NCBI GenBank assembly: GCA_963788655.1
Contig: CAWBHS010000062.1
Coordinates: 64,001 to 128,000 of the forward strand
Origin: an uncultured Verrucomicrobiae bacterium
GTDB lineage: Bacteria > Verrucomicrobiota > Verrucomicrobiia > Limisphaerales > JAFGQR01
DNA length: 64,000 nucleotides
Direction: 5' to 3'
The translations under genes and the position numbers were made by a program. Positions 1 through 64,000 of the stretch are shown piece by piece (position 1 is the stretch's first letter; each line of letters opens with the position of its first letter). The notes under the pieces are model-generated. The model had not been told where the DNA came from and did not search any database. It saw nothing but the letters and a program-made list of their open reading frames with translations.

Positions 1-794
1 ATCGCCTCGGCAATCGATTTCAACTCGGTCTTGAGCGATTCGGCTACCTTGTGGGCTCGTCCGATAGGATGCAGCGTTTCCGTTACCGCTTCCAGGTCGC
101 TGGACAACCGGCGGCGCAAGCAAGCGTCGATTCGAGTCTGCACATAGAACGACTGCACGTCGGTAATCGTCGGTCCAGTCAGGGGACGGGTCAGCAACTC
201 ATCCGATCCGCGGTACACCTCGATTTCGTCCACGAACGCATAGGAACCACTCGGCACCACGACCAGTTTGACGAAGCGTCCGTGGGTGGCTAACTCACGA
301 GTCTGATACCGATACAAGGCGTAACCGGACGCTGGGGGCGCGGCGGTCTTTAGGCTCAGCGGGACCAGATCTCCCGCCAGATGCCACTGTTGGCTGTCGT
401 TGCTGACCAGGACAAAAATCGCCGTTGGCCAATTCACTCCAGCGACCCCGGCAGCCGTGTTGAACGACAAACCGCCGATGGGCTCGGCTTTACCCAAGTC
501 GAGGGTAATGAGGATGGGGGCCTGGCCCGACCAACCGACCGTGCCGGGCTGCGTCCAAAAGTAGCCGCTGACGTATTGGCCGTCGGTCAGTTGCGTGCGG
601 TCGCCTTGGTCGGTGCAGTAGCGATAGTTGGGGGCAGGCTTCAGTTGATACGGTTTTCCCAGTGCGAGGTTGACGGATGAGGCTTGTGCCAAAGCGATCC
701 CCAACCAACCACTCATGGCCGCCAGAAGAAGAGACATATTCAGTGCCGGCCGGTAAAGAGGGCCGAATCGAATTTTGAAGGTGTTTGGACACAT
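1..794 (-). CDS. Secreted protein with N-terminal discoidin/F5-8-like domain (partial, runs off left edge)
   Basis: Translated by hand; absent from the ORF track because there is no stop in the window. Reads MSLLLAAMSGWLGIALAQA (signal peptide), then VNLALGKPY..LTDG..ITLDLGKAEPI..RFVKL..FVDEIEVY. Start at 794 or 737. Confidence 0.7.
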   Translation of the reverse strand, partial: MCPNTFKIRFGPLYRPALNMSLLLAAMSGWLGIALAQASSVNLALGKPYQLKPAPNYRYCTDQGDRTQLTDGQYVSGYFWTQPGTVGWSGQAPILITLDLGKAEPIGGLSFNTAAGVAGVNWPTAIFVLVSNDSQQWHLAGDLVPLSLKTAAPPASGYALYRYQTRELATHGRFVKLVVVPSGSYAFVDEIEVYRGSDELLTRPLTGPTITDVQSFYVQTRIDACLRRRLSSDLEAVTETLHPIGRAHKVAESLKTELKSIAEA

Positions 795-1133
795 TGGTTT
801 CAGGGTCGTCATGGCTGGCGATTATCGACGGATTAGCCACCGCTTCAAGCGCCGTACAAGCTGAGCGGAGAGTTGGCCGACGAAGGGTATCGTTCCAATT
901 TGGGGCCATCAGCGACTGCTTACTGCCGCGCCGTCGCCGCCAAACTTCTGCAAAAGACGCTTGAGTCTCATCCATTAAACCGGTAGATGATGCGTTCTCC
1001 CGGTTCGGAGCAAGGCCGCAGGCGAACGGATGGGCTACCCATCCGGGCTGTTCAAGTGGGAATCAGCCGCTGGCTCCAACGGTTTTGCCGCTCGCCGGGG
1101 AGATTGGGTTAGCCTGATAAAATCAAGAATATC

Positions 1134-1472
1134 ATGAAGAGAATTGAAGCCATCATTCGGCCCCACAAGTTGGAGGCTGTGTTGCAAGCATTGAGCGATG
1201 CCGGCGCCACGGGCGTGACCGTGCTGGAAACCATGGGTTTTGGCCGGCAAATGGGACATTCGGACGTGTTTCAGGGCGATGAACGGCCGGTGGGCGTCGT
1301 GCCCAAAAAGATGCTGATCGTTTATGCCGCCGACGATAAGGCGGACGAGTTGGTGCGCTGCCTGGCCGACACCGCCCGTACGGGCCAGATCGGTGATGGC
1401 AAAATCAGCGTCTCCGAACTGACCGACATGTTCCGGATTCGTACGGGCGAGCAGGGCGAAATCGCACTATGA
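1134..1472 (+). CDS. glnB: P-II family nitrogen regulator
   Basis: MKRIEAIIRP, GFGRQ, TGQIGDGKI B-loop and RIRTGE C-loop; 112 aa. Confidence 0.92.
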   Translation: MKRIEAIIRPHKLEAVLQALSDAGATGVTVLETMGFGRQMGHSDVFQGDERPVGVVPKKMLIVYAADDKADELVRCLADTARTGQIGDGKISVSELTDMFRIRTGEQGEIAL

Positions 1473-1479
1473 CCTCGCG

Positions 1480-2481
1480 TCATTCCTTCAACCACTTTTT
1501 GTAGTCGGGATTCAACAGGGCATCGATGTCCGGCTGTTTCATGTTGTCGGGTGAGGCGACGGCCGAGCCGGTATCGATGCGTTTCTCGACCTTTTGGCCC
1601 CTCAGGTGTTCGACCATGGTCTTGACACCGAGGTAGCCCATGTTGATCGGATCTTGCAGCACGAGGCCATTGAGTTCGCCTTTTTTCATGGCGTCCACGA
1701 GCATGTCCGAACTGTCAAAGCCCACGAACTTCACCTTGCCGGCCCAACCCCCGTCCTGCAGCGCGCGCAACATGGCGAAGGTGGTGAATTCGTTGACGCA
1801 GAAAATGCCGTCCACACCGAGACCGCCTTCGGGTTTCTTGAGACTGGCCAAGAGGTTTTCGCTGTTTTGATAGGCGATCTCCGAGGTGCTGCCCGAGCGT
1901 TGATTGGAACTGACGACCTCAATGCCGGGAAATTCTTTGAGCCCGTCCAGAAAGCCTTTGGCCCGCGCTTCGGTACTGGCGGAGCCTTCCAGAAACCGCA
2001 ACATGGCCACCTTGCCTTTGCCACCCAGCAACTGGCCCAGGTGCCGCGCTCCTTTTTGGCCGCCCACGTAATTGTCGGTCGCCACGAAACTCACGTATTT
2101 GTCACTGTTCAACGCAGAATCGATAATGACCACCGGAATGCCCTGGCGGATCGCATCGGTGACGACTGGACGCAACGCCACGTCATCCAACGGCGCCAGC
2201 ACAATGCCGTCCACACCGCGGGTGATGAAGTCTTCCACGACCTTGATTTGCGATTCGCGGTCATCCTCCTTGATGGGGCCCTTCCAGATGACTTCCACGC
2301 CCAGTTCCTGCGCGGCTTTCTCACCCCCGGCATGGACCGATTTCCAATAGACCTGGTTGGCCCCTTTGGGAATGAGCGCGATGCTGAGTTTCTGGGGGCC
2401 CGAGGACGATTCTGGCTTGCTGCAAGAAGTAACGCCAACCGCCACCGCGAGACTGGCCACAATGTGAAGAAGCGTTTTCAT
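1480..2481 (-). CDS. Sugar ABC-type substrate-binding lipoprotein (RbsB-like)
   Basis: Lipobox VTSC; IALIPKG..YW, VATDNYVGG, GFD and LVLQDP motifs. Start moved to ATG 2481. Confidence 0.9.
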   Translation of the reverse strand: MKTLLHIVASLAVAVGVTSCSKPESSSGPQKLSIALIPKGANQVYWKSVHAGGEKAAQELGVEVIWKGPIKEDDRESQIKVVEDFITRGVDGIVLAPLDDVALRPVVTDAIRQGIPVVIIDSALNSDKYVSFVATDNYVGGQKGARHLGQLLGGKGKVAMLRFLEGSASTEARAKGFLDGLKEFPGIEVVSSNQRSGSTSEIAYQNSENLLASLKKPEGGLGVDGIFCVNEFTTFAMLRALQDGGWAGKVKFVGFDSSDMLVDAMKKGELNGLVLQDPINMGYLGVKTMVEHLRGQKVEKRIDTGSAVASPDNMKQPDIDALLNPDYKKWLKE

Positions 2482-2627
2482 GATTGGCGGTGAATCTAGG
2501 AAAGGCGCCGCGCGATTGTCACGGTTAAAGTTTTTTTGGCCCGGTTCGACCGGACGCTTTTCCAAATTCACGCTGGTGGCCTTGGAGCCGGCTTGAATAA
2601 TTATCCGAACGGGGGACGCGTTAGGCT

Positions 2628-2683
2628 CGGAGTCCCGCCTTCAGGCGGTGTGGGTGCCGCGCTGGCTACAGGCGGGACTCCAA
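2628..2683. repeat. REP-like inverted pair GGAGTCCCGCCT..AGGCGGGACTCC
   Basis: Inverted repeat between divergent genes. Confidence 0.6.
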
Positions 2684-2786
2684 ATGGGAATCTCCAAACA
2701 CTCTCCTCATAAAAAAACCACCCCCACCCGTGACGAACGCTTGACGGCGGCGCACGCTTTCGATACCGATAACACCCGAAAACCTT

Positions 2787-4940
2787 ATGATTTTCTCTGC
2801 CATGTTTGCCGCCGCGCCTGGCGCTGCCCCGCGCCTGCTCAGTTTGTCCCCGATGGACCTGGTGATCATTGTCCTGTATTTCGTGGTCGTCCTCGGCATC
2901 GGTTTTTACCTGAAGAAATACGCCAGCACCGGCGAGGACTTCTTCATGGCCGGGCGCAAAATGACCGCCTGGATCGCGGGGCTGAGTTTCATTTCGGCGA
3001 ATTTGAGTTCACTGGAAACCATGGGCTGGTCGGCCATGGCTTACCAATACGGCATGTTGGGCGCCCACGCGTACCTCATCGGCGCCATCCCCGCGATCCT
3101 GTTCCTCGCGGTGGTCATGATGCCGTTTTATTACATCTGCAAAACCCATTCGGTGCCCGGTTACCTGAAACTGCGTTACGGCGAAGGCGCACGGTCGGTG
3201 GCGGGAATTTCGTTCACGTTCCTGACGGTCATGGTCAGCGGCGCCAGCATGTTCGCCATGGCCAAGATTCTCAATCTGCTCCTGGGGTGGAACATGAATG
3301 TCAGCATCTGGGTGTCGTCAATCACTGTGGCCGTTTATGTAACACTCGGCGGTCTGCTGTCGGCGGTTTTCAATGAAGTCCTGCAATATTTCCTCATCTG
3401 GGCGGGGTCGCTGCTGATCCCGGTGCTCGGGCTCATTCAGGTCGGGGGATGGCACAAAATGATGGAGACCATCCAGCAGAACGTGAAGGTGATTCACCCG
3501 ACGGTGCAGAACGCCGACTTCACCAGCCTGTGGCGGAACCTCGGCTCCTTCGACACGAATCCGATGGGCATCGACTGGTTCGGCATGGTCTTCGGCTTGG
3601 GGCTGGCCGTGAGTTTCGGCTATTGGTGTACGGACTTCTTGCAAGTGCAACGGGTCATCGTCGCCAAAGATCTGCGGTCTGCTCAGAATGGCACGATCAT
3701 CGGCGCGGCGCTCAAGATGCTGGTGCCGCTCATCGTCACCATTCCCGGTTTGCTCGGGCTGGCGGTGTTGATGAACCCGGATGGTTCACCGATGGTGCTG
3801 GTGCCGGAGAGCGATCCGCGGGCGGGCATCACGCATCACACGTTCAACGATGTGCTGCCGTTGCTGATGGGGAAATATCTCGGACCCGGCTTGCTGGGCT
3901 TGGGCGTCACGGCCATGATTGCCGGCTTCATGTCGGGCATGGCGGGCAACATCAGCGCCTTCGCCACGGTGTGGACCCATGACGTTTACCGGCCGCTATT
4001 CAATAAACGCGCCAGCGACCGCCATTACCTGACGATGGGCCGCTGGTCGTCCATTGCGGGCGTGTTCATTTCCATTCTGACCGCCTATGCCTTGTTCTAT
4101 TTCTCGAATATCCTCGAGTATCTCCAGGTACTGATCTTCTTTTTCATTGTGCCGCTGTTTGGGACGGTGATTCTCGGGATGCTCTGGAAACGGGCCACGC
4201 CAGCGGCGGGCTTCTGGGGCTTTTTGACGGCGATCCTGGTGTCCATCGGCATGTGGGTTTATGTCCATTCTTTTCCCGACGGATACCATCCGCCGCCCAA
4301 GATTGCATTGGGCAAAGGCGCCGTAGTGAGCCTGGAAAAGGCCCCGGACGAAAGTGGCAAATATGGGAAGATCGTGGTCGAAAGCGGCACGGTGGACCTG
4401 ATCAATGTGCCCGTAACCAAAGAACCAGGTCAACCGCCGGTGATGGCCGGCGAGTTCACGGTGCAAGCTACGGTTGTTATTTTGCCACCGACAACTCAGG
4501 GAACGAGCGGTGACGTGCAGGTGCAGACGCTGGCGCCAGACGTGGTGATGGCAAGCACGAAGGAAATCGGCAAGTTCGGGGTGGAAGGTGTCCCGGTGGA
4601 ACTGAAACCCGGGGTGCAGGTTCGGGCCGAGAATGTCTCCGAGAAGTTTGCGCCGGCGGTGTTCAATAAGGAGCACACGAAATATATCGCGCGATCGGAA
4701 AAGGCGAAGCCCATGGCGGTGAACATGTATAGTGGATTCTGGTCGCTCATGGTCTGCGTGTTGATGACCGTGGTGGTGAGCCTGTTCACCAAACCCAAGC
4801 CCGACGCGGAGTTGAAGAACCTGGTGATGGGATTGACCCCGCTGCCGGATGAAGGGCCGTGTCCGTGGTATCGCAAACCGTTGTTCTGGGCGGCGGTAGT
4901 GACCGTCGTCCTGATCGCGGTGAACATTATTTTCTGGTGA
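2787..4940 (+). CDS. Sodium:solute symporter (SSS family) with extra soluble insertion
   Basis: DFFMAGR, YLKLRYG, YVTLGGL and VQRVIVAK motifs; many TM segments. Confidence 0.92.
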   Translation: MIFSAMFAAAPGAAPRLLSLSPMDLVIIVLYFVVVLGIGFYLKKYASTGEDFFMAGRKMTAWIAGLSFISANLSSLETMGWSAMAYQYGMLGAHAYLIGAIPAILFLAVVMMPFYYICKTHSVPGYLKLRYGEGARSVAGISFTFLTVMVSGASMFAMAKILNLLLGWNMNVSIWVSSITVAVYVTLGGLLSAVFNEVLQYFLIWAGSLLIPVLGLIQVGGWHKMMETIQQNVKVIHPTVQNADFTSLWRNLGSFDTNPMGIDWFGMVFGLGLAVSFGYWCTDFLQVQRVIVAKDLRSAQNGTIIGAALKMLVPLIVTIPGLLGLAVLMNPDGSPMVLVPESDPRAGITHHTFNDVLPLLMGKYLGPGLLGLGVTAMIAGFMSGMAGNISAFATVWTHDVYRPLFNKRASDRHYLTMGRWSSIAGVFISILTAYALFYFSNILEYLQVLIFFFIVPLFGTVILGMLWKRATPAAGFWGFLTAILVSIGMWVYVHSFPDGYHPPPKIALGKGAVVSLEKAPDESGKYGKIVVESGTVDLINVPVTKEPGQPPVMAGEFTVQATVVILPPTTQGTSGDVQVQTLAPDVVMASTKEIGKFGVEGVPVELKPGVQVRAENVSEKFAPAVFNKEHTKYIARSEKAKPMAVNMYSGFWSLMVCVLMTVVVSLFTKPKPDAELKNLVMGLTPLPDEGPCPWYRKPLFWAAVVTVVLIAVNIIFW

Positions 4941-4947
4941 GGCAGTT

Positions 4948-5211
4948 ATGGAACAGAACCAACCAAATCAACCAACAAAACAAATTCCCATCTGGTTTTT
5001 TATCGGCGTCGTGCTGACGGTTTACGGCTTTCTGATTTTCGTATCCGGCATTTACGGGGCGATCAATCCACCGCCGGAAGACGCGCGCGTGGCCTTGTGG
5101 AACTTGCACGCCGACATCTGGTGGGGGGCGTTCCTATTCGTGATTGGCCTGGTGTACTCCTTCAAGTTCCCACCGCGCCAAGGCGCCGGCGGCATCGATT
5201 CGCTTGAATAA
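4948..5211 (+). CDS. Small two-TM membrane protein associated with the SSS gene
   Basis: Two hydrophobic helices; starts 7 bp after the symporter. Confidence 0.75.
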   Translation: MEQNQPNQPTKQIPIWFFIGVVLTVYGFLIFVSGIYGAINPPPEDARVALWNLHADIWWGAFLFVIGLVYSFKFPPRQGAGGIDSLE

Positions 5212-5218
5212 CCGCCGA

Positions 5219-5553
5219 GTCAACCACCTCCGGCAAAGCTGGAGGCTTGAATTGATGAATGGCTCAAAGCCATGGCTGGGAGGCGGCGCTCGTCAGAATC
5301 CAAGTGCCGTGCTGCAACGAAGCGGATGTTCCCCCCTCACCCCAGCCCTCTCCCTTGGGGAGAGGGAGAATCGCCGGCCGCGCGGGAGCGCAAGCCGCCC
5401 GCTGGAACATCTCAACGCCCGGGCGCTGCTGTTCCCTCTCCTTGGGGAGAGGGTCAGGGTGAGGGGAACCAGTGGCTCCATACACCTCCCCTCGTCTCTT
5501 CTTGCAGAACTGTCAAACTTTGCGAGTCCTCCGGCAAAGCCGGAGGTTTCCCC
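5219..5553. mobile_element. Putative non-autonomous element with IS200/IS605-like end hairpins enclosing a REP doublet
   Basis: CCTCCGGCAAAGCYGGAGG hairpins at 5227-5245 and 5528-5546; CCCTCACCC..GGGAGAGGG repeats at 5331-5470; no transposase. Confidence 0.5.
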
Positions 5554-5560
5554 GCGAAAA

Positions 5561-5710
5561 ATGACCATTGACCATTGACCAAGAACCAAAGAATTCCCAA
5601 GAGCCAATGACCAAAGCCTGATTTCGGACGCCAAGAACGCCCAAGCGTTTGGCAATGGGCCTTCGGGCTTGGTTATTCTCTGGTCATTGGGACTTGGCCC
5701 TTGGTCATTC
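5561..5710. repeat. Heptamer (TGACCAA/TTGGTCA) inverted-repeat element
   Basis: Tandem 7-mers in two opposing arms between convergent genes. Confidence 0.75.
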
Positions 5711-6524
5711 TTTCTGGTCGCCTTGGGTGACACTGCCGTCGCCGTAGCCGAGATGCCCGTGAATGGGGCAACGAAAGACCACTTTCCGCATGACATCATC
5801 TTCCTTGGCGCTGGGCAGCAGGTAATCGTAGCTCACGTTGGCAGGAGAAAGGTCGCTCCAACTGGTTGCCTTGCTTTTGGCCGTGTCAGCGGGACAACAC
5901 AGGATCTGCGGTGATGCCAACTCATTGGCCATCGCCTGGAAGTCGGGCGGAAAGACTCCGTTGTGGTCATTGGAGTAGATGCGGGCCGCCAGGCCGATTT
6001 GCTTCATGTTGCTCACGCAATTGATAGATTGGGCCCTGCCCTCTGGCCTTGCCAATGGCCGGCAGCATCGCCGCAAGCATCACCACGGTAAACACCATGC
6101 TGCAATACCCCATGACGAATCCCGCTATGGCGAAGCCTCCACCACCAAACTCGGAGGGAGCCCGCCGAGCCCGGCCGTGAGCGATGTGACCGGTGATAAT
6201 CGCTGGGATGCCGGTGAAGATACTGCCGCAAACCAACGACACGATGCCCAGCACCATGCTGGTAATGGCCATACCGGTCTTGGGCGCACCCACAACGGAC
6301 GGGAAGGCATTGGAAACAGGTGGCGGTGGCAAGTTGGGTTGCGGGGCGGGACTGCCGAACAAGTCGGCGAATTCAGGCAGCCCTCCGAGCGGGTGCCATT
6401 CCAGGCCGGCTTCGGTTTTCACTCGCGTCTGGGCGTTGGCGCGCCCCTGGGCGATCCATTGTCGCACGACTTCGGCGCTTACGGGACCGTATTCCTTTTG
6501 GTCCACTCCCAGAATCTTATACAT
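5705..6524 (-). CDS. GYF_2 (DUF4339) + DUF4190 membrane protein with C-terminal prepilin-associated H-x-DG domain; frameshifted near 6040
   Basis: MYKILGVDQKEYGPVS..W; GMAITSMVLG..GHIA. An extra G in AGAGGGCAGG splits KARGRAQSINCVSNMKQIGLA..CPIHGHLGYGDGSV. Confidence 0.8.
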
Positions 6525-6748
6525 GGCGATGCTCCATTTTGGTCGTTGCTTTTATCGAGCCCATCCGACCACCGCGTCTGCCTTCCGGCAATGGAAAAAT
6601 GCGGCGAGATCAAAACAGGTTGGCCATGGTTCTTCTCGCCGTTTTTCGCGTGGCGTAATTGCGAACTGTGCGGAGCCCATTCGAACACACTTTCCGTTCC
6701 ACCAGGGGCCTACTCCGCCGAGTCGCCTGAACCGGGCCCAGCAAGCGG

Positions 6749-7036
6749 CTACTTTTTCAATCCGGCCTTGGCGTCCGCAAGCTTCTTCATGTATTTGGCC
6801 GGGTCTTTCTCAAAGAGAGCTTTCTCGCCGGCGTCGCAGACTTTGATCTGCTGACCTTGATACACAAAGGTGACCGGTTCGCCCATCTTTGATAGGTCCA
6901 TTTCACAGACCAGGCAGGTATCCAACGGATACGGTGTGGCATTGGCAACGTGGTCCTCCTTTGAACATCCGGCTAACGCCGCCATCAAAAGGAATCCTAC
7001 CCAGACGGTTGCGGAGATCGATTTCAATGTTTTCAT
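6749..7036 (-). CDS. YHS-like lipoprotein
   Basis: Lipobox LAGC; YPLDTCLVC..MG..YQGQQIKVC..FEKDPAKY. Confidence 0.7.
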   Translation of the reverse strand: MKTLKSISATVWVGFLLMAALAGCSKEDHVANATPYPLDTCLVCEMDLSKMGEPVTFVYQGQQIKVCDAGEKALFEKDPAKYMKKLADAKAGLKK

Positions 7037-7105
7037 AGCTCCTTTATGGCCTTTGCTGCGTTGCTGATCAAGAGTTGTGTAGTTCACAGTGATCCGCGAT
7101 TCGAA

Positions 7106-10100
7106 TTATTCGGCACTCGCCGCCGTCACCGCCAGCAAGGCCGGAATGCCGCGCGGTTGTTCGCCCGGCATCATGTCCAGACTGGTGATCGCCACGTCGG
7201 GCCGCGGGTTGTTCCATTGCTTGGCATAGGCGACGGCGGAATAGTCCGTGCCTTCGAATGGTTTGGTCCAGCCGAGTTGCGCGCCGGGGATAGCTTGCGG
7301 TTCTTTCTGCCGGTAATCGTCAATGTCCACCTCGGCATAAATCGGAATATTGGCGGTCTGGCCGTCGGCGTAATGGACCACGTACCGCAGCGTTTCGTAG
7401 CGATTGCCCTTGCGGCGGTCGTTGTTGTTCATCCGGTGCTCCAGTTTCATGGTGTGCAGGAAAAACAAGGCGTCGGCTTTGCGGTTGATGGGAATGCCTT
7501 TGATTTCCTGCGCGGGTTTCGAGGCTTTGTCCGACAGCATCAAAGCGGTCGGCACTGGGGAGGTGGGAAAATCAAAGATTTCGTAGGGCACGCCTGCGAA
7601 GGTTTGCCGGCCGGCGGGCAGGTCTTTGAAGGTGAACCGGCGGTCGCCGAACCAGCCTTTCTCGTCGCGGTATGCGTTGGCTGGTTGCGAAATGTCGATG
7701 GGCGAATAGCGCAGATTGGCGCCGGCAATGATGGTCTTGCCCGCAAACGGTGCTTTCAGATTGCGCAGGATGGTGGCCAGGATGGCGCGTTTTTTAGGAC
7801 CATTGGCCGGGACGGACTCGGTGTCTTTGAACGACACATTGCACAGCACCAGGCCGCCCGGTCCCCGCGGATATTCCATGAGCGCACCGACGTTGAGCAT
7901 CGGTTTGACGCGCTCGTAAAACTCCGGCGACCGGCGGACTTTCAAGTAGATGTTGTCCACGCCCACCACGTCATTCTTGTTCGGCACGCGCTGCCAATCG
8001 GCCAACTCGACGTGCAGCGTCTTGCCGCGGCGCGGCGGATCGATGGCGAAAGTTTGCGGCTCGGTGTTCGGTTTCGTGTTAAAAGTGACCTTGTCCTTCC
8101 CGTCAAAGCTCATTTCGACTTCCGTCACCAAATGATAGAAGCCGTTGCCGATCCAGGTGAATTCGATAAAGTCCTGTGCCTTGGGAAAAACCATGTCCCA
8201 CTGGGGCTTGTCCCCGTGGCCCAGTTCAAAGGAGTAAATGTATTTCCACCCGTCGGCGCTCACCATGCCGTTGACCATGTTGTGAAAATAGTCGCTGGGA
8301 AACTTGGCGAACGGCGCCACTTCGTCGTAGTCCACCACGTAACTGAACGTGTCGTCGGCCACGTACGTGCCGGCCTGCCAGGGAAAGATGCGTTCGCCGG
8401 AATAGAGCGCCACATCGCCGGTGGTCAGGCCGGCCGTCAGGCGATTCTTGACCGGCGGGAAAGTCACCCGTTCGCGGCGGAACGGACGGATGATATGGTC
8501 CCAGCCGACCAGTTTGTTGTAGTCCGCCAGACCCTCAGGGGTTAGGCCGTTGAAGACGATCCAGCCACCGTTCTGGGTGAATTGATTCACTTGATCGAGG
8601 TGCTGGGCGAGCGTTTGCAAGTGGTTCGGGCTGGCGGCGATGACGGCAATCTTCCCAGCGGTCAACGCGGCCAATGGCGTGATGGCCTTGGCAAATTTCA
8701 GTCCGCTGGCTTCGAGAGTGTGAGCGAGTTGCGGGGCGCCTTCCACGCAGGCAGCGACCGGCAGGAACTCCTGCCGGTAGGTTGCGGCGTAGTCGAGCAG
8801 GCCCACGAGGAGATGTTGGGCGACAGGATTGGCCGCGAGTTTTTCGCCGACCAGCAACTGGCTCAGCAGCAGCACGCCCTTGCCGCAGGGCACTTCCGCC
8901 AGGGCGCTGTGGCGTAATTGGTCGTCGCATTGCACCAGGGACTTGGCGCCGCGCGTGGGTTTCATGTAGGCGTCGCGGTACACGGTCGAATCAGGGCCCC
9001 AGGTAAAGAAATCTTTTTGCTGCAACCCGCGCAGGATCGGATGTTCGAGGTCTTCCGCAAACGCCACGCGGCCCTCGTTGCTGGCCGCTTCCATTTCGCA
9101 CGGCAGCGCCTGGTATTTCAAGGGATGCGCTTGTTCGAGGACAATTACCGCGCGGCCCGCCGATGCCCAGGCGGCCAAACGGCTCGAAGTGCTTTCGGTA
9201 GTTGTAAGCGCATCCTTGCCCAGCAGCAGCACCTTGGTGCTATTCGGCAGAGTGTCCAGGCTGTCGAGCTGGGTGAAGGGCTGGTGGATGCTCTTCAGGA
9301 ACGCAAGCGCCAAGCCCTGGGGATCATAGACGGCAAGTGTAGCCGCGTCTCGTGAGAGCGCGGCTGAATTTTGATTCGAGGCGTCAGCCGCATTTTCGAC
9401 GGTGGCTGTTACAATGGACGGAGGCGCAAGCACCGACACGGCTTTGCCATCGCGATACACTTGCTGGCCGTTGACCGATAGCGATAGAACCAGTTCGCCT
9501 TCCGTGCGAGCTTTGACGTTGGGCATGGGCAGCTTGAGTTCGAACTTTTGATTGGTGCCGGGAGCAAGGTGGTATTCCTTGGTATCGCCCGCGAATTCTT
9601 TACCGGCGAAATTCAGCGCCCAAGTAAACGAGATGGGATCAGCCGAATGCGTGTCGTTGAAAATGCCCAACGTGCGCGGGATGCTTTGGCCCGAATCAAA
9701 CGTCCAATCCCATTGCCGGCAAAACACGGCGCGCGGCGCGAAGGAGGCATAATGACTGCCGTCGGTGTCGCTCTGGCCCATCCAAAAATGAAACGCGCCG
9801 AACCCGGCCCAGCGATAGCCTTCGGTCAGGATGCGCGCCATGAGCCCGGCGGCAGGCAGGGAGCCGGCCTTGCCGGTGAACACGCTTTCGCCGCCGAGAT
9901 AGGCCAGTTCCGGATGATGGCCGGCAATGTAGTAATCTTCACCAATGAAACGTGGTCGTTGCTCGTCCCATTGCCAGCGGCCGCGGCCGCCGCCGGTGGG
10001 ATTGGCTTCATAGGCCAGTTCGGGATAGCGGGTGATGTCATGGTCCCAGACATAATGATCGCCTTGCACCGGCATGGCGTTGGACTTGGTGGCACCGCCA

Positions 10101-12195
10101 CCGTCGGTCATGTTTAACCGCGTAGGATCGGTGGCACGGACGGCCTCGGACACGTTGATGACGGCGCGTTCGAACTCGTCCATTTTGCCGCCGTAAAGGT
10201 TGATGCAATTGATGTAGAGCCACTCGTTCTCGATGGACCACAGCATGACCGACGGATGGTTTCGTTCGCCGCGCACTTGAGCCAGCAACTGGTCCTTCCA
10301 ATTCTCCATGAGCTGCATCTTGATGTCCGATCCGTAAAGCCGCTTGAGGTCCGGATCATTCTCGATGGCCATGTAACCGATGCGCTCGCCGTCGAGAATT
10401 CCCGAGCGGCGGCAGACCACGCCGTTTTGGTCGAAGAAGGACAAGGCTTCGTCCGGGGACAGGCTTTTCCAGGAAGTGCCCCAGAACCGCATCACGGTTT
10501 GGTGTTTGGCCCGGTAGAACTTGAGCCAGTCCTCCTTGGTGGGGGCAGTGAAGCAATCGGCCCAACCGTGAAAGGGAATCCCGTTCAGCAAAAAATCTTT
10601 GCCCCGGTTCGACCATTCACGAAAGCCAAACGAGGTTTCCTGCTTGTCCAACTCCTGACCGTCACGAAGCAGCTTGGTGCGCAGGACATACATGAAGGGA
10701 TCATCCGGCCACCACCGGTGCGGATCGGTCCAGTTTTGCGCCAGGCTGAGAGTTTTCGTTTCGCCTGCGGCCAGGGTGAAGTTTTGCGACGCGAACTGCT
10801 TTGCGATGGAGCCATCTGGCGCAAGGACTTCGCAACGGAGTTCGCCTGAGGCAGCGCTGTCGCTGGGATTGAGCAGGGTGAGGTCCGCGCCCAATTGCTG
10901 TTGCGCCACGCTGGGCTTGATGAACACATCGCTTACATAGACCGGTCCCGCCGCGACCAGCTCCGGCGTCACGAGAATGCCCGACTGCGGGTGCGCCCAG
11001 ATCGGGTACGCCAGATCCTGGAAGCCTTCATCAAAAAACCGTTTCGGCAGGTTGAATCGCTTGCGCAGCTTGAGCGGATTGTTTGGGTTGGTGGAATAGC
11101 CATACCAGGCGTCCCGGATGCCCACCCATACTTCGTTGGTGCCCGGCTTCAGTGCCCGGCTGACGTCGATTTGCACGCGGGCGAAGGGATTTTTGTCGAA
11201 CCCACAAATTTGGCCGTTCACAAAGACGGTGGTGTTTAGATTGTTCTGCGGAAAGACGAGGAAGAACGAGCGACCCGCCAACGATGCAGGCACTTCGACG
11301 CGCGTGCGATACCACAGGCGATGCGCAAACACCAAATCGTCGCGGATGTTCTTGTCGCTGGGCACGCGGATAGCCGTCCAACGGGGTGCGACGGGGAAAT
11401 CCTTGATGGGCGCGGCCACCTCGCCGGGCAACTGTTCGTCGTGCCGACAAACCGACCAAAGGCCCTCCAGCTTGATCGCAGTGCGGGCGCCAGGAGCGGA
11501 CGCATCGGGGAGGCGGAAAACTTGTTGCGCGGCCAAGCGGTCCTGCTCGGTTTGATGATCCTGGTCAGGCTTGAAATGCGAGTAAGGATGAAACGGGCCG
11601 TGCGCCAGACATAGCGCGTCCAAGGCAAACAGGATGCGTTGCACCTTGCCTTTATCGTCCTTAGTTTTGGGAAGCCGCAATCTCAGCGTGTGCGGACCGG
11701 CGGCCAGCGTTTGATTGCCCAGTTTCAGCCACGCGACTTCGGTCCAATCACTGAGCTGCATGAGATCGGTCGTCAACTCTTGGGGATCGACGCGCTGCCA
11801 GGCGCCGTTATCCAAACGCCAATCGAAGGGCGAGCGAACCAACTCATAACCAATGCGCGCCCAGGCTTCATAGTCGCCGGGCGCGGTGACTTGGAGGGCG
11901 TAATCAATGAGCACGCCGTCCGCTGGAGCATCGGCTTCGACCTTGCCGGCGTCGATGCTGACCTTCAACCAAGCGCCATCGGAAAGAAAATCCGGATGTC
12001 CAACGCCTTCGGGTTTGGGCGTGAAATTGATGTGCGTTGGCGTTTCACCTTCGAGCCAGATGTAGGCTGGGCCGGGACGGTGGCCGCATTGCTGGCCGGA
12101 GTTGCCAAGAGAATGGGAAGAGACAAAGCGAGGGAAAGGTGGAAGGCGGAAACGCGCTTCGACAGGCTTCGCAAATGCAATGCGTTTTGAATCAT
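7106..12195 (-). CDS. Large secreted GH2-like glycoside hydrolase; frameshift near 12065
   Basis: WYRT sugar-binding domain, WWPDDPFMY, FGFREW and RNHPSVMLWSIENE acid/base motif. The signal peptide (MIQNA..LALSLPILLATPASNAA) lies in the adjacent frame, ORF 11965-12195. Confidence 0.8.
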
Positions 12196-12248
12196 AGCTG
12201 TGCGGCATGGTCGCTGTGCGAGGCCAGCGAGTCGAGAAGAAACCGCGC

Positions 12249-12363
12249 CACCGCGTCATCGCGATGACGCGGTGAATGGCAGATGGCAGATGGCAAATGG
12301 TCAACAGTCATTGTTTTGCCATTTGCCATTTGCCATTTGCCATTGCAGCGGCTGCACCGCTGC
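12249..12363. repeat. 26-bp perfect palindrome plus ATGGCAR/TTGCCAT heptamer hairpin
   Basis: CACCGCGTCATCGCGATGACGCGGTG at 12249-12274; heptamer arms at 12275-12301 and 12314-12344. Confidence 0.85.
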
Positions 12364-12888
12364 TCACTCGCCCCGGGCGGCTCGGGCTTCGGAGGAATTA
12401 TAGAGTGGGTGCGTGGCTTTTAAATTGCGCAAGAAATTGAGCCGGAAATCGCGGGCCTTCTGCGCCTTTTCGCGAGCCGATCGGTCCTTCTCCGGCAAGT
12501 GCCGCTGTCCTTCAAAGGGCAGTTTTTCCACCGCGCCAGCCCAACCGGACAGTTGCCGAGCACACGATTCGGCCAGCGCGCGGATCTTTTGCAACGCTGC
12601 GACGTGTCGTTTCAATTTGGGCCGATCCTTGACCACGGCCATCATCGAACGGACTTCGCCCGACGAACCGCGCGCAATGGCAATGAACGAAAGCAGTTCT
12701 TTGGTAGTGGAGCGCTCGAAGCCTTCCGCAACATTATTGGAAATGGATAGCGCCGCCCGATCCAATTGATTGCGGAAGCCCGATGTCAATGGCACGCCCG
12801 GCTCTTCCAGCAGATCGATTACGGTGTTGTAAAGCCGAGCCGCTTCTTGCCACACGGGCAGGTCTTCAAACTGTTGGTACTTGGCCAT
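12364..12888 (-). CDS. Four helix bundle protein (23S rRNA IVP / Avd-like)
   Basis: FEDLPVWQEA, QLDRAALSISNNVAEGFER and IARGSSGEVRS motifs. Confidence 0.92.
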   Translation of the reverse strand: MAKYQQFEDLPVWQEAARLYNTVIDLLEEPGVPLTSGFRNQLDRAALSISNNVAEGFERSTTKELLSFIAIARGSSGEVRSMMAVVKDRPKLKRHVAALQKIRALAESCARQLSGWAGAVEKLPFEGQRHLPEKDRSAREKAQKARDFRLNFLRNLKATHPLYNSSEARAARGE

Positions 12889-12973
12889 AAAGATAGTCCT
12901 TTCGTTGATTGATAATCTGTTGGTTTGTTCTCCAGTTTTATTCGACTAAATGACTCCTGGTGGTCACTTGGCG

Positions 12974-12998
12974 TTTGCCATCTGCCATCTGCTATTGG
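12974..12998. repeat. Heptamer arm upstream of four helix bundle gene
   Basis: TTTGCCATCTGCCATCTGC (12974-12992) is the exact reverse complement of 12279-12297. Confidence 0.85.
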
Positions 12999-13070
12999 CG
13001 CAAGCCTACCCGTGCGCTTCCGCCAGGACCACTACATCACACCGCCCCACTTCGGCCCGAACCAGCGCGC

Positions 13071-13646
13071 TCAAGAATACGCCGGCTCGTTACCGCGTTT
13101 CCATTTGATGTTGCAGCCGATGCTGGGTTTCTGTTCGGCAGGTGCGGGCTTGCCCGCGAGCACGGCGTCCAGGGCCGCGCGGAGGTCTTTACCGGTAACC
13201 GGGATTCCATTGCCTGGCCGGCTGCCATCCAATTGACCGCGATAGGCTAATCGCCGCTGCCCGTCGAACAGGAAGAAATCCGGCGTGCAGGCGGCGTGAT
13301 AGGCTTTGGCCACTTCCTGGCTTTCGTCATAAAGGTACGGAAAGGAGTAGCCGGCGGCTTTCACTTCTTCGGCCATCTTTTGCGGTCTGTCGTCGGGGTG
13401 GTTGGCGACATCGTTGGAGTTGATCGCCACCATGCCCACGCCGTGCGATTGGTAGTCGCGAGCCAGTTGGGCCAATTCGGACCGGACGTGTTTAACGAAC
13501 GGACAATGATTGCAGATGAACATGACCAGTATGGCCGGCGCATCCTTGAAGTCGGCCAGTGAAATGGTGTTCCCTGCGGTGTCGGGCAGTCGAAAATCCG
13601 GGGCCACCGTGCCCAGCGGCAGCATGGTTGAGGGTGTTTGTGCCAT
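13071..13646 (-). CDS. Thioredoxin/AhpC-TSA family protein (PRX-like1)
   Basis: FICNHCPFV, FPYLYDESQ, AACTPDFF and SIGCNIKW motifs. Confidence 0.93.
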   Translation of the reverse strand: MAQTPSTMLPLGTVAPDFRLPDTAGNTISLADFKDAPAILVMFICNHCPFVKHVRSELAQLARDYQSHGVGMVAINSNDVANHPDDRPQKMAEEVKAAGYSFPYLYDESQEVAKAYHAACTPDFFLFDGQRRLAYRGQLDGSRPGNGIPVTGKDLRAALDAVLAGKPAPAEQKPSIGCNIKWKRGNEPAYS

Positions 13647-13828
13647 AGTGTCAGCTTTTTTTGGTAGGTATTTTAGGCTCAGTGATGGAGCTTGTTAAGC
13701 AGTTTTCCAGAGCAGTTCAGAGTCTTCTGGTGATGAGGCAAGACCGCTTCGCGTTTTGATTACCACTTCCCGAAGTATGGGGGTATCACTGGGCACCTTG
13801 GCAATAGCCTTCGAAATACGCGAGGCGT

Positions 13829-13933
13829 CTGGAGTGCGTGGAGCTTGCTCCCGCTTTCGTCTCGCGTATCGCGCTCAAGAATTCGACTGCCTTTCCCCAG
13901 CCGAAAGCGCCGGCAAGCCGGCCGCACTCCAAG
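13829..13933. repeat. REP-like doublet TGGAGTGCG..CGCACTCCAA
   Basis: Inverted arms; similar to 29197-29276. Confidence 0.65.
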
Positions 13934-14119
13934 CGCTGGCGCGACTGACTACAAGCCGTTTCAGGATGTCGCTCAGCGCCTGCTCTTGCAGGGGAGGATG
14001 AGCGCGCGCTGAGTGTTTGGAAATGGGAAACCGAATGAGCCATCGTGCTCCGTCTCCCACATTGGCGAGCGCTGTGGACTGGCGTCTTAATCGGTTTGAA
14101 ATCTTCGGAGCGAATCGAC

Positions 14120-15997
14120 CTACACGAATTCCATCTCGTAGCTGTACACGTTACCGGTGTATTTCGTCTGGATCTTCATGTTGCTCTTGGCGAACACGGC
14201 TTGCATGGCCTTGTTTTCCGAGAGCACTTCGGCGGTGAAACCGCGGATGCCGTTGCGCCGCGCGATGCGGATCAATTGTTGCAACAGGAAGGTGCCGATG
14301 CCCTGGTTCTGCCACTTGTCATGTACCACGAACGCCACTTCCGCCATGTTTGTCTTGCGGTCCAGATAGTAGCTGCCGATGGCAATGATGTCTTCCCCGT
14401 GCGCTTCGGGCAGCGTCCCGACCAGCGTCACGTCGTTGCGGTGGTCGATATAAACAAAGTCCTGGATTTGCTTGCGCGGCACCACCTTGGTCGAACTCAT
14501 GAACCGGTAGTAAATCGTTCCCTGCGACAGCTTGTAGAAGAGATCGCGCGCCCGGGCTTCGTCGGTGGGATGCATCGGGCGGAAGTTGATCTGCGTGCCG
14601 TCGTTCAGCAGGTAGGTCGTCCGCAGTTCCTTCGGCCCGACGCTGATCTTACCTTCGATGTCGGCCATGTTGGCGTAGAGATATTTGGCTTCAATCGCTT
14701 CCCGCAGCAGTTGCTCGCGGAACTTGGGATGCGCGATGCAGATCAGTGCCATGGCCCGTTCCTGGATGCTCTTGCCGTGCAGGTAGGCCACGCCGTATTC
14801 GGTGACCACGTAATTGACTCCCGCCCGCGTAGTAACCACGCCGGCCCCCGGGCTTAGCCGGGTGACGATCCGAGAGACGGTTCCGTCCTTGGCCGTCGAA
14901 GGGATGGCGATGATGGCTTTGCCGTCGTGCGCTTTGGCGGCGCCGCGGTTGAAATCCACCTGCCCGCCGACGCCGGAGAAAAACTTGGTGCCCAGCGAAT
15001 CCGCGCACACCTGCCCGGTCAGGTCAATCTCCAGCGCCACATTGATGGCCACCATTTTGTTCTGCTGGCTGATGATGTAGGGATTGTTCACATACTCGGT
15101 CGGGTGGAACGAAAACGCCGGGTTGTCGTCGAGGAAATCATACAGTTTCCGGGTGCCCAGGGCGAAACTGGCCACGACCTTGCCGCGATCAAGTGTTTTG
15201 CGATTGCCGTTCACCACGCCGGATTGTACCAGGTCGATAATCCCGTCGGAGATCATTTCGGTATGGATGCCCAGATCCTTCTTGTCTTTGAGGAATCCGA
15301 GCAGGGACTGCGGAATGCGGCCGATGCCCACTTCGATCGTGGAGCCGTCCTCAATGAGCGAAGCCAGGTTTTCGGCAATCTGCCGCGTCTCTTCGGTCAC
15401 TTCGACCGGCGGCACTTCGTGAATGGGATCTTCGACCGGTACCAGGACGTCCATGTCGTACACATGGATGAACGCATCCCCATGCATGCGCGGCATGTTG
15501 GGATTAACCTGGGCGATGACGAGCGAAGCGTTTTCGGTGGCGCTCTTGACGATGTCCACCGAAACGCCAAAACTGCACAGCCCATTTTTATCGGGCGGGC
15601 TTACCTGGATCAGAGCGGTATCCAAGGGCAATTGGCCGGAATCAAACAACCGGGGAATATCCGACAGATGGATGGGCGTGTAGTCGCCCAGACCTTCCTG
15701 GATGATGTTGCGCACGTTCTCCGCGATGAAGAAGCTGTTGGTGCGAAACACCGAAGCCAATTCCTTGTGGGCGTAGGGCGCTTCGCCGAACGTCAGCAGA
15801 TGCACGATTTCGGTGTCGGGCAGATCGGACGCCCGGCGCGTCAGGGCGCCGACCAGTTGCAGCGGTTCGGCGCAGCCGGTGCCGATGAAAATGCGCTGGC
15901 CGGGCCGAAGTTTGGCTACGGCCTCGTCCGGCGTGGCAATGAGGGATTGGTATTTCTCCTTCCAGGAGGTGTCGAAACTGATCTTCTTGTCGCTCAT
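14120..15997 (-). CDS. Acetyl-CoA hydrolase/transferase fused to C-terminal GNAT acetyltransferase
   Basis: QVSPPDKNG, GIG, HTEMISDG, SGVGGQVDF and VTEYGVA, followed by a GNAT with AEVAFVV..QNQGIGT. Confidence 0.92.
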   Translation of the reverse strand: MSDKKISFDTSWKEKYQSLIATPDEAVAKLRPGQRIFIGTGCAEPLQLVGALTRRASDLPDTEIVHLLTFGEAPYAHKELASVFRTNSFFIAENVRNIIQEGLGDYTPIHLSDIPRLFDSGQLPLDTALIQVSPPDKNGLCSFGVSVDIVKSATENASLVIAQVNPNMPRMHGDAFIHVYDMDVLVPVEDPIHEVPPVEVTEETRQIAENLASLIEDGSTIEVGIGRIPQSLLGFLKDKKDLGIHTEMISDGIIDLVQSGVVNGNRKTLDRGKVVASFALGTRKLYDFLDDNPAFSFHPTEYVNNPYIISQQNKMVAINVALEIDLTGQVCADSLGTKFFSGVGGQVDFNRGAAKAHDGKAIIAIPSTAKDGTVSRIVTRLSPGAGVVTTRAGVNYVVTEYGVAYLHGKSIQERAMALICIAHPKFREQLLREAIEAKYLYANMADIEGKISVGPKELRTTYLLNDGTQINFRPMHPTDEARARDLFYKLSQGTIYYRFMSSTKVVPRKQIQDFVYIDHRNDVTLVGTLPEAHGEDIIAIGSYYLDRKTNMAEVAFVVHDKWQNQGIGTFLLQQLIRIARRNGIRGFTAEVLSENKAMQAVFAKSNMKIQTKYTGNVYSYEMEFV

Positions 15998-16026
15998 AAA
16001 TTATAAAAAGGTTCAACGTTCGCACC

Positions 16027-18118
16027 TCACGCCAACGTCATGCGGGCGTCGGCGACGTAGGCTTCGGTGCCCACGCTGCCGACAATAAAGGGATTGATAT
16101 CGAGTTCTTTGATCTCCGGATAATCCGTGGCCAACTGGCTGATGCGCTGAAGCGCGCTGGCCAATGCGTCCAAGTCCACCGGCGCCTGGCCGCGCGCGCC
16201 TTTGAGCAGCGCGTATGACCGGGTGCCCTTCAACATTTGCATCGCTTCCTCGTGCGTGATCGGCGCCAGGTAAAACGTGACGTCCTTCATCACTTCCACG
16301 AAAATGCCGCCCAGACCGAACATCAGCATCGGCCCGAACTGCGGATCGCGCGTCATACCCAGAATGACCTCCCGGCCGCGGTGCCCCATTTTCTCGACGA
16401 ATCCGCCGCGGATGTAGGCGTCCGGACTGCGGCGCTGCACCCGCAGCATCATCAAATCGAAGGCATCCCGGACCTGCTCGGGGCTGGCCAGGTTGATGCG
16501 CACGCCGCCGAAATCCGATTTGTGAATGATGTCTGGCGAGGAAATTTTCAGCACCACCGGGAAGCCGATCCGGTCGGCGATCTCGACCGCCTCGTCGGCG
16601 GCTGCGGGCCAGGTGCGCCGTCCAGAATGTCGAAAGTCATAGGCGCGCAGGATTTCCTTGGCCTCCACTTCGCCGACCTGGTGAATCTTGCTGCGGCTGT
16701 GCCATTGGATGACGCGTTCCACGCGGCGGCGATTGACCGGGAAGCGGGTCACGATGCGCGCCGGCCGACGTCTCCAGGCCGCGTAATCGCACATCGCCTT
16801 GAGCGCGCCCACCGCGCGATCGGGAGAGGCATAGTTGGGAATGCCCAACTCCATGAGTTTTTCCTTGGCTGCGGCCACTTCTCCGCCGCCCATGAATGCC
16901 GCCAAAATCGGTTTGGTTCGTTTGTGCGCCTTGGAAAGTTTTTCGGCCAATTCCAGCGGCCGGGTCATGTTCTGGGGCGTGACCACCACCACGATGGCGT
17001 CAATGTTTTCATCATCTTGGAGGATTTCGAAGGCCTTCATGTATCGGTCCGGTTCGGCGTCACCGATGACGTCCACCGGATTGCCGAAAGCCGCCGTGGC
17101 CGGCAGCACTTCTTTGCAGGCGGGCTTTGGAGGTATCGCTCGGCGACACCATTTTCAAGCCCATCGACTCGGCGGCGTCGGCGGCCATGATGCCCGGGCC
17201 GCCAGCGTTGGTGATGACGCACACACGGTTGCCGGTCGGCAGCGGTTGCATGCCCAGCGCCAGCGCGTAATCAAACAGAGATTCGAAATTCTCCGCGCGA
17301 ATGACGCCCGCCCGCTTGAACGCAGCGCCGTAGGCCATGTCCGCACCCGCGAGGCTGCCCGTGTGCGAGGACGCGGCTTTGGCGCCGGCCTGGGTGATGC
17401 CGACCTTGAGGATGACCACGGGTTTCTTGCCGGCGGCTTCTTCGGCCACGCGCAGAAACTTATCGCCTTCCTTGATGCTTTCCAGGTAACCGGCAATGAC
17501 TTTGGTTTCCTCGTCTTCGGCCAGCGCTTGCAGGAAATCCACTTCGTTGAGGTCGGCTTTGTTCCCGAAGCTGATCACCTTGCCCAATCCCAGCTTCTGT
17601 TGGGCGGCCCAATCGAGAATGGCCACGCACAACGCGCCGGACTGCGAGATCACGGAAATGCTGCCGGGCGGCGGCACGCACGGGGCGAACGTGGCGTTCA
17701 GGTGGTGGTGGGTGTTGAGCACGCCGAGACAATTGGGCCCCATCATCCGGACGCCGGCGGCATGGCACATCTCCACCAGTTCGCGTTCGATCTCGGCACC
17801 CTTGGCACTGACCTCCTTGAAGCCGGCGGTGATGACCACGACGGTCTTCGCGCCTTTATCAATCGATTTCCGCACGGCGTCTTTGACCCACTTGGCACCC
17901 ACTACGATGATGCTCAAGTCGATGTTCTCCGGGTATGCTTCGAGGTCCTGGTAGCATTTGACGCCGAGGATGTCCGGCGCCTCGAGGTTAACGGGAACGA
18001 TCGTTCCTTTGAAGCCGCTGTTAATCAGATTCGACATGAACGCGTACCCGACCTTGTCGGGATTTCGCGACGCCCCGACGACGGCTACCGTCTTTGGATA
18101 CAAAAGTGTCTCAAGCAT
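16027..18118 (-). CDS. ADP-forming acetate/acyl-CoA ligase (alpha+beta fusion), frameshifted
   Basis: VVGASRNP, GPNCLG, SQSGAL and SHTGSLAG (phospho-His); NPVDVIGDA, HKSDFGGV, DPQFGP and ELDINP. Frame break near 17110-17150 and a garbled stretch near 16610-16635. Confidence 0.88.
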
Positions 18119-18319
18119 AATTTTTAATGCGGGAAAAGCTCCCGGTATTCCAGTTCATTTGCTCACCAACGCTTGTTCAAGGCTTTCCAGTTTTTGCAAA
18201 GCCCCGCCAACGCAAGGTTAGGGCAGAGCTTTCAGCGGTGCAAAACTGAATTGGAATGTAGGGAATTTGGCTCCGGGCACATCGCTTGCCTTTCGAAGGG
18301 GACGTGTTTCAATGTGGTT

Positions 18320-19306
18320 ATGCGAGCGATGCAATTGACTTCTCCCGGAACACCGCTGGAATCCGCGGAACTCCCCCCACCCGCTCCCGGTCCCGGCCAG
18401 GTGCTCATCCGGGTGCGGGCGTGCGCCGTCTGCCGTACGGATTTGCACGTGGTGGACGGGGAATTGCCCCGGCCCAAGGTGCCGCTGATCCCCGGCCATG
18501 AAATCGTGGGAATCATCACGGAGAAAGGTCCGGGCGTGGACCGTTTTCAAATCGGTGATCGGGTCGGAGTACCCTGGCTCGGGTGGACGTGCGGCCAATG
18601 TGACTATTGCCGAAGCGAGCGTGAGAACCTGTGCGACCAGGCCCGTTTCACGGGCTACACGTTGGACGGGGGCTACGCGGAATACACGGTGGCGGACGCC
18701 CGTTTTTGTTTTCCGATTCCGGACTCATACGCCGATGCGGAAGCCGCGCCGCTGCTGTGCGCCGGTTTGATTGGTTACCGTTCGTTGCGCAAGGCGGGGG
18801 AAGGAAAGCGGTTGGGGATTTACGGGTTCGGAGCGGCTGCCCATATCGTGACCCAGGTGGCGCAATATCAGGGGCGCCAAGTTTATGCGTTCACTCGCCC
18901 CGGTGATACTCAGGCTCAGGAATTTGCTCTTAGCCTCGGCGCGGTCTGGGCCGGTGGCTCCGACATAAAACCGCCGGAGCCGTTGGATGCCGCGATCATT
19001 TTCGCTCCCGTCGGCAGCCTTGTGCCGCCGGCTTTGCGCGCGGTGCGCAAAGGAGCACCGGTCGTTTGCGGCGGCATTCACATGAGCGACATCCCGGCGT
19101 TCCCGTACGAAATCTTGTGGGAAGAACGCAGTCTGTGTTCGGTGGCCAACCTGACACGCCGGGACGGTGAAGAGTTCATGGCGCTGGCCCCAAAAGTGCC
19201 GGTCCGCACGGAGGTCACCACGTTCCCGTTGAGCGAGGCGAACGAGGCCCTCGCGCGCTTGCGCAGCGGCAGCCTGAGCGGGGCGGCGGTGTTGCTGACG
19301 GCGTAA
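18320..19306 (+). CDS. Zinc-dependent alcohol dehydrogenase family protein
   Basis: CRTDLH, GHE, CGQCDYC..C, PLLCAG and GIYGFGAA motifs. Start moved to ATG 18320. Confidence 0.93.
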   Translation: MRAMQLTSPGTPLESAELPPPAPGPGQVLIRVRACAVCRTDLHVVDGELPRPKVPLIPGHEIVGIITEKGPGVDRFQIGDRVGVPWLGWTCGQCDYCRSERENLCDQARFTGYTLDGGYAEYTVADARFCFPIPDSYADAEAAPLLCAGLIGYRSLRKAGEGKRLGIYGFGAAAHIVTQVAQYQGRQVYAFTRPGDTQAQEFALSLGAVWAGGSDIKPPEPLDAAIIFAPVGSLVPPALRAVRKGAPVVCGGIHMSDIPAFPYEILWEERSLCSVANLTRRDGEEFMALAPKVPVRTEVTTFPLSEANEALARLRSGSLSGAAVLLTA

Positions 19307-19307
19307 G

Positions 19308-19457
19308 AACGTGCTGCCCGCATCCTGCCGGCAGTTGGGAACGGTAGTTACGAAGCGAAACCCCGTGACCATTCGCACGCCGCGCCTGCATCCGTCTCTG
19401 CCGGCGGGACGCCGACAGCACGTTGCCGGAGCGTGCTGCCGGCATCTTGCCGGCAGA
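19308..19457. repeat. REP-like triplet CGTGCTGCCGGCATCTTGCCGGCAG
   Basis: Three alternating-orientation copies between convergent genes. Confidence 0.8.
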
Positions 19458-19551
19458 TCGAACGGAGGAATGTGTGCCAAATTGAATTCCAGGTTCGAGC
19501 GCGAGTACTCGGGTCGTGGAAAAACGTTCGATTTGGTGCCGAATGTGCAAG

Positions 19552-20190
19552 TCAGCGCCTTTTGTTTTGTTGCTTCAGAAAGCGTTCCGCCTTCTTGCGG
19601 GTCGCGGGACGGGCATTCTTCAATTGCCGCTTCACGAAGCGAATCACCGCGGCAGGATCGGCGAGCAAGTCAACGAATTCTTCGAAAGCGGTAATTGCAT
19701 GCCCGATGGCGATGCGACGGCATTCGACCGTTTGATACCGCGCACGGGACACCTTCAACAGTTCCCGCGCAATGCGGTCCGCCCAGGCTGGGTGGGTCCG
19801 CGCAATCCGTGCTCCGCCGGCAATCACGTTGGCGGCGGTGATCATCACTGGTCCGGAGACTGGGGCGAAATATTTATCAAGGTGTCGTTCAAATTTGCGT
19901 CCGGAATCCACCCGCACCAAGTGCGACAGCACAATGATCGCTTCCCATTGGAGAATTTTGTTGGGGTGATCGAGCATGCTCACGAAGAAATTGAAGTGCG
20001 GATAGAGCAAAGCCGGCCGCTGTTCGGCGAGGAGGCGCAGGACTTTGGCGCAGCCGAACTTGATCCGCGCCGTATCGGCCGCCAATCCCGATACGATCTC
20101 GGCCACGTACGCCGGATGATGGATTACTTGCTCCGCCACTTGCTCGAGCTTCACGTCGCCCTGCTGCAATTGTATCAGCCAGTCGGACAT
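19552..20190 (-). CDS. Hypothetical alpha-helical (HEAT/ARM-like) protein
   Basis: Plausible helical protein (IKFGCAKVL, PALLYPHF, MITAANVI); start probably ATG 20190. Confidence 0.65.
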   Translation of the reverse strand: MSDWLIQLQQGDVKLEQVAEQVIHHPAYVAEIVSGLAADTARIKFGCAKVLRLLAEQRPALLYPHFNFFVSMLDHPNKILQWEAIIVLSHLVRVDSGRKFERHLDKYFAPVSGPVMITAANVIAGGARIARTHPAWADRIARELLKVSRARYQTVECRRIAIGHAITAFEEFVDLLADPAAVIRFVKRQLKNARPATRKKAERFLKQQNKRR

Positions 20191-20412
20191 GGCGGCACAC
20201 TCCGGCCCGTCGGAGGAAAAGTCGATCCTGAAAATGATCAGCGACGGTTTGTTGGGGGCGGGGTTTACGGCCGAAGACCAATGGCCGAAATCCAAAAGAA
20301 ATCCGAAAACCGATCCCCGAAGGAAACTACCGGTGTGGCATTTTGAATTGCACTACCAACCGCTTCAATTGCCGGTGGTGCACTCCTTGCGGTCGCGCCC
20401 TGATCCTCTGGT

Positions 20413-21396
20413 TTAGGAAACGGGGGAAGTTAGGATCGCCCCTTCGCGGAGTCCCCATCGACTTACGAACAATTCTTGGTAGCCGAATTGGCGCATGGCC
20501 ATTTCGTAAATGACGGCTCCCGTGAGAATCACGTCTGCCTTTTCCGGATCAAGGCCGGGAAGTTGCCGACGTTCTTGGGCGGAAAGACTCCAGAGTCGTT
20601 CGATTTGTTCACTGGCGTTCGCCAGACCAAGCCGGAGTGGTTCGCCGGATCCGGCCACCGGCCGCGCGGCACTCAACCGCGTGAGCGTTTTGAGGGCGCC
20701 ACCCAAGCCCACCAAGCTGACTGTCCGACCGCCGAAGGACTTCGACTTCAGCACGGAGCTAAGCTCCGGATGCACTTCCTGCTGGAGGAAGTCACTTACC
20801 GTCTGCCGGCAATGCGCCAGGTCGTTTGCCGTGGGCGGATCGGCTGGTATCAGCACGTCTAACAGCCGGGTGGTCCCCAGGCGGGTGCTGCGGTCGAAGC
20901 AAGTGGCGCCAGCTTCGCCTACGATCCATTCGGTGCTGCCGCCCCCTACGTCCACAATCAACACCGGACGCCGGGCAAATTGCGAATCGCTCGTCACTCC
21001 CTGGAATACATATTTGGCTTCTTGTTCGCCAGAGATGATTTCCACCGGCACATTCGCGATTCGTCGAACGGCCTGGACGAGTTCGTCGCCATTACGGGCT
21101 TCCCGGGCGGCGCAGGTAGCCAACACGCGCAACGAAGTGGGGTTCAATTCTGCTGCGCGGACGGCAAATTCCGCCACCACTTCAGCCGTGCGTGCCACCG
21201 CATCGAGGGATAGGTACCCGGTACGAAACGCGCCCTGGCCCAGGCGGGTCTGCCGGCTCAGCTTCATCAGCGGGCACAACGTTCCGGCCAGATCCGCCAC
21301 GAGCAGTTTGACCGCGTTGGTGCCAATTTCGATCACCGCCCGCCGCTCTCCCGTGCCGGAGATTGTGCTCAGTTTTCTTGGAAGGCTTTGGTTCAT
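20413..21396 (-). CDS. ppx: Ppx/GppA family exopolyphosphatase
   Basis: IEIGTNAVKL, TRLGQG, ATCAAREARN, ISGEQEA, DVGGGSTE and GLREG motifs. Confidence 0.88.
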   Translation of the reverse strand: MNQSLPRKLSTISGTGERRAVIEIGTNAVKLLVADLAGTLCPLMKLSRQTRLGQGAFRTGYLSLDAVARTAEVVAEFAVRAAELNPTSLRVLATCAAREARNGDELVQAVRRIANVPVEIISGEQEAKYVFQGVTSDSQFARRPVLIVDVGGGSTEWIVGEAGATCFDRSTRLGTTRLLDVLIPADPPTANDLAHCRQTVSDFLQQEVHPELSSVLKSKSFGGRTVSLVGLGGALKTLTRLSAARPVAGSGEPLRLGLANASEQIERLWSLSAQERRQLPGLDPEKADVILTGAVIYEMAMRQFGYQELFVSRWGLREGAILTSPVS

Positions 21397-21673
21397 GTGT
21401 AGATCCAGTTTGCGCGGTTTGTCGTGGGCGGTGGCAAGGCAATTCGTACCCGACCCGCAAGCATTGACCTCACGAGCAACCGCACCGTACGAGACTAGCA
21501 GGCGGAGGAGGGAAACGATAGCAACAATTGAGTAACGAAGGCCGCGAGGACGAGTGGGGGTAACTCATTGCAGGCATGCGACAACGCTTGCCCCGCTTCA
21601 TGAAGGGCCGGTCAATAAGCCGAACGCTACCGTTCGGGTGGCTTCGGATCGAGGCGCAATTGGGGGCCTCGAC

Positions 21674-21724
21674 AGTTCACTTAAACGTCACTTCTCCGCA
21701 ATCCGATTGTCATCCGCCCGTGAT
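21674..21724 (+). promoter_or_regulatory. Putative Pho-box-like array (11-bp period)
   Basis: AGTTCAC, ACGTCAC, CCGCAAT, TTGTCAT and CCGTGAT start at 21674, 21685, 21696, 21707 and 21718. Confidence 0.45.
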
Positions 21725-21756
21725 TCAGTAGCGGGGAAATCGAAGACTGAAAGCTT

Positions 21757-24690
21757 ATGAAAAAGAAATTGTATCATCATCTCAAGATCGGATTATTCTC
21801 ATTATTGTTGGCACTGGTGCCAGGGGCCTTCGCGGCTGACGTGTCCGTCACGGACGATATCACCGGCAATGTGACCTGGACGAAGAACAACGAGTACTAC
21901 CTGGACGGTTTCATTTATGTGCTGGACGGGGCGACCCTGACCATCGAAGCCGGCACGGTGATCAAGGGTCTGCAAGAACCGAGTGCCGGCACGGGCGAGA
22001 CGGCCAGCGCGCTGCTGGTGACCCAGGGCGGCAAGTTGATGGCCGAAGGCACGGCCAGCGAACCGATCATCTTCACCTCGGAATATGATGACGTCACCGA
22101 CCCCGATGCCCTCGGGATCTTCGAACGCGGGTTGTGGGGTGGCGTGGTGCTCTTTGGCAAAGCCACGATTAACACCTCCAGCAACACCGCGGGTGACGCG
22201 GCCAATCCGAAGTATGACGTGTTTGAAGGGTTGCCCGACACGCAAATCGGGGCGCAGTTTGTGAACCGCTTCGGCGGCAATGACGACACGGACAACTCGG
22301 GCGTGCTGCGGTATGTGAGCATCCGGCACGCGGGCGTGGTGTTCCTGCCCAACAAGGAACTCAACGGCTTGTCGCTGGGCGCGGTGGGCAACGGCACGAC
22401 CATCGAGCACGTGGAATGTTACGCGACCGCCGATGACGGGTTCGAGTTTTTCGGGGGCGCGGTGAACACCAAATGGCTGGTGAGTGCGTTCAATGACGAC
22501 GACTGTTTTGACACCGACCAGGGCTATCACGGCAAGAACCAGTTCTGGTTTGCGATCCAGGAGAACGGCAAACGGGACAACGGCGGGGAATGGAACGGCG
22601 AACCCAACGACATAGCGGTGAGCAACGCGCCGCTTGCCAACTTCACGGTGTATAACATGACGCTGATCGGGGCGGGGGCCGCCAGCGCGAACACGGCGGT
22701 CAACCATGGCTTCACGATCCGCGAGTATTCGGCGCCGCGGGTGTACAACAGCATCATCACCGACTTCCGGGGCAATGGCATCCGCATCACGGACGACCGT
22801 TCCGGCGCGATGCTGAACGCGGGGATCATGGACTTCCGGGACAACCTGTGGTGGAGCTTCCATGATCCGGTGGCGGGCGAGCGGGCGGACGTGCTGTTCA
22901 ACGAATCGGCCCGGCGCAACGACGTAGTGGACCCGCTGTTGGCGGGCATCAGCCGGATCAACGACAACGGCTTGGATCCGCGGCCCATGCCCTATAGCCC
23001 GGCGCTGTGCGGTTCGCGCACGCCGCCCAATGATGGGTTTTACAGCCAGGTGAGTTACAAAGGCGCGTTCGACGCGACCGATCTGTGGGTGGACGGCTGG
23101 ACGTTCCTGGCGGCCAAAGGCTTTCTGGCCACCAGTCCGGCAGCGGTGCCGCCCGCGGGGCAGCAGCAGGTGGCGGTCAGTGCCGACATCAGCGGGAACG
23201 TGACGTGGTATCGCACCAACGAATACGTGTTGGACGGCTTCATTTACGTGCTCAACGGCGCGGTGTTGAACATCGAGGCGGGCACGGTGATCAAGGGCGT
23301 GCAAGAGCCGAGTGCCGGCACGGGCGAAACGGCCAGCGCGCTGTTAGTGACGCAAGGGGGCCGCATCTATGCGCGCGGCAACGAGGATTACCCGATCATT
23401 TTCACCTCGGAGTATGACGACGTGACCGACCCGGACGCGCTGGGGATCTTCGAGCGCGGGTTGTGGGGTGGCGTGGTGCTCTTTGGCAAAGCCACCATCA
23501 ACACCTCCAGCAACACCGCAGGCGACGCGGCCAATCCGAAGTATGACGTGTTTGAAGGGCTGCCCGACACGCAAATCGGAGCGCAGTTTGTGAACCGCTT
23601 CGGCGGGAACAACGACGGGGATGATTCGGGCGTGCTGTGTTACGTGTCCATCCGGCATTCGGGCGTGGTGTTCCTGCCCAACAAGGAACTCAACGGGCTG
23701 TCACTGGGCGCGGTGGGCAACGGGACGACCGTTGACCACGTGGAGTGCTACGCGATCGCCGATGACGGGTTCGAGTTTTTCGGGGGCGCGGTGAACACCA
23801 AATGGCTGGTGAGTGCGTTCAATGACGACGACTGTTTCGACACCGACCAGGGCTATCACGGCAAGAACCAGTTCTGGTTTGCGATCCAGGAGAACGGCAA
23901 ACGGGACAACGGCGGAGAATGGAACGGCGAACCCAACGACATAGCGGTGAGCAACGCGCCGCTTGCCAACTTCATGGTGTATAACATGACGTTGATCGGG
24001 GCGGGGGCCAACAGCGCGAACACGGCGCTCAACCACGGCTTCACGATCCGCGAGTATTCGGCGCCGCGGGTGTACAACAGCATCATCACCGACTTCCGGG
24101 GCAATGGCATCCGCATTACGGACGACCGTTCCGGTGCGATGTTGACGGCGGGGATCATGGACTTCCGGGACAACCTGTGGTGGAGCTTCCACGATCCGGT
24201 GGCGGGCGAGCGGGCGGACGTGCTCTTCAGCGATACGACGCGGAGCAACGAAGTGGTGAACCCGCTGCTGACGAGCATCAGTCGGACGAACGACAACCGG
24301 TTGGACCCGCGACCGGCGGCCGGCAGTCCGGCGTTGACCTCGAACCGGCAGGCGCCCGACGACGGGTTCTTCGCACCGGTGGCCTACAAGGGCGCCTTTG
24401 ACGCCAACAACCTGTGGTTGCAGAAATGGACCTTCCTCGACGCCAAAGGCTTCCTCGGTAGTGCGGCCGGTCCAATGGCACCAACGCTGACCATTACCAG
24501 CGACGCCATGGGCACCTCGATCAGCTTCATGTCGGAGGCCGGGGTTTCGTATCTGTTGAAGTCAACCACCGACCTGGCTTCGCCCATTACTTGGAGCGAT
24601 GAAGGAATAATGACCGGCACCGGTGGCATGATCAGCTTCGTCGTTACGACCGGAGATCCGGCCAAGTTCTATCAAGTGCTGGCCCAATAA
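21757..24690 (+). CDS. Secreted beta-helix-like protein with two tandem ~443-aa units and C-terminal [KR]FY domain
   Basis: Signal peptide; duplicated LTIEAGTVIK..PIIFTS..WGG..ELNGLSLGAVG..DDGFEFFGG..DDDCFDTD units. Confidence 0.85.
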   Translation: MKKKLYHHLKIGLFSLLLALVPGAFAADVSVTDDITGNVTWTKNNEYYLDGFIYVLDGATLTIEAGTVIKGLQEPSAGTGETASALLVTQGGKLMAEGTASEPIIFTSEYDDVTDPDALGIFERGLWGGVVLFGKATINTSSNTAGDAANPKYDVFEGLPDTQIGAQFVNRFGGNDDTDNSGVLRYVSIRHAGVVFLPNKELNGLSLGAVGNGTTIEHVECYATADDGFEFFGGAVNTKWLVSAFNDDDCFDTDQGYHGKNQFWFAIQENGKRDNGGEWNGEPNDIAVSNAPLANFTVYNMTLIGAGAASANTAVNHGFTIREYSAPRVYNSIITDFRGNGIRITDDRSGAMLNAGIMDFRDNLWWSFHDPVAGERADVLFNESARRNDVVDPLLAGISRINDNGLDPRPMPYSPALCGSRTPPNDGFYSQVSYKGAFDATDLWVDGWTFLAAKGFLATSPAAVPPAGQQQVAVSADISGNVTWYRTNEYVLDGFIYVLNGAVLNIEAGTVIKGVQEPSAGTGETASALLVTQGGRIYARGNEDYPIIFTSEYDDVTDPDALGIFERGLWGGVVLFGKATINTSSNTAGDAANPKYDVFEGLPDTQIGAQFVNRFGGNNDGDDSGVLCYVSIRHSGVVFLPNKELNGLSLGAVGNGTTVDHVECYAIADDGFEFFGGAVNTKWLVSAFNDDDCFDTDQGYHGKNQFWFAIQENGKRDNGGEWNGEPNDIAVSNAPLANFMVYNMTLIGAGANSANTALNHGFTIREYSAPRVYNSIITDFRGNGIRITDDRSGAMLTAGIMDFRDNLWWSFHDPVAGERADVLFSDTTRSNEVVNPLLTSISRTNDNRLDPRPAAGSPALTSNRQAPDDGFFAPVAYKGAFDANNLWLQKWTFLDAKGFLGSAAGPMAPTLTITSDAMGTSISFMSEAGVSYLLKSTTDLASPITWSDEGIMTGTGGMISFVVTTGDPAKFYQVLAQ

Positions 24691-24731
24691 TACCCATTCG
24701 AAGCACGACCCAGAGTCGCTGACCCTACGAG

Positions 24732-24760
24732 GAGAGCCTTTAACGAGGCTCTCCTTTTTT
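24732..24760 (+). terminator. Rho-independent terminator
   Basis: GAGAGCCT-TTAACG-AGGCTCTC followed by a T-run. Confidence 0.75.
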
Positions 24761-24854
24761 GTTTTTGTCATCGCTTTCGAAAGGCTCGTTTTGGCGGTTG
24801 GTGTTTGAACCCCATGTTGCGCGCGATGAATATTTGCCCGACACTGGCTTCCGC

Positions 24855-27800
24855 ATGAACATCCGGCTTTTGCTCATCAATTCGTTGTCCGCATGCTTTG
24901 CTCTGTCGGCTGCAGCGCAAATTGCCGTGCAGGACGGTTTTGAATCCGGCGCGGTTTCGTCCGCCTGGGCCGTTGCTGGTGGCATCGCTGTCCAGTCCGA
25001 TGGTGGGGCGAATGGTACCGCGCATTACGCCCGGCTCGGGGCTTATAGTCAGAGCACCGGGCGGATGCTGGAAGCGGACTTTACTGACGCGGCGCTTGAT
25101 GGCGCGAAGGATTTTTACGTGGATTGTTTCTTCCGGATTCAGGACACCACCCAACGCCAGTTCAATCTGCACATTGCTTTTGGCAACACCGCTACGGTGA
25201 ATCTCCGCTATCAGGCGAGCCAGGGCGGCTGGGCGGTCTATGACACGGCATGGCGGCCGGTCGCCGGTCTGGGCAGCGTGACGCCGGAGCAATGGTATCG
25301 GTTGCGGCTGAGCGGCTATGATTGGGGCAACGCGGCGGCCCATTACGAGGTGCAGCTTTCCGACGCCGGCACGACAAATTTCACCAGTGGCGCCTCGAAC
25401 CTCACGATCTACCAAAGCGGTAATCCGCAAACCACCACGGCCAAGCTCTTCCGTTTTACCACCGAATTCGGCAATAATCCGGGTTTCGACGTGGACGAAG
25501 TCGCGGCGGTGGTGACGGCCGCACCGCCGGCAGAAACCAACGCCATCGTCAATATCAGTGGCACCTACCCGCACCTGGCGGTCTTCAGCGAGGCCGGGGA
25601 AATCGGCATTGGCGCGGTGGTGCCCTGGGCGGGTAAGCTTTGGTTTGTCACTTATCCGCCGCACGCGCCGAATGGCAGTTCGGACAAGTTGTGGATGGTG
25701 GACTCGAACCTGACTTTGACGCCGCATCCGGTGAGCGTCGGCGGAACGCATGCCAATCGGCTCATTCATCGCGAGTCGCAACAGCTCAACATCGGTCCGT
25801 ATTTCATCGACGCGACCGGCGGCGTCCGCGTGGTGTCGCCCAGCATCATGCCGGGACGGCTCACCGGCAGCGCGCGGCATCTCATCGATCCGGCGAACAA
25901 GATTTACATCGCTACGATGGAAGAGGGTTTGTACGAAGTGAATGTTCACACCCTGGCCGTCATGGAGCTTTACCACGACTTGAACTCCGCCGCCGGGCCG
26001 GACGATCATCTGTCCGACCTGCCGGGCCAACACGGCAAGGGCCTCTATTCGGCGCAGGGTCGGTTGGTCTATTCCAACAATGGCAACGGCGGTGTGCTGG
26101 CTTCGTGGGATGGCTTGTCGTGGACCGTTGTCCAGCGAGCCAAGTTTACCGAGGTGACCGGACCAGGCGGTATCTACGGCAATTCACCTGACGACGACCG
26201 ACTGTGGGCGTTGGGCTGGGACGATCGTTCGGTCATTCTGAAGCTGCTGCAAGACGGCGTCTGGCACACCTACCGGCTGCCGAAAGGGAGCTACACGCAC
26301 GATGCCGACCACGGTTGGTTTACCGAATGGCCGCGCATTCGCGAGATTGTCGATGGCAAGATGCTCATGCACATGCACGGGCTGTTCTACTATTTTCCAA
26401 AGACCTTCTCGGTCGCGAACACCGCGGGCATTGATCCGATCTGTTCGTATCTCAAGATGCCGGTCGATTATTGCTGGTGGAACGGTCAACTCGTCATGGG
26501 CCGGGACGATGCCTCGACCACGGGCGGCAACCGTTGGGCCGGTCAATCGCATTCGGCGCCGTGGTTTGGGCAACTCAGCGATCTCGAACGCTGGGGGCCG
26601 CCCGCGGGTTTTGGCGGGCCGTGGAAGGATGACGACGTGGTGGCCGGGACGCCGAGTGAGCCATTCCTGATCAATGGATTTCAGAAACGTATTCTCCACT
26701 TGAAGCAAACGGGGGCGGCCCCGTTGAATTTCGCCCTGCAATATGATGCCAACGGAACCGGCACTTGGACGACCCTTACGAACTTGAGTGTCGCCGCCCA
26801 AGGTTATACCTGGTACGTGCTGCCCACTTCGCTGAAGGCCGTTTGGGTGCGATTGGTGCCGGATGCCGATGCCAGTGGCGTGACGGCCTATTTCCATCTC
26901 GCCAATCCGCCGGTGACGCCCTCGCCTGAATTATTCGCGGGTATCGCGGACGCAGGGGCCACCAACGCCTACAGCGACGGCATCATTCGTCCGCGGGAAG
27001 GCGACGCGCGCACGCTTCAGTTTGCCGTCAACACGTACGGCGCTGGCGATGCCCCGGAGCAAACCGCCTACTACGAGATCGGCGGCGCGTTGCAACTCAG
27101 GCACCAGACCAACGCGACTGCGGAGCATGCATTGCGCACGACTTACGGCCTGGCCAATGCGGATTTCAGCGTCGATGCGGCGTCGGTCATTGTAACCGAA
27201 GGGACGAATCGATTCCGTCTGCCGAAAAACGACGCGGCTTACGATATGGCGTTCGCTTCCGGTTGGCCGCGGGGCAGGCGCGAAGTCGTCACCGAACGCG
27301 ATTTGTTCCAAGCGCACGGCACCTTCTACGAATTGCCCAAGAGCGCGTCGGGTGGTTTCCGGCGCGTGCGGCCGGTTTGCACTCATCACAAGCACATCAG
27401 CGATTTCGCCTCCTGGCGCGGCATGTTGGCCATCGCCGGAATGGCCGCCAATGCCACCACGAACAATCACGTGTACCGCTCGGCGGACGGGCAGGCGGCG
27501 CTGTGGTTCGGCAATGTGGACGATCTGTGGCGCATGGGGGCGCCGGCCGGCGTGGGCGGACCGTGGAAGAACACCGCCGTGACGGCCAACATTCCCAGCG
27601 ATCCGTATTTGATGTATGGCTACGAAAACAAAGTCCTGGAGCTTTCGCACCAGAACGTCCGGCCGGTCACGTTCACCGTGGAAGTGGATTTTGCCGCGGA
27701 CAATACCTGGAGCGAGTATGGTCGCTTTAAAGTCGAGCCCGGCGAGACGTTGAAACATATTTTCCCCGCAGGTTACTCCGCGCACTGGGTGCGTTTGCGG

Positions 27801-28073
27801 ACCGATGCAGACGCGACGGTGACCGCAACATTTACCTACGGTCCCTCTGCCAGAATCGGAACCGTAATGCGGCTGCCGGACGACAACATGCGGCTGACGT
27901 TCAACGGCCCGGTTGGCCTGAGCTACTCGGTGCGGGCCTCGGCGGAGTTGTCGTCGGCCCCAGGTTCCTGGGAGACGTTGGCGGGCGGGAGATTTGGCGC
28001 CGGCAGTGAGAGTTACGACGTTCTGGATGTCACCAATTGGCCGCAGCGATTCTATGTGATCGCGATGCCGTAA
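24855..28073 (+). CDS. Secreted protein: lectin/LamG-like N domain, uncharacterised W-rich core, C-terminal RFY domain
   Basis: Signal peptide MNIRLLL..AAAQ; core SGTYPHLA..GAVVPWAGKLW..GGTHANR..HGKGLYS..WFTEWPRIRE. Confidence 0.8.
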   Translation: MNIRLLLINSLSACFALSAAAQIAVQDGFESGAVSSAWAVAGGIAVQSDGGANGTAHYARLGAYSQSTGRMLEADFTDAALDGAKDFYVDCFFRIQDTTQRQFNLHIAFGNTATVNLRYQASQGGWAVYDTAWRPVAGLGSVTPEQWYRLRLSGYDWGNAAAHYEVQLSDAGTTNFTSGASNLTIYQSGNPQTTTAKLFRFTTEFGNNPGFDVDEVAAVVTAAPPAETNAIVNISGTYPHLAVFSEAGEIGIGAVVPWAGKLWFVTYPPHAPNGSSDKLWMVDSNLTLTPHPVSVGGTHANRLIHRESQQLNIGPYFIDATGGVRVVSPSIMPGRLTGSARHLIDPANKIYIATMEEGLYEVNVHTLAVMELYHDLNSAAGPDDHLSDLPGQHGKGLYSAQGRLVYSNNGNGGVLASWDGLSWTVVQRAKFTEVTGPGGIYGNSPDDDRLWALGWDDRSVILKLLQDGVWHTYRLPKGSYTHDADHGWFTEWPRIREIVDGKMLMHMHGLFYYFPKTFSVANTAGIDPICSYLKMPVDYCWWNGQLVMGRDDASTTGGNRWAGQSHSAPWFGQLSDLERWGPPAGFGGPWKDDDVVAGTPSEPFLINGFQKRILHLKQTGAAPLNFALQYDANGTGTWTTLTNLSVAAQGYTWYVLPTSLKAVWVRLVPDADASGVTAYFHLANPPVTPSPELFAGIADAGATNAYSDGIIRPREGDARTLQFAVNTYGAGDAPEQTAYYEIGGALQLRHQTNATAEHALRTTYGLANADFSVDAASVIVTEGTNRFRLPKNDAAYDMAFASGWPRGRREVVTERDLFQAHGTFYELPKSASGGFRRVRPVCTHHKHISDFASWRGMLAIAGMAANATTNNHVYRSADGQAALWFGNVDDLWRMGAPAGVGGPWKNTAVTANIPSDPYLMYGYENKVLELSHQNVRPVTFTVEVDFAADNTWSEYGRFKVEPGETLKHIFPAGYSAHWVRLRTDADATVTATFTYGPSARIGTVMRLPDDNMRLTFNGPVGLSYSVRASAELSSAPGSWETLAGGRFGAGSESYDVLDVTNWPQRFYVIAMP

Positions 28074-28082
28074 ATCAATCCA

Positions 28083-28805
28083 ATGACGACACCTCAACGG
28101 AATCTCCTGAACTCGTATCTCACCGTCAAGAACGTGTGCGAACGCAACGTGGAAACTCTCCAGAGCCTGCCCGCCCTGGCCGACGCCTACACCGCCTTCG
28201 TGACGCGTCTGCAAACCATCACCAGCCTCGGGCAAACCCAGGCCGAAATCACCACCGGCGTCGCCCGTGATAAACAACGGCTACGCCAGACGATGTGTGA
28301 CGCCGCCCTGGAAGTGGCGGGCGCAATCCGATCCTGGGCCAAATCGCAAAAGAACGAGGAACTCGCCGACCGTGCCAAATATCATCGAACCACCCTGCTG
28401 GCCGGACGCGCCACCGCCAGCGCGGACCGCTGTCAAACCATTCATGACCTGGCGGCCGGCTACGTCGGACAACTGGGCGACCATGGCGTCACCGCGGAAA
28501 CCTTGTCCGCGTTGCAGGCGCAAATCGACACGTTCAAGGCCATCATTCCCAAGACGCGCACCTTGCGCGCGCAACTCAAGACCATCACCGCCCAACTGGC
28601 GGTGGAATTTCGCGCCGCCAACGAACTGCTGCGCGAGAACCTGGACCGCTTGATCCTCCAATTCCGTCGCGGCCACCCGGCGTTGGTGGCGGACTACCGT
28701 CATGCCCGCAAAATCGTCGCCCACGCCGCCACCCACCACCGCGACCAGACCGTCGCCCTGCCCGAAACCGTGTCCTCAGAACCGCCCCTGGCCGAAGCAG
28801 CGTGA
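28083..28805 (+). CDS. Hypothetical alpha-helical protein
   Basis: Host-like codon usage; starts 9 bp after the previous gene; ends LDRLILQF..YRHARKIV. Confidence 0.75.
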   Translation: MTTPQRNLLNSYLTVKNVCERNVETLQSLPALADAYTAFVTRLQTITSLGQTQAEITTGVARDKQRLRQTMCDAALEVAGAIRSWAKSQKNEELADRAKYHRTTLLAGRATASADRCQTIHDLAAGYVGQLGDHGVTAETLSALQAQIDTFKAIIPKTRTLRAQLKTITAQLAVEFRAANELLRENLDRLILQFRRGHPALVADYRHARKIVAHAATHHRDQTVALPETVSSEPPLAEAA

Positions 28806-28818
28806 GCGGCGGGAGAAA

Positions 28819-30062
28819 GATGCTGGATGCTGGATGCTGGATGCCAGATACCGAATGCCGGAGCCGCTGCTCTTTCCCTCGCCCCCCTGGGGGAGAGGGT
28901 CAGGGTGAGGGGGGAACTTCAAACCCAACCAAGAATTCAAACGAATGGACAGGTATGGATCTCCCCCCTTGAGGGAGAGAATGCTCCAAAAAGCTATCGC
29001 TTTGGTACCCTGAACCGCCGCAACGTAGGGCGCGTCACTCCGTGCGCGCCGGCCGCTTCCCAGCGGATGGTTCGCTAAATTCGCGGCGCGCTGCAGACTG
29101 CGTGCCCTGCCTCGGCGGTACAGCGGGGAACTTCGCCCTCGAAGAATAGACGCGCCTCGCTGCCCAAAAAGCGGTCACGCAGAGCGCGGCAGCGTTGTGG
29201 AGTGCGGCAGTCCTCTGCCGCTTTCGCCCGCGCAGCCCGTTCCGAAAGCGCCAGAGGGCTGGCGCAGTCCAAAACCTCGCGGCCCTTCGGTCGGTGCCTG
29301 GAAAGGTGCCCGACCTGTCGCGTCGAAGCAACACGCCGGCGCCACGGTAGGGTGCGCCACTCCGTGCGCGCCGACTGGTTCCCAGCGGATGGTTTGCTAA
29401 ATTCGTGGCGCGCCAGGGACTGCGCTCCCCACCTCGACGGTCCATGGAAAGAGAGCACATTAGGCGCCCGCCAGGAACCGCAAGCGCGCACTTGTGCACC
29501 ACCCCCGAAGCGCCTATCCCCAAGCCAGCGGTGACGTTTGCGACGCCTCCAAAGACCAAGGCAGGTTCGATGGCTCTTCCCTCTCCTTGGGGAGAGGGTC
29601 AGGGTGAGGGGAACCGTCGGCGCCAATCGTTCAACGGCTATCGATTTTTCTGAGCCTGTCAAACCCTCAGAGTCCTCCGGCGCAGCCGGTGGTTTCCCTT
29701 CGGCTCCAAAATCGCCCAAAGCGCGGCAACCGAAGCTCAAACTGAACCTTGGGATTTGGGCATTCTCTGGGATTTGGTCATTGGTCATTGGTCATTTGCC
29801 CCGAATTCCCATTCCTCCGGCCGTCGCCGCTTCGTCTTCACGGTCTTCCAGTCCCGGAGGGACGCCCGAAAATAGCCCAGCGTTTGAACGCTGGGCATCC
29901 GAGCCAAAGGAAATCGAGTCCCGAAGGGACGAAAGAAACCGCCGCTCATTGCCCCGCCAATCCAAAACGATTCGGCCGTCCCTCCGGGACCTGAAATCAT
30001 TTCAAACGCTCCCACCCAGCGTTAAGAACAAAACGCTGGGCCAGTTTCGGCTGCCCCGCCAG
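28819..30062. repeat. Mosaic cluster of REP-like and heptamer repeats
   Basis: GATGCTG array at 28819-28860; GGGAGAGGG REPs at 28866-28917 and 29574-29615; GTAGGG..CTCCGTGCGCGCC direct repeats at 29024-29091 and 29346-29413; TGGAGTGCG doublet at 29197-29276; heptamer arm at 29748-29797; GTCCCGGAGGGAC element at 29851-30062. Confidence 0.8.
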
Positions 30063-30082
30063 GGCGCGAATCTCTCAACACT

Positions 30083-31311
30083 GTACAACGTTTCATTAAA
30101 TACTTTACACATCACGAAGGCCCGAGATCGAACTTTTTCCAGCGATGCACCACCGGAGCCGCATTGATTTCCGCGATGCCGCGCAGAATTCTCTCCTTGA
30201 GTTCGGCCTTGGATTGCACCCGGATTTGCTTCAAGAACGTGTGCGCCATCTTGCCAAAGAGCGTTTCGACCAGATTGAGCCAGGAACCGTGCTTGGGCGT
30301 GTGAACATAACTGAAGCGGTTGGGTCGCGTTGCCAAGTAAGCGCGCGTCTCCTTGGAGATGTGAGCCGAGTGGTTATCCAGAATAATCCGTATCGTCACC
30401 CCAGCCGGATAATAGGCGTCCAGGTCTTTGAGCAGCGCGACGAATTCCCGGCTGCGATGGCGCTCCTCGACCCGCGCCACAACGTGCCCGTCATGCAAAT
30501 CCAGCGAGGCCAGGATCGAAAGGGTTCCGTGCCGTTTGTATTCATGGTCGCGGCTGACGGTGGGGTGTTTCTCCGGCACGGGCGGCAAATCAGGCGCCGT
30601 ATTGGCAAGGGCCTGCACTCCCGGCTTTTCATCAATGGACACCGTGATGACGCTGGGCGCCACGCTCGCGGGTGCCGCCGCCGCTTGGTTCTGCACCGCC
30701 ACCTCTTGGTAAACCATGAGCACTTCCTTCATCTTAAGCTCAAATTCCGGATCCCGTCGTTCCAGGTAATACTTCACTTTATGCGGTTGCAGGTGCTGCT
30801 CGTCCAGAATCCTTTGCACGGTGGCCTTGGCCGCCTGCGCCAGGCTGGGGTGGCCTGCGGCTTGCGCCTGCTGGCGCACATGAACCGCCAGCGATTGGCG
30901 CGTCCACAGTTCTGCTGCATAGCCAAGTTCCTTAGGCTTCGTGCAAGCCAAGTGGACCACCCAGACTTTGTCGGCGCTGGTAATAACCGGTTCCTTAGGA
31001 CGATGAAAAGCGTCTTTGAGCCCGGCTTCGATTCCCATCTCCAGGGCCTTGTGCAGGCAGTGATAAATGGTGACTCGGCTGATCCCAAGGGCTCTTTGAA
31101 TCGCCGAAGGGTTGTTGCCTGCGCGGTATTGCAAAAGAATCCGCGCCCGTTCAACCTCACGCACCGGCGCGGCACGCGAAGCCTGAAGAGTTTCCAGTCG
31201 CTTTTCCTCCTCCGGGCTGAGGACCAAAGCTGGGAGCTTGGATTTTCCGGCCATGCCCCCGACGGTAGCAGGTCAGGCAGAGTCTGTAAACCTTTTAATG
31301 AAACGATGTAC
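30083..31311 (-). mobile_element. IS630 family insertion sequence
   Basis: Terminal inverted repeats GTACAWCGTTTCATTAAA-NNN-TTTACA flank a single transposase ORF. Confidence 0.9.
30112..31254 (-). CDS. IS630 family transposase
   Basis: HTH region, then DDE motifs SIDEKPG, EYKRHGT, ILDNHSAH and SWLNLVE. Confidence 0.95.
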   Translation of the reverse strand: MAGKSKLPALVLSPEEEKRLETLQASRAAPVREVERARILLQYRAGNNPSAIQRALGISRVTIYHCLHKALEMGIEAGLKDAFHRPKEPVITSADKVWVVHLACTKPKELGYAAELWTRQSLAVHVRQQAQAAGHPSLAQAAKATVQRILDEQHLQPHKVKYYLERRDPEFELKMKEVLMVYQEVAVQNQAAAAPASVAPSVITVSIDEKPGVQALANTAPDLPPVPEKHPTVSRDHEYKRHGTLSILASLDLHDGHVVARVEERHRSREFVALLKDLDAYYPAGVTIRIILDNHSAHISKETRAYLATRPNRFSYVHTPKHGSWLNLVETLFGKMAHTFLKQIRVQSKAELKERILRGIAEINAAPVVHRWKKFDLGPS

Positions 31312-31363
31312 TAGACGCGTGCGCAATTGCCCTGTCGTTTGCGGATTGCCTGGCCATCCCAAT

Positions 31364-32603
31364 ATGTGCAATGCTTCGGCCCCGGTGAATACATTCTGTC
31401 GATTCCAGATTCTTCTCGTCCTTTCCAGCATTTTTTTTAATTCTGCGGAGCCTCCAGGCTGCCACGCCGAAAAGGTGCCTTCTCCACCGACAAAAACGAA
31501 CTTCCAGGAATCTGACGAGAGCGCCGAGCTTTTTGATAAAGCTGCAAGACATCCTGCAAATCCATTTGCGGATCAGCGAGGAGGACATTGCCAAGTTGCG
31601 GCTTCATCCACGGACTTATATTTCCGCGATTCTTGAAGAACGGGACCGCATCCACCGGAACGTGGCCGTTAAACTCAAAGGAGGCACCGGCAGCTTTCGT
31701 AGCATCGATGAGAAGCCTTGCTTTACCATAAATTCTGATAAGTTCAACAAGGGCCAACGGTTTCATGGTCTGGACAAATTCCACCTGAACAACTCCGTGC
31801 AGGATTACACGTACCTATGCGAAGTGATTTGTTCCGAATTGTTCCTTCAAGCCGGCGTGCCCACCCCCAGAGCGACCCATGCCATTGTTACGCTAAACAA
31901 CCGGCGCCTCGGTCTCTACGTGCTCAAGGAAGGCTTTGATAGGACGTTTCTCCAGCGGCATTTCAAGAATCCTCACGGCAACCTTTATGATGGCGGCACC
32001 TTCGAGGACGTGGACGAACCGTTGGAAAAGGACTCGGGTCGAGGCCCTGATGACCATTCGGACCTGGCCAAACTGGTCACGGCCGCCAAGGAATCGGATT
32101 GGAAGAAACGGTTTGCCCAACTCGACCGCGTACTTGATTTGGACGAGTTCTTCACCTTTATGGCCATGGAAGTAATGGCTTGGCATTGGGACGGTTACCT
32201 CATGCACAAGAACAACTATCGACTTTATTTCGATCCCACGCCGCAGCGATTCGTTTTCCTCCCGCACGGCATGGACCAGATGTTTTTCACCACCAACGGC
32301 CCGGTGCTGCCTTTCCAGGAAGGCTTGGTCGCCAAGGCTGTCTTGGAGCCGGAAGAAGGAAAACGGCAATATCTGCTTCGATTCGCGCAACTCTACGACA
32401 AGTTCTACGACTTTCCATCTCTGGTCCAGCGCATCGATGAACTCAATGCCAAAATTCGTCCGGTTTTTCAGCAACTTGGCGCACGTGAAATTGCGCAATA
32501 CGACAAAGCTGTATCCACTTTAAAAGGGAAGATCTCTGACCGTAGTGCGTGCCTTGAGCAGGAACTATCCCGCATCAGGCTCTCCACTGCGGCTGGTCGA
32601 TGA
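31364..32603 (+). CDS. CotH kinase family secreted protein; probable frameshift near 31545
   Basis: VKLKG..SFR..KP, LNNSVQD, GLYVLKE, HWDGY..NNY and LPHGMD. A signal-like N-terminus is in the other frame from ATG 31364. Confidence 0.85.
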
Positions 32604-32662
32604 CGACCCAGCCGTGATCCGATGAGAAATACAAACTGAGCTGTCCATAACCATTTGTTTTT

Positions 32663-32810
32663 AGGAAGTGCGCCCGCGTCGGGTGCTGCCAACCGGCGCC
32701 CTCGTCGGTTGGCCCCGCGACAAAGCCGTCACTGAATTGTGAGTCACTCGGACGCTCGGAAGTGGTTGGCGAGGCGCCAACCACAGCGCCCGGGGCGGGC
32801 GCGCTCCCCT
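32663..32810. repeat. REP-like doublet GGAAGTGCGCCCGCG..GCGGGCGCGCTCCC
   Basis: Long imperfect inverted arms. Confidence 0.6.
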
Positions 32811-33063
32811 TTTTAACTGAATCGTCACTGTGAAGCTGTCCATGTAGAGGGTACCTCGGGCAAGCATCACCAAGCATTCACTGGATCGGTTCTTTCCAAC
32901 GATTGATCTCAGGATTACCTTATTAAAACATGCATCACCCTTCTTGAAAATATCTTTGCCGAAAACATTGCGGTTTTTTTGCTTGAAGTGTTTTTGATAG
33001 AACTCGTTCACTTTGATCAGCGCTAGTTGTTGAAGTTCAGGCCGAAGAACAACAATCAAGACT

Positions 33064-36000
33064 ATGAAAACAACAGCAGCCAAGGTGGTAGGGAGCCTTC
33101 TCAGCGGATATTTTGTGCGACGACTCTGCTGAGTGCGTCCAGCCTTAACCCGATCCAAATTTCACGTCAACTACGCGATCAGGAGGGGATTTGGCGAGCG
33201 CGAGGAACATCGGGCTCACGAAGTCATCTGGGAGATCATATCGCCTTCTGACCAATGCAATCACCCGTCGGATACGATCCATGACCAGATGCGTTCATGG
33301 AATTGGGAAGCCGGCCTCAACGTGCAGGGGACAGACGGCCGTTACCAACCTGCCAATCCGGAGTTTCGCATTACCGAAGATGGTGCCGAAGCCACCGGCA
33401 CCGCGCACAAACTCATCGTGAGCGGCAACATCGCGGAGGACGCCCCGGTGCCGGTCGTCACTCCCGACGGTGCGGAAATCATTTCCCGACCGCTGGGATT
33501 CGGAAACTTCGACCCGATCACCGGCCATGCGAACAGGTTCTTGCCGATATCATCGACGCACCCTGGTTCGTTGGTTGCTTCCAATGTGATCGTCTTCTCG
33601 AACTGTTTTGGATGGGATCACGGCTTCGCTGTTGCCATTGGCATTACGAAAGCCGGGCATGTCCCAGGACATCCTGTGGTTCCAGGAGCAACCGCCCCCA
33701 CCGGAAGCCTACTCCCTTTCGTCTGAATCAAGGCTGAAGATGATGACCGAGACCCTGCCGGCAACCCGTGAGCCGAACAAGTTGTCGCGCATAATTCACC
33801 GCGAGAAGAACCCAGCCTAACGAGCGCAAATGGTCGAACCCGACCTCGTTGACACTACCCTGGAATTCGGCAGCATGCGTATGGGACCGGGCCGAGCTTT
33901 TGTCCCGGATGCGACTATCCCTATTTCAGTGCCACAGGCAGCCGGTGGCCGTTTTGTCCCTGTGTCAAAATGTTTCGAGAATATAGGTGGACGCAATATT
34001 CTAATTGAAGGCGTTGAATATCAGCAAATTCAGTCTATGCTGTCGAACCTACCGCCGGCAGGGGCGCGGGGAATTATTACCAACGCGAGCGCCCGCTTAC
34101 TTGCCCCAAGCACGGATAAACTACAGCCGCAGCGTAATCTGCCTATTCGACAATTCGTCGGCTTAAAGCCACCCGAGATCAAGATTGCCCAAGCAACCCA
34201 AGGCGCTCAAGGACCTTGGCTGGCAAGCATAGATGCACATCCATCTTTTACCTTGGACTATGACTTAGTTCAGGGCCCCGGCGATTACACTATGCAAGGT
34301 AATACAACCTATCTAGTTAATGGCTTCATATCTGTTAATAACCTCATTATTCAAGGAGGTGCAGTCATTAAGGCTGAGCGTTATTCGTACCTTATGGCCA
34401 GCACCGTTCGGGCTTACGGAGATTCGTATTTGCCGATCATTTTTACCGCCCGAGATGACAACAGTGTGGGGGAGAATGTGAGCACCGGACCGCTATCGGG
34501 ACTTTACCCGCAGGCCGCGCTGATTATCACTGAATACGCACCTACTGTAATTGAGCATTTGCGAATCTCTTATGCTGAAATGGGGATTTTGTATTGGAAT
34601 CCCGGTCAGCTAAATACGCTGCGGCACGTTCAGTTTACCCATTGCCGGTGGCCGGCCTACTGCATTGATAATCCGCTCCACGTCGAGAATGCGCTGTTTG
34701 ATGATACGCAGGCCGCGCCGTTCTATGGGGATGGTGAGAACTTCGAAGTGTTCGCCGCCCACATCACCGCTGATGGCGGCAATTCCCTTAGTTGGGCGGA
34801 CACCTATCATCGCACGATCACGCTGGTCAACAGCCTGATCGTGGGAATTCCTGAAGATTCGGAAAACATTTACATTTACGATCCGCAAAACACGTTTTGG
34901 TCGGAAGAATGCCCGCCGGGCCTCTTCGCCACTGCCGCCCTTGGCGAGCATTACCTTGCTGAGAATACTTACCAGGATCAAGCCGATCCGTCCTCAGTCG
35001 ATCCAGCACTGCTCCAAGAACTACAGGAAATGACCACCAAACCCCCAATTGCACTGCCAACAAGTGGCGAACTGCTGCCACAGGACTTGGGAGACCTTGG
35101 TCAATTGGATCTCGGTTACCATTATCCTATTATCGATTACTACAGGACAGGAGCTGATGTAACCGGCGCGCTGACCATCAAGAATGGCGCTGTCATTGGC
35201 GTCCAGTACACTTCGTTGCCTTATGGACTTAACATCCGCGGCAGCGGCTCACTGCTCAGCGAGGGCACGCCGCTGAAGCCGAACGTGTTCCTTCGGATGA
35301 ACAACGTCCAGGAGCAAAAGGGAGCAACCCCGCCTTCGTGGCACGCGCTGATCACCGACGGTCCTTATGGTTCGCAGTGGACTTCCGCCCGGTTTCGCTT
35401 TACCGAGTTTTGTGGTTTGGCTGGGCCATCCTACCATTTTTATGGAGGCAATTACCTCGGCCATCTGGAGTTCCTGCACAGCCGCGTGCGAAATGGCCGT
35501 GTATTTGCAAGTTACTACGGTCTCGCCGGGCGTTCCGTCGGTCTGACCAACACGCTCTGGGAAAATGTCTCCATTGACCTGACTTGCGGACAACCCCTGT
35601 AAGTTAATATCTACAATAATCTTTTCAAAAATGGCGCTTTCCAATTGTACAACGGTGCTACATCCTGGCAAATCCGGGACAATATCTTTGACAACATTGA
35701 TCGCGAGAGCGTTTCAGACAATGGCAGCCGCGTGGGGAATTCTTACAACGTGTACGCTGGTTTTGGCACTGTTGTTCCGTTTCTTTCGTCAGACTGCTGC
35801 CGGTTCTTTGACACCATACCTTACGAGCACGGCCCATTGGGCGATTATTACCTCCCGCAAGATGAACCGAAACTCAATGATGCCGGTAGCCGCTGGGCTG
35901 ACGAGGCAGGATTGTTCCACTTCACAACCTCAGTGGACCAGCAAAAGGAGGCAGCCAGCGCGGCCGATATTGGCTTTCATTACGTGGCGGTGGATGAGTT

Positions 36001-37724
36001 CGGCCAACCGTTGAACTCGGATGGCGATGCCTACCCGGACTATCTTGACGACGACTCGGACGGCGACGACCTGATCGACGACTGGGAATTGTCGCACTTC
36101 GGCAACCTGAGCCAGACGGCCGAGGGCGACTACGACCAAGATGGGTTGACCAACTTGCAGGAATATCAAGGCGGAACGAATCCCAAAGATTGTCCACGAG
36201 AGGCTTATGAAGGGGTTATCAACCGCCAAAGCCAAGACCTGAAAGGTTGGTTCAAGCTCAATGGCAGCTCTCTGGCAAATGCGGTGATCGGCCATCCAGC
36301 TTTGGTAAACGTCGGCGGTTCGTGGAACTCGGACGTTTTCGCCAACGAGGATAGCGCCTATATCTTCTTGAACGCGAATGAAGGGGATATACTGACACTT
36401 GACGACGAGGACGATCCCATTGGAGGGGGAGGGTCGGGACCGAACAATGATGCGGTCGGCAAAGGATCAATCACGCTGCTGTTTCGCGCGCTCGATGGAT
36501 TGACCGACGGCAAGACTTATCTGCTTTCTCAGAGCGCCAGTACGCCTAACAGCAACGCGCTGGACGTATTCTTTGCCAACAATGGCGGATTGACGCTACG
36601 CGTGGGCAATGCCACGCTTGCGACTCCAATTCTGTCCACCGCCGAGATTACTGCCTATCCCAATGCATGGTATTACCTGGCCCTTACCTGGGATGAGGAT
36701 CGCGATAATCCCGAACTCATTTGGTATCTCGGCCGCGTCGGCGGCCAACTCAATTTCGGCAATTTCAATTTCGCAAACGGCGCTGTCGTCGGAAACGACG
36801 GCACCATCTACCTGGGCAACCACGTGGATCTGGACGGTGGCTTCCGCAATCCGGGTGATGGGGCGCTGGACGAAGTCGCCTTCTGGACCCGCGAGTTGAG
36901 CAGCGACGAAGTCAATATGCAGTTCAACGTCCTTCCCCACGGGCCCTCGCTCAATTTTGATCTCACGCGTTGGAACCTCCTGCTGCCCGTGGATGACTCC
37001 GACGGTTTTGCCAACTCTCCTCGCGAAGTCGATACGAAGCAGTTGAACGCCGGCTTCGAGTATGCCGATCCAACTGACTGCATCAGAAATTTACTTTTAC
37101 AAAGGCACCGGCGACACCATGGTGTTTGCAGCCCCGTATAACGGCGCGTATAGCGGCACAGGGCCGCGTAGCGAGTTGCGAGGGACGAACCCCGACGGGA
37201 GTCAAGATAACTGGGAACCAGTTGGCATACACACTCTCGACGCCACCTGTTTCGTGAACGAGGCTGGCCCCAGCAACGACAGAAAGGTGGTCATTGGGCA
37301 GATCCACGAAAAGGAGCCATACAGCGTCCCCACGATTGTCCTCAGCTACAATTTTCCAGAGCGGGGGAATGTTACGGTCACGGTTAAGTATAAGCCGGAC
37401 GGTACCGACGCGGATCCGAGCACGCCAGGCGATCAAACGGACAAGAATCGCACTTGGGAAGACAACGTGGAAGTTGGCGACGCGATCCACTATACGCTGC
37501 AAGTACAAAAGGTTGGAGCTACTGTCACGCTTTATGCCACGGTCAATGGGGTGCTAAAGGTTGTGAACATGACGACGGATCCGCTGTTTGATGCCACTTG
37601 GGGGACGCTGCCAAACCTCACCTTTTATTTCAAGGCTGGATGTTACTATCCAGATAACGACCTCGAAAACCCGATAACCGGCAACGCGAAAGTAACGTTC
37701 TCCAGCCTGGAAGTCACACCGTAA
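33064..37724 (+). pseudogene. Giant secreted multidomain protein (beta-helix, TSP3-like Ca-binding repeats, LamG, C-terminal PL7 alginate-lyase-like domain), disrupted
   Basis: Fragments 33133-33726, 33608-33820, 33830-35602, 35645-37141 and 37062-37724. Motifs: DSDGDDLIDDWE..DGLTNLQEY..TNP; WYYLALTWD..GALDEVAFW; FDLTRWNL, RSELR, QIH, YFKAGCY. In-frame TAA at 33818 and 35600 plus several frameshifts. Confidence 0.7.
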
Positions 37725-37770
37725 CCGTTCTTAAGCGCATGATAAACGGATCGCTAAAGATAAGATTGAT

Positions 37771-38433
37771 ATGAAATTACTCGCGACGTTTTCTCTCGCC
37801 GTGCTCGGGACTTTTGCTGTCCAGGCCCAAGGACTTATTTGGAGCGCAAATCACTGGGAGCAGAGCAGCGGGGCCCCGGGGGCGAGTTGGCAGATTTCCT
37901 TCGACCACGTATCGGACCGATACTTTGCTACTCCGCCAAGCTTGAATCCCGCAACGAGAATTTTCTCGATGACTCTCACTACTACCGACACTGGTCGGAC
38001 CTTTTTCGCCGACGCCATGAATGAACCTGGGTTTGCTGGCTTTGCCGCCGGTCTGACCGATGGGGCGAATGACTATATTCGGTTTCAGGAAGTCCTCTCT
38101 TCATGGACTGTCCATAGCGAGGCCGATTATCTGGGGAGATCCTCCGTCGCGCCTGACTTGGCGGGCTACGATATCACGCAGATCGCTTTCCGCGTGAACA
38201 ACTTTTACGACTGGTACTATGCGCCGGAGGATATCTACTTTAGGAGGTTGGACTATTCCCTGGATTTCTACGGTACGCTCGTGCCTGAACCCAGCACATG
38301 GGCCTTGCTCACGCTGGGCGGCGCCGCCTGGCTGATGCGGAGAAAAGCCCGGAAGCCAAAGACTGAACCTGAAAGGAGCAGTTCAACCACAAAGAACGCA
38401 GAGAACACAAAGAGCGGCCGGCCTTTCCCGTGA
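37771..38433 (+). CDS. PEP-CTERM sorting domain protein
   Basis: Signal peptide; VPEPSTWALLTLGGAAWLMRRK. Confidence 0.88.
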   Translation: MKLLATFSLAVLGTFAVQAQGLIWSANHWEQSSGAPGASWQISFDHVSDRYFATPPSLNPATRIFSMTLTTTDTGRTFFADAMNEPGFAGFAAGLTDGANDYIRFQEVLSSWTVHSEADYLGRSSVAPDLAGYDITQIAFRVNNFYDWYYAPEDIYFRRLDYSLDFYGTLVPEPSTWALLTLGGAAWLMRRKARKPKTEPERSSSTTKNAENTKSGRPFP

Positions 38434-38518
38434 GAGTTGCAGTCACCCGCCGAGCGAGAGCAGGCTCTGCCCCAAGACCCAAGTTCGAGGCTCTGCGTTC
38501 TTTGCGTTCTTTGCGGTT
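38385..38518. repeat. Nonamer (GAACGCAAA-type) inverted-repeat element
   Basis: Arms at 38385-38414 and 38491-38518 are near reverse complements. Confidence 0.7.
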
Positions 38519-38519
38519 A

Positions 38520-38654
38520 ATGAATATGACGACGACTCCGTATGATCCCGATTGGGCCGATCAGACGTTCTATTTCAAGGCTGGATGCTACTACCCGAAT
38601 CCCCCCACTCAGGCCGGATAAAGTGACAGGTTCAAAGTTGTTGACACGATTTAA
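38520..38654 (+). pseudogene. Orphan 3' fragment of a PL7 domain
   Basis: NMTTTPYDPDWADQTFYFKAGCYYP matches NMTTDPLFDATW..TFYFKAGCYYP of the upstream gene. Confidence 0.75.
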
Positions 38655-39197
38655 ACCGTTATGGCAACATCCCGCCATGCGCGAGCTGCGCGTCGCTGCC
38701 GTTACCTGATGAGTTTCCGGGGGCTTTCCGTTTGAAGCTTCGTCGACTGCGTTTCCTTTTGTTGGATTCACACCAAGCCAACGAAGGAAACGGAGGTTTA
38801 CCAGCGGATCGGTTCTCGATCCTCAGGGTTCTCCGGTTCCTGCTGTTCTTTGCCACGAGGCGGCATGGAAGAAGCCGTTCGAGGATCAAAGGTTGCCCTT
38901 GGCGCGGCGTTGGATTGGCGAACGCGCTCAGGAGAAGTCAGGGCTTGACGGAGTCTCGCCCTACCGGGAGGTAATACATTGGGAATTCACGCGAGCCCCC
39001 GAAGAGCGGCGGAAAGGCGTGGCACGAGGGAACGATGGCATTCGATTTCTTTCGTCCCTCCGGGACTCAATGCTTCTTATGGCCCGCATCCCCCCGTTGA
39101 AACGGGGGGCTATTTTCGGGCGTCCCTGCGGGACTGGGAGACGGCGAAGGCGGGGCGGCCGATTTTGACGGAGGCGCGAGAAATTGATGATTGTGCC

Positions 39198-39793
39198 ATT
39201 TTCGTGGTCCGCCCTGAATCTGCCGGGCTATCCAGGGGACAATGACCAATGTCCAATGACCAAATCCCAGAGAATGCTCAAATCCCAAAGTTCAATTCGG
39301 GCTTCGGACGCCGCCGCCTTAGTTGATCGGTCATTGGACGTTGGTCATTCTCTGGTCATTGGGCCATTGGTCATTGGTCATTATTCAGGGGCTGCCGGCG
39401 ATCCCTTGGCCCGGCCTTGAGCTGATGGACACGCTCCGGGGGAAGTCAGGGCTCGACGGAGTCTCGCCCTACCGGGAGCACGCAAGCCACCGTTGAAACG
39501 GGGGGGTTGCTATTTTCGTGGTCCGCCCTGCATCCGCGGGGATACCCCGGGGACAATGACCAATGTCCAATGACCAAATCCCAGAGAATGCCCAAATCCC
39601 AAAGTTCAATTCGGGCTTCGGACGCCGCCGCTTTAGTTGATCGGTCATTGGACGTTGGTCATTCTCTGGTCATTGGGCCATTGGTCATTGGTCATTATTC
39701 AGGGGCTGCCGAACGATCCCTTGGCCCGGCGTTGGGTTGATGGACACGCTCCGGGGGAAGTCAGGGCTCGACGGAGTCTCGCCCTACCGGGAG
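39198..39793. repeat. Tandem ~315-bp duplication of heptamer hairpin + REP composite
   Basis: Units 39198-39478 and 39512-39793 are near-identical; partial third copy at 38897-38969. Confidence 0.88.
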
Positions 39794-39811
39794 TACGGAA
39801 CCCAAGACGAT

Positions 39812-42800
39812 TCACGGCGCTGAGGTTGCAACCAACCGGTAGAAACGCATTTCACCCGAGATGGGCAGCGGATCGGTGATTTGAATTTCGCGGGTGAGCG
39901 GTGAGGCGTTCAGGTTGGTTAACGATTGCCAGTGTCCCGTGGTGAGCGAGTCGCGATACTGGACCGTGTACGATTGGTTCGCCATGGTGACGAAATGCAG
40001 CACCGCGAAACCGCCCAGCGATTGGAGATTCACTTTGACGTTGCTGAGCGGATCGTCCGGATCGGTGCCGTTGAGCCATTCCACGTAATTGCACACGCCA
40101 TCGGCGTCTTCGTCCTCCCAGGGCATGCCGGTGTAGGTCGGATCGATGGGAAAGTCCGCCGCAAAAACAACGGCGTCGGCAATGACGTACAGCGTCGTAT
40201 CGGTGGTGCGAATGACCACGCTGCCGGCGTTGCCCAGATCGAATAAATAGGTGCCGAGCAGATACCAGTTACCGGCATCGATTTGTTCGTTCACTGTCTC
40301 GGTGATCACCCCGGCGGTGCAATGAACGTCCACGGGCACATTGGTGGCGCGGTTGTTGGAAGCCGTCCAGCGCAGGTAAACGCGATACCAGCCACGCAGG
40401 GGCAGGTCCGGTTGGAAGGTAACGCTCTTGGTGCCCTTGCCGGTGTTGCCGTCATGGAGGTAGTCCGCGCGATAGAAACCGGAGTTCGAGGTACTGCTGG
40501 TCCAGTCGCCGACGAGTTGGACGTGGTTGGTATCCGCGTTGTCGAGGACGGTAACCGTTTGGTCTGGTGTCCCAAAATACTCGTTCAAACCAATGAGCCC
40601 CTGCAGTTCGGCAATGTGCGACTGATAAACGCCGCGCGGCGAGGTATTGTATTGCTTGCACAACGCGGCGGCGTTGCCGGTGGCCACGCCCATCTGGCCG
40701 CACGTGTTCATGACGCGCGGGCTGCCCAGGCCAACATGCGTTGCGCTCAAGCAACGTCCGGCCATCATCAGGTTGTCCACATTCGTCGAATAGAGGCAGC
40801 GGAATGGAATCCAGTAAGGACTGATCCCGGTGAATTGGGCGTAGGTCAGAAAGTCGTAATCCCCCGGCCTGGTATAGTGCAGGTCGATCTCGCGGCTTTC
40901 GGTCACCACGGCATCCTCGAAGAAGGGATGATTGCGTACGTCGGATTCGGTGAGCACGTAATCACCGACCAATCGCCGCGACTCGCGTTTGCCACTGATG
41001 TAAGCGACCCAGTCGAGGTCCAGGTTTTCGTTGCCGGCCCGTTGTTTGACGTTCGACCACGTGCCGTAAATGGCCTGCAACAGGTGGTCGCGAATTTCCT
41101 CGGCATCGTAAATCGTGTCGCTCAACAACCCGTATTCCCAATACCAGTCGCCGCGGGTTTGGTAGTAATCCTTGGCCACGCCCATCGCCCAGGGAACGGC
41201 GGGGAACGTAACCGGTTTGCCCGTGTTGCGGGAGTTCCAGGAAAGCGTTGAACCATTACGCATCGAATCGGGCTCGACCGGCGCCAGCGACTCGTTGAAC
41301 GCGGCGCGCGGTTCCCGGCCCGTGCGATACAATGCCCCGGCCCAGTAGCCGATCCAGCCGTCGCCCGTGCTGTCGATGAATACCGGCGCAAAGAACCGGC
41401 GTTCCTCACCGGTGCGGGTGTGTTTGGCATCGATGCTGATGATGCGCGAGCCGTTGGTGTTCGCGGCAAACGCGCGCCATTCGGTGAACAAGTGCAGGTT
41501 CGTCTCCGCCAGGAGCACTTGCAGGCGGGCTTGATCGGTTTGGATAAATTGATCCGAGCCGATCAGGAAGTCGGGCGTGTTGATCTCGGTGACAATGCCG
41601 CCCATCGTGTCGCCGAGCGTGTGAACGCGCACGTCCTGGCTGGCGTTGCCGCCGGGGAAGGGGCGGTCGTGAATCAAAGCCACTTGCAGTCCCTGTCGCG
41701 CCGCTGCGATGGACGCCGCGCATCCCGCAATACCTCCTCCTACCACCACGAGGTCGAAGTTGCCGGCGCTGGGCGGCACGTCGGGTATTCCCAACTGCGC
41801 GCGACGCCAAGTCGTGAGTTCCGGCAGCGAATTGGGCGGCACGAAATTCATGTCCGTGGTGAAGAACAGCGCATCGCAGCGCCCCTCAAAACCGGTGAGA
41901 TCATGCAGGCGAACCTCCGTGGCGACTTGGGCGACAATTACCAATCCGCCGTCCTGCCACAACCAGCTTTGGCCCACGGTGCCAAATGTTGCGCCGGCCT
42001 CGACACCATCCACCGCAACTGTGAACGCACCGGGATGATCGGGCCGCGGCGCGGTCCAGTCTTTGGTGCGTACCCAGAGCCGATAGGCGCCCGGCGCGGG
42101 AAATTGCGCGGTGGTCACGGCGTCCGCAACGGGGTACCCTTTCCCATGGGCCAGGAGGTAAGGTGAGCCCATCCGATCGACGAACTGTTGGTCCACCACC
42201 CAGCCGCCCCGTTCGGCCAAGCTTTCGGCTTCGAGTAGCAAACTGGCGTTGGTGGCCGCCTCGTCATCGATCAACGTGACGATGGCCGAATCCGCCGAAC
42301 CGACCGTGTAACCGTCGCCCGATTCGAGATGGAGCACCACGGTTTCATTGCCTTCCAATTCCGCATCGTCGAGAGGGGTGATGGTAATTGTCTTCGCCGT
42401 GATCCCCGGTTCAAATTGGATCGAGTTGGTGGCGCTGGTCGTGTAATCGACGCCATTGTCAGCCGTGCCGCCAAGCGTGAATTGCACGGCCACGGCTGAA
42501 TTCGTATCGCCCAAAACCCGGTGAATGGTAAACTCGCCTTCCAATCCCAAGCCGCTTTCGTACGTGGACGGCTTGGTGGCCTCGACGGTGAATTCCGGCG
42601 GGTCATTGTCATCGGCGATGCGAACGGTGGCGGTGGTGGGGCCGGCGATGATGTAGGCCGCGTTCGTGTTCAACGTGAGAATCACCGTCTCTTCCGGTTC
42701 CGGCACATTGTCATCCAACGGCACGACCGGAATGGTGACGTTCGTGGCGCCCGCGGCGAATGCCACCGAACCACTCAGCGATTCGTAATCGACGCCATTC

Positions 42801-44332
42801 GAAGCGGTCCCGCTGAGCGTGTAGGTCACCGTCGCCGGCCCACTGGTGTCGCCGTAGCGTTGCAGCGTGAATGCCCCGGGATCATTGCCGGATTCCGTGG
42901 CCGAAGAATCCGTGGCAGTGAGCGTAATGATCTGCACGCCGGAGGGCGGAGGGGTCGGAGCGCCGTAAAACATCACGTCGTCCAACCGCATGAATTCGCC
43001 GGTAGTGTCGGTGTCGTCGAACAGGTACAAGCGGAACTCGACCGGCTGCACCACGCCTACAAATTCGGGATCGTCAAACGTGGCCATCAGCGGCGTGAAC
43101 GAAACAGCGGTGTCATTGCCCGGCACGGAAAGGCTGGCCAGATCGACGGTAAAGTTGTCGAGGCTGGAGCGCACCACGACGTGGGCCGTGTTGAAGGTGG
43201 CGGCCTGGAGCTTGGCTTGAGCCATAATGGCGGAAAAGTTAATCGCGTAGCCGGGATGGGGCGCGAGCGTGAAACTCACGTAACTGTTGCCGGTCACAGC
43301 GCTGGACTCATCCCCGGCGCTGGCGCTCGCTCGCGCATAGAAGCCCGAAGGTGCGGACACATAGGCGCCAGTCCCGTAGCCGTGGCCATTCCCCGTGGAA
43401 CCGCCCGCGCCAAATGTCCCCAATCCACTGCCCGCCGTGGCATTGAGCGCCGTTACCCGCTCGGGATCGGGCAACGTGGCGGCAGCCACCGCGTCGAGGG
43501 TGGCCGCCGTGTTGTCGTTTTCGTTGAAGTAATACGCCGCCAGCAAGCTGAGATCGTTATCCACACCCACGAGCAATTGCGGCCGAAGGTTCACGTCGGG
43601 GGCGCTGTCGTCCTGGAAACGCGAGAAATAGGTGTTGGCGCCTTCGGCTTTGCGTTTCAGCAGCAGGTGGAGCGTTTGGGGGCTGTTCGTCACCGCCGCG
43701 CGCACTGCTTCCACCAGCCCATCCGGACCGGTCCCGCTGTCCGGCCAATACCAGCCGGGACTTCCCCATACGGCTTGGACGGGCGAAGTCCTGGTGCCGA
43801 CGTTGCCGCGCTCGCGCAATTCCGGCCCGACAAATCCTCCGGCGTTGGTGCCGGTGCCGTCCGGATCGTTCCACGTAGCCGTCGCTTCATCGAAAGGCAG
43901 GGTGAGATGAACCGAGTGGGTGGAGCTGCCGCCGGCACCGGCACTGTCGTGAGTAAGGATCAGCGCGGCGCTGTCAATGCGGCTGAGGTCGCCGCCGGCC
44001 AGGTTGGTGAGATAGGAGACATCGAAGGACAGTATCGTCCGGTATGTCGCCGAGTCGTTATTGCCCACCAGCAATGGCGCGCCGTTCTGAGAACTCGAGG
44101 CCTGGTCCGAACGAAGACACGTAGCGTCTATGTTGTAGGCCGCATCCAGGAGCCGGCCGTTGATGCTAATTCCTTCCCAATCGTAAGCGATGCGCAGGTT
44201 GCCTGGTTGAAAACTGACGAACGAGCCGGCGGTAGCCGACCAAGCCACGGCCATCCATAAGGCGATGGTTACGGCAACGACCAAACTCTTGATCCCCCCA
44301 GGGACCGCATAATTCTGAGCGCGCATTTTCAT
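39812..44332 (-). CDS. Secreted FAD-dependent oxidoreductase with DNRLRE-like, Calx-beta and golvesin/xanthan-lyase-CBM-like domains and C-terminal RFY domain
   Basis: Signal peptide; DLVVVGGGIAG, FIDSTGDG, KRESRRLVG and IPFRCLY..RVMNT; GTASNGVDY Calx-beta repeats; YLHDGN..NRATNVPV..ADAV. Confidence 0.88.
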   Translation of the reverse strand: MKMRAQNYAVPGGIKSLVVAVTIALWMAVAWSATAGSFVSFQPGNLRIAYDWEGISINGRLLDAAYNIDATCLRSDQASSSQNGAPLLVGNNDSATYRTILSFDVSYLTNLAGGDLSRIDSAALILTHDSAGAGGSSTHSVHLTLPFDEATATWNDPDGTGTNAGGFVGPELRERGNVGTRTSPVQAVWGSPGWYWPDSGTGPDGLVEAVRAAVTNSPQTLHLLLKRKAEGANTYFSRFQDDSAPDVNLRPQLLVGVDNDLSLLAAYYFNENDNTAATLDAVAAATLPDPERVTALNATAGSGLGTFGAGGSTGNGHGYGTGAYVSAPSGFYARASASAGDESSAVTGNSYVSFTLAPHPGYAINFSAIMAQAKLQAATFNTAHVVVRSSLDNFTVDLASLSVPGNDTAVSFTPLMATFDDPEFVGVVQPVEFRLYLFDDTDTTGEFMRLDDVMFYGAPTPPPSGVQIITLTATDSSATESGNDPGAFTLQRYGDTSGPATVTYTLSGTASNGVDYESLSGSVAFAAGATNVTIPVVPLDDNVPEPEETVILTLNTNAAYIIAGPTTATVRIADDNDPPEFTVEATKPSTYESGLGLEGEFTIHRVLGDTNSAVAVQFTLGGTADNGVDYTTSATNSIQFEPGITAKTITITPLDDAELEGNETVVLHLESGDGYTVGSADSAIVTLIDDEAATNASLLLEAESLAERGGWVVDQQFVDRMGSPYLLAHGKGYPVADAVTTAQFPAPGAYRLWVRTKDWTAPRPDHPGAFTVAVDGVEAGATFGTVGQSWLWQDGGLVIVAQVATEVRLHDLTGFEGRCDALFFTTDMNFVPPNSLPELTTWRRAQLGIPDVPPSAGNFDLVVVGGGIAGCAASIAAARQGLQVALIHDRPFPGGNASQDVRVHTLGDTMGGIVTEINTPDFLIGSDQFIQTDQARLQVLLAETNLHLFTEWRAFAANTNGSRIISIDAKHTRTGEERRFFAPVFIDSTGDGWIGYWAGALYRTGREPRAAFNESLAPVEPDSMRNGSTLSWNSRNTGKPVTFPAVPWAMGVAKDYYQTRGDWYWEYGLLSDTIYDAEEIRDHLLQAIYGTWSNVKQRAGNENLDLDWVAYISGKRESRRLVGDYVLTESDVRNHPFFEDAVVTESREIDLHYTRPGDYDFLTYAQFTGISPYWIPFRCLYSTNVDNLMMAGRCLSATHVGLGSPRVMNTCGQMGVATGNAAALCKQYNTSPRGVYQSHIAELQGLIGLNEYFGTPDQTVTVLDNADTNHVQLVGDWTSSTSNSGFYRADYLHDGNTGKGTKSVTFQPDLPLRGWYRVYLRWTASNNRATNVPVDVHCTAGVITETVNEQIDAGNWYLLGTYLFDLGNAGSVVIRTTDTTLYVIADAVVFAADFPIDPTYTGMPWEDEDADGVCNYVEWLNGTDPDDPLSNVKVNLQSLGGFAVLHFVTMANQSYTVQYRDSLTTGHWQSLTNLNASPLTREIQITDPLPISGEMRFYRLVATSAP

Positions 44333-45361
44333 GACTACACAAGCTGATTACGGCCCTTCGGATGCCAGCAAAACATTGTATCGTTTCGATTGCATGATGG
44401 AGGGCTTCATCAAATCTTTCATAGCACAAGCGATTCCGATTAGCCATGAGCATTTGCGTTTGAATTCTTCAAGATTGCGGCGCGGCGTGGGTGATTGGGA
44501 TTGAAGAGTTGAAAGGTGGATCGTCCATGGCGCTGCGCCGGTAAAGGTTTGGACCAGCGTACCGCGTGTACCGAGATTCAAAATGGCATTCGACATTATT
44601 AAAAACCATCTGGTGCATATCGAGCGGTTCCTGCCCTTCGGGACAGCCGGGTGGGCTGTGCGACCAGCAGGCAAGCCATCCAAACCATGATTGCTCATGG
44701 CCATCAGAAATTATTTCAGATTTGTTGAAAGAAAGTCGTCGGCACTCCGTATATAAGGGCGTATCCACACTGGTTCCGATGGTGGGACTAAATTTTTTGA
44801 CAGGTGAGTTAAAGAGTCGAGTAGGTAAGGGGAATAGACGGGCAAGTCGGTTTTCCGGTTTGCTCGCGGGCTTGCAGCAACGCCGATTTTAGCGCGTCGA
44901 GCAAGCAGTTACAGTCGGCGGTTACCTTGGCGGTGTTTGGTCAGGGTAACCGCCGAAGCCACGGAATAGTGACAATTGCCGATCGGGGGGAGTCGCTTTC
45001 GCGGATACTTCATGGCCTCCTGGACCGCAATAACGGACATTCATGCGTTGAAGGGATGGAACGGTAAAGAATGCTCGCAGACCAATCACATTTTCCGCCG
45101 TTCTAATGCGCACCCCCTCATACGCCTCAACGCTTCAATCTTTTGCAAACGACTCTGCCCCCCATTGATCAAGCGCAGTTCGGGATTGTGTCTTGGGGCG
45201 CACTTGCTTAAATCGGGCGTTGTATCCATGAATCGAAACCGTCCAGTTCATACTCAACGCGCGTTCTTGTGAATCCACGAATTGTTGCTGCTCCTTCCTC
45301 ACGTGTCGCCGATGGCCCTCCAAGACCCTCGCGGTTCAAGCGACTAGCCCGCTGGTTACCG

Positions 45362-47839
45362 ATGGGATTTGTCGTTCGGTTGGCCTCCGCCGCCGGCGCC
45401 GCTGCAGAGCGCCGCAAACTCCCTTGGTCCAAAAGGGCGGCGCGCTGCCGAGACACCGCTACGGTCTGCCTCGCACCGGTTCCGCGTTTCCCCAAATTCG
45501 CGCTGTGGCTCGTCGTGCTTACGGGCTCGCTCGGATTGGTCGTGTCCGCCTGTGCCGCTGGCGGCCTGATTGCAAACGGCGGCTACGAAGCGCGCTTGCA
45601 AGGCTGGAGCCAATTCTGGTCGCGCGAAGCGGGCGCCGGCCAAGCGGAACTGGAAACCAACGAGGTCCACAGCGGGCGCACGGCCTTGCAGGTGGTGCAT
45701 CGCGGGGAACAGGATTGGAGTTACAGCACCGACCAGCGATTGCCGGTGCGCGCCGGTGATATTTACAGTCTGGAAGGATGGGCCAAGGCCCAAGGCCCGG
45801 GGGATGCCACCTTGGGGGTCATCGCCTACGACCGCGAGGGCCGGGCAGTCGATTGGGTATTGGGAGGCCGGAGTGTCCGCGACGCGAAAGACTGGACCGT
45901 GTTGCGTTCGCGGTTTGTCATCCCGTCGAAAGTCACCTCAATTCTACCCCGCTGGATCGGGCACGGCAACGTAACGGCGTGGCTGGATGATGTTTCACTC
46001 CGGCGGACGGGCAGTCTGGCGGAACTGCGCCGGGCCGATCTGCCCGCCGAACTGGCACTGACCAATGCCCTGCTGGCCGTGGAACTCCGCACCGCGGACG
46101 GCACGATTTCCGTCCACGATACGCGTGCTGGAAAAAGTTGGGCGCAGCAATCCATGGCCCAGGATTGGGTGGTGAAAGATGCGCGGGTGGGTGCCCAACT
46201 TGAAATCGATTTCCTGCACATTTCTTCGGGCCAGGAATTCAAGGCGGTGCTCCGCTTGGAACCGAATCTCCCGGAATTGACGATTACCTTGAGCGGCGAC
46301 GGCGAACTGGCGGCGCCGTTGCGTTACCCGCATCCCTTCGTGAGCGAGCCGGGCACCTATCTGGTCGTGCCCATGAACGAAGGCATTTCGTATCCAGTCG
46401 AGGACGATTCCATCTCGCCCATGCGCCTGATCACCTATGGCGGCCACGGAATCTGTATGGGCTTTTGGGGCGTGACCGATGGCGAACGCGGCCAGATGGC
46501 CATCATCGAAACTGCGGACGACGCGGCCATTCGCATTGACCGCGTGGACGGCAAACTTTACGTCGCGCCTGAATGGGATCCGCAAAAAGGGCAGTTCGGT
46601 TACGCGCGCAAACTGCGCTACGTGTTCTTCGACCACGGCGGGTACGTGGCCATGGCCAAGCATTACCGGGCGTATGCGCAGCGCATTGGCCGGTTCAAAA
46701 CGCTGGCGCAAAAACGGCAGGAGAATCCGAATGTCGATCAGCTCATCGGCGCGGTGAATGTCTGGTGTTGGGACCGGGACTCGGTGGACCTCGTGCGGGA
46801 AATGAAAGCGCGGGGCATTAATCACATTCTCTGGAGCAACCGCCAATCGCCTGAAAACCTCCGGGCGCTCAACGCCCTCGGCGTGTTGACCAGTCGGTAC
46901 GACATCTACCAGGACGTGATGAATCCGGACAATTTCAAACACCTGCGCGGCACCCACGGGGACTGGGTGACCGCCGCCTGGCCAAAAGACATTGTCATCG
47001 ATGCCAATGGCAATTGGCTGCGTGGCTGGCGCGTGAAAGGCACCGACGGCCAGTGGTATCCTTGCGGCGTAATCTGCGACAAACAGGCGCCGGTCTATGC
47101 GGCGCAGCGCATTCCGGCGGAGTTGGCGGACCATCCCTACCGCTGCCGGTTTATCGACACCACCACCGCCGCGCCTTGGCACGAGTGTTACGCGCCGGCC
47201 CACCCGATGACCCGCACCGAAAGCCGCCAATGGAAAATGAAGCTGCTCGAATACGTTTCGCACGACATGAAACTCGTCACCGGCTGCGAAACCGGCCACG
47301 ATGCGGCAGTGCCGTATCTCCATTACTTCGAAGGCATGCTAAGCCTGGGCCCGTATCGCGTGCCCGATGCGGGGCGCGACATGATGCGGGTCTGGGACGA
47401 CGTGCCGGAGCGCGTGGCCAAGTTCCAGTTGGGCCACCGGTATCGGCTGCCGCTGTGGGAATTGGTGTATCACGACTGCGTGGTGGCCCAATGGTATTGG
47501 GGCGACTACAACAACAAGCTGCCGGCGCTGTGGGACAAGCGCGATCTGTTCAACGCCCTTTATGGCACGCCGCCGATGTTCATGTTCAACCGCCAGCGTT
47601 GGGAGGCGAACCAGGACCGTTTCGTCCAAAGCTACCAAACCACCTGCCCCATTGCCCGCGCCACCGGCTATTCCGAAATGACGGACCACCGTTTCCTGAC
47701 GCCCAATCGCGACGTGCAACAAACCACCTTTGCCAACGGTGTCACCGTGACCGTGAATTTTGGAGCACGCCCTTATCACCCCGAAACTGGCAACGACCTT
47801 CCACCCCACCGAATGAGCGTGAAGGGGCCTGGTTTTTGA
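45362..47839 (+). CDS. CBM4/9-like domain + GH101/GH129-like glycoside hydrolase; start uncertain
   Basis: IANGGYE..W..VHSG; FIDTTTA, GCETGHD, PLWELVYHD and VQQTTFANGVTVTVNFG. Confidence 0.72.
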   Translation: MGFVVRLASAAGAAAERRKLPWSKRAARCRDTATVCLAPVPRFPKFALWLVVLTGSLGLVVSACAAGGLIANGGYEARLQGWSQFWSREAGAGQAELETNEVHSGRTALQVVHRGEQDWSYSTDQRLPVRAGDIYSLEGWAKAQGPGDATLGVIAYDREGRAVDWVLGGRSVRDAKDWTVLRSRFVIPSKVTSILPRWIGHGNVTAWLDDVSLRRTGSLAELRRADLPAELALTNALLAVELRTADGTISVHDTRAGKSWAQQSMAQDWVVKDARVGAQLEIDFLHISSGQEFKAVLRLEPNLPELTITLSGDGELAAPLRYPHPFVSEPGTYLVVPMNEGISYPVEDDSISPMRLITYGGHGICMGFWGVTDGERGQMAIIETADDAAIRIDRVDGKLYVAPEWDPQKGQFGYARKLRYVFFDHGGYVAMAKHYRAYAQRIGRFKTLAQKRQENPNVDQLIGAVNVWCWDRDSVDLVREMKARGINHILWSNRQSPENLRALNALGVLTSRYDIYQDVMNPDNFKHLRGTHGDWVTAAWPKDIVIDANGNWLRGWRVKGTDGQWYPCGVICDKQAPVYAAQRIPAELADHPYRCRFIDTTTAAPWHECYAPAHPMTRTESRQWKMKLLEYVSHDMKLVTGCETGHDAAVPYLHYFEGMLSLGPYRVPDAGRDMMRVWDDVPERVAKFQLGHRYRLPLWELVYHDCVVAQWYWGDYNNKLPALWDKRDLFNALYGTPPMFMFNRQRWEANQDRFVQSYQTTCPIARATGYSEMTDHRFLTPNRDVQQTTFANGVTVTVNFGARPYHPETGNDLPPHRMSVKGPGF

Positions 47840-47907
47840 TGAAGCGCGTCATCCTGCTGAACCGTAGCAGCCGACGTGAGGAGGCTCTGACTTCATTTTT
47901 TGCTTAA

Positions 47908-48057
47908 GCCCTGAAACCCGATTACCGACCGGTGCAAACCATTGACTGGAAACTCGTTCCTGAGAGTTGGGAGATTCTAAAATACCGAGTGCTCGATGTG
48001 GGCCTTTCCGACCATCGCCCGGTGTTTGTGGACGTCAAGCCCTCGGGCAGCCCTTAA
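47908..48057 (+). pseudogene. 3' remnant of endonuclease/exonuclease/phosphatase (EEP) gene
   Basis: Hand translation PDYRPVQTIDWKLV..YRVLDVGLSDHRPVFVDV*; in-frame stop immediately upstream. Confidence 0.6.
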
Positions 48058-48427
48058 AGTGCTGAAACCGACGGGCGCCGCTTCGAACATCAGCAATCCG
48101 TTCGCGGCGTAAGGCGTCACACCCTTTCTGAGCTTGTGCGTGAAATCTTCTGGAGAGAATTCGAGATCGAAATGTGCCAGACCGACCAGGATGGAGGCCG
48201 TGTTTGGATCAGCATTGACGGTCATCGCCAGGTTCAACTCCGCCCGACGGATCGAGGCGGTGCCGAAGGACGCCATGCCAGATGGGGAAGGTTCGGGCAG
48301 AATCGCCATCGATTTGACGGCTTGGTGACATCGCCTCCCCCCTCCAAAGAACCTCTTTACATCCCGCGTGTCCGTCATAATCATGGCCTCACAAAATGAA
48401 TTCCAACTTAGCGATCTTGCTATGGTC

Positions 48428-49726
48428 ATGAAAGAAAACGTTCCTGCCTCACTCAATCGCCGCCAGTTTCTCCAACGCGCCGCTACGGCTCTCGCCGCGC
48501 CGGTGGTGGTGCGCAGCTCGGTATTGGGTTTGAACGGCGCCGTTGCTCCCAACAGCCGCATCACTTTTGGCGGAATCGGCTTCGGCAACCGGGCGCAGCA
48601 TATCATGCCGAATTTCCTCGCGTTCCCCGACGTGCAATGGATTGCGTCCAGCGACTGCCGGGCGGACCGGTTAAAAGGCTGCAAGGCGTTTGTCGATGCC
48701 CACAACAAAAACCAGGACTGCCGCACCTATCCGGATTTTCGCGAGATGCTGGCCCGGCCAGATCTGGACGCCGTTTTTATCGCCACTGGGAACCGCTGGC
48801 ACGGCATGGCTTCCAGTTATGCCGCGCGCGCCGGCAAGGATGTTTATTGTGAGAAGCCGGTGACCCTTACCATTCGCGAGGGACGTTCGTTGGTGAACAC
48901 CTGCCAACGGTTTGGGGCCGTGTACCAGGCCGGCACGCAGCGGCGTTCGACCGAGTCGTATCAGTTCGCGCGCGACATGGTGCTGCAGGGCAAAATCGGC
49001 AAATTGCGGACCGTGGAAATGCAAGTGTGGGCCGGCCCGGCCATCCCGCATCAAAAGGCGACGCCGGTGCCCGCCGGCTGGGACTATGATACGTGGCTGG
49101 GGCAGACACCCTGGCGTCCGTTTGTGCCGGCGCGGGTAGGCGCGTGGCAATATTTTTGGGACACCGCGGAAGGCATCATCACGGACATGGGCATGCACTA
49201 CACCGATCAAATGCAATGGGTGTTGGGCACCGACGACACTGGTCCGCTGGAGTTTGAGGGCGAGGCGGTATTCCCCGATTCCGTCCAGTTCATGAGCGAC
49301 ACGCCGATCACGGCAACTGCCCGTTGCCGTTACGCCAATGGAATCGAAGGCGTGATGTATCAACGGGGCGGATTTGGCGAGCGCTACATTCGTTACATCG
49401 GCGACGAAGGCTGGATCCAGGTGGACGACGAAACCGACATCGTCACTGCCGAACCCAAGTCCATTCTCAAGTTGAAGACCGCAGGCGGTGTCAGTTGGGC
49501 TAACGCGGGCGCGCACATTCGCAATCTGCTCGACAGCATTCGCAGTCGCCGTCCGACGCTGTGCCATCCCGAAGTCGCGCACCGGGCCATCACGATTTGC
49601 CAGGCCATGAACATCGGCTTGCGGTTGGGCCGGAAATTGAAATGGGACCCGGTCAAGGAACAGTTCGACGTTGAGGAAGCCAACCGGATGATGTGGCGCG
49701 AGCCGCGGGCCCCGTGGCGGATTTGA
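48428..49726 (+). CDS. Gfo/Idh/MocA oxidoreductase, Tat-exported
   Basis: NRRQFL twin-arginine signal; GIGFGNR, YCEKP, GTQRRS and WLG motifs. Confidence 0.92.
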   Translation: MKENVPASLNRRQFLQRAATALAAPVVVRSSVLGLNGAVAPNSRITFGGIGFGNRAQHIMPNFLAFPDVQWIASSDCRADRLKGCKAFVDAHNKNQDCRTYPDFREMLARPDLDAVFIATGNRWHGMASSYAARAGKDVYCEKPVTLTIREGRSLVNTCQRFGAVYQAGTQRRSTESYQFARDMVLQGKIGKLRTVEMQVWAGPAIPHQKATPVPAGWDYDTWLGQTPWRPFVPARVGAWQYFWDTAEGIITDMGMHYTDQMQWVLGTDDTGPLEFEGEAVFPDSVQFMSDTPITATARCRYANGIEGVMYQRGGFGERYIRYIGDEGWIQVDDETDIVTAEPKSILKLKTAGGVSWANAGAHIRNLLDSIRSRRPTLCHPEVAHRAITICQAMNIGLRLGRKLKWDPVKEQFDVEEANRMMWREPRAPWRI

Positions 49727-49791
49727 CTTTCAACGCGATGAATTACCTGAAAGCCAGCTTTAAACCACTGAACCTTTTACGATCCTGGAAA

Positions 49792-51783
49792 ATGAATTTG
49801 CGAACTTGTGGAACTTTTTTAGTGCTGAGCGCCTGTTTGATTTCCGCCCTGCCCGCCACCGCGGCCTCGGCGAACATCGATCAGTGGGTGGCCAACGCCG
49901 CCAAACACGAAGTGGGCGCCAGTATGGAATCATTTCGGCAGCTCGAAATCCTGGTCAAACAGTCCACCAAGGACAAGGCGCTGAAAGCGGAGTTGGAACA
50001 AGGACTGATCAAGCTGCTGGCTCCGGACACGACTTACGCCGCCAAACATTTTGCCTGCAAACAACTGGCAGTGATTGGCTCCGAAGCATGCCTGCCCGCG
50101 GTGGGCGAATTGCTGAAAAACAAAGAAACCGTCAGTCTGGCCTGCCTGGCGCTGAGCACCAATCCTTCCGCCAAGATCAACGGTCTGCTGCGCCCGGCGC
50201 TCGCCGACTCATCGGGCTTGGCCAAGGTGCAGATCATCAGCATTCTGGCCAATCGCCGAGTCGGCGAGGTCGTGCCGGATTTGATCCAATTGAGCAAGGA
50301 CGCGGATACCGCGATCGCCGAAGCCGCGCTTGCGGCGTTGGGCCGAATTGCCACGCCTGAAGCCTGCGGTGAATTGGCGCGGTTGCGGAAAGACCTCAAA
50401 TCACCGCACACCCCGGTCGTGCTTGAAGCCTCGTTGCAATCGGCAGGTGAGTTGGTTGCCGCCGATGAGAAGAAGATGGCCACGGTGATTTACCGGCGCC
50501 TGGCTGACCCCGATATGCCCCGCCGGATTCGTTGCGCCGCGTTGGCCGGATTGTTTCGGTGTGACCGGGACGGTGGCGAACAACGCATTTTTGTTGTGCT
50601 GCGCACGCAGGACCCGGTCTTGAAACCGGTGGCCATTGCCGCCATTCCTTCGCTCAAGTCGCCCCGCGCGTCCGCCAAGCTCGCCAGGGAATTGCCGCGT
50701 TGTGAGCCGCATGAACAGGTGCTGCTGATCCAGGCCTTGGCGGCCCGCGGTGATGCTGCCGCCAAGACGGCCATTAACGCGCAAGTCAATGCCAAGGACG
50801 TGGCCGTGCGCCAGGCCGCGATTCGTGCGGTTTCCGATATCGGCGATGCCACGTCGGTGCCTTTGTTGACCAAGGCGTTGGTGTCCGCCGCCCAACCACA
50901 GGAAGCGCAGTTCGTCGAACAAGCCCTGAGCAGCCTGCGCGGCGGAGCGGAAATTAACCGGGCGATCATTGCCGAATTGCCAACGGTCCCCGGTGAAACT
51001 TGCGCCCGGCTCATCAGCGTCCTGTCCCGACGCGGCAGCACCGAGGCCGTTCCGGCGTTGCTGAGTGAAACCGCGGAACCGGCCACGGCCAAAGCCGCGT
51101 TCCAGGCGCTGGGCAAGTTGGCGTCGGCCAAAGAACTGGACACGCTGGTCGAACAATTGGTGAACTTGAAAGTTCCCGCCGCCCGCAATGAGGCCGAGAG
51201 CGCGGTGGCCCAGGTGATGTTGAAGGTGCCGGAGGCGGATCGTCGTTCCGCCGCCGTGTGCAAGGCGCTGGCGCAAACCACCGACCTCGACACCCGCTGC
51301 TCGTTGCTTGGTTTGTTGCCCACCGGTGGCGATGCGACCGCCTTCGCGGCTTTGAAGCCGGTGTTGACGGACAGTGATTCCCGCGTTCGGGACACGGCGA
51401 TTCGCGCGCTGGCGCAATGGCCCAATGCGACGGCGTGGAACGCCTTGCTGGACGTTTACCAAAAACCGGGCAGCGAGGCCCATCGCGTGATTGCTATTCG
51501 CGCGCTGGTGCGGTTGGTCGGTGACGAGAACGCCAAGCCAGGTCCGACCATGGTCGAGCATTACCGGCAGTTGTTGGCCGATGCGAAGAACGACGAAGAC
51601 CGCAAATTGATTTTGGGCGCTTTGGGCGGCGCTCCCTCCGCCGAGGCCCTCCAGCTTGCGCTGCCGCTTCTGGCCAACGCTTCGGTGCGCGCCGAGGCGG
51701 AACTGGCCGTGAAGAAGATTGCCGCAGCCATCAATGACAAGAATCCACAGGCCGCGCAGGAAGCTCTCCAAAAATTGAAATAA
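49792..51783 (+). CDS. Secreted HEAT-repeat protein
   Basis: Signal peptide; repeated AALAALGRI / VRQAAIRA helices. Confidence 0.85.
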   Translation: MNLRTCGTFLVLSACLISALPATAASANIDQWVANAAKHEVGASMESFRQLEILVKQSTKDKALKAELEQGLIKLLAPDTTYAAKHFACKQLAVIGSEACLPAVGELLKNKETVSLACLALSTNPSAKINGLLRPALADSSGLAKVQIISILANRRVGEVVPDLIQLSKDADTAIAEAALAALGRIATPEACGELARLRKDLKSPHTPVVLEASLQSAGELVAADEKKMATVIYRRLADPDMPRRIRCAALAGLFRCDRDGGEQRIFVVLRTQDPVLKPVAIAAIPSLKSPRASAKLARELPRCEPHEQVLLIQALAARGDAAAKTAINAQVNAKDVAVRQAAIRAVSDIGDATSVPLLTKALVSAAQPQEAQFVEQALSSLRGGAEINRAIIAELPTVPGETCARLISVLSRRGSTEAVPALLSETAEPATAKAAFQALGKLASAKELDTLVEQLVNLKVPAARNEAESAVAQVMLKVPEADRRSAAVCKALAQTTDLDTRCSLLGLLPTGGDATAFAALKPVLTDSDSRVRDTAIRALAQWPNATAWNALLDVYQKPGSEAHRVIAIRALVRLVGDENAKPGPTMVEHYRQLLADAKNDEDRKLILGALGGAPSAEALQLALPLLANASVRAEAELAVKKIAAAINDKNPQAAQEALQKLK

Positions 51784-51803
51784 CTCCAATAGTACAAAAC
51801 GAT

Positions 51804-53216
51804 ATGAAAGACATTCCAACCTCCTCAATGAACCGCCGCAAATTTCTCGGCGCGACCGCCGCCTCCGTGGCAGCATTCAGCCTGGTGCCCCGTCACGTGC
51901 TCGGCGGTCCCAAATTCGTGGCCCCGAGCGAAAAAGTAAACATTGCCCTGATCGGTGCCGGCGGCCAGGGCCGCACCAACGTCCAGGCGTTGTTCCGCGA
52001 AGCCGACGCCCAAATTATTGCCATTTGCGACCCGTGCGAAGAGGCCGACTACAGTCCTTTTTACTTCAAAGGAAAGGCGGGCCGGAAGCCGGTCAAAGCC
52101 CAGATTGAACAACATTACTCCGGCAAGAGCCCGAACTTCCGCTGCACGGAATACGAAGACCTCCGGAAGATGCTGGAGCAGGAGAAATCGATCGATGCCA
52201 TATTGTGTGCGACCTCCGACCATGCCCATGCCGTCGCCACGGTGATGGCCATGCGACATGGTAAACACGTGTATTGCGAAAAGCCGCTCACGCACAACGT
52301 GTGGGAAGCGCGCCAAGTCGCGAAGGTCGCCAAGGAAACCGGCGTGGCCACGCAACTGGGCAACCAGGGGCATTCCGGCGAAGGCATTCGAGCCACTTGC
52401 GAATGGATCTGGTCGGGCGCCATTGGGAACGTGCGCGAAGTCCATGCGTGGAGCGACGCGAGCGGTTGGGCGGATGGCCCGGGGCGTCCGAAGGAAACAC
52501 CGCCGGTGCCGAAGACGTTGAATTGGGACCTCTGGCTCGGACCGCGGGCCATGCGTCCCTACAGTCCGGATTACACGCCGTACAATTGGCGAGGGTGGTG
52601 GGCGTTTGGCAATGGGGCCATTGGTGATATGGCCTGCCATAATCTTGACCCGGCCGTGTGGGCGCTGGACTTACGGACGCCCATCAGTGTGGAAGCCTGT
52701 GCGCATCACGTCGATTCGGAAGTCGTCTGCCCGTGCGCGATGTTCACTTACAAATTCGGCGCGCGCGGCAAGCAACCACCGGTAACTGTTACGTGGTACG
52801 ACGGCGGCATGCGCCCGCCGCGTCCTGATGAACTGGAAGACGGCGACGTATTTGGCGGTGGGGGCAATGGCATTCTGTTCGTCGGCGACAAAGGCAAGAT
52901 CATGTGCGCTGGTTGGGGCGGGACACCGGTTCTCCTGCCGCAGTCGCTCATGGACAGTTTGCCGCGGCCGGCGAAGACCATTCCGCGTTCGAAAGGCCAT
53001 CATCGCGATTGGCTGGATGCGTGCAAAGGCGGCCAACCCGCGAGCAGCAATTTCGAATACGGCGCCCGCCTGACCGAAATCGTGCTGCTGGGCAACGTAG
53101 CGTTGCGCACGGGCAAGAAGCTCCACTGGGATGCGCCCAACATGAAAGCCACCAACGCGCCCGAAGCCGACCGGATCCTCAAGGAACGGTATCGCAGTGG
53201 TTGGGAAATAGCGTAA
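51804..53216 (+). CDS. Gfo/Idh/MocA oxidoreductase, Tat-exported
   Basis: NRRKFL; IGAGGQG, DHAH, YCEKPLT and GAIGDMACH motifs. Confidence 0.93.
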   Translation: MKDIPTSSMNRRKFLGATAASVAAFSLVPRHVLGGPKFVAPSEKVNIALIGAGGQGRTNVQALFREADAQIIAICDPCEEADYSPFYFKGKAGRKPVKAQIEQHYSGKSPNFRCTEYEDLRKMLEQEKSIDAILCATSDHAHAVATVMAMRHGKHVYCEKPLTHNVWEARQVAKVAKETGVATQLGNQGHSGEGIRATCEWIWSGAIGNVREVHAWSDASGWADGPGRPKETPPVPKTLNWDLWLGPRAMRPYSPDYTPYNWRGWWAFGNGAIGDMACHNLDPAVWALDLRTPISVEACAHHVDSEVVCPCAMFTYKFGARGKQPPVTVTWYDGGMRPPRPDELEDGDVFGGGGNGILFVGDKGKIMCAGWGGTPVLLPQSLMDSLPRPAKTIPRSKGHHRDWLDACKGGQPASSNFEYGARLTEIVLLGNVALRTGKKLHWDAPNMKATNAPEADRILKERYRSGWEIA

Positions 53217-53274
53217 TGCTACGGGTCGGGCACGCAGAGGACTGCGCGCCCGCCCCTGCGGCGAAATTGTTCAA

Positions 53275-53328
53275 GACACGAATTGCACGAATGGACACGA
53301 ATTCGTGAACATTCGTGCAATTCGTGTC
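53275..53328. repeat. Nonamer-built hairpin between convergent genes (possible bidirectional terminator)
   Basis: GACACGAATTGCACGAATG..CATTCGTGCAATTCGTGTC. Confidence 0.7.
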
Positions 53329-53350
53329 AACTTTCTGGGCTGAGACCGGG

Positions 53351-54702
53351 TCAGAGCACCCAACCGTTGCGGTAATCGCGGTGCAGCAATTGATCGGCGC
53401 GCTTTGAGTTGCGAATGTGGCAACTGAGCGGATCGAATTCCAACACCTCGCCTGGTACCAGCGTTGCCAGGTTGGCCAGTTGCATCAGTTCGGTAAGCGG
53501 CCCGCCGATTTCGAAACCGGAGAACGTCTTGCCGTTGCCGCGGCACGCTTCGACCCATTCTTTGTGGTGGCCGGGGGAACGAGGCAATGTTTCGGGCGGA
53601 CCTCCTTTGAAGCCGTCGAATTTCTTTTCCGGCAGCAAAATGTATCGCGTGTTCCACGGATCTTCGGAGAGCAACGAGCCCTTCGAACCCACCAACAAGT
53701 CGCCCCAATCGCTCATCGGATAATCCAAGGTCAATTCTTTCGCCGGTTTTTCCTTGGCGTAAATCGTCAACTTCACCGGCGGCAACTCGCCGCGCGCCGG
53801 CAGGTCGAACATGGCGCGCATTGCGCGCGGGTAGCCTTCTTCATTGACTTCCGACGGTTTGGCTTCCACCCGAATGATCGGTGGTTGGGACGGTTTGCCA
53901 TTGGGCGGTTCCCACAATTGTTCCAGCCGCAACGCCCGGAACATGATGTTGCCGGTGTGACAGCCGAAGTCGCCGACAATCCCGCTGCCAAACGCGCGCC
54001 ATCCCCGCCAACTTGCCGGGAGATAACATGGATTGTAAGGCCGCTCGGGCGCCGGCCCCAGCCACAGATCCCAATTCAACGTGGCCGGCACGGGCGGCGT
54101 GTCGGTGGGACGTTTCAGCGGGCCGTTGCCACCATTAAACCAGACATGGGCTTCGCGGATGTCGCCCAGGACACCGCCCCAGGCCAGTTCGACCGCGCGC
54201 CGCAAGCGGCCGGAAGCCGATCCCTGGTTGCCCATCTGCGTGACCACTTTGGTTTGGCGGGCGGTTTCGCGCATGATGCGGGCTTCGCGGACGGTGCGGG
54301 TGAGCGGTTTCTCGCAGAAAACGTGTTTGCCGTGTTTCATGGCCGCCACCGCGGCTACGGCATGCGTGTGATCCGGCGTTGCCACGACGACGGCGTCAAT
54401 GTCCAGGTTCTTGTCTTCCAGCATCCGCCGGTAATCGTGGTACGCTTTGGCTTGCGAAAACTTCTTGAACGTGCCGGCCGCGCGTTGCTGATCCACGTCG
54501 CACAAGGCTACAATGTTCACCTCGCACTTGGAAATGTTGTCCAGGTCGCCCCCCCTTGGCCGCCCACGCCAATGCCGGCGACGTTTAATTTCTCATTGGC
54601 GGCATAGGCAAAGGCGGATCGGGCGTCGCGCAGCAGGAGCAGGCTCGCTCCACCCACCGCGGAATGGCGTAGGAAAGTTCGTCGAGAAATGTTGGTCTTC
54701 AT
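53351..54702 (-). CDS. Gfo/Idh/MocA oxidoreductase, Tat-exported; frameshift near 54550
   Basis: SRRTFL..GIGVGG in ORF 54517-54717 continues as IVALCDVD..TPDHTH..CEKPLT in ORF 53351-54520; break lies in a C/G run. Confidence 0.9.
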
Positions 54703-54970
54703 GGAATGACGGTTCACGTGTCAGGTTTTTAATTGCTGGCCAGCACGGATCGCACCCGCGAGTCGGCCACTGGGCCAGGAGTATTGAAACAGAATGATTC
54801 GAAGTTTGCTGCAAAAAGTCGAGCGCGAAGCAAAGGCGATAGCAATAGAGCAAAAGCTATCATCTGAAAGGCACATCACACGTTTTCGTGGAGCGCGGAC
54901 ATTCCTGTCCGCCTCCGAGTTTGCCGACCGCTCAAAGCGGACAAGGGTTGCAGTGCGCGGTCACCCGACT

Positions 54971-57900
54971 TCACCGTGAATTGGACTGGGTAACGCGCAG
55001 CGGCACGGCCAGTTCGCCGGTGGCCTTTCCCTCGGTGAGCAACTCGATATGAATACGCGCTTCTCGGGCGGCCGTCGATGCCGGAGCTTGCACGATACAC
55101 TCGATTTGCTGCTCCGTGATTGGCTTCAGCGTCGTCTGCCATAACCGCGGGGCCTTCACTCGGAGCGACGGAGCCGTTACTGCTTCACCGTTCAGAGTAA
55201 ACACTGCGGTCCCGCCTTCGCTGATGGTCGGCGGGGCCGATTCCAACCGCAGCGCCGAGGCTGCCAGCGCCTTCGCCAATCCGTTCTGTGCATCCGCATA
55301 GAGCAGCATCAATGGCTCGGCGGAGACCGTAAGACTGAGGCCGCCGGCCGCGCTTTGCAGCCGGGTGCGGTCGCCGTCCACGTGGACCACCTCGACGGCC
55401 AGGTTTGCCGGCAGCGGCACGCGGATGTCGGTCCTGCCCTCGTCCCGCCACAGCACTTGCAGGCAGCCGCCTCGCACATCGCGAAACAGGTACGCCTGGA
55501 CACCGTTGGGATACTGTTGCTCCTCGACGAACTTCTTGTCGCAGATCCCATTGACCAGATCGTAATACGTGATGGCATCCAGGCGCGGATTGTAGAGGTT
55601 GTATTTGCAGTCGAAGACACAATGCGAATCGCCGAACTGGCCGCGCGCCTTGCCTTGGGGATCGGGATATTGAATCGTAAACCAACTGACCGTCGAGCCT
55701 CCCGCGGCGAAGAACACGGTGAACTTCTTGATCATCTCGAGGGCCACGGCATGCCGGGTTTGCCCTTGGCTGTTCAGACCGAGTTCGGTGGAATGAATCG
55801 GTTTCACGGCGTGATATTTCTCCATCAACGCCCGGTATTCCCGGATGGTTCGGCGCACGTTCGAGTAGTGTTCGTAGATGTGGAAATCGTAGGCGTCGAG
55901 ATAGTTTTGATAGCCAGCCTTGAAATACTCTTCATTCGGTTCGACGGAGGTTCCAATGACGTGGATGGCGGGATCGAACGCTTTGACGGTTTCATAGATG
56001 GCTCGGTAGGCGCGGACGTTATCAAGAACCTTCTGGCCGGTGCCATGCGGTTCGTTGCCCATGGCGATCATGGCCAGCCCCTTGTTGGCGTATTGCTCGA
56101 GAAAGTTCTTCATTCCCTGTCGCAGCGATTCTTCGGTGTATTCCTTGAAACCGTCCCGCTCGATACTGCTGGCGGGCGTGCCGGTGATCCATTTGGCGCC
56201 CAGTTTTTGGCAACGGTCGATGCCCGGGCCCTGGGGTTGGTAAGGTGGTTTGGCGGACCATCCTCCCCAAACGCCGATCTGGCGCAGCCCCAGCCGATCA
56301 GCCAGATCGAAGTAAACGGGAATTCGGCTGTCCCAGTTGCGGATGGTGAAAGGAATCTGCTCTGGCGCGAACTGCTTGCTGATCGCCGGCGGCAGGATGG
56401 CGAAGCCCGAGTATTCCACCTCCGCCGTGTCGCCTTCCTGCGGAATTGCCACGTGCAACTCGTAATACTTGCCCACCCGAAGCCGATTGTTCGGGATCGA
56501 GATTTTCGTGGCATAAACAAATTGCTTCCCGTCACCCTTGGTTCGCTCGAGCTTGGCCTCGCCTGGCTCCAATTGCTCGGCGCCCCAATAATCCCGCACG
56601 AAATACCGCATGACCTGTTGCGCCGTCGGCAGTGGTTTGGCCGCTTCCACCGTCACTTTGAATTGGACGGGACCGCCCGGCAGAAACAGGTTGCCCACTG
56701 CCTCCGTGGCGAGTTTGATGCGCTCGACCCGCTTCTCAATGGGCCCGGTGCTCAACGGAGCCGCCGCAAGGTCGTCCAGCCAGAAGGAACCGTAGGTCTT
56801 GCGGAGTTGAACGCGGAATCTGGCCTGCGCGGCTCCCGTGGGCAGTGTCACCGTTTGCGTTGCCGTTTGCCAATCGTGTTCGCCATACCCGATTCCCACG
56901 GGAATGGTCTCCAACACCGCGCCCGCCCGATTGAAGGCTTCGAGATCAACGCTGCCGTGATACGAGTTATCCGGACTGTGCAGTTTCGCTTTCCACGCAT
57001 ACTGCACCTGCCAGGTTCCCGGACCCACGGTGAAGATCGGGCTGGCGGCCCAGGTCGCGGTCGTCAGCGCGTTCAATGAACGTTGCAAGAGCAGCGCCTG
57101 ACCCTGGCCATTGCGGCCTGGGCCGTCGGGTCGGACTGCGCCGGCGGTTTGCCAGTTGGCCAGGGATGCCGCGGCGTCGAAGGTTTCGGTGTACGCGGCT
57201 GGTTTGATTCTGGCTTCCACCACCACCTCCGCGCGCAGATCAGCGATGAGCAAATCGGGTTGCTTGCCCGCGTGCGATTCAATGTTCAACATCAGTTCCA
57301 TGAGGCGGACGGAATCGTGCCAGACGCCGTCATTGGCGCCGCCCCAATGTTCGCTGCCCGCGATCCCGGTGGGAACAATCTCGACCTCATGCCATTGGCC
57401 ATCAGCCTGAAACGGGATGTTCTTCCGCTGATGGCATTGGTCCGTGCCATCGACCAGCCGCAACGCAAACGAGGAAACGGTTTTCGAGCGCAGCTTCATG
57501 CGGATGACTTTGATGGCCTGAACGTCCAATGCGGCGAATGATTTCCGCACGCCGACATAGGCGCCGCCGCCGGTAAAATCCGCGTGCAGGCGCATGGCGT
57601 TCTGGCCGGGTTCCGGTTGATCGCGAACCAGGTCAAGACTCCCTTTGGCGCCGGCGAATTCCTGGCCCAAGTTGAAGCCCCAGTCCAATTCGCCGGCCTG
57701 GAGCATTTCATCCAGGCGAATCTCTTTGGTGAGCGCCGCCAGCCTGGTGGTGCTGGGGTGCAGCAACACGTCGCTGATCAATACGGTTCCGTTGGTGCCG
57801 AGGTTCCGGCTGAACAGAATGACGAACAACCGACCGGGCTGGTGCCACTTGCCGTCGTTCGCGCCGCTCCATTTTTCGTATTGGGTGGCAATGTCGAGCG

Positions 57901-58363
57901 CCGCCGGCGTGCCCATCGTTTTGAAATATTCCTCGACCGGCAGGACCAACTGTTGCCAGCCGCCCTTTTCGTGAATCTTGAGCCGGATCTGATGGACTTG
58001 TTCGGAACCATCCACCAGCCGGATGGTCAGTTGCTTGGCGCCAGTCGGACAGTTCACCCAAAACGAAAGCGCCTCCACGGGCGTCTCCGGCAGAACGATC
58101 GAGGCCTCGACGTAGTTGCCGCCCTGGGTAAAATCGCCGGAGAGACTCAGGACCGGGTGATCGCGAAAAGGCTCGGCCGCCAGTTCGAGTTTGCCGCGGG
58201 CACCCGGAAACTCGGGGCCATTACCGAATTTCCAACCGCCGGCTGATTGGTGGGCATCGATGAGCGAAACCGGTTGCTGCCCGAGCGCCACGCTCGCCAA
58301 CAGCGGAATGATGCAGCTTGCCAGGCAATACTTCGACCGCGTGCAAAAGGAGGATTGTGTCAT
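54971..58363 (-). CDS. Secreted multidomain glycoside hydrolase (two CIA30/CBM11-like, one CBM4/9-like, clan-A GH39/GH5-like barrel)
   Basis: Repeated W.F..G.EF.GA.G.L..DFT.GG.YV domains; GNEP acid/base, DFHIY and HSTELG nucleophile motifs. Confidence 0.75.
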   Translation of the reverse strand: MTQSSFCTRSKYCLASCIIPLLASVALGQQPVSLIDAHQSAGGWKFGNGPEFPGARGKLELAAEPFRDHPVLSLSGDFTQGGNYVEASIVLPETPVEALSFWVNCPTGAKQLTIRLVDGSEQVHQIRLKIHEKGGWQQLVLPVEEYFKTMGTPAALDIATQYEKWSGANDGKWHQPGRLFVILFSRNLGTNGTVLISDVLLHPSTTRLAALTKEIRLDEMLQAGELDWGFNLGQEFAGAKGSLDLVRDQPEPGQNAMRLHADFTGGGAYVGVRKSFAALDVQAIKVIRMKLRSKTVSSFALRLVDGTDQCHQRKNIPFQADGQWHEVEIVPTGIAGSEHWGGANDGVWHDSVRLMELMLNIESHAGKQPDLLIADLRAEVVVEARIKPAAYTETFDAAASLANWQTAGAVRPDGPGRNGQGQALLLQRSLNALTTATWAASPIFTVGPGTWQVQYAWKAKLHSPDNSYHGSVDLEAFNRAGAVLETIPVGIGYGEHDWQTATQTVTLPTGAAQARFRVQLRKTYGSFWLDDLAAAPLSTGPIEKRVERIKLATEAVGNLFLPGGPVQFKVTVEAAKPLPTAQQVMRYFVRDYWGAEQLEPGEAKLERTKGDGKQFVYATKISIPNNRLRVGKYYELHVAIPQEGDTAEVEYSGFAILPPAISKQFAPEQIPFTIRNWDSRIPVYFDLADRLGLRQIGVWGGWSAKPPYQPQGPGIDRCQKLGAKWITGTPASSIERDGFKEYTEESLRQGMKNFLEQYANKGLAMIAMGNEPHGTGQKVLDNVRAYRAIYETVKAFDPAIHVIGTSVEPNEEYFKAGYQNYLDAYDFHIYEHYSNVRRTIREYRALMEKYHAVKPIHSTELGLNSQGQTRHAVALEMIKKFTVFFAAGGSTVSWFTIQYPDPQGKARGQFGDSHCVFDCKYNLYNPRLDAITYYDLVNGICDKKFVEEQQYPNGVQAYLFRDVRGGCLQVLWRDEGRTDIRVPLPANLAVEVVHVDGDRTRLQSAAGGLSLTVSAEPLMLLYADAQNGLAKALAASALRLESAPPTISEGGTAVFTLNGEAVTAPSLRVKAPRLWQTTLKPITEQQIECIVQAPASTAAREARIHIELLTEGKATGELAVPLRVTQSNSR

Positions 58364-58417
58364 TTCACCACCGAATTTGAAGGCGGACCGTAATCGAATC
58401 AAGGTTATTGGCTCACC

Positions 58418-58519
58418 TCACGGCACCGTGGTGGCGGTCTCGGCCTGCCGGCGCTTCAGCGCGTCCACCTCCGCTTGCAATGCGGCCAACTCGGCCACAA
58501 TCCGGCGTTGCCGCTTCAT
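58418..58519 (-). repeat. hsdS C-terminal fragment, copy 3
   Basis: MKRQRRIVAELAALQAEVDALKRRQAETAT; its ATG overlaps the stop of the upstream gene. Confidence 0.8.
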
Positions 58520-59028
58520 GTTTGATTCTCCTTTGAATACTGCCACAAGGCGCGGTCCAGTATCCGCATTGAAGCATTGGCCTGTTGGACGAGACTGCGG
58601 CAGAATTCGGTGTATTTCTGCCAAAACTGAAAGTCGTATTGTTTGGGGACATCGTGGTTCAGAGACCACAAAGCGCGATAATCTACAATGGGATACGGGT
58701 CTGAATGGAAAAAGTGGAGAATCACGGATGCCGTGGGCCAACTGACACCCCTCAATAGCGTCAGCACCTCTATTCGTAGCTGGTCCGAAGGCGTGCTGAG
58801 TGCGCAATGCGTCACATCCCTGATAAAGTCCGCAGAGTTTGTGCGGCAGCGCGGTTGCGTGCGGGGCGACTTCCAATGGCAAATCGCGATGAATTCATCC
58901 TTGATAAGAAAGCCTCTCTGCTTGACTGCTCCAAAGACAGAAAGGGCTGCCTTATCGTCATACTCATAACGCTCTGCCCAGTGCTCAATTTCTCCAACAG
59001 GAAACCTCAATTGGAACGCTGTGCTCAT
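58516..59028 (-). CDS. HhH-GPD superfamily-like protein
   Basis: WKSPR, LRGVSWPTASVIL, YPIVDYRA and RILDRALW motifs. Confidence 0.65.
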   Translation of the reverse strand: MSTAFQLRFPVGEIEHWAERYEYDDKAALSVFGAVKQRGFLIKDEFIAICHWKSPRTQPRCRTNSADFIRDVTHCALSTPSDQLRIEVLTLLRGVSWPTASVILHFFHSDPYPIVDYRALWSLNHDVPKQYDFQFWQKYTEFCRSLVQQANASMRILDRALWQYSKENQT

Positions 59029-59093
59029 AGTTCTCTTTTGAAGGCGCGGTCGAGGATGGCGGAGAGGAATGCGTCCAACTCGGCGCTGATCAT
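59025..59093 (-). repeat. hsdS C-terminal fragment, copy 2
   Basis: AELDAFLSAILDRAFKREL*; its stop overlaps the next ATG (ATGA). Confidence 0.8.
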
Positions 59094-59127
59094 GCGCTGC
59101 GCATAAATTGGAATTTAGGTTTTTTGT

Positions 59128-59969
59128 TCATTTAATCATCTTCCTTCTCGCATTCGATGGTTGCTTGCCCAGCTTTTTCAAAATCAGCTTGGCAAACTCA
59201 ATCGGGGTTTCGTCTTTTAGAGAGATGTGTCCGACTGTATGTGGTATGCCCGGTAATTCTGTTTCGTCGAAATATGCAGGCAAGATATATTCTTTGCTTT
59301 CTTTCAACGCTCTCGCCAGAGCTGAACGGCGTTCATGTCTCGTCCACATTTTCTTGGCGTAGGATTCTGAAACAAAAATAGCGCAATATTGGCCTGATTG
59401 CTGATACACTAAGTCGAAGTGCTCGGCCAGATCTTTTCCCCAAAGGTCTGCTTGTTCGAATCCGTCGTAGAAAACTCTTACGTCATTCGAACGAAGATAT
59501 TTCGCCACGCGCTCTACATATTTGCGGTCCTCTCCCGCGAAAGACAGCACCACGTCATAAGTCCGGTGAAGTCTCGACAGCATCGCTGTCGGAAGGTCGC
59601 CGTCCTTTACGGCCCAATGGGTGCGGTTAAACTCCCAGTTATGAATGCCAAGCCGATCAACAAATTCACGCACGACCGCCCTTGAAAAGCACCCCTCCTC
59701 ACTGAACTTGAAGGTCAATTCTTGGCGGCCGACCTTAATCTGTCGCAAGTAACCGCAACGAACGATGTCGGTGTTCGGACCTTCAGTGGTAGCCTCATAC
59801 ATCAACAAAGCAGGGACGTGCTCCAACTGCTTCAAGGAGGGGAGATTGCTTATTACTACGGACTCCGCCTCAGGGCCATCGCTGAACTCCTTGAACCTCA
59901 CCAGTTCCATCTCATCAGTTGGTCGGTTTCCCACGCCGTTGGATTCGATGTTACAAGTAAGCTAAACAT
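59128..59969 (-). CDS. TIR domain protein with N-terminal RTHWAVKD domain; frameshift near 59912
   Basis: MFSLLVTSNPTAW N-terminus in the adjacent frame; TIR motifs YDVVLSFAGEDR, VFYD..LWG and WTRHE. Confidence 0.85.
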
Positions 59970-59972
59970 AGG

Positions 59973-60098
59973 TCATAGATTTCCTTTAAAGGCGCGGTCG
60001 AGGATGGCGGGCAGCAACGGATCCAACTCGGTGGCGGTTTCGGCTTGCAGACGCTTGAGCGCGTCCCCCTCCATTTGCAGATCATGTAGTCCTTTCAT
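59973..60098 (-). repeat. hsdS C-terminal fragment, copy 1 (41-aa mini-ORF)
   Basis: MKGLHDLQMEGDALKRLQAETATELDPLLPAILDRAFKGNL*. Confidence 0.8.
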
Positions 60099-60145
60099 TT
60101 AGTAAAAGGCCCTCGTGCTATTTGCTTTCCGCACGAGTGAACGCC

Positions 60146-60221
60146 GAAGGCTGAAGGCTGAAGTTCTCCCGTCTCGTGTCACCAGTCTGTTTTCAGCATT
60201 TAGCATTTATCCTTTAGCCTT
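60146..60221. repeat. Heptamer (GAAGGCT/TTTAGCM) hairpin
   Basis: Opposing tandem 7-mer arms. Confidence 0.65.
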
Positions 60222-60410
60222 GTGTCCGCAGGAAATTGGCGTTGCACGCAGCCCACCGACTTCAGCGGCAGGAATCCAGACTGCTTTCCCGTTGCGCCAT
60301 CCGGCGAGCGGCCTTGACTGCCGCCGGTGTTCTTCCACGACCTTGGCCACGGCGCCACTCAACGCCTGCATGGCCTTCTGAGTCAGAGATGATTTGTTTG
60401 ATTTCTTCAT
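60207..60410 (-). CDS. Small hypothetical protein
   Basis: ATG start; AMQAL..AV..VVEEHRR..PLAGWRNGKAVWI. Confidence 0.6.
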   Translation of the reverse strand: MKKSNKSSLTQKAMQALSGAVAKVVEEHRRQSRPLAGWRNGKAVWIPAAEVGGLRATPISCGHKAKG

Positions 60411-60663
60411 GGCGCAAACTCACGCCGCAATTGTTCGTTCTTCCTTCGATTGCTGCCCAGATATGCCTGATTCTGTTGGCCATTCAAGCCTATTCGAAAT
60501 TACCAAACCCTGGCGCAGCGAGCCTGTTTGCCTGCCGGGAGTGCAGAGCGCCAGGACAAGTCTCCCCGCGTGGGCAAACGGGCGGCCAGCCAGCAGGATT
60601 TGTGGCGCACCAGGGTTCATCATTGTCAATTAGTTGCCTCGTTCGTAGCTTGAAAAACGAACA

Positions 60664-63600
60664 ATGCATGGGCCGGAACAACAACTGCGTTTGCTTACCG
60701 CCGCCGATTGTGAAGTGCGCTTTGACAATCTCACGCGGCAGCTTTACGCCACCGACGCTTCGATTTACCAGGTCGAACCGCTGGGCGTGGCTTTTCCGCG
60801 AAGTGCCGCGCAGGCGGCCTCGGTGATTCAGGCAGCGGCTGAGGCGGGCGTATCGGTCATTCCCCGGGGCGCCGGCAGCGGATTGGTCGGTGGGGCAATT
60901 GGCCATGGCTTGGTGGTCGAGTTTTCCCGCTACAATCGGCAGATCACCGATCTGAACCTGGAGCAGCGCACGGTGAACGTGGGCGCCGGAGTAGGTACTG
61001 GACCAGTTGAACGCGTTCCTCAAACCGCACGGCTACGGTTTCGGCCCGGACGTGGCCACCAGTTCGCGCGCTACGTTGGGCGGCATGATTGCCAACGATT
61101 CCTCCGGCGCGCGGACGCCGGTTTACGGCACCACCGCCGAGCATGTGCGATCGCTCGAATTGGTGCTGGCGGATGGCCGGGTGGAAACCACCGGCTCACA
61201 CGGCGGCACGTTGGCGCCGCTGCGAGAATTCGCCGACCAATTGATACGCCACCATGCTGCCGCCATCGCCGAACGGATGCCCGCCGGGGTTGTTGAAACG
61301 CTGGCCGGGCTACGGCATCAGCCGGTTGTTGCGGGAACCGGGTAACTTGCACCACGTGCTGGCGGGTAGCGAAGGCACGCTGGCAGCCATCATGTCGGCG
61401 GAACTCCGAATCGTTCCTTTACCCCGTGCAAAAGGGCCTCGGCGTCGTGTTCTTCGCTTCGATTGCCGAAGCCATGCAGGCCACGGTGGAATTGCTCGAA
61501 CTCAAACCCGCGGCCATCGAGCACGTGGATCGGGTGTTGTTCGATCAAACGCGCGGCCAGCTTCAATTCCAGGCCGCGCGCGATCTTCTCGAATTGGAGG
61601 CCAAGCCGTGCGAGGCCTTTTTGATCGTCGAATTCTACGACGAAGCGACCGAACGATTGCAGGCGCTGGCGAAAAAGAAACTGGGTTTGCGCACCCGGCT
61701 CGTAAATACCCCTGCGGAAATGGATCTCGTTTGGGGTTTGCGCAAGGCCGGGCTCACTTTGTTGACCGGTCGTCCCGGGCCCGCCAAGCCGGTGACGGGC
61801 ATTGAGGATGCCGCCATTCCGCCCAAGCATTTGCCCGAATATGTTGCCGGGTTGCAATCCCTGCTTAAACCGTTGGCCGTGACCGCTTGCTTCTACGGTC
61901 ATGCGGCTGCGGGGTTGCTCCACGTGCGGCCCGTGCTCGATTTGCACCAGGCGGAGGACTTGCGGAAGTTCCGTCAAATCGCGGACGAGGTTGCCGCGCT
62001 GGTACGGCAATTCAAAGGTTCCCTCTCCGGAGAACACGGCGTTGGCATGGCGCGCACGGAATACTTGCGCGAACAACTGGGCGCGGAAGTCTTCAGGGTG
62101 ATGCGCGAGATCAAGCGAACATTTGATCCGCGGAACGTCTTTAATCCGGGCAAGGTGGTGGGGACGGATGAGGAAGAGGTCGAGGCGGATGCGGGCTTTG
62201 CGAGCGGTTCCAAGGCTTCTGCCGACGAGACGTCGGCACAAACGACGGACAGAGCGTGTTCCGCTACGGACGGAAGTCGGACGGCGCAGCGCCTGTTCCA
62301 AACTGCCGGCAAGATGCCGGCAGCACGTTGGGCGGACTACCGGATTGATCGGCATCTGCGGATGGGCGCGGGTTACGAGTTGAAGCTGCCATTCGAACCG
62401 GAGTTGGCGTTCGCCGCCAAAGACCACTCGTTCGTTGGCAACCTGGAGCAGTGCAATGGGTGCGGTGGCTGCCGCAAGGAAACGCCCACCATGTGTCCGA
62501 CGTTTGTCGCCACCGGCGAGGAAATCATGTCCACGCGCGGCCGGGCCAACACGATTCGCGCCGTGCTGGAACAACGCGGCCTCACCGGCGTAGATCCGTT
62601 GCAGTCGGCAGAGTTGGAAGCCGCCCTAAGCAATTGTCTCTCGTGCAAAGCCTGCACCAAAGAATGCCCGTCCAATGTAAACCTGGCCTTGCTCAAGGCG
62701 GAATTGCGGTACGCGCGGCACCGACGCGATGGTCTGCCACTGCGGGTGCGGTTGATCAGTGCGGTGGACTTGCTGGGCCGGTGGGGGTGCCGGATGCCCG
62801 CGTTGGCCAATGCCGCCCTGCGTTGGCGGTGGCTGCGCTGGCTGATGGAGAAGACATTGGGATTCTCGGCGCAACGCTCGTTGCCCACCTACGCAGCGGA
62901 ACGGTTTGATGATTGGTTTGCCCGCCGGACCGCCACGCCGCCAGCGCATCGCGGCCCGGTCATTTTGTGGGATGACACGTTTGTGCGTTACCATGAACCG
63001 CACATCGGCCAAGCGGCGGTGGCCGTGCTGGAAGCGGCCGGCTTTGAAGTGATCCTGCCGCGAGGCCGCCAATGTTGCGGTCGGCCCGCGTTCAGCCAGG
63101 GAAACTTGGACGAAGTGAGGCGGCTCGGGCGGCACAATCTGGATTTGCTGAAAGACCCGGCCACTGAAAGCGGCAACGGGACTCGGCGGAAAATGCTTGA
63201 AGGCAGTACCGGCCAAATCGCTGGCATCCTCGGGAAGGCCGACGTGCCCATTGTGTTTCTCGAACCGTCCTGCTGGGCCATGTTCAAGGAAGATTACCGG
63301 GAATTGAAATTGGCCGGGGCAGACCAAGTAAGCCCGCGGTGTTTCCTGTTCGAACAGTTTATCGAGGATCTGCTAAGCCGCGAACCGGAGGCTTTACGGT
63401 TCAATCAAGTGCCGGGAACCATTGCCATCCACGCGCATTGCCACGCGAAATCATTGATGAATCCCGCCTTTATGGCCCAGTTGGCGCGCCGTTTGCCAGC
63501 GCGTAACGTAACGCTGCTGGACACCGGCTGTTGTGGCATGGCGGGCGCCTTCGGCACCCTGGCCGCCAAGTATGAACTCTCCCGGATGGTCGCGCAACCG

Positions 63601-63744
63601 CTGGTGGACCTGCTTCAACAGCAACCCGCGGGCAGCGAAATTGTGGCTTCCGGCACCAGTTGCCGTCACCAAATCAGCGATCTCACCCCGGCGCATCCCA
63701 AGCACTTGGCGGAGGTGCTGGCCGCCGCACTGGCGGCCGATTAG
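60664..63744 (+). CDS. FAD-binding and Fe-S-binding oxidoreductase (GlcD/GlcF fusion, YdiJ-like), frameshifted three times
   Basis: LYATDASIYQ, PRGAGSG, TLGGMIANDSSG, GSEGTLA, SGEHGVG, CNGCGGC, CLSCKAC and CCG motifs across ORFs 60664, 61007, 61254 and 61426. Confidence 0.9.
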
Positions 63745-63895
63745 CGCGAGGTACTGTTCCTTTATCCGCGCGAACGTCCGGCTCGAAACGCGAAGGTGGG
63801 CGTCCGTAGTGCCAGGATTCAGAAACCTGGATTCCAGCGACGAAAAATGTTTGCTTGATGTTCAAGCTCATGCGATAACGTCGAGACCGTTGACG

Positions 63896-64000
63896 ATGAA
63901 GAAGCACCGAACTCAAAACCAGAAAGCGACGCTTGTGAAAAATTTGCTCGTTACCCTTGCGGCCGGATGCCTGTTGGCCGGTTGTACTTCCCAGCCAAAG
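63896..64000 (+). CDS. Lipoprotein, 5' partial
   Basis: MKKHRT..KNLLVTLAAGCLLAGCTSQPK with LAGC lipobox; open to the window edge. Confidence 0.6.
   Translation, partial: MKKHRTQNQKATLVKNLLVTLAAGCLLAGCTSQPK

Follow-up and report, generated by a model that had tools for sequence, protein, structure and literature searches.

Islet of hsdS tails and two cargo genes

The window analysed here is a 64,000-nt stretch from an uncultured Verrucomicrobiae bacterium. Within it a low-GC islet (58350..60450) lies between a glycoside-hydrolase-like gene and an FAD/Fe-S oxidase gene, with a GC content of 0.42-0.55 over ~58350-60450 against 0.59-0.67 in the flanks. On the minus strand of this islet, three pieces of one coding repeat (herein referred to as tails c1, c2 and c3) are interspersed with two genes, one encoding a TIR protein and the other a 170-aa protein, an arrangement that a first, sequence-only reading of the window had described and that the open reading frames (ORFs) and the sequence bear out. 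Judged by their sequence, the pieces are fragments of HsdS CR2 (the last ~45 hsdS codons, almost the same DNA across many genomes) and not genes. Tail c1 (59973..60098, minus strand) is a 41-aa ORF, a 5'-truncated orphan CR2 with its stop, and its peptide ends in DALKRLQAETATELDPLLPAILDRAFKGNL directly before that stop. Tail c2 (~59100-59025, minus strand; QRMISAELDAFLSAILDRAFKREL, stop next) opens with QRMIS, which pairs with QRRIV, the start of the helix, and is hence more than a 3' piece; it lacks ~66 nt internally, and this gap sits between two internal AELDA(L) repeats, a repeat that also yields hybrid tail forms among the tail-bearing small proteins of a protein collection. Tail c3 (58418..58519, minus strand; MKRQRRIVAELAALQAEVDALKRRQAETATTVP, stop next) has an intact 5' start (QRRIVAEL...) and is cut short on its 3' side. 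In a repeat search, c1 and c2 are 83% alike over 59 nt, c1 and c3 84% over 50 nt, and c2 and c3 76% over 33 nt.

The first cargo gene (59128..59934, minus strand) encodes 268 aa, with an N-terminal ~120 aa of unknown type followed by a TIR domain (PF13676 TIR_2, E 7.8e-16, residues 128-250), and the protein matches PDC-S66 (E 5.1e-17) and ThsB (E 7.1e-7) in PADLOC. It contains WTRHE, a W-x-x-x-E motif that may hold the catalytic glutamate. Relatives within the order cover the TIR part only and a match to this domain alone occurs in 18 of 351 order genomes; none of the 11 such loci fetched carries a tail, and no unit of c1 and TIR gene was found outside the window. The second cargo gene (58516..59028, minus strand) encodes an intact 170-aa protein that is full length against the alignment of its large uncharacterised family (1386 relatives); the protein has no Pfam match. 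Its AF2 model (pLDDT 94.5) points weakly to an HhH-GPD-like, glycosylase-like fold: the top Foldseek matches are all Ogg, AlkA or EndoIII-type glycosylases, weak throughout, and the best PDB matches are Ogg-type (E 1.8e-3, TM 0.53, 15% identity). The 170-aa family is often found in defence or mobile neighbourhoods. A block of c2, 170-aa gene and c3 is shared with another array (L026; 73% nt), with unrelated flanks. A fixed two-gene system was considered and dropped: in L077 and L027 alike a 359-aa gene lies ahead of the 170-aa gene, but the two 359-aa genes are not related to each other. As the sequence-only reading had it, the cargo is AT-richer, with a GC content below that of tails and flanks.

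The junctions are tight on either side of the 170-aa gene, where the c2 stop overlaps the gene's ATG and the gene's stop overlaps the ATG of c3 (ATGA in both cases), just as first described. The companion claim that c1 stops 3 bp before its cargo is wrong: an ATG at 59969, 3 nt past the c1 stop, opens a frame that closes after 23 codons, and the TIR frame, which opens past a TAG at 59964-59962, has its first starts at GTG 59934 or ATG 59910, 38-62 nt after c1. Upstream, at the head of the islet (60099..60410, minus strand), are two small ORFs of 35 and 67 aa whose membership of the array is uncertain; both have zero Pfam or PADLOC matches, and other genomes of the order contain DNA relatives of the 67-aa gene, none of them adjoining tails. 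A promoter and terminator scan of 58200-60800 was uninformative: it gave 0 promoter-like sites and 2 terminator-like ones, a number below that of shuffled sequences, and the plus strand holds both.

Several lines of evidence tie the tail peptide to HsdS. Tail c1 matches the PADLOC Specificity_I profile PDLC03194 (E 2.8e-4) at its C-terminus (positions 353-391 of 391), tblastn matches of the tail peptides fall in annotated S subunits, and the tail is near-identical to CR2 of the intact HsdS genes in four other arrays (L110-L113). A profile built on the tail recovers all three copies (c1, E 4e-21; c2, 6.3e-4; c3, 5.4e-7), whereas Pfam gives zero matches for c1 or c3 because its Methylase_S family models the target recognition domain (TRD). 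The origin that the sequence-only reading gave the peptide is thus upheld, as is its statement that hsdM, hsdR and a full hsdS are missing from the window: Methylase_S has zero matches on the window's contig (C62), none of the 14 N6_Mtase and 11 HSDR_N matches in the genome lies on that contig, and 57000-61000 holds no TRD remnant, with tblastn of 5 intact HsdS proteins matching CR2 alone. By tblastn with the three peptides and by the tail profile, the tail family is confined to this one locus in its own genome (distant tails of other hsdS families lie on C26 and C100). A site dispersed genome-wide was accordingly rejected for this genome, there being no further close tail copies. Among 40 relatives searched for the 4-kb locus, the FAD oxidase gene alone is conserved, with neither the glycoside-hydrolase gene nor the islet beside it; the sole same-genus relative has no tail and no locus and therefore offers no presence/absence pair. 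Taken alone, the window locus is a modest finding, an old relic with two cargo genes that are probably functional.

Orphan tails and their cargo in other genomes

Beyond the window, the tail family is common. At E<=0.01 the tail profile finds it in 74 of 351 genomes sampled from the order, and at E<=1e-5 there are 69 strong matches, or 68 once a row from one genome (G610) is left out. The open frames around these 68 tails are of >=350 aa in 23 cases, of 150-349 aa in 7 and of <150 aa in 38 (2 of the 38 sit at contig edges). Over half of the strong tail matches are hence orphans, with the proviso that most of the genomes are metagenome-assembled and the ORF calls naive, such that some of these orphans may be frameshifted hsdS genes. 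At least two tails lie within 4 kb of each other on 16 contigs of the order census, and the protein collection holds 1412 clusters of 31-100-aa proteins with a tail, several of them on contigs of 50-480 kb. A phylum-wide census found the tail in 7 of 301 genomes, a count that says little about the phylum outside the order since the profile captures a single family of hsdS.

We studied 20 arrays, a non-random sample chosen from the census because their frames were short or because they held more than one tail. Arrays with an hsdS at the head, whether intact or half, are L110-L113, L077, L107 and L020, and in six (L110, L111, L112, L113, L077 and L107) a full-length hsdS at the head is followed by orphan 3' pieces; the window is headless. 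In the hsdS family to which the tail belongs, accessory genes lie directly past the hsdS stop codon. An Anaerolineales genome carries 8 tails in 4.1 kb (L086), with homology that stops exactly at the hsdS stop, and this array, the window, L107 and L106 all consist of co-oriented, mostly single-gene cassettes with one repeat each. Tail repeats in the other arrays are 85-94% alike, with mainly synonymous differences. The proposal that the repeat is a portable element therefore holds in part: it recurs with other cargo in many genomes of the order and in Anaerolineales, but occupies a single locus in its own genome.

As far as profile matches can tell, a defence role fits some of the cargo and not all of it. 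PADLOC matches were obtained for 10 of the 51 cargo proteins from other arrays (PDC-S11, PDC-M41A/B, PDC-M03A, SoFic and HEC-01A), which together with the TIR protein lend some substance to the original description of a defence-gene array; other cargo includes a Zn-dehydrogenase, an SPFH protein, an aldo/keto reductase and a PQQ propeller. In an all-against-all BLASTP comparison of 69 cargo proteins, based on our naive ORF calls, only the 170-aa family, a Fic protein (L116/L117) and a small-gene duplicate internal to L113 recur; further shared modules emerged only from DNA and tblastn comparisons.

Arrays of this kind could in principle be produced by a metagenome assembler that joined different genomes at a shared tail. 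In favour of this, the genome is spread over 115 contigs (86% complete, 5.6% contaminated), the islet differs in GC from its flanks, and the tail is 88-94% identical between genomes. The longest identical run among the three local tails is nevertheless only ~22 bases, a contig as long as 3.6 Mb (G636:C2) carries orphan tails too, and the modules shared with other assemblies have diverged (63-79%), whereas chimeras would be identical; we thus regard an artefact as highly improbable. Two soil runs of one study contain 9% and 7% of the sampled words of the window. The pieces identical to it are two of 151 nt (TIR gene) and one of 250 nt at 60358-60605, and pieces of 35-73 nt that are <95% alike fall in the tails, at 58523-58559 (3' end of the 170-aa gene) and at 59396-59430 (TIR gene); none bridges a junction or contains a joint, and the runs have no bearing on spanning or circles.

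Probable recombination within tails and a proposed growth of the arrays

Neighbouring tails differ mostly at synonymous positions. Two full-length tails of L107 (F1 and F2) are separated by 7 synonymous codon changes and 1 non-synonymous one, the two variants of the L086 tail are set apart by 12 of 36 nt yet by 1 aa, and all pairs of full-length tails together show 485 synonymous against 148 non-synonymous changes. This pattern indicates that an array drew its tails from different alleles that had once been functional, and that duplication in place was not their source. Tails and cargo also recur as units: a module of tail and 217-aa gene is common to L107 and L106 (63% aa), a module of full-length tail, 111-aa gene and partial tail (F+111 aa+P) to L106 and L112, a 393-aa gene to L114 and L118, a 180-aa gene to L113 and L115, and an aldo/keto reductase gene to L107 and L026. 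The shared tail/cargo modules, five in number, have different neighbours in each array. In a three-way alignment L106 matches L112 up to a tail and L107 beyond it, the switch in kinship lying inside the tail. The suggestion that the tail acts as a recombination site thus gains from recurrent modules and from one junction inside a tail.

These observations bear on the possibility that the tails are leftovers of decay in place, in which deletions would have removed the TRDs, hsdM and hsdR from a single type I restriction-modification (RM) locus that once held embedded genes and several copies of hsdS, the tails having no part in gene movement. Such decay is in keeping with a tail fused to a 5' fragment of hsdM (L021), with an old tail that retains ~100 aa of TRD2 (L113), with the match of the first tail and cargo of L106 to the 3' end of the intact L112 hsdS locus, and with c2, which is explained by an internal deletion between repeats. 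Decay alone, however, gives neither the same modules with different neighbours nor a kinship switch inside a tail. The mainly synonymous differences among tails of one array, the AT-richness of the cargo relative to tails and flanks alike, and the inverted copies used by multi-hsdS loci in the accessible parts of the published accounts also argue against it, and we give this explanation little credence.

We favour, with a probability of roughly 0.6, the view that the locus is the relic of an array that grew by accretion behind a type I hsdS gene. Recombination anchored in CR2 would import a new module of tail plus gene, the incoming module would leave the previous tail stranded downstream, and unequal exchange between tails would reshuffle, stack or delete modules. 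The engine would presumably be homologous (RecA-type) recombination, and the direction of events is presumed likewise. Two modules would then survive in the window, c1 with the TIR gene and c2 with the 170-aa gene, and c3 would be the stump of a third tail behind them; the hsdS body, hsdM and hsdR would have been lost from the locus or never transferred. Tails may persist partly since their translation would feed the next gene through the overlap of stop and start. Several points weigh against accretion. The window lacks a head hsdS, hsdM and hsdR, such that we infer its history from other genomes, and simple displacement predicts truncated tails after cargo, whereas the many tails with a full start there, seven of them with an ATG that overlaps the cargo stop, are not predicted. 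The local tails are moreover old (76-84% alike) and partly decayed, hence no recent activity is seen.

Another view is that the tail has a function of its own, as a small gene or as a coupling element, being either a CR2 mini-ORF that relays ribosomes via ATGA or a helix that binds resident HsdM/HsdS. At seven junctions the cargo stop overlaps the tail's own ATG (window c3, L026, L020 B, L086 t2564, L107 F2, L109 and L106), and at least nine junctions show an overlap of 1-4 nt between a tail and the next gene (window c2, L026, L039, L077 and L020 B, with further cases in L086 t1228, L107 F2, L111 and L124). Full-start orphans conserve the protein sequence of the helix and differ from intact hsdS tails by 0-3 non-synonymous against 5-9 synonymous codon changes, and a minus-strand terminator was not found inside the window array. 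The translational coupling first proposed for the tails is to this extent supported, stop/start overlaps being frequent both from tail to cargo and from cargo to tail, with translation itself presumed. Nevertheless, many tails carry a frameshift, a truncation or numerous substitutions (c3, L020 B, L086 t4150, L107 P3 and L113 P), the synonymous excess may date from time spent inside a functional hsdS, and the sample of leaders from the protein collection is biased because gene callers list only ORFs with starts. We therefore think a working tail rather unlikely as the explanation; it can hold alongside accretion.

Swappable, tail-bounded modules in many bacteria suggest a simple recombination route by which accessory and defence genes are stacked. 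If accretion behind hsdS is correct, orphan hsdS tails would constitute a readable record, with one tail per past recombination event and each tail-plus-gene module traceable between genomes. The mechanism would represent a second way, after integrons, to build cassette arrays, one for which host recombination is sufficient; it would explain high turnover behind hsdS, and the tails would be an inexpensive signpost in sequence data by which to find accessory and defence genes of uncultured bacteria. A bolder version, which we hold as a tentative possibility, is that the ~130-nt end of hsdS serves as the common currency of an integrase-free cassette system in several phyla, supplying both the homology that lets the host's recombination machinery insert, stack, swap and excise single genes downstream of type I RM operons and, as a short translated leader, a ribosome hand-over through which the next, promoter-less gene is expressed. 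Were this true, orphan tails would flag cassette cargo much as attC sites do, and 'guilt-by-tail' could lead to new defence genes, among them the 170-aa glycosylase-like family.

Comparison with known systems

A full-text literature search found no description of direct-repeat hsdS tails that bound foreign genes, and several known systems share individual features with these arrays. The likeness to integrons, which the sequence-only reading had invoked, lies in co-oriented rows of mostly single, promoter-less genes with one repeat each and a content that varies between genomes. It could extend to mechanism if a dedicated recombinase, with its gene at some other place, used the tail as its attachment site in the way that IntI uses attC, and the sharp 3' edge at the hsdS stop and the absence of other mobility genes inside the arrays would fit this. 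However, the tails fold no better than shuffles (three tails on both strands, six folds, z -0.81 to +1.44, 200 shuffles each), the 5' edges of the repeat vary from copy to copy, and the repeat derives from a protein-coding gene, of which it is a piece conserved for protein reasons. No recombinase recurs beside the arrays examined, the sole candidate being a resolvase fragment at L108. Of the 20 Phage_integrase matches in the genome (a general family model, not specific to IntI), the only one on the window's contig (26316-26843) lies outside the window and 96 kb from the array, and no intI is nearby. The array is thus indeed without an integrase, as had been claimed; the integron-like mechanism does not stand, and a site-specific cassette system, already weakened by these results, is in our view very unlikely.

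Insertion with long target duplication likewise places RM-linked genes between direct repeats of >30 bp with no mobility gene. There it is the RM system that inserts, between repeats that copy one target almost exactly (43/46 to 49/49; Table 2 of its description), whereas the hsdS-tail repeats are 76-94% alike, differ mostly synonymously and stand in series. The relatives of the window's genome offered no empty site for comparison. The same conserved helices recombine in the shuffling of hsdS TRDs, by domain movement (PMC3077401) or in invertons (PMC7672463, PMC7394358). In the accessible parts of these accounts, the exchange is between TRDs and yields new specificity, and the repeats often lie in inverted orientation with an invertase acting on them; the arrays described here differ in having direct repeats and in exchanging foreign genes.

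In their cargo the arrays resemble the genes embedded in type I RM operons, such as PrrC and TgvAB (PMC11411939) and PDC/HEC candidates (Payne et al., bioRxiv 10.1101/2024.01.29.577857), being of the same kind and co-oriented behind hsdS, although the window has such cargo without an RM system. According to the available text of the preprint, the PDC candidates of PADLOC were defined from cassettes within BREX, DISARM or type I RM (Payne et al., 10.1101/2024.01.29.577857); PDC-S66, which the TIR protein matches, belongs to this PDC series. The route by which RM-embedded genes arrive is not discussed in the accessible portions of PMC11411939 or of Payne et al., and the words 'hsdS', 'recombination' and 'remnant' are absent from the available preprint text, supplements aside.

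The closest parallel is the C-terminal displacement of Rhs/CDI proteins, in which, in the parts of the account available, laterally acquired ends displace old ones at a conserved 3' coding stretch (PMC2935791). Rhs arrays are there described as rows of dissociated ends, each with a conserved piece and its own partner gene, and homologous recombination with circular intermediates is proposed (Jackson et al. 2009, PMC2935791). As in Rhs, orphan hsdS pieces travel with a downstream partner and recombine at a conserved stretch, judging from the five modules and the one switch in kinship. The hsdS arrays depart from Rhs in that they vary in whole, unrelated genes past the stop codon and not in the end of a protein, in that the conserved stretch is ~130 nt compared with kilobases in Rhs, and in that many of them, the window included, have lost the head gene. 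To our knowledge, tails with a full start and their own overlapping ATG have no Rhs counterpart. By analogy, an hsdS-tail array is best read as resembling Rhs C-terminal displacement and not as an integron.

hsdS tails and cargo genes in the window

Three minus-strand pieces of a single coding repeat, here c1 (60098-59973), c2 (about 59100-59025) and c3 (58519-58418), were confirmed from the open reading frames and the sequence, together with two cargo genes between them: a TIR gene of 268 aa (59934-59128, minus strand) and an intact gene of 170 aa (59028-58516, minus strand). A repeat search of the window paired c1 with c2 (83% over 59 nt), c1 with c3 (84% over 50 nt) and c2 with c3 (76% over 33 nt), and GC content is 0.42-0.55 in 58350-60450 versus 0.59-0.67 on both flanks. 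The c2 copy begins at the helix start, where its QRMIS corresponds to QRRIV, and has a gap of about 66 nt between two AELDA(L) repeats internal to the tail (repeat family D5); among public proteins, the same internal repeat gives rise to tails of duplicated and hybrid form (P0122, P0123). The overlaps described in the sequence-only reading, between the c2 stop and the ATG of the 170-aa gene and between the stop of that gene and the ATG of c3, both read ATGA. Its third junction, with c1 stopping 3 bp before its cargo, is not borne out because the ATG there begins a frame that ends after 23 codons; the possible starts of the TIR frame are only GTG 59934 or ATG 59910.

The repeat had been taken for the conserved C-terminal helix of HsdS, and PADLOC profile ends, plasmid S subunits and the intact HsdS of relatives all agree. 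A Pfam search of the tail pieces gave no match because the Methylase_S model covers the target recognition domain (TRD). Indeed, c1 and c3 match PADLOC type I specificity profiles, c1 through the final 39 of one profile's 391 positions (E 2.8e-4); c1 matched four plasmid records by tblastn, and all three annotated ones name an S subunit or specificity protein; and the intact HsdS genes of relatives terminate in PLAEQRRIVAELDALQAEVDALKRLQAETAAELDALLPAILDRAFKGEL plus a stop, the conserved region CR2 located after TRD2. The genome holds 6 Methylase_S, 14 N6_Mtase and 11 HSDR_N matches, none of them on the window's contig, so that the absence of hsdM, hsdR and full hsdS noted for the window extends to the whole contig, and tblastn with five intact HsdS queries detected nothing left of a TRD in 57000-61000.

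In the TIR protein, residues 128-250 match PF13676 (E 7.8e-16); the protein also matches ThsB and the PADLOC candidate defence model PDC-S66 (E 5.1e-17), one of a set that, in the main text of Payne et al. (bioRxiv 10.1101/2024.01.29.577857), derives from genes situated within BREX, DISARM or type I RM systems. Its relatives in the order Limisphaerales share the TIR domain only (best 61% identity over residues 101-260). Aligned with 26 relatives, the 170-aa protein is of full length; its family numbers at least 1386 clusters and has neither a Pfam domain nor an informative name. Its predicted structure (pLDDT 94.5) finds only HhH-GPD glycosylases among the best PDB matches, all weak (3knt_A, E 1.8e-3, TM 0.53). 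A scan covering 92 of 146 nearest neighbours at 80 loci found Mrr in two loci, McrBC, HNH, a type ISP enzyme, PLD, TIR-NACHT, SIR2 and Fic-HSP70, along with several transposases and integrases and housekeeping genes; the family thus often occurs in neighbourhoods of defence or mobile genes. A gene of the uracil-DNA-glycosylase superfamily lies directly upstream in 5 of the 66 upstream neighbours scanned (L032, L033, L069, L074, L094), which hints at a shared role of the candidate glycosylase in base excision.

Two features beside the array are recorded here. A 67-aa ORF at 60207-60410 (minus strand) lacks a family match; two other genomes of the order (G012:C22 and G004:C103) conserve its DNA at 72-80%, neither copy adjoining a tail, with a 32-nt match at 91% in a third (G020:C90), again with no tail adjacent, and it may be a small conserved gene heading the islet. 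The FAD-linked oxidase / Fe-S / CCG gene at 60664-63744 (plus strand) is broken into three or more frames that overlap (60664-61296, 61007-61345 and 61426-63744), and its N-terminal part aligns in two frames by tblastn; the counterpart in a same-genus relative is a single 999-aa ORF (L019 5777-8776), and the split reflects either a pseudogene or an indel error of the assembly. The window's genome likewise has several fragmentary hsdM matches.

Orphan tails and arrays in other genomes

A tail profile of 14 rows matched 7 of 301 genomes sampled across the phylum and 74 of 351 sampled from the order (E<=0.01). Of the 69 rows at E<=1e-5, 68 were classified, leaving out one from the unpublished G610: the open frame measured at least 350 aa in 23, 150-349 aa in 7 and less than 150 aa in 38 (two at contig edges). 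Two or more tail matches fell within 4 kb on 16 contigs of the order census, and 20 census contigs, a non-random sample selected for short frames or multiple tails, held 39 tail matches, with 7 in ORFs having a recognisable TRD. Among proteins of 31-100 aa, 1412 clusters carry the tail and many members are source-named 'type I restriction enzyme S subunit'; several lie on contigs of 50-480 kb and many others on contigs below 1 kb, where they are possibly just cut. Nearly all the genomes compared are metagenome assemblies with genes called as longest ORFs, and some short frames may be sequencing errors, since the window's own genome has several broken frames.

Comparable arrays recur. On one strand of L020, a locus from another family of the order (G005), a half-HsdS with TRD1 joined to the tail is followed by a Zn-dehydrogenase, a full-start frameshifted tail, an SPFH fragment, a truncated tail and a lipoprotein gene. 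Tails adjoin the 170-aa family gene in 5 of 80 loci, four detected by profile (L027, L039, L077, L086) and one weakly by profile and clearly in alignment (L026). L086, from Anaerolineales, packs 8 tails into 4.1 kb around a 175-aa gene, a pentapeptide-repeat gene and two membrane-protein genes; L077 reads intact HsdS, HEPN, tail, 105 aa, 359 aa, tail, 170-aa gene; and L027 reads tail, 359 aa, 170-aa gene, tail remnant, dCTP-deaminase-like gene, tail, DUF3800. The overlap of tail stop and 170-aa gene start is common to the window, L026, L039 and L077, spanning two phyla, and the block of tail, 170-aa gene and tail start is 73% identical in nucleotides between the window and L026, with unrelated flanks. 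The proposal of a defence cassette holds in part: 10 of 51 cargo proteins from other arrays match PADLOC (E<=1e-5) and a few more have defence-like Pfam domains (HEPN, PIN7, DUF3800), whereas other cargo looks metabolic or structural.

Two further loci are of separate note. On the 6.9-kb contig of L119 (G575:C24), a REP_ORF2-G2P protein (2904-3518, E 3.2e-5) is encoded two genes 3' of an orphan full-start tail, and the locus may be a small replicon or an integrated element with a tail. In L110 (G373:C459), a 23S_rRNA_IVP four-helix-bundle gene (9128-9490) lies directly 5' of hsdM in an intact type I operon.

Tail edges, shared modules and proposed recombination

In L086, homology between tails stops exactly at the hsdS stop codon, and on the 5' side it begins at the helix start (EQRRIV) or at internal points that vary; tails of the order fall into the same two classes, full-start and truncated. 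Most pairs of full-start tails taken from different families of the order have 88-94% DNA identity; for comparison, the FAD oxidase gene neighbouring the array is just 69-74% identical to its relatives. All full-start pairs together show 485 synonymous versus 148 non-synonymous codon differences, the L107 full-start tails F1 and F2 show 7 and 1, and the two variants in L086 have, over 36 nt, 12 nucleotide differences and 1 amino-acid difference; truncated tails have more replacements. Because tails in one array differ mostly synonymously, they come from different once-functional hsdS alleles rather than from duplication in place. In at least six genomes the tail's ...LQAETAAEL... becomes ...LQAES(R/G)RGLHP.L..., the extra DNA holding a short GC-rich palindrome, GCAGGC-N3-GCCTGC (L020 8480-8440; L108 4154-4291 and 5334-5387; L115 5500-5607; L118 765-815; L124 2568-2681; L026 about 640-700).

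Five modules are common to pairs of arrays by DNA and tblastn comparison, and their neighbours differ in every pair: a truncated tail plus 217-aa gene (L107/L106, 63% aa, homologous from tail to gene end); a full tail, 111-aa gene and truncated tail (L106/L112, where the first L112 tail ends an intact hsdS); a 393-aa gene (L114/L118) and a 180-aa gene (L113/L115), each between tails; and an aldo/keto reductase (L107/L026). At one L106 tail, a three-way alignment matches L112 upstream and L107 downstream, and all three match within the tail; by this switch of kinship, a recombination junction falls within the tail. There are decay products as well. In L021 (7766-8137, G004:C43), one open frame runs from the N-terminal part of hsdM, 85-87% identical in nucleotides to its L110 and L112 counterparts, straight into an hsdS tail, a deletion of most of hsdM and all of hsdS but CR2; an old L113 tail retains about 100 aa of TRD2, and the gene 3' of it is a 56%-identical copy of the small gene behind the live hsdS.

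Most simply, the arrays can be accounted for by recombination anchored at the conserved end of hsdS, where an incoming module of tail plus gene would recombine, displacing the previous tail downstream, with later reshuffling of modules through unequal exchange between tails; we infer the direction and mechanism of exchange from comparisons among loci. We hypothesize, with a probability of roughly 0.6 on sequence evidence, that the window's array is a remnant of such a tail-anchored array, old and without its head. A tail overlaps the gene that follows it by 1-4 nt at nine or more junctions. Seven times, an ORF (a cargo gene in six, a short ORF in L106) ends in a stop that overlaps the ATG of a mini-ORF consisting of a few codons plus the whole helix, and this second kind of overlap is the main point that no proposed mechanism predicts.

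Relation to known systems

Work on hsdS invertons and domain movement is reportedly related. In the literature consulted we found no account of hsdS tails that bound foreign genes as direct repeats, and the main text of Payne et al. (bioRxiv 10.1101/2024.01.29.577857), supplements aside, does not contain 'hsdS', 'recombination' or 'remnant'. Related sources treat insertion with long target duplication (Furuta et al. 2010), RM biology (EcoSal Plus 2025 review) and TgvAB (PMC11411939). The suggestion that the tail acts as an integron-like recombination site stands insofar as modules are shared and a junction lies inside the tail, but not as to mechanism, which differs from that of an integron because the tails do not fold, no integrase is near and the 5' edges vary. 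The sole Phage_integrase match on the contig lies outside the window, 96 kb from the array. The same logic as that of the tail-anchored arrays has been proposed for Rhs genes (Jackson et al. 2009, PMC2935791).
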